Virus record (IMG/VR): IMGVR_UViG_2049941000_000043
Source: an uncultured virus (IMG/VR IMGVR_UViG_2049941000_000043)
Lineage: Duplodnaviria > Heunggongvirae > Uroviricota > Caudoviricetes
Strand: one strand, 5' to 3'
Length of the DNA stretch: 20,000 nt
This document shows, piece after piece, positions 1 to 20,000 of the stretch. The translations under genes and the position numbers were made by a program. The notes under the pieces are model-generated. The model ran no database searches and was not told the DNA's origin. It saw only the letters and a list, made by a program, of their open reading frames with translations. Within the stretch, counting starts at the first letter, position 1; every line of letters begins with the position of its first letter.

Positions 1-47
1 GAAACATCTCCAGCGTACAGATCATGCCGAGGTGGTGGACGCTATGA
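1..47 (+). CDS. 3' end of distal tail (Dit-like) protein, partial
   Basis: Frame from nt 3 reads NISSVQIMPRWWTL*. A PRW-ending C-terminus is typical of siphophage Dit proteins. The TGA (45-47) overlaps the next ATG (ATGA). Confidence 0.6.
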   Translation, partial: NISSVQIMPRWWTL

Positions 48-1756
48 CCCCTGCACTGTTTGCAGACGGACTGACCACCGCCCCGGCCTCCGGATCTATC
101 GGGATAGGAAGGCTTTCAGACTGTATCTCCTGCAAGGTAGAGCGGGAAATCAACGGGATGTACGAACTGACCATGCAGTATCCTCGGAGCGGTCAGTTCT
201 ACGACTCCATCGCGCTCCGGTCACTCCTGCTGGTTGAGCCTGATCAGATAACCGGCCCGCAACTGTTCCGGGTGTACCGGATAGGCAAGCCCATGAAGGG
301 CATCGTAACAATAAACGCCCGCCACATCTCCTATGACATGGCGGGCTATGTTGTTGAACCGTTCACGGCGCTGTCCATAGCAACGGCGTTGAGCGGCATC
401 ACAGACCACGCCACGCCAGAGTGCCCGTTCTCGTTTTCCACGACCAGGGACACTGCTGCTACGTTCAACGTGAGGCACCCGGATGCCATCTGGTCGCTCA
501 TGGCCGGGCAGGAAGGCTCCCTGCTGGATGTATTCGGCGGCGAGTACGACTTCGATAACTTCTCCGTCACGCTGGAGAACCATCTCGGAACAGACCGGGG
601 CGTGACCATCCGCTACGGAAAGAACCTCAAGGACCTGAAGCAGGAGGAGAACTGTGCGGCGGTCTATACCGATGTATTTCCATACTACTACGACATCACG
701 AACGGCATCCTCGTGACCCTGCCGGAGAAGACGATAGAGGTCGGCGTGACCACGGCCTACGACCGGGTGCTCTCGCTGGATCTGACGGACAGATTCCAGG
801 AACCGCCGACGGAGGACTCCCTCCGGACTGCGGCGGAGAACTACATCGCCACGAACAACCTCGGCGTCCCGGAGGTCAGCCTCACCGTCAACTTCGTCCC
901 GCTGTGGCAGACAGAGGAATACAAGGATGTCGGCCTACTGGAGTCCGTGCAGCTGGGAGACACCGTGACAGTGCAGTTTCCAGAGCTTGGCGTGGATGCT
1001 ACCGCGAGAGCCGTGGCGTTCGTCTATGACTGCCTGAAGGAAAGATACGAATCAGTCACACTCGGCAGAGTGAAAACGAGCCTGGCGGCCATCGTGGCGG
1101 CTCAGGCAAAGGAAATAGAAGACAAGCCCACCGCCAGCCTGGTCGAGCAGATAAGCACCATGCTGTCGCAGGCCATGATGGGCGTGCACGGGGGAGCTGT
1201 GAGACTGGTAGATACGAACGGCGACGGGATGCCGGACGAGCTGTACATAGCAGACTCACCGAACCCGGAGGAGGCCGTCATCGTCTGGCGGTTCAATTAC
1301 CTGGGCTGGGCGGTATCCCAGAGCGGATACAACGGCGACTATGTCATGGGCGCGACCCTGCAGGACGGCCTGCTGGCAAACTTCGTCACAGCGGCGCACC
1401 TGCGAGCCGGCACTATCCAGTCGGCTGACGGCGAGTCGTTCAACTTGGATTTGGACAACGGCATCCTTGAGATGAACGCCCAGTATTTTGCGCTGAACGG
1501 GAACAACCTGGACGATTATTTTCACATCTCGTTCGAGGGCGGCTCTCCGGTCGTTCGCATCGGCTCAAGTTCCAACGGCATCGTGCTGAAGCAGATGAGC
1601 GACCGCATCTCGTTCTGCGACACCGGCGGAAATGAACTCGCCTATTGGAACAACAACAGCTTCCGACTCACGGAACTGCAGTCCTTCCAGCTGGGCAACC
1701 TCGAACTGGTCAGCCAGCCGAACGGCTCTGTGAGCTTCGTCAAGGCATCATCGTAA
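44..1756 (+). CDS. Tail endopeptidase / Tal-like baseplate hub (phage minor structural protein)
   Basis: Motifs 'REINGMYELTMQYP', 'QLFRVYRI', 'GSLLDVFGGEYDFDNF', 'GVTIRYGKNL', 'VQLGDTVTV'. ATG at 44 is coupled to the upstream stop. Confidence 0.85.
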   Translation: MTPALFADGLTTAPASGSIGIGRLSDCISCKVEREINGMYELTMQYPRSGQFYDSIALRSLLLVEPDQITGPQLFRVYRIGKPMKGIVTINARHISYDMAGYVVEPFTALSIATALSGITDHATPECPFSFSTTRDTAATFNVRHPDAIWSLMAGQEGSLLDVFGGEYDFDNFSVTLENHLGTDRGVTIRYGKNLKDLKQEENCAAVYTDVFPYYYDITNGILVTLPEKTIEVGVTTAYDRVLSLDLTDRFQEPPTEDSLRTAAENYIATNNLGVPEVSLTVNFVPLWQTEEYKDVGLLESVQLGDTVTVQFPELGVDATARAVAFVYDCLKERYESVTLGRVKTSLAAIVAAQAKEIEDKPTASLVEQISTMLSQAMMGVHGGAVRLVDTNGDGMPDELYIADSPNPEEAVIVWRFNYLGWAVSQSGYNGDYVMGATLQDGLLANFVTAAHLRAGTIQSADGESFNLDLDNGILEMNAQYFALNGNNLDDYFHISFEGGSPVVRIGSSSNGIVLKQMSDRISFCDTGGNELAYWNNNSFRLTELQSFQLGNLELVSQPNGSVSFVKASS

Positions 1757-1768
1757 GGAGGGAGACAA

Positions 1769-3844
1769 ATGGCAACACTCGCGACAAGCGTCAGATGGGG
1801 GACAGAGACCCCCGCGATATACTTCGATGTCTCCTACACGGCAAGCCGGAGCGGAGCGAACATGGTCTACACGGTCAACGTAGACTTCCAGGCTCTGACG
1901 AACAACTACGGCAGATACTTCGGATACCCCATTTACCTCGACCTCTCTCTGGACGGCGTGGCGAAGGTCACGAAGACCACGGTGAAGAACGCATCACCCG
2001 GCAACTGGAGCGCGGGACAGGTCTACTACCACTCCTCCTCGTTCAGCGTGGCCAAGACCACCGGCACGACTTCGCTGGTCATCAAGATCTACTCCGGAGA
2101 CGGCTCCAGCAGGTCGCAGACGTACACCTACAGCCTCCCGGTATCTCCAGCGGGGTCAGTGCTTTCTCTGCCGTCGTCTGGGTTCACTATCGGGACAAGC
2201 GGTAGTATTTCAATCACACGGTACGACAGCTCATTTACAGACACAGTCGCCTATTCCGTCGGCAGTGCGAGTGGCACGATCACGACCATCTCAAGCGGAG
2301 GATCTACATCGTTCAGCTGGACACCTGCCGTCACTCTGTACTCGCAGATGGGCGGAGCTACGAGCAAGACCGGCACGATCACCGTCACAACCAAGAGCGG
2401 CACGACCACAGTGGGCACGCAGACCTATACATTCACGCTGAATGGCTACGCACCGTCCACGCTGACCTTGCCGTCTTCGTTCACGGTTGGAACAGCCGGA
2501 ACAATTCAAATCACGAGGAACAACACATCATTTTATGATTCTATTGTTTATCGAGTTGGAACAGCAGAGGCAACGATTCGCGACATTTCCTCTGGCGGCT
2601 CTACCTCGTTCTCGTGGACACCGCCCGCTTCTCTGTACTTGCAGATGGTGGGAAAGAGTTCAATAACCGGATATATAGACATATGGACGAGGACATCAAG
2701 CAACGGGACAACGGTAGGGGCGAGGACTTACACGTTCACTCTTTACGCCGCGTCCGTGTACAATCCGCCGACCCTTTCGTTGTCCTACCAAAGAGGCACG
2801 GGGACGGGCAGTGGTTTTGTGGCTTCGGACAACGGGCCGAACATTAAGGTTACGGCTCCCATCACCACCTACGGTGGTCAGACCTCAACGTACACGCTCA
2901 AATTGGATGGCGTTCAGAAGGACAGCTACGCAGGCTTCACATCCGGCACAAGAGTGACCTATATCGAGAACGTATCAACGCAGTCATCTCACACGCTCGT
3001 GGCAAATCTCGTTGACACTCTCGGAATGACGGCAACTTATACTACCTTTGTCTCTCCGGAAGCCGTGCCGATGAATATCAATGTGGATTTGCCCGCCGTC
3101 GCGTTCGGGCAGTTGGCGGAAGTGATAAAAGGCGTGACGATCGCCCCGGATTGGTATATGTACAACAACGGAGTCCCTATGCAGTGGGGGAGCCAGACAT
3201 CTTTGCCGAATGTCCCGACTTCAGAGCCATACGGGCGGTGGCTTGGCTTCACAATCAATACCGCCAAATATTATTTGTATGTTGGCTCGTCAAATGTCCT
3301 GTGGGTAGGAACTGACCTCAACGGAACAGGAACAATCACTTGGATAAAGACAGCTATATCTCAAGCCCTTGACCTTGGTTCAGGAGATCTGAACAACTAC
3401 ACGAGCTTTGGGTGCTACACGCAGAAGTGGAGTGCCAACGCTACTACGGCAAGGAACTATCCCGTTACTTTAGCCGGATACCTTGAGGTTATTCCTCTTT
3501 CAGACAATGCCTATGTCTTACAACGATACACCGCATATGATTCAAGCAGTATTTGGATTCGTGACTACTATAACGGAGCGTGGTCAGCGTGGAACTGTGT
3601 GTTTGGGTTAAAGCAACTTGTGAACGAAGACCTTAACAGCGTTACAAATGCCGGTCACTACTATCAAGCACAGGGGAGCAGAGCGACTACGGCAAACCAT
3701 TATCCACAGGCCGGGGCGGCAGGATTTATGGAGATTATAAAGGCAACTGATAATTTCTTTATGCAGAGATACACGCTGTACGACGGCACGAAAACGTGGG
3801 TGCGGACATACGTCAGCGCATGGAACGCATGGACACAACTATAA
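1769..3844 (+). CDS. Tail fibre / receptor-binding protein (duplicated Ig-like repeat, two C-terminal knob-like repeats)
   Basis: 691 aa, Ser/Thr/Gly-rich, RBS AAGGAGGG. Internal duplicate 'ISSGGSTSFSWTP..LY.QM' and two 'DLN...G.Y......NYP...G.LEV...QRYT.YD....W.R....WS.W' repeats resembling pyocin-knob domains. Confidence 0.8.
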   Translation: MATLATSVRWGTETPAIYFDVSYTASRSGANMVYTVNVDFQALTNNYGRYFGYPIYLDLSLDGVAKVTKTTVKNASPGNWSAGQVYYHSSSFSVAKTTGTTSLVIKIYSGDGSSRSQTYTYSLPVSPAGSVLSLPSSGFTIGTSGSISITRYDSSFTDTVAYSVGSASGTITTISSGGSTSFSWTPAVTLYSQMGGATSKTGTITVTTKSGTTTVGTQTYTFTLNGYAPSTLTLPSSFTVGTAGTIQITRNNTSFYDSIVYRVGTAEATIRDISSGGSTSFSWTPPASLYLQMVGKSSITGYIDIWTRTSSNGTTVGARTYTFTLYAASVYNPPTLSLSYQRGTGTGSGFVASDNGPNIKVTAPITTYGGQTSTYTLKLDGVQKDSYAGFTSGTRVTYIENVSTQSSHTLVANLVDTLGMTATYTTFVSPEAVPMNINVDLPAVAFGQLAEVIKGVTIAPDWYMYNNGVPMQWGSQTSLPNVPTSEPYGRWLGFTINTAKYYLYVGSSNVLWVGTDLNGTGTITWIKTAISQALDLGSGDLNNYTSFGCYTQKWSANATTARNYPVTLAGYLEVIPLSDNAYVLQRYTAYDSSSIWIRDYYNGAWSAWNCVFGLKQLVNEDLNSVTNAGHYYQAQGSRATTANHYPQAGAAGFMEIIKATDNFFMQRYTLYDGTKTWVRTYVSAWNAWTQL

Positions 3845-3857
3845 AGGGGGCGAGTAT

Positions 3858-4109
3858 ATGAACAGCGCAGTCATAGCCGCCCTCATCAGCGGAGCGGCGA
3901 CCATCTTGGTGACCATCATCACCGTCATCTCAACCAACGCGAAGACCAGGAGCGAGATCACCACCAAGCTGGCGGTCCAGGAACAGAAGATCACAACAAT
4001 GACCGATGAGGTCAAAAGGCACAATGATTTCGCATCACGCATCCCGGTGATAGAGGAAAGGGTAAACTCCCTCGATCACCGATTGACAGAACTTGAGAGG
4101 GGGCGGTAA
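3858..4109 (+). CDS. Small membrane protein (N-terminal TM helix plus coiled coil; holin/XhlA-like)
   Basis: Hydrophobic 'AVIAALISGAATILVTIITVI' followed by a heptad-like tail. Lies between the fibre and lysis genes. Confidence 0.55.
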   Translation: MNSAVIAALISGAATILVTIITVISTNAKTRSEITTKLAVQEQKITTMTDEVKRHNDFASRIPVIEERVNSLDHRLTELERGR

Positions 4110-4111
4110 CA

Positions 4112-4447
4112 ATGGTAAAGATTAACGGGAACAGGATCTCCATGACGAGGGGAGACACCATGCAGGCGCAGGTGGAGATCTTCGACGCCTCCGGAGATCC
4201 CTATGAGGTGCAGGAGGGCGACCGCATCCGCTTCGCTATGAAGAGCATGAACAAGGACAGCTGCGGCCAGATCCTGCTGTACAAGGAGATCCCCAACAGC
4301 ACCCTCGTCGTCACGCTCCAGCCGGAAGACACGGAGAACCTTCCGCTCGGAGAGTACGGGTACGACATCGAGCTGACCAAGGCCAACGGCGTGGTGGACA
4401 CCTTCATCGCGGAGGCCAAGATAGAGCTGCGCTGGGAGGCTGATTAA
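4112..4447 (+). CDS. BppU N-terminal-like baseplate protein
   Basis: 'ISMTRGDT...IRFAMK...L.PEDT..LP.GEYGYDIELT...G.VDTFI' pattern. Confidence 0.6.
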   Translation: MVKINGNRISMTRGDTMQAQVEIFDASGDPYEVQEGDRIRFAMKSMNKDSCGQILLYKEIPNSTLVVTLQPEDTENLPLGEYGYDIELTKANGVVDTFIAEAKIELRWEAD

Positions 4448-4722
4448 TGGACGGCAAGTTAACTGGCAGACTTTCAGCAGTGGGTGGTCTTAAGGGTACT
4501 CTCTCTCCTGTCGGCGGTTTGAGAGGAACACTTTCCCTTGGCTCCGGCACGGCAGTACCCTACACCGGCGAGTACGAAGTCACCCCGAAGGCACATCAGG
4601 ATCAGGTCCTGCCGACCAACGGCCTGCTGATGCTGAACGATGTCACGGTCTTTGAGGTGCCGTACTACGAAACCAGTAACCTTTTTGACGGCTTAACCGC
4701 CTACATTGCTTCGGAGGTATAA
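4447..4722 (+). CDS. Hypothetical tail-associated protein
   Basis: Translationally coupled (TAATG). N-terminal 'G.L.G.LS' repeats and 'YTGEYEVTPK...Q.LPT' motif. Confidence 0.6.
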   Translation: MDGKLTGRLSAVGGLKGTLSPVGGLRGTLSLGSGTAVPYTGEYEVTPKAHQDQVLPTNGLLMLNDVTVFEVPYYETSNLFDGLTAYIASEV

Positions 4723-4724
4723 CA

Positions 4725-5312
4725 ATGGCTAACAATCAGTACATCAACAAAGTAATCTTCGGCGGCTCTACTCTTATCGACCTTACCGGCGATACCGTAG
4801 ACGCCGCGCATCTTCTCTCCGGTTCTACCGCTCACGATAAGAGCGGCGCGACCATCACCGGCACTTGCACTTACGATTCTGACACTAGCGACGATACCGC
4901 TGCCGCGTCTGAAATCCTCGCCGGGAAGACCGCCCACGCACGCGGGGCAGAACTCACAGGCACGATGCCGAATAACGGCGCGGTGACCGGCACTATCAGC
5001 ACCAAGTCACAGCAGTACACAATCGCCGCCGGTTATCACGACGGGTCGGGCAAAGTTTCCATCGCCAGCGCGGAGCAGAACAAGATTATCGCCGGGAACA
5101 TCAAAAGCGGCGTGGAGATCCTCGGAGTTACCGGCACATATTCGGGCGAAAGCATCAGCGCCACGGCGGTCAACATCACGCCGTCCACCTCGGCGCAGAC
5201 CATTCTGCCGCCGACGGGATACGACTACATCTCACAGGCGAATGTTGCGGCAATTTCGTATGTGGAAACCGACAATTCCGCTGGAGGAAAAACGGCGACG
5301 ATTGCGGGGTGA
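4725..5312 (+). CDS. Tail-associated / fibre-like protein
   Basis: RBS GGAGGT. 'NKVIFGGSTLIDLTGDT', 'A.EILAGKTA...G..TGTM', 'GNIKSGV.ILGVTGT' motifs common in Bacillota phage accessory fibres. Confidence 0.65.
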   Translation: MANNQYINKVIFGGSTLIDLTGDTVDAAHLLSGSTAHDKSGATITGTCTYDSDTSDDTAAASEILAGKTAHARGAELTGTMPNNGAVTGTISTKSQQYTIAAGYHDGSGKVSIASAEQNKIIAGNIKSGVEILGVTGTYSGESISATAVNITPSTSAQTILPPTGYDYISQANVAAISYVETDNSAGGKTATIAG

Positions 5313-5317
5313 TTTGA

Positions 5318-6658
5318 ATGGCTTCAAATCCCTATGTAAACAAGGTTGTATATGGAAATTCAACCCTGATTGACTTGTCACAGGATACCGCCACGCAAGC
5401 AGATGTCGCACAGGGGAAGTATTTCCACTTGCCCACAGGCGAACGGGTGCAAGGTACTGCATCAGGCGGCGGTGGTACTGGCGGTATCACCCAAGACCAA
5501 GACGGCTACCTTGTCCTGTCCCCAGACGGGGGCGGTGGTGGCGGTGGTGTAGGCATCCCCGTGTTTACGGCAAGATATGACTCAAATTCTGACCTTGAAT
5601 CATTTTCTTGCAGTATGACCTATGCGGAAACATTGGCTTACTTTGACGGAGGAAATCAGGGTTCTGCAAAATTTATAGAATTTGACGAAGACGAAGAAAA
5701 CCCCGGAGAATATTTTGAGTATAGCAATGCTTGCGCAATGGATATAGACGATTGGGAAGCACAAACCCCAAACATAATATGCAGAACAGTTGATGCCTAT
5801 GGTTTTCCTGTCGCAGAATTTACATACTATCCGAATGGAACGCTTTCCACCCCGGACACCGCAGACATTTACGAGTTTCCGACATTAACGCAAAATGGGA
5901 ACTACTATCCAACGCAAGGGAAAGTGTATTCGGGTGTGTATGTTAATGTAACAGGCGCAAGTGACCCCAATTTTAAGGCTGTGATTGCGAGGACGAGTGC
6001 TACACCAACTCTGCCAAGCGATTTGACAACAATTGGAGCGTATGCGTTTTATAGTTATGATACACTTGCAATTACTGCTTTGCCAAGTTCTGTAACATCA
6101 ATAGGAATGTTTGCGTTTTACGGCTGTCACAACTTGGCATTGACAACATTGCCAAGCACTATAACATCAATAGGTACATCTGCATTTCAAGATTGTGAAA
6201 ATTTGACAACAATAACTTGCAACGGAATTATAACAAACCTTGGCAGTAAATGTTTTAATGGTTCGTCTTCACATCCAATGTCATTGCAAACGGCTCACTT
6301 CCCTTATTTAGCAACAGCGAGTAATTTTCCACAGGCTTTTGGTTCTCCAAGTGCTTCGACTGCTTGTAAGCAATTAACATTGCTTGATATTGGGTCTCCT
6401 AACGGAATTGCTGCCGGAGCATTTAATTATTGCAGTAAGTTGCAAACACTAATAATACGGCGAACATCTGTTTGTTCACTTGCTAATGTTAGTGCTTTTG
6501 GATACACTCCGTTCCGTGGAGAAGGTGGGTTAACTGGAACTGTATATGTGCCGTCATCGTTAATTTCTTCGTATCAAACGGCGACAAACTGGAAAACACT
6601 ATATGATGCCGGTACACTAACATTTTCTGCTATTGAAAATAGCATATATGAATTGTAA
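5318..6658 (+). CDS. Fibre-like protein with BspA-type leucine-rich repeats (LRR_5)
   Basis: Repeats 'LPSDLTTIGAYAFYSY', 'LPSSVTSIGMFAFYGC', 'LPSTITSIGTSAFQDC' and the C-cap 'VYVPSSLISSYQTATNW'. N-terminus is paralogous to the 4725 ORF. Confidence 0.85.
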   Translation: MASNPYVNKVVYGNSTLIDLSQDTATQADVAQGKYFHLPTGERVQGTASGGGGTGGITQDQDGYLVLSPDGGGGGGGVGIPVFTARYDSNSDLESFSCSMTYAETLAYFDGGNQGSAKFIEFDEDEENPGEYFEYSNACAMDIDDWEAQTPNIICRTVDAYGFPVAEFTYYPNGTLSTPDTADIYEFPTLTQNGNYYPTQGKVYSGVYVNVTGASDPNFKAVIARTSATPTLPSDLTTIGAYAFYSYDTLAITALPSSVTSIGMFAFYGCHNLALTTLPSTITSIGTSAFQDCENLTTITCNGIITNLGSKCFNGSSSHPMSLQTAHFPYLATASNFPQAFGSPSASTACKQLTLLDIGSPNGIAAGAFNYCSKLQTLIIRRTSVCSLANVSAFGYTPFRGEGGLTGTVYVPSSLISSYQTATNWKTLYDAGTLTFSAIENSIYEL

Positions 6659-6670
6659 GGGGGCGAGTAA

Positions 6671-7564
6671 ATGTCAGATACATTAGAAATCTTCGGTCAG
6701 GAATGGACAGGAGTAACAGGCTTCAAAGCCACAGACGATAATGACCTTATCAAGACTTTCATTCGCCCACAGGGGGCAGTATCCATCACAGCCAACGGAA
6801 CGGGGATAGATGTAAGTCAGTACGCTTCGGCTGATGTAGCCGTGCCGGAAACCAACTTTGTTGTTACTGTTTCGTGGAACAGCACAACGCAGAGGTGGGA
6901 GCCGAATAAGACTTTTTCCGAAATACAGACCGCCTACAATGCCGGGAAGACAATAGCAGTAGTTTCAAGCGAACAATCTGGGGACAGTGCGGTTGACGGC
7001 GAATACCACACGGGAACAAATCCATATTTTGAATACTGGGTTCGCAAGTATATGGACGGGTATAGCCCTCAAACGATAAGGGAGACAGGGTATCATCTCA
7101 CATCAACAGGGATTAACACAGAGGACGATATAAACTATATTCGCCCAACAGGCAACCTTGCTATCACGCAGAACGGCAACAACATAGATGTCGCCAATTA
7201 CAGCACCGTCTCCGTCAATGTCAGCGGTTCAAGCAAGAACGCACAGGCGGTGACATCCACAACCCGTGTGACTTCCACTTCCCTGACTGCTTGTAGTGGT
7301 ACGATAACAGTTGCCAAGACGGGAACATACGATGTCTACTGGTCAACCCACAGAACATCCACTTCAGGTTCGTGGTCATCCCGTCTGTACGTCAACAACA
7401 CAGCAAGCGGAACAGAACAGACAAGCGGATGGAGCAACCACGTCCAGCCGATACATCTTACCAATGTTTCGTTGACAGCCGGACAGACCATCAGAGTGTA
7501 CGCAAAGAGCAGGGGCAGTAACTACTATGCCTATGTTCCGCTGCTGGCCATCATTGAATCGTGA
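6671..7564 (+). CDS. Hypothetical fibre-like protein
   Basis: 297 aa. Internal repeat 'IRPQGAVSITANGTGIDVSQYASADVAV' / 'IRPTGNLAITQNGNNIDVANYSTVSVNV'; beta-rich C-terminal domain. Confidence 0.65.
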   Translation: MSDTLEIFGQEWTGVTGFKATDDNDLIKTFIRPQGAVSITANGTGIDVSQYASADVAVPETNFVVTVSWNSTTQRWEPNKTFSEIQTAYNAGKTIAVVSSEQSGDSAVDGEYHTGTNPYFEYWVRKYMDGYSPQTIRETGYHLTSTGINTEDDINYIRPTGNLAITQNGNNIDVANYSTVSVNVSGSSKNAQAVTSTTRVTSTSLTACSGTITVAKTGTYDVYWSTHRTSTSGSWSSRLYVNNTASGTEQTSGWSNHVQPIHLTNVSLTAGQTIRVYAKSRGSNYYAYVPLLAIIES

Positions 7565-7571
7565 GGTGCGT

Positions 7572-7802
7572 ATGAGCAATAAAGCGTTTGACATCATCAG
7601 ACTGATCGGCGAATTGATTTTGCCGTCGCTGGCGACCTGTTACGCGGCCCTGGGAGCGATCTGGGGCTGGCCATACATAGAGGCCGTGGTCGGCTCTGCC
7701 GCCGCTGTGACGGCCTGCATCGGGGCTATCGTCAACGGCCTGCGGAAAGCCTACAGCAAGAAGGAGGAGAACAATGAAGAAGATATATCTGAGTCCGAGT
7801 AA
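7572..7802 (+). CDS. Holin
   Basis: RBS GAGGTG, ATG 7572. 'LILPSLATCYAALGAIWGWPY...VVGS' with two hydrophobic segments and a charged tail. Overlaps the endolysin start. Confidence 0.85.
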   Translation: MSNKAFDIIRLIGELILPSLATCYAALGAIWGWPYIEAVVGSAAAVTACIGAIVNGLRKAYSKKEENNEEDISESE

Positions 7803-8700
7803 CCAGACCGGCAACAAGTTCATCACCGGCAGCACGAGCGAGGGGGCCGTCTGGTACGATATTGCGGTCCGGCTCCAGAAACTGCTCGGCGAGTACAACT
7901 GCGAAACAAAGCTCTCCAAGCCTTCCCAGACGCTCGGCGTACGAGCCGGCGAGGCGAAGGCGTGGGGAGCTGATGTTTACATCGCGATGCATTCCAACGC
8001 CGCCGGAACGGCGAACAAGGGGGCGCACGGTGTGGAGGTCTACTACGACTCGAACAAGGGCGCGAAGACGAAACAGCTCGCGCAGGATGTCCTGGATCAG
8101 CTGAAGACGCTCTTCACGAGCAGAGGCCTGAAGACATCCAGCAAGCTCATTGACTGCTACAAACCCGCCATGCCATCCATCATCGGCGAGTGCGGATTCC
8201 ATGACAACAAGGCAGACGCGTTGTTAATTCTGAACAACAAGGACAAGATCGCACAGCTGTACTGCAACGCGCTCGTGAAGTACCTGGGCCTGACGAAGAA
8301 GAGCGCACCCGCTCCGGAGCCGGAGAAGCCTGCCGCCGAAGTGATCCTCACCGCCGGCGCGGAGCTGGAGCTGTCCAAAGAGCCGCTCTACGTCTCCGCC
8401 TCCGCCGCCGTGAGATCCAGCACGATCTCCGGCAAGTATTTCTTCTGGGGCGGTTCCGTGGTGAACGGAAGAATCCGCATCACGAACAGCAAGAGCCGCG
8501 TGGGGATCTCCGGACAGGTCACCGGTTGGATCAACGTCCCGCAGGTGATCGTGATGTACAAGGTCAAGGCAGGGGACACCCTGGGCAAGATCGCGACGGC
8601 GTACCACATCACGCTGAAGGAGCTGCTGGCGGCGAATCCGCAGATCAAGAACCCAGACGTGATCCACGTCGGGGAGCTTATCAAGATCCCGGTGAAATAA
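7774..8700 (+). CDS. Endolysin: N-acetylmuramoyl-L-alanine amidase (Amidase_3) with C-terminal LysM
   Basis: 'KIYLSPS', 'ADVYIAMHSNA', 'G.EVYY', 'IGECGFHDN'; proline-rich linker; LysM 'YKVKAGDTLGKIA...LLAANPQIKNPDVIHVGELIKIP'. Confidence 0.9.
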   Translation: MKKIYLSPSNQTGNKFITGSTSEGAVWYDIAVRLQKLLGEYNCETKLSKPSQTLGVRAGEAKAWGADVYIAMHSNAAGTANKGAHGVEVYYDSNKGAKTKQLAQDVLDQLKTLFTSRGLKTSSKLIDCYKPAMPSIIGECGFHDNKADALLILNNKDKIAQLYCNALVKYLGLTKKSAPAPEPEKPAAEVILTAGAELELSKEPLYVSASAAVRSSTISGKYFFWGGSVVNGRIRITNSKSRVGISGQVTGWINVPQVIVMYKVKAGDTLGKIATAYHITLKELLAANPQIKNPDVIHVGELIKIPVK

Positions 8701-8735
8701 GATCCAACGCTTCCAACGCCTTGGATGTGTTGGGA

Positions 8736-8759
8736 TCACTGCACACGAAATTGCACACG
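8736..8759 (+). repeat. Integrase arm-type site pair (left of att core)
   Basis: TCACTGCACACGAAATTGCACACG, 23/24 identical to 8947-8970. Each copy contains two tandem GCACACG units. Confidence 0.75.
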
Positions 8760-8795
8760 CGAGGCTTGAAACCCGCATAAAATAAGGATTTTAGT

Positions 8796-8822
8796 TGGGT
8801 TCAAGTCCCATCTCTCGCACCA
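8796..8822 (+). mobile_element. attP core: 3' end of a tRNA gene (T-arm, acceptor 3' strand, CCA), probably tRNA-Leu
   Basis: TGGGTTCAAGTCCCATCTCTCGCACCA: T-stem/loop, acceptor strand CTCTCGC, discriminator A, CCA. No 5' half of a tRNA upstream. Lies between the lysin and the integrase 3' end. Confidence 0.85.
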
Positions 8823-8828
8823 TATAGG

Positions 8829-8869
8829 AAAAACCCGCAGGCCATAACGGTTTGCGGGCTTTTTTCTTT
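8829..8869. terminator. Bidirectional intrinsic terminator
   Basis: AAAAA-CCCGCAGGCC-ATAAC-GGTTTGCGGG-CTTTTTT hairpin with A/T tracts on both sides, between convergent lysin and integrase genes. Confidence 0.75.
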
Positions 8870-8946
8870 GCTTGGAACGGGTTACAGACCGCCACTTTTG
8901 ACGGAATACCGACAAATCTGTCGCCTACACAGCCAACCCTGTCGGT

Positions 8947-8970
8947 TCACTGCACACGAAATCGCACACG
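8947..8970 (+). repeat. Integrase arm-type site pair (right of att core)
   Basis: TCACTGCACACGAAATCGCACACG, direct repeat of 8736-8759. Confidence 0.75.
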
Positions 8971-8982
8971 AAAATCCCATTT

Positions 8983-10032
8983 TTACGGCGTTTCAAAATG
9001 AGAAAAGAAGGAGCGCAGCTGCTCCACNNNNNNNNNNNNNNNNNNNNNNNNNNNNNNCGCCGTCATCTGCCCGGAGGACAGGTGGGTGTAGATTTTCTGC
9101 ATCGCGTTCACGTCTCCCCAGCCGCCGAGACGAGCGGCCTCAAGGACTGGCACCTGCCTTTCCCAGCATAGGGAGGCGAACGAGTGCCGGAGACCGTGCA
9201 CGCCGACTTCCGGGAGGCCTTCCCTGCGGCAGATCCGGTTCACCTGATTGTATACGGAGTTCGGGTGGCCCTTCATGACGCGGCCTGTCTTGTCCTCCAC
9301 CTTCCGGAGGGCATCGGTGAGCTGCGGGATCAGGATGGGCACGTCACGCGTGCTGGATTTCGTCTTGTTAGTCTTCTTCTCTACGAGGCCGTCCGTGCCA
9401 ATGACCACCGACCGCCGGACGTGGATGATCTCGTTCGTTAGGTCTATGTCCTTCCAGTCGAGCGCAGCTATCTCTGACCGCCGGAGGGAGCACAGGGCGA
9501 GCAGGGCGGGGATTTCACACCGTTCCCCTTGCACTGCCCTACAGAACTGCAAAACCTCCGCAGAGGTCAGCCAGGGACGCGAGGCGGCGGGCACGGCGGG
9601 AAGGTTCACTCCCTCAAAGTCCCTGCCGTATTCCTTCAGCGCGGAGGAGACGAGGCCCCAGGCGTTCCGCACAGTCTTCGGGGAGACGAGCTTCGCCTCA
9701 TCCGAGACCATGCGCTGGAGGGTTCTTCTGTCCAGATCCGAGAGCTTCCGGCCCATGTACGCGGAGAAGCGGTTCTCGCGGTAGGATCTGTACGCCTTCA
9801 CAGTCGCCGGAGAAAGCACCGGCTCCCTCAAATCAATATAGTCATCTACCACGGCCCCCAGAGTTAAGTTCTGGGGGCTTTTTCTTGTATGCCCATCTCT
9901 CAACAGGAGGGCCTGTGATATGGCCTCCTGCGGGCTGTCAGCGGTCACAGAGCGGCGCACGCCGTCCACGGTGACCTGACAACGCCAGGAACCGGACGGC
10001 AGCTCTATGGCCTTCGGGTACTTTTTCTTCAT
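8983..10032 (-). CDS. int: Tyrosine integrase
   Basis: Start MKKKYPK (ATG 10032, RBS GGAGGA). Catalytic motifs 'LRRSEIAAL.W', 'HGLRHSFAS', 'LGGW...MQKIYTH'. A 30-N gap lies near the C-terminus. Confidence 0.92.
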   Translation of the reverse strand: MKKKYPKAIELPSGSWRCQVTVDGVRRSVTADSPQEAISQALLLRDGHTRKSPQNLTLGAVVDDYIDLREPVLSPATVKAYRSYRENRFSAYMGRKLSDLDRRTLQRMVSDEAKLVSPKTVRNAWGLVSSALKEYGRDFEGVNLPAVPAASRPWLTSAEVLQFCRAVQGERCEIPALLALCSLRRSEIAALDWKDIDLTNEIIHVRRSVVIGTDGLVEKKTNKTKSSTRDVPILIPQLTDALRKVEDKTGRVMKGHPNSVYNQVNRICRREGLPEVGVHGLRHSFASLCWERQVPVLEAARLGGWGDVNAMQKIYTHLSSGQMTAXXXXXXXXXXVEQLRSFFSHFETP

Positions 10033-10051
10033 CGGTAGTCCTCCAGCCGGA

Positions 10052-10387
10052 TCAGCCGACCGCGATTCCCTTTTTATAGGGAGCGAGCAGACCGTCCACG
10101 GCTTCCTGGATCGGACGCGGCGCGTCAAGGTATGCGTCCACCATCTTCGGCGTGGCGGAGGAGGAGAAACCGGCGAGCACGTTCGGCTCGCAGTCTAGAG
10201 CCTCGCAGATCCGGAAGAACATCGGCAGGCGCGGCTGGATCTTCCCGGTCGTCCAGTCGGAGACGGTTGCACGAGAGACACCGAGGATGGCACCGAGTTC
10301 AGCTTTTGACATATCCGCGCGGTCAATCTGCCGGGCGAGATTCCTGGCAAAAATGGCGGCGTATTCCTGTTCAGTCTTCATCTTCAT
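10052..10387 (-). CDS. CI-like repressor (XRE HTH)
   Basis: 'MSKAELGAILGVSRATVSDWTTGKIQP'. RBS GGAGGA before ATG 10387. Divergent from cro. Confidence 0.85.
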   Translation of the reverse strand: MKMKTEQEYAAIFARNLARQIDRADMSKAELGAILGVSRATVSDWTTGKIQPRLPMFFRICEALDCEPNVLAGFSSSATPKMVDAYLDAPRPIQEAVDGLLAPYKKGIAVG

Positions 10388-10463
10388 GTCCTCCAAGCGT
10401 AAGGTGTGGCCTTATTTTATGGGCTGAAAGCGAAAAGTTTTTGACTAAACTGTAAATTAATTA

Positions 10464-10492
10464 TTGACAAGTGCAAGTTGTAGCCTTACAAT
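10464..10492 (+). promoter_or_regulatory. SigA-type early lytic promoter
   Basis: TTGACA (10464-69), 17 bp spacer, TACAAT (10487-92), upstream of cro. Confidence 0.8.
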
Positions 10493-10524
10493 GACAGCGT
10501 AAAACTTGCAGAGGAGGTGAACAC

Positions 10525-10725
10525 ATGACGATGGATCTGAAGACAGCCAGAGTGGCGGCGAAGATGACGCAAGCGGAAGCAGCCGCCAAGCTGGGGACGA
10601 CCACGGCAAGCCTGTGCCGATGGGAGCGAGGGGAGAGAACACCGAAGGTGACCACGTTCTTCCGGCTCTGTGCATTGTACGGAGTCAGCCCTTCGGACAT
10701 TTTTATGCCTTGGATGCAAGGGTAA
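10525..10725 (+). CDS. Cro-like HTH regulator
   Basis: 'ARVAAKMTQAEAAAKLGTTTASLCRWERGERTP'. RBS GGAGGTG. Confidence 0.85.
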   Translation: MTMDLKTARVAAKMTQAEAAAKLGTTTASLCRWERGERTPKVTTFFRLCALYGVSPSDIFMPWMQG

Positions 10726-10770
10726 GTTGCAAACANNNNNNNNNNAGGACTGACAAAGTAAGGTGAGAAC

Positions 10771-11001
10771 ATGAACAGAGGCGACGAGAAGATCCGGGAG
10801 GTTTTCGCCGGCTGGAAGGCAGTAAATCAGCTGACCGCGCAGGACGCGGCGGCGCGGACGAAGATCCCGGAGAGGACATGGCAGAGACGGCAGAAGGACT
10901 TCGGAACGATGACCCTCGATGAGTTCCGGAAGCTGGTAGAAGCAACACGAGCCACGGATGAGGACATCATCCGGATGGTAACTGGAAGGAGAAGAACATG
11001 A
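10771..11001 (+). CDS. Hypothetical HTH-like protein
   Basis: 'LTAQDAAARTKIPERTWQRR...MTLDEFRKL' resembles an XRE-like HTH. RBS AAGGTG. Confidence 0.6.
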   Translation: MNRGDEKIREVFAGWKAVNQLTAQDAAARTKIPERTWQRRQKDFGTMTLDEFRKLVEATRATDEDIIRMVTGRRRT

Positions 11002-11162
11002 TCCTGGAAGCATTGATTATCCTTTTCGGCCTGTTCGGGCTGGGAGTAGTAGGCGGTCTGGAGCGCGGCCTGCTGGGCATCGGAGCAAGCATCATCCTCT
11101 GGATACTGACGGCGGCAGCCATCACGATCCTCGTGAGCATCCGGAGAGCAGTGCGGCGGTAA
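10998..11162 (+). CDS. Small membrane protein (54 aa, not in the ORF track)
   Basis: MILEALIILFGLFGLGVVGGLERGLLGIGASIILWILTAAAITILVSIRRAVRR*. RBS AAGGAG, ATGA overlap, two TM-like segments. Confidence 0.7.
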   Translation: MILEALIILFGLFGLGVVGGLERGLLGIGASIILWILTAAAITILVSIRRAVRR

Positions 11163-11508
11163 TGCGTGGCGCAGCAGTGCATTGGTAATGCGTGGACGGC
11201 GAAGGCCATCCCATGCACGGATAGCGGGGGCGCAGCAAGGCATGGATTTGCAACGGCGAAGTGAGCACTGCGATGGCATTGAAGAGCATCGCCATGGCAT
11301 GGCAGTTCACAGCAATGACGTGACAGCAGAGGCAAGGAGGAGCACTGCCGCGAGCGGCACAGAGATGAGCGGATTTGCGAAGGCTATGCGCGGGATCGCG
11401 ATGGCTATGCGTAGACAGGAGAGGCGTAGGCATAGCTTGGCCTCGATGGCAACGGCGAAGTTTGGAACAGAAAGCAAGGGAATAGAACTGCGTTGAGTAG
11501 AAAGGAGG
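11147..11508 (+). repeat. Degenerate pentamer (NG[C/A]NN) array 1, candidate non-coding guide RNA
   Basis: Example 11331-11380: ggcaa ggagg agcac tgccg cgagc ggcac agaga tgagc ggatt tgcga (10 pentamers in phase). Tracts are reset by +1/-1 nt slips and usually restart at GGC. Confidence 0.75.
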
Positions 11509-11512
11509 ACAC

Positions 11513-11731
11513 ATGAAGACGATGGCACAGGTAGACAAGATCATCGCGCACATCCTGGCATATGGCAGCATCAGCCAGCTGGAGGCGTTCCAGCTGTACG
11601 GATGCTTCCGTCTGGCCTCGCGGATCTGCGACCTGAAGCGAGCCGGCTACAAGATCGGCAAGACCATGGAAGAGGGCAAAAACCGCTACGGAGAGCCGGA
11701 ACGGCACGCCCGCTACTTTCTCATCAAATGA
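11513..11731 (+). CDS. Winged HTH protein (HTH_39-like)
   Basis: 'GSISQLEAFQLYGCFRLASRICDLKRAGYKI'. RBS AAAGGAGG. Confidence 0.75.
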   Translation: MKTMAQVDKIIAHILAYGSISQLEAFQLYGCFRLASRICDLKRAGYKIGKTMEEGKNRYGEPERHARYFLIK

Positions 11732-11748
11732 ACAAAGGAGAACAGAAC

Positions 11749-12342
11749 ATGAAGGAAATGACAATTCGCATCACATTCACGGAGGATCTCCTCGGATCTT
11801 CCAGCAACGATCCCCATCTGCACGAGAACTACATAGCCAGCAAAGCTCCGGACGCATGGAGCACCGCCGAAGAGGTCGAGGCCCTCGGCATCGATGCGGT
11901 AGTCGAGAACGGCAAGACCATTTTTCCGAAGGACACGGACGGCACGCCCATCTTCTGGGACTACCAGATCAAGGGATACTTCAAGGAATCCTGCAAGGCC
12001 CTGTCCAAAGTGCCCGGTACGCTGTCCAGCAAGCTGAAAGCCTACAAACAGCAGATTGACCTGCGGATCTTCCCCGCACCCCGCCGGATCAGGATCACGG
12101 AGACCGGCAAGCGGTACGACCTGCAGAGGCCTCTCCGGGCCTCCACGCCGATGGGCGAACGCATCGCACTGGCGAACAGCGAGACGATCCGCGCCGGAGC
12201 TTCCATCGAGTTCACCGTGCGCCTGCTGGTAGACGATGACGCGAACCTTGTCCGCGAGTGGCTGGACTACGGAGCACTCCACGGTATGGGCCAGTGGCGC
12301 AACGCCGGTTACGGCAGATTCACATGGGAGGAGATCGCATGA
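11749..12342 (+). CDS. Stand-alone RAMP / Cas7-like RNA-binding protein (197 aa)
   Basis: N-terminal strand 'TIRITFTEDLLG', 'P.FWDYQIKGYFKES' (cf. RAMP 'IPGSSLKG..R'), 'SETIRAGASIEFTV', and a C-terminal glycine-rich loop 'GMGQWRNAGYGRF'. RBS AAAGGAG, ATG 11749. Confidence 0.7.
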   Translation: MKEMTIRITFTEDLLGSSSNDPHLHENYIASKAPDAWSTAEEVEALGIDAVVENGKTIFPKDTDGTPIFWDYQIKGYFKESCKALSKVPGTLSSKLKAYKQQIDLRIFPAPRRIRITETGKRYDLQRPLRASTPMGERIALANSETIRAGASIEFTVRLLVDDDANLVREWLDYGALHGMGQWRNAGYGRFTWEEIA

Positions 12343-12623
12343 AGATCCTGAAGAAAGAACCCGGCAAGGGTTACTACGCGAAGGAGATCCCGAACACGCT
12401 GGAGGCCATGCAGGCCGAAGTGGGCGGGTACATCGAGACGGTGACGGTCGACAGGACTTGCTGCATCGTCTGCGACGATGAGGGGCGCATCAAGGAGCTG
12501 CCCTACAACACCACGCTCGGCGGTATCGAGTTCTACGGCCCCATCTTCATTGTGGGAACAAAGAATGACGGCTTCTGCGATGTGCCGAAGCTCGTCCAGC
12601 AGATCCTGGAGGTGACAGCATGA
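12339..12623 (+). CDS. DUF3846-like protein
   Basis: 'EIPNTLEAMQAEVGGYIETV...IVCDDEGRIKELPYN...GPIFIVG'. ATGA overlap with the upstream stop. Confidence 0.7.
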   Translation: MKILKKEPGKGYYAKEIPNTLEAMQAEVGGYIETVTVDRTCCIVCDDEGRIKELPYNTTLGGIEFYGPIFIVGTKNDGFCDVPKLVQQILEVTA

Positions 12624-13102
12624 CACTGTATGAGATCGCGCAGGAGATGGCCACCCTCATCGACCCGGAGACCGGGGAGATCCGGGACTACGAAGCCTTT
12701 GAAGAGCTTCAGATGGCCAGAGACGAGAAGATAGACAACACGGCGAAGTGGATCATCGAGCTGGAGGCCGAGGCGAAGATGGTCAAGGAGAGAGCGGACG
12801 AGCTGACCGAGAGGGCCAGAGCGGCGAAGAAGAAGGCCGAACGGCTGCGTGAGTTCCTGCAGGAGTATCTCGCCGGAGAGAAGCGCAAGACGGCGGACTA
12901 CACCATCGGCTACAGAAAGACGAAGGCCGTGGAGATCACGGACGAGAAGGCGGCGGAGATGTGGCTTGTCGAGCATTGCTTCTTTGACTGCATGAAGACC
13001 ACCACCACGCTGAACAAGACCGCCATGAAGAAGCACATCGAGTTTGGCGACCAGATCCCCGGTGCTGAACTCGTAGAGCGGCAGACGATGCAGGTGAAGT
13101 GA
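12620..13102 (+). CDS. Siphovirus Gp157-family protein
   Basis: 'MTLYEI...KIDNTAKWI..LEAEA....', coiled coil, 'NKTAMKK.....QIPGAELVE'. Confidence 0.85.
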   Translation: MTLYEIAQEMATLIDPETGEIRDYEAFEELQMARDEKIDNTAKWIIELEAEAKMVKERADELTERARAAKKKAERLREFLQEYLAGEKRKTADYTIGYRKTKAVEITDEKAAEMWLVEHCFFDCMKTTTTLNKTAMKKHIEFGDQIPGAELVERQTMQVK

Positions 13103-13392
13103 TGGTGAAAGTGATCATACACACGAAGGGCAAGACCCTCCGAGACAAGGTCATGAACGTGACCAGGAAGTGCATGGAGCTGAAGGATCAGTTCCCCTGC
13201 TTCTCGTGGGAGTTCCAGAACTACAGAGGCAGGCTGACCTTCACGGCGGCGCACTGGAGCGGAGACGAGCGGGAGGAGTTCCAGTTCCCGCTCCATCTGG
13301 TCGAAGTCAACGAGGACTACAAGTACATCATGGATCAGCTGAACGAGCTGAAGTGGTCGGCTCTGTTCTACGAGGAGGAGAACAATGGATAA
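13102..13392 (+). CDS. Hypothetical protein
   Basis: Coupled ORF (TGATG) with phage-like codon usage. Confidence 0.6.
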   Translation: MVKVIIHTKGKTLRDKVMNVTRKCMELKDQFPCFSWEFQNYRGRLTFTAAHWSGDEREEFQFPLHLVEVNEDYKYIMDQLNELKWSALFYEEENNG

Positions 13393-13975
13393 CTACTTTC
13401 AGGAGCTGTACAGCGTCAACGTGAACGACAAGGTCGAAAAGAAGAACGGCCTGTCCTACGTTTCCTGGCCCTTCGCATGGGCAGAAATCAAGAAACGCCA
13501 CCCGGATGCCACATACACGATCTACGAGAACGCGAACGGCTGGAATTACCACACCGACGGCTCAACCGCATGGGTGAAGACCGGCGTGACGGTGAACGGC
13601 ATCGAGCACATCGAGTATTTGCCGATCATGGACACCCGGAACCGCTCCATCCCGGCGGAGAGCGTGACGAGCTTTGACGTGAACAAGGCCATCCAGAGAT
13701 CCCTGACGAAGGCCTGCGCCCGCCACGGCCTCGGCTTGTACATCTACGCCGGCGAGGATCTGCCGGAGGATGCCGGGACGATGAGCGACACATACAAGAC
13801 CGGCAAGCCGTACCAGACCATCGTCTGCGAGGGATGCGGGAAGGAGATCCAGCCGACCCGGAACAGCAAGGGGCAGATCCAGAGCGTGGAAGGTCAGGTG
13901 GAGTTCTCGCAGAAGAGCTTCGGCAAGAACTACTGCCTCGCCTGCGCCCAGGAAGCCTGGAGCGGTAAGAAGTGA
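13385..13975 (+). CDS. Single-strand annealing recombinase (Sak3/DUF1071-like) with C-terminal Zn-finger
   Basis: 'KKNGLSYVSWPFAW', 'VNKAIQRSLTKACARHGLGLYIYAGEDLP', C-terminal CxxC...CxxC. Confidence 0.85.
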   Translation: MDNYFQELYSVNVNDKVEKKNGLSYVSWPFAWAEIKKRHPDATYTIYENANGWNYHTDGSTAWVKTGVTVNGIEHIEYLPIMDTRNRSIPAESVTSFDVNKAIQRSLTKACARHGLGLYIYAGEDLPEDAGTMSDTYKTGKPYQTIVCEGCGKEIQPTRNSKGQIQSVEGQVEFSQKSFGKNYCLACAQEAWSGKK

Positions 13976-14319
13976 TGGAGCTATACGAGGAGCTTGACAG
14001 CAAGAAGAAACAGCTGGACGCGTCCATCAAACAGCTCCGGAAGAACGGCACGGAGTACGCGGAGGCGGAGAGGGCTTACAAAGTCCTCCTCCGCACCGAG
14101 TGCATGAAGCTCCGGGACGAGGGGATGGCCATCGGCATGATCAGCCTGACCTGCTACGGCATCCCCTCCGTGGCGGAGGCCCGATTCCGGCGCGACATAG
14201 CGAAGACCGTCTATGAGGCGAATCAGGAAGCCATCAACTCCCTGAAGCTCCAGCTCCGGCTGATCGAGAGCCAAATCCAACGAGAATGGGGGTCACCGTC
14301 ATCGCAAAATCTATCGTAA
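13975..14319 (+). CDS. Hypothetical coiled-coil protein
   Basis: Coupled ORF; 'AEAERAYK...RFRRDIA...YEANQEAIN..K...QIQREW'. Confidence 0.65.
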   Translation: MELYEELDSKKKQLDASIKQLRKNGTEYAEAERAYKVLLRTECMKLRDEGMAIGMISLTCYGIPSVAEARFRRDIAKTVYEANQEAINSLKLQLRLIESQIQREWGSPSSQNLS

Positions 14320-14597
14320 GCAACGAGCGGCAGTGCTTCATCTGCCACGACACCCGCACCCTGCACAAGCATCACATCTATGGCGGCATAGGACGGCGGG
14401 AGTGGTCGGAGAAGTTCGGCTGCTGGGTGTATCTCTGCCCCTGGCATCACAACATGAGCGACAGCGGAGTGCACTTCAACAAGGTGCTGGATCTGAAGCT
14501 GAAGCAGTGGTGCCAGCGCAAATTTGAGGAAGAACACAGCCGGCAAGAGTTCCGGCGGTACTTTGGAAGATCATATCTTGAGGAGGAAGACAAATGA
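14286..14597 (+). CDS. HNH-like nuclease (start uncertain)
   Basis: 'CFIC......HKHHIYGG..RR..SEKFG..VYLC..HHN....VH'. Confidence 0.7.
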   Translation: MGVTVIAKSIVSNERQCFICHDTRTLHKHHIYGGIGRREWSEKFGCWVYLCPWHHNMSDSGVHFNKVLDLKLKQWCQRKFEEEHSRQEFRRYFGRSYLEEEDK

Positions 14598-14959
14598 ATA
14601 GCATCAGCGTTATAGGCAGGCTCACGGCAGATCCGGAGCTTCGGAAGACACAGAGCGGCATCCCGGTGGCCTCGTTCACCCTGGCTGTGGACAGGCCCCA
14701 TGTGAAGGACACCACGGACTTCTTCAGCTGCGTGGCATGGCGGCAGACCGGCGAGTTCGTCGCCCAGTACTTCACCAAGGGCAGAAAGATGGGCGTGACC
14801 GGCTCCATGCAGTCCAGGAAGTACGAAGACAAGGACGGCAACAAGCGCACCGTCTGGGAGCTTGTGGTGGATCAGGTGGACTTCTGCGACAAGAAGACCG
14901 ACAGCCAGCCGGCAGACTTTGAGCCGGTTGAGGTGGACGATGGGGAGCTGCCGTTCTGA
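14594..14959 (+). CDS. ssb: Single-stranded DNA-binding protein
   Basis: 'GRLTADPELRKTQSG..VASFTLAVDR', acidic tail 'DDGELPF'. Confidence 0.95.
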   Translation: MNSISVIGRLTADPELRKTQSGIPVASFTLAVDRPHVKDTTDFFSCVAWRQTGEFVAQYFTKGRKMGVTGSMQSRKYEDKDGNKRTVWELVVDQVDFCDKKTDSQPADFEPVEVDDGELPF

Positions 14960-15810
14960 TGGCAGAGAGGAGAATGTTCGCGAAGACGATCATCGACAGC
15001 GACGCCTTCCTCGATATGCCGGCATCGGCGCAGGCCCTCTACTTCCACCTCGCCATGAGGGCCGACGACGATGGGTTCATCAACAACCCGAAGAAGGTGA
15101 TGCGGATCGTCGGCGCGTCGAACGATGACGCGAAGATCCTGCTGACGAAGCGGTTCCTGCTTGAGTTCGATTCCGGCATCATCGTGATCAAGCACTGGTG
15201 GATGCACAACTACATCCAGAAGGACAGATACAAGCCGACCGTGTACCAGGAGGAGCGGGCGCAGCTCTCCAAAAAACCGAACGGCGCGTACACCTTCGGA
15301 GAGGGTGAAAAACTCTTGGATACAGAATGTATACAAGATGTATCCAAAGTGGAAGCACAGGATAGGTTAGGTAAGGATAGAGATAGAGATAGGTTAGAGT
15401 TAGAGTTAGGTGAGAGTAAGAGAAAGATAGACAGTACTGTCAATCTTGCAGACACGCGCGCGCGAGATCCGTTCTCCGCTTTTGTGATGAATCAGGATGA
15501 CCAGGACTTGACGGATGCCATCCTCACTTGGCAGTCGGAGATGGCTGGCAGCGGGTCACCGCTTTCGCCGAAAGAACAGGGAGAGATCCTGGACAAGCTC
15601 CGGCTGGAGTTTCCTCGGGCGGAGTGGCTGCCAGCGATCAGAAGAAGCGCGGAGCGGAAGTGGCGCACCGTCTACCCTCGGAAGGAAGACAAGAAGGCCG
15701 TGGCACAGAAGAAGCAGAAGGACGCATGGAGCGAACCTGTGCCGGCAGAGGAGACGGAACGGCTGCTCCGGAAGATCAAGGAGATGGAGGCGTGGAATGA
15801 GACTGATTGA
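14959..15810 (+). CDS. Phage replication initiator (replisome organizer)
   Basis: 'MAERRMFAKTIIDSDAFLDMP.SAQALYFHL.MRADDDGF', 'VIKHW..HNYIQKDRY'; central low-complexity linker. Confidence 0.85.
   Translation: MAERRMFAKTIIDSDAFLDMPASAQALYFHLAMRADDDGFINNPKKVMRIVGASNDDAKILLTKRFLLEFDSGIIVIKHWWMHNYIQKDRYKPTVYQEERAQLSKKPNGAYTFGEGEKLLDTECIQDVSKVEAQDRLGKDRDRDRLELELGESKRKIDSTVNLADTRARDPFSAFVMNQDDQDLTDAILTWQSEMAGSGSPLSPKEQGEILDKLRLEFPRAEWLPAIRRSAERKWRTVYPRKEDKKAVAQKKQKDAWSEPVPAEETERLLRKIKEMEAWNETD
15316..15432. repeat. Putative replication origin (iterons) inside the initiator gene
   Basis: TGGATACA / TGTATACA / TGTATCCA at 11-bp spacing (15317, 15328, 15339) forming a dyad, followed by purine-rich GATAGA/GTTAGA repeats. 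Confidence 0.5.
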
Positions 15811-16057
15811 TTTAATCAGCCGACAGGCGGCGATTGACGCGATGTATATGGGATGTTATTTAACTCCAAAAGATAGGAGCGATTTGGTCAAAGCATTAGA
15901 GCGGTTGCCAACCATAGATGCCGTTGAGGTTGTGCGGTGTAAGGAGTGCAAGATGGCAAACTCTTGTTCAGACGATAGAGAAATGTACTGCACGTTGAAC
16001 CATTGCTATAAGCGAAATAATTATTTCTGCGCTGATGGGAGGAGAACGAATGAGTGA
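15797..16057 (+). CDS. Cys-rich paralog 1 ('MRLID...PTIDAV.VVRCK.C...YFCADGR')
   Basis: RBS GGAGG, ATG 15797. Confidence 0.7.
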   Translation: MRLIDLISRQAAIDAMYMGCYLTPKDRSDLVKALERLPTIDAVEVVRCKECKMANSCSDDREMYCTLNHCYKRNNYFCADGRRTNE

Positions 16058-16252
16058 TTTAATCAGCCGCCAGACGGCGATTGATGCGGTGCATCAGGAA
16101 TTTGATGAATGCCTTGTCTGGGATGAAAGCGGGCAGACTACAGCGGATGAAGTGGAGCGTATTCTTGACTACTTGCCATCCGCAGAGCCGAGGTGGATTC
16201 CTGTGACGGAGCGGTTGCCGAAGATTGACATGAGTTATCCGCATCATGAGGA
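16050..16252 (+). CDS. DUF551-like protein, truncated by gap
   Basis: 'MSDLISRQTAIDAV...LPSAEPRWIPVTERLP' running into the N gap 16253-16870. Confidence 0.6.
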
Positions 16253-16972
16253 NNNNNNNNNNNNNNNNNNNNNNNNNNNNNNNNNNNNNNNNNNNNNNNN
16301 NNNNNNNNNNNNNNNNNNNNNNNNNNNNNNNNNNNNNNNNNNNNNNNNNNNNNNNNNNNNNNNNNNNNNNNNNNNNNNNNNNNNNNNNNNNNNNNNNNNN
16401 NNNNNNNNNNNNNNNNNNNNNNNNNNNNNNNNNNNNNNNNNNNNNNNNNNNNNNNNNNNNNNNNNNNNNNNNNNNNNNNNNNNNNNNNNNNNNNNNNNNN
16501 NNNNNNNNNNNNNNNNNNNNNNNNNNNNNNNNNNNNNNNNNNNNNNNNNNNNNNNNNNNNNNNNNNNNNNNNNNNNNNNNNNNNNNNNNNNNNNNNNNNN
16601 NNNNNNNNNNNNNNNNNNNNNNNNNNNNNNNNNNNNNNNNNNNNNNNNNNNNNNNNNNNNNNNNNNNNNNNNNNNNNNNNNNNNNNNNNNNNNNNNNNNN
16701 NNNNNNNNNNNNNNNNNNNNNNNNNNNNNNNNNNNNNNNNNNNNNNNNNNNNNNNNNNNNNNNNNNNNNNNNNNNNNNNNNNNNNNNNNNNNNNNNNNNN
16801 NNNNNNNNNNNNNNNNNNNNNNNNNNNNNNNNNNNNNNNNNNNNNNNNNNNNNNNNNNNNNNNNNNNNNNTTGCAGATGGTGGACAAAGCAAGAAGCAAG
16901 TCTGCAAGGCAGATGCGATGCGTATGGTATGTACCCAACAGGAGAATGGTACTGTGCAAGGGGAGAAAGACG

Positions 16973-17197
16973 ATGAGTGAATACATAGTGCGGGAAACAG
17001 ACTGCGGTTTAGCCACAAAGCAGGAGATTGTGGGAGAACTGGTGCGATGCAAGGATTGCGTTTTTTCCAAGCCATACAACGAAAAATGGATACAACCAAA
17101 AATGTTAAATAACGACCGATGGTGTGAATTATATGGAACACGACATCAGAATTGGTACTGTGCAGACGGAGAAAGGAGAACCAATGAGACTGATTGA
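16973..17197 (+). CDS. Cys-rich paralog ('ELVRCKDC...WYCADGERR')
   Basis: ATG 16973 overlaps the stop of a partial paralog ending 'WYCARGERR*'. Confidence 0.65.
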   Translation: MSEYIVRETDCGLATKQEIVGELVRCKDCVFSKPYNEKWIQPKMLNNDRWCELYGTRHQNWYCADGERRTNETD

Positions 17198-17429
17198 TGC
17201 GGATGCTTTGCCAAAATGGACAGGATATGCTTTGAGTGCTACAGAAATAGCAATAGAGGTTGAACACGCACCAACCATAGATGCCGTCCCTGTGGTGCGG
17301 TGCAAGGACTGCCGTTGGCACATAGACGAAGAACCGGGAATGGTTTACTGTCGTGCAATCGTTGGTGGATGGGTTCATAACGATTGGTTTTGTAAGAGCG
17401 GAGAAAGGAGAGGCGATGAGGCTGATTGA
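17184..17429 (+). CDS. Cys-rich paralog ('MRLIDAD...PTIDAVPVVRCKDC...WFCKSGERR')
   Basis: RBS AAAGGAG, ATG 17184. Confidence 0.7.
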   Translation: MRLIDADALPKWTGYALSATEIAIEVEHAPTIDAVPVVRCKDCRWHIDEEPGMVYCRAIVGGWVHNDWFCKSGERRGDEAD

Positions 17430-17577
17430 TGCGGACGCATTAAGAGAGCAGTGTGATGACCCTTTTTGGTGCGTTTGGTTAAGTGATATAGACCATGCAC
17501 CAACCATTGATGCCGTTCCTGTTGTACGATGTCGGGATTGTAAGTTTGCGGAGTGGGAAGAAGATAGCACTAAGAAG
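17416..17577 (+). CDS. Cys-rich paralog, interrupted by gap
   Basis: 'MRLIDADAL...PTIDAVPVVRCRDC'. RBS AAAGGAG. Confidence 0.6.
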
Positions 17578-17594
17578 NNNNNNNNNNCGAGACG

Positions 17595-17758
17595 ATGAGA
17601 CTGATTGATATTGAAGCACCGTGCAAAATCGAAATAAAACTTGACGGTGAAAAGTGTCACGCAACCGTTACTGCACCAACCATAGATGCTGTTCCTGTGG
17701 TGCGGTGTAAGGACTGCAAGCACAATCTGCACCCCGGAAAGCCAAACACCGTGTGCGG
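17595..17758 (+). CDS. Cys-rich paralog, interrupted by gap
   Basis: 'MRLIDIE...PTIDAVPVVRCKDC'. Sequence after the gap (to 17930) encodes a TM-like segment that is probably a separate gene. Confidence 0.55.
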
Positions 17759-17926
17759 NNNNNNNNNNAGTAACTGGGCAACATGGGCAATTATCGCAAT
17801 TCTCTGCGTTGGGATGCTGTGCTTGATCGCGCTCATGGCCGTCACTATAGCGGAGAGCGTGCAGGATATGAGGCGCAGGAGGATCGAGTGGGAACGCGAG
17901 GACGATATGCGAAGCTGGAGGCACAA

Positions 17927-18253
17927 ATGAGAAGCAAGTATAGAGCAGTCCCGATCGACACACCGGACGGTCACTTCGACTCTATGGGCGAGTTCGCACG
18001 GTGGGAAGACCTCAAGCTGATGCAGAGAGGCGGCCTGATCTCCGGCCTCAAGAGGCAGGGCAAGGTTGGGCTGANNNNNNNNNNCCAGCCGGTGGAGTAC
18101 ATCGCAGACTTCAGGTACTACGACAAGCGCACCAGCCAGTGGGTGACGGAGGACTTCAAGGGCATGAGGACTGATGTGTACAAGCTGAAGAAGAAGCTCA
18201 TGCTCTGGCGGTATGGCATCGAGATCAAAGAGACAGGGAGGAAAGACCTGTGA
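17927..18253 (+). CDS. DUF1064-family endonuclease (resolvase-like)
   Basis: 'SKYRA.....DG.FDS..E...W..LKL......I..L..Q', 'YIADFRY.......EDFKG..T..YKLKKKL'. Contains a 10-N gap. Confidence 0.8.
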   Translation: MRSKYRAVPIDTPDGHFDSMGEFARWEDLKLMQRGGLISGLKRQGKVGLXXXXQPVEYIADFRYYDKRTSQWVTEDFKGMRTDVYKLKKKLMLWRYGIEIKETGRKDL

Positions 18254-18339
18254 TTGTGGCGGTGATGATCCTGGCGGCAATAGCGGTCATCGTGATCGGC
18301 ATGGTGGTCTATGCCGTGTGGCATGACTTTTGGAGATAG
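18250..18339 (+). CDS. Tiny membrane peptide (29 aa)
   Basis: GTG start overlapping the upstream stop; MIVAVMILAAIAVIVIGMVVYAVWHDFWR*. Confidence 0.45.
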   Translation: MIVAVMILAAIAVIVIGMVVYAVWHDFWR

Positions 18340-18351
18340 GAGGAGACAACA

Positions 18352-18747
18352 ATGGCACTACAAATGAGCATCCCGGACATCCTGAAGGAGTACCGTGAGG
18401 CGAGAGACAAGAAGGCGCAGATCCCGATCCTGGCTGACCAGAACCAGGTGAAGCCGTGGGAGATGGCGAAGATCCTCCGGGCGAACGGAGCGGACGTGGA
18501 CGCACGGTGGTACAAGTCGCCGCAGCAGAAGAAGGAAGAGCGGGACGAGAGAGCCGAAGAACGTGCGGCACTGGTAGCCGAACAGATGGTCAGGATCAAG
18601 GAGGAGCGGGAAGCCAGGAACGCCGCCAAAGCGGACGTGCAGTGGCTGAAGGAGAGAGCGGAAAAGATCGCGGAGAGAACAGGATCAGATCCGTGGGAAC
18701 TGTTCGCCACCGCAGTCATGTGGCTGACCGCCACCGGGATGCTATGA
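18352..18747 (+). CDS. Hypothetical protein
   Basis: RBS AGGAGG; 'ILKEYREARDKKAQIPILADQN' N-terminus. Confidence 0.65.
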   Translation: MALQMSIPDILKEYREARDKKAQIPILADQNQVKPWEMAKILRANGADVDARWYKSPQQKKEERDERAEERAALVAEQMVRIKEEREARNAAKADVQWLKERAEKIAERTGSDPWELFATAVMWLTATGML

Positions 18748-19139
18748 CGAAGGAACGCTTGCGGAGGTACATCTGGCTGAAGCAGGAGTGCCGGCAGCTG
18801 CAGGCGTACCTCGAACGCACGATGAACGACATGGCCTCCGTCTCGTCTCCACGGCTCACAGGGATGCCGCACAGCACGGACACCCACGGACTGGACGAGA
18901 TAGTCGTGAGATACGAAGAGATCGTCAGCAAGTACGAGAAGCGGCTGAAGCTGTACCAGAAGGAGACGCTGGCCATCGAGCAGGCCATCGAGGGGCTGAA
19001 AGATCCGCGCCTTCGACTGCTGATGCGGTACAAGTACATGGACGGACTGAAGTGGGACACCATCGCGGATCTGATGCACTACGAGGTGCGGTGGCTGTAC
19101 ATCCTGCACGGGCAGGCCCTGCAGGAGGTCGGCAGCTGA
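18744..19139 (+). CDS. ArpU/RinA-like late transcription activator
   Basis: ATG 18744 (ATGA overlap); 'SP.LTGMP', 'IEQAIE.L.D...RLLMRYKY.DGLKWDTIA..MHY.......LHG.AL'. Confidence 0.8.
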   Translation: MTKERLRRYIWLKQECRQLQAYLERTMNDMASVSSPRLTGMPHSTDTHGLDEIVVRYEEIVSKYEKRLKLYQKETLAIEQAIEGLKDPRLRLLMRYKYMDGLKWDTIADLMHYEVRWLYILHGQALQEVGS

Positions 19140-19425
19140 AAAGAGAAGGTGAAGAGAGGCCCTGCGCGGGACGAGCAAAGTCGGAACGAGATGCAACGGC
19201 ATAGTTTGAATGGCCATAAAAGCACCGCCGAGGCACTGCATTGACACGAAGGCGGCGCACGATGCGTATGCAAAGGCGAAGAAAGGCCAAGCTATGGAGC
19301 AGTAAGAAATGAACGCCCGGCAAAGGCATAGCTTGGATTGGAGTGGCAGCGAAGGGCACCGGCAAAGATGAGAGGAGAAGTGATTAGCAACGGTTCGGCG
19401 CGATGAGCATGGCGTTGGCAAGAGT
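19140..19425 (+). repeat. Degenerate pentamer (NG[C/A]NN) array 2, candidate non-coding guide RNA
   Basis: 19325-19359: ggcat agctt ggatt ggagt ggcag cgaag ggcac; +1 nt; 19361-19390: ggcaa agatg agagg agaag tgatt agcaa. Same grammar and strand as array 1. Confidence 0.7.
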
Positions 19426-19457
19426 TCATATTAATGCACAAAAGAACGTGGTATAAG
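19422..19457 (+). promoter_or_regulatory. Putative activator-dependent late promoter
   Basis: Extended -10 TG-G-TATAAG (19449-19457) with no good -35, downstream of the ArpU/RinA-like gene and upstream of HNH. Confidence 0.5.
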
Positions 19458-19462
19458 GGTAC

Positions 19463-19545
19463 CGTGGGAAGTCTGCAAAGACGGAACACGCTTCATGTTC
19501 TTCTGTTCTCCGCTCTACGAGGCTCCGGGAAACCGGGGCCTCAAC
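19463..19545 (+). ncRNA. Candidate structured small RNA / late leader with anti-SD tract
   Basis: 5' stem CGTG-ggaa-GTCT-GCAA-AGAC-ggaa-CACG, pyrimidine tract CTTCATGTTCTTCTGTTCTCC, 3' hairpin GAGGCTCCGG-GAAA-CCGGGGCCTC. Both loops are GNRA. Confidence 0.45.
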
Positions 19546-19602
19546 TATTACGGAGTNNNNNNNNNNNNNNNNNNNNNNNNNNNNNNNNNNNNNNNNNNNN
19601 NN

Positions 19603-19950
19603 ATGAAAAAAGGGGAGAATCCCCGAAGTAAGAACGGGAACCTCAGAAGAAAGCACAGGGCCCGGTTGAAAGCCATGGGAGCACCGTGCGGCATCTGTGG
19701 TGGAAGACTGGGCCCGATCCATTACGACGAGCCATCAGATGCAAAGCATCCTCTGAGCTTCGTCATAGACGAGATAAAACCAGTAAGCCGGTGGAGGGAG
19801 TTCGGATACCCATCCCCTCAAGCCGCCGCCCAGGACTGGAACAATCTGCAGGCAGCTCACTACTGCTGCAACGTAGCAAAGCGAAATCATGTACCAGAAG
19901 ACCGGCAGAAGATCGTGAAGAAAATGACAGTCAAGGACGGGGCCTGGTGA
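19603..19950 (+). CDS. HNH endonuclease (packaging-associated)
   Basis: 'CGICG', 'IDEIKPVS', 'NLQAAHYCCN..K'. Position after the late promoter. Start abuts an N gap. Confidence 0.8.
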   Translation: MKKGENPRSKNGNLRRKHRARLKAMGAPCGICGGRLGPIHYDEPSDAKHPLSFVIDEIKPVSRWREFGYPSPQAAAQDWNNLQAAHYCCNVAKRNHVPEDRQKIVKKMTVKDGAW

Positions 19951-20000
19951 TCAGGACCGAGAAGGTGAGGGTAGGAGACCCCCAGAAGAGGCGGAGCTCT

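Follow-up and report, generated by a model that had tools for sequence, protein, structure and literature searches.

What does a stretch of phage DNA specify when it harbors no credible gene and a G recurs at nearly every fifth base? The question is raised by positions 11147-11508 of the window, the whole 20,000-nt stretch of DNA from an uncultured virus that is analyzed here. These positions fall within a 350-nt gap that has no credible gene of its own and is flanked by a 54-aa ORF (10998-11162) on one side and a winged-helix gene (11513-11731) on the other. A preliminary description of this DNA, made from its letters alone, had reported in-phase pentamer tracts that are punctuated by slips of one base, and had suggested that the slips may delimit individual guides or processing sites. 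The observation is confirmed and the reading appears to be largely right, with the part that concerns guides or processing being partly supported. As will be argued below, the stretch is very probably a VIPR system's vrRNA array, and its carrier a siphovirus-like temperate phage sampled from the gut of cattle.

VIPR systems, CRISPR-like devices described in 2026, are a discovery only months old and, in the available part of the literature on them, are characterized in two clades of Proteobacteria phages. They encompass a phage-borne ancestral RAMP protein, called Vipr, together with vrRNAs of 9-16 GGY/NN repeats and a structured tail, and they act against rival phages and satellites, according to the part of the preprint that describes them (10.64898/2026.04.26.720920).

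The window is a temperate phage region, with genes for tail, lysin, integrase, CI- and Cro-like, Gam-like, Sak, SSB, DnaD-like, late activator, and HNH proteins, and the public runs that contain it are cattle-gut metagenomes. Between positions 1 and 10128, genes for tail proteins, a BspA-type LRR protein (5318-6658), and an amidase-LysM lysin are followed by an integrase gene on the minus strand and then by the early region; this order indicates that the end of the late region and the start of the early region meet within the window, as they would in a record that is circular or circularly permuted. At 15374-15423, inside the gene for the DnaD-like helicase loader (14959-15810), a 17-nt unit is repeated in tandem (2.9 copies), with shorter repeats of 6 and 11 nt nested in it; these may represent the iterons of an origin.

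Array 1 and its five-base period

The repetitive features of the window are as follows.
11143-11505, plus strand: pentamer array 1 (candidate vrRNA array), 70 units of N-G-(C/A)-N-N grouped into about 11 modules, each of which starts with an N-GG-M-N-N six-mer
11157-11208, plus strand: 26-nt spaced duplication, made up of the module at 11157-11182 and the start of the module at 11183
19137-19426, plus strand: pentamer array 2, with the same grammar as array 1, 6.8 kb downstream of the vipr candidate

The first 20 nt of array 1 overlap the 3' end of the 54-aa ORF. Within 11147-11508, pairs of G separated by lags of 5, 10, and 15 nt number 73, 68, and 66, compared with 50.9, 50.2, and 49.6 expected from dinucleotide shuffles (z of 4.90, 3.95, and 3.61, respectively). 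At none of these lags was the observed count matched by any of 2000 shuffles, and G-G pairs at lags 4, 12, and 18 are depleted. The Fourier spectrum has a peak whose power is 26 times the variance. The peak falls at 5.1 nt rather than at 5.0 because of the +1 slips, and at short range, as judged by the lags between G residues, the period is exactly 5. A period of 3 is absent from the stretch, which is rich in G and A (G 0.37, A 0.27, C 0.21, T 0.15).

The units were delineated with a phase tracker, a Viterbi model in which slips of +1 and -1 are permitted. It parses 11143-11505 into 70 units, comprising 55 five-mers, 11 six-mers, and 4 four-mers, with a log-likelihood of -444 against -523 for the best shuffle. 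The anchor G is found in 66 of these units (94%), where 200 identically fitted shuffles gave a mean of 70% and a maximum of 79%. The landmarks of the preliminary description are all in place. The five slip sites that it named (tgcaa-c-ggc at 11249, tgcga-t-ggc at 11269, tgcga-a-ggc at 11376, cgcga-t-ggc at 11397, and ggcaa-c-ggc at 11448) account for five of the 11 six-mers in the parse; ten in-phase pentamers are found at 11331-11380 and six at 11479-11508; the 26-nt spaced duplication is present at 11147 and 11173; and GCAACGGCGAAGT recurs at 11250 and 11449.

Searches for known elements returned little. Rfam, at the gathering score, has no match anywhere in the window, array 1 included, and the predicted RNA fold of array 1 is no better than that of shuffles (z of -0.95 on the plus strand and -1.22 on the minus strand). 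Array 1 is not reported by Tandem Repeats Finder, since its units are too dissimilar, and a strict nine-unit DGMNN pattern is matched neither in the window nor in the related loci, since slips break up the long tracts. A blastn search in distant mode with 11100-11560 against 50,697 phage records gave no match, array 1 is not found in the nearest virus record, and nothing relevant on a 5-nt periodicity in phage or prophage intergenic DNA was found by keyword in the literature. An array detector, trained on a profile of five arrays (the two of the window and three from the first viral loci), called only arrays 1 and 2 in the window, none on its minus strand, and none in five shuffles of the window.

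Array 2 is flanked by the gene for the late activator (about 18747-19139) and that for the HNH endonuclease (19603-19950), with no vipr gene beside it. It shares GGCATAGCTTGG with array 1. Its G signal at lag 5 over 19200-19500 has a z of 4.1, which is reached by none of 2000 shuffles, and the phase tracker places the anchor G in 53 of its 57 units. Array 2 is the less regular of the two, with 6 six-mers and 7 four-mers among these units. Past the array, at 19508-19531, lies a strong hairpin, GAGGCTCCGG-GAAA-CCGGGGCCTC, which has a GAAA loop and no T-run, and bases from 19557 on are N-masked.

A possible origin for an RNA copy of array 1 is found upstream.
10464-10492, plus strand: promoter-like site ahead of the Cro-like gene, with TTGACA and TACAAT 17 nt apart, found by consensus scan only
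Because the same type of scan finds no terminator-like site between this element and the array, save for a weak one at 10680, the site may be the source of a transcript that runs through array 1. Four assembled contigs from an RNA library (run X19) fall on the array region, at 11197-11565; they were rejected as evidence of transcription, as they could be carry-over of DNA.

Modules, boundaries, and divergence of the arrays

The grammar of the arrays was derived from a set of 96, namely the two of the window and 94 from related loci, all of which lie on the strand of vipr. At the loci, arrays range in length from 88 to 1654 nt, with a median of 437.5. Their interior units in the full set comprise 7629 five-mers, 1478 six-mers, and 187 four-mers; nearly all slips are of +1 and add a second G, giving six-mers of the form N-G-G-(C/A)-A-N. 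The double G is carried by six-mers only and not by five-mers. Among 1441 five-mers from 14 arrays (those of 11 viral loci and the window), position 1 is mixed (A 0.33, G 0.25, T 0.24, C 0.18), and the anchor that follows is G in 0.94, succeeded by C in 0.56 or A in 0.31.

Six-mers are spaced in a regular manner. In the 96 arrays, successive six-mers are 21 nt apart in 118 cases, 26 nt in 332, 31 nt in 368, 36 nt in 193, and 41 nt in 94, and short spacings of 6, 11, and 16 nt are rare (10, 15, and 23 cases), so the spacing is not geometric. A count that requires no model gives the same picture, with GG-GG pairs numbering 716 at lag 26, 767 at lag 31, and 612 at lag 36, against 427, 330, and 285 at lags 25, 30, and 35, and with a second set of peaks at lags 57, 62, and 67. 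Over 1276 boundaries, the unit before the slip reads N-G(0.99)-C(0.82)-R(0.85)-A(0.62) and the six-mer at the boundary reads N-G-G-C/A(0.94)-A(0.66)-N. The resulting consensus, GCRA-N-GG(C/A)A, cuts the arrays into modules of 21, 26, 31, and 36 nt. From the spacing and the boundary motif together it follows that the arrays are strings of modules of 5n+1 nt, bounded by G on both sides. The modules contain 4-7 units, are mostly of 26 and 31 nt (5-6 units), and follow one another with no spacer between. Their lengths also account for the Fourier peak at 5.1-5.2 nt, as 26/5 is 5.2 and 31/6 is 5.17.

The slips of the preliminary description are, therefore, true boundaries, in that their spacing is non-random and they share a common motif that matches the GC-RA-N-GGC it had put forward. 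Most likely, each module gives rise to one short guide. The punctuation grammar itself is clear and well supported, and may or may not correspond to the 'staggered' vrRNA arrays that are named in the legend to fig. S18 of the VIPR preprint (10.64898/2026.04.26.720920).

The way in which the arrays diverge mirrors this grammar. Two related loci, L006 and L007, are 97.5% identical in their vipr regions and only 88.5% identical in their arrays. Between them the anchor G is substituted in 3.3% of cases and the second G of the six-mers in none of 42, and the other four unit positions are changed in 11.5, 14.9, 16.7, and 16.1%, with 1.9% in the flank. A further eleven pairs of arrays behave alike, with 2.3% changed at the G and 13.3, 16.0, 22.2, and 26.0% elsewhere. 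Overall, about 2-3% of anchor Gs are changed between related arrays, against 10-26% at the other four positions. The substitutions follow the five-base phase and, together with the absence of a period of 3, bear out the earlier statement that codon structure does not explain the period.

Arrays also change by gain and loss. The indels that separate the L006 and L007 arrays are of 1, 2, 1, 5, 5, 1, 1, 10, 26, 21, 30, and 5 nt. In contigs of relatives from two other cattle-gut runs (X6 and X7), exactly 26 nt are missing at 11158, which is one duplicated module, and modules therefore come and go as units. This loss, together with the indels of 5, 5, 10, 21, 26, and 30 nt between L006 and L007, supports the proposal that the array grows by duplication of units.

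Similarity between arrays is detected by blastn for only 13 pairs among the 96, although the proteins encoded beside them are 47-61% identical. In five pairs (L039/L045, L024/L034, L040/L045, L039/L040, and L055/L071), the first 37-67 nt beside vipr are 85-95% identical and the rest has diverged. These well-kept array starts could be a conserved leader or a first guide.

The RAMP gene beside the arrays

Two genes follow array 1.
11513-11731, plus strand: 72-aa winged helix-turn-helix gene (Pfam HTH_39, E 2.1e-16), between array 1 and vipr
11749-12342, plus strand: vipr candidate, a 197-aa stand-alone Cas7/Csm3-like RAMP with the G-loop GMGQWRNAGYGRF, 240 nt downstream of array 1

The 197-aa protein has no match in Pfam, PHROG, or NCBIfam. 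Its structure, predicted by folding it with ten relatives (pLDDT 79.8, pTM 0.74), is matched best in Foldseek by Csm3 of a type III-A complex (6ifl_F, E 3.9e-7), one of 145 matches at E<=0.001. A profile search of PDB sequences gave weak matches on the glycine-rich loop, to a type VII Cas7 (E 0.014) and to Csm4 (E 0.047). By its predicted fold, the protein is a Cas7/Csm3-type RAMP. It differs in its setting from the Cas7 backbone of class 1 CRISPR effectors (Csm3 in type III-A, Cas7 in type VII), which is accompanied by CRISPR repeats and other cas genes and works in a 6-nt register, whereas here the register is 5 nt and neither accompaniment is present. Specifically, no cas genes occur among the 34 ORFs (Pfam) and 25 (PHROGs) of the window, nor does it contain a CRISPR array or a repeat with a period >17 nt; both hallmarks of CRISPR-Cas type III or VII, the repeat-spacer array and the multi-gene cas operon, are absent from it.

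The association of this gene with pentamer arrays is found well beyond the window. The survey covered 91 loci that encode a relative, 11 from IMG/VR and the best 80 of 146 relatives in species-representative genomes, with protein identities of 47-61% to the 197-aa protein. An array lies on the strand of the gene in 86 of the 91 loci and within 150 nt of it in 82, downstream in 67 and upstream in 15. An array was called on the opposite strand in one locus only (L025), where it overlaps the plus-strand call, and in four of the five loci that lack an array call the strongest lag-5 G signal of the locus is found directly beside the gene. Seven of the 91 loci (L007, L022, L052, L064, L073, L074, and L077) harbor a second or third array around one vipr.

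No accessory gene is conserved beside vipr, with the commonest neighboring family, a Cro-like regulator, occurring in 25 of 92 loci. The winged-helix gene has a homologue in one of the 11 viral loci and is absent from the 12 commonest neighbor families, and its product shows no similarity to that of the 146-aa gene, taken as vap1, beside the vipr candidate of phage SUSP1. It is a possible accessory (vap-like) gene, though one that the clade does not conserve. A relative represented by a 32-kb contig of run X7 has, over 11513-11687, 174 unrelated letters of nearly equal length in place of this gene, and the array and vipr on the two sides remain about 95-97% alike; with the flanks kept and the gene exchanged, this looks like a swapped cassette.

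Relatives are found in IMG/VR and in human faecal phage records. By the labels of the records, about 60 of the best 80 of the 146 relatives belong to the Bacillota, mostly Clostridia, and 9 to the Coriobacteriia, the rest coming from bins with other labels. Several loci (L014, L020, L031, L042, L048, L062, L066, L088, and others) come from MAG bins with labels such as Prevotella, Alistipes, Bacteroides, and Mailhella, in many cases on contigs that are short, and the system is also found in the genome of an Eggerthella isolate (L045) and in other Coriobacteriia. Either the hosts thus extend beyond the Clostridia, or binning has blurred their range. One MAG contig carries two copies of vipr about 48 kb apart (L076 and L078, at 69347-77964 and 21454-30071), with 809-nt arrays that are 100% identical, and may represent a duplicated prophage or an assembly repeat.

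Relation to VIPR systems and the weighing of alternatives

The published part of the VIPR work provides several points of comparison. DNA is recognized through the NN bases, with one target base skipped per unit, and 667 systems of seven types are described, including some with the alternative repeats NNNGG, YNNNG, and NNNNG (10.64898/2026.04.26.720920). Structurally, one Vipr protomer binds each repeat; H17 and D177 read the first G, R138 and W178 the second, and R179 is among the residues that read the pyrimidine. The filament is reported to have six subunits per turn when free and five on DNA (10.64898/2026.04.26.720927). A further preprint describes 99 period-5 clusters, of which 21 are non-canonical with a motif repeated 10 times (10.64898/2026.10.21.760802).

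The locus described here is phage-borne, has pentamer repeats that flank vipr on its own strand, and combines a fixed anchor with hypervariable positions, all of which are features of VIPR. With the type II system of SUSP1 (Vipr, vap1, and vrRNA1-4), so far as the available text of the preprints describes it, the locus has in common a phage-borne, stand-alone RAMP of about 195 aa with W-R in its G-loop, five-base repeat RNA genes that flank the RAMP gene on the same strand, and an alternation of fixed and fast-changing parts within each unit. However, the anchor in SUSP1 is GGY, whereas here it is xG(C/A) with only the G fixed. In place of 9-16 repeats with a structured tail, as the preprint text gives them, there are modules of 4-7 units that lack a tail and are linked by a +1 slip, and arrays reach up to 1654 nt. 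Neither the canonical GGY anchor nor a structured 3' tail (pseudoknot) is found in the arrays of the window, and there is no homologue of vap1, if the 146-aa gene of SUSP1 is taken as such.

The SUSP1 locus was placed by its GGY/NN tracts, and a 195-aa protein, ALH47069.1, lies between its arrays. An HMM search of the SUSP1 record with the clade protein profile gave no match. With hhalign, an 11-sequence profile of the clade aligns to ALH47069.1 over 169 columns at 25% identity, with an E value of 0.0037 and a probability of only 8.9%; the alignment is collinear and spans both proteins, pairing the G-loops GxGQWRN..G.F and GVGDWRP-RFGRF. In this low-confidence alignment, D177-W178-R179 of SUSP1 correspond to the invariant Q182-W183-R184 of the clade and H17 to S/T17, such that D177 and H17 are Q and S/T here. 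The contacts to the first G would thus be lost and those to the second G and the pyrimidine kept, which fits an anchor reduced from GGY to xG(C/A).

Likenesses are also found among the less canonical forms. The unit profile fits the alternative YNNNG/NNNNG classes of the preprint as these are described there. As far as figure legends convey, the alternative-repeat and staggered VIPR arrays and the non-canonical clusters have a degenerate anchor that ends in G, as here, and in the staggered arrays the end of one vrRNA coincides with the beginning of the next, neighbors being related by 1 nt, which is also how 5n+1-nt, GG-bounded modules would look. The non-canonical clusters (10.64898/2026.10.21.760802) differ in that their motif is described as repeated 10 times, against modules of 4-7 units. 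The locus is, most likely, a further example of the known VIPR kind, in a non-canonical and tail-less form, and not a new category.

If so, the array would be transcribed on the plus strand with the early operon, as is suggested by the family to which it would belong. Vipr would polymerize along the RNA, one protomer per five-base unit, and each protomer would hold the fixed G, prefer a C or A next to it, and keep the variable bases available for reading DNA. At the GG boundaries the RNA would be marked off or cleaved, to give guides that each span about one turn of the filament. By analogy with the characterized type II system, the ribonucleoprotein would then bind and silence matching DNA of competing phages or prophages.

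It is conceivable, though we regard it as doubtful, that the gut clade uses a code of its own. In such a code a single G would serve as the anchor, as many as four bases per unit would carry information, and guides of 5-6 units (about one turn of the SUSP1 filament) would lie head to tail and be cut or delimited at GCRA-N-GG(C/A)A; its rule for reading DNA would be unlike the published one of two bases followed by one skipped. Under this code, a 1.6-kb array would hold some 50-60 guides.

Targets were sought with six choices of guide positions in 594,246 nt (0.59 Mb) of related phage DNA, under 24 exact-match rules (0-3 skipped bases) and 18 seed-and-extend rules (0-2 skipped bases). Within this DNA, no rule raised guide-derived patterns above reversed or shuffled guides, and the top score for the analogue of the canonical rule, 19.5, was reached by 5 of 20 shuffles. 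The seeds were exact gapped matches with 12-16 specified bases and are blind to targets of single 26-31-nt modules; if each such module is a separate guide, the test has little power. Hits obtained under a rule of four bases followed by one skipped were rejected, as they stem from an unmasked homologous array end in L007.

As a VIPR locus, the window and its 146 relatives in species-representative genomes would form a large branch of these systems in the prophages of gut anaerobes. The branch is set apart by the reduction of its anchor, by a corresponding change in the two residues reported to read the first G, and by its tail-less, punctuated arrays, features that may point to a further targeting rule. 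It would represent a natural experiment on how Vipr reads RNA and on the minimum length of a guide.

Several other explanations of the arrays can be weighed against the VIPR reading. An improbable one, and at its most plausible for array 2, is that Vipr-type proteins do bind the arrays, which however serve as decoys or redirectors and not as guides for the phage that carries them. Stand-alone vrRNAs that capture the VIPR machinery of a rival have been reported in satellites and phages, and array 2 is both distant from vipr (6.8 kb) and less regular. Array 1 and most arrays of the clade, however, abut a vipr of their own (82 of the 91 loci), and additional arrays around one vipr, as in seven loci here, are matched in SUSP1 by vrRNAs on both sides of its genes. 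Less probable still is a landing pad on RNA for some other oligomeric RNA-binding protein, unrelated to the RAMP gene. The model for this is TRAP, whose binding sites are GAG/UAG triplets with 2-3 nt between them. Five-base units with an occasional six-base one resemble the spacing of such sites, and the RNA of the array lacks a stable fold, so that with the TRAP sites of Bacillus trp leaders there is, by analogy only, a short conserved element every 5-6 nt in unstructured RNA. Yet the motif is a different one, no TRAP-type protein was identified in the window, and arrays of up to 1654 nt, ten to a hundred times longer than TRAP sites, are far beyond the capacity of one ring; moreover, it is the RAMP gene that the array accompanies in 86 of 91 loci, and other neighbors are not conserved.

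The helical repeat of DNA is 10.4-10.5 bp, and a G at every half turn (about 5.2 bp) might instead mark an element that acts as DNA, through curvature or a DNA-binding protein. We give this very little credence. The Fourier peaks of four of the five arrays analyzed, at 5.1-5.2 nt, are indeed close to half a helical turn, but the 5n+1 modules produce the same value, the period at short range is exactly 5, and the 96 arrays all lie on the vipr strand, which a signal in double-stranded DNA would not require. Clusters of Chi or restriction sites and anti-Rho filler had also been candidates, and were dropped together with the TRAP-like pad and the half-turn element in view of the RAMP gene and the VIPR preprints.

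Finally, the stretch might simply encode protein, since a 104-aa frame is open at 11182-11496, but this is the least credible explanation of all. The frame has no match in Pfam or PHROG, its signal has a period of 5 and not of 3, and the substitutions between related arrays are phased by five bases. Relatives have indels of 1, 7, and 13 nt inside the frame, all three in a single relative, and one of 26 nt at its start, and the 104-aa ORF is therefore not a gene, in keeping with its earlier dismissal. Arrays elsewhere have only plus-strand ORFs of about 60 aa over 1.65 kb. On the minus strand, long spurious ORFs arise because the arrays are poor in T, which leaves their complement poor in A and nearly free of stop codons. 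Examples are a 149-aa ORF in the window (11122-11571) and one of 410 aa in L011 (1229-2461), and gene callers may annotate these as genes.
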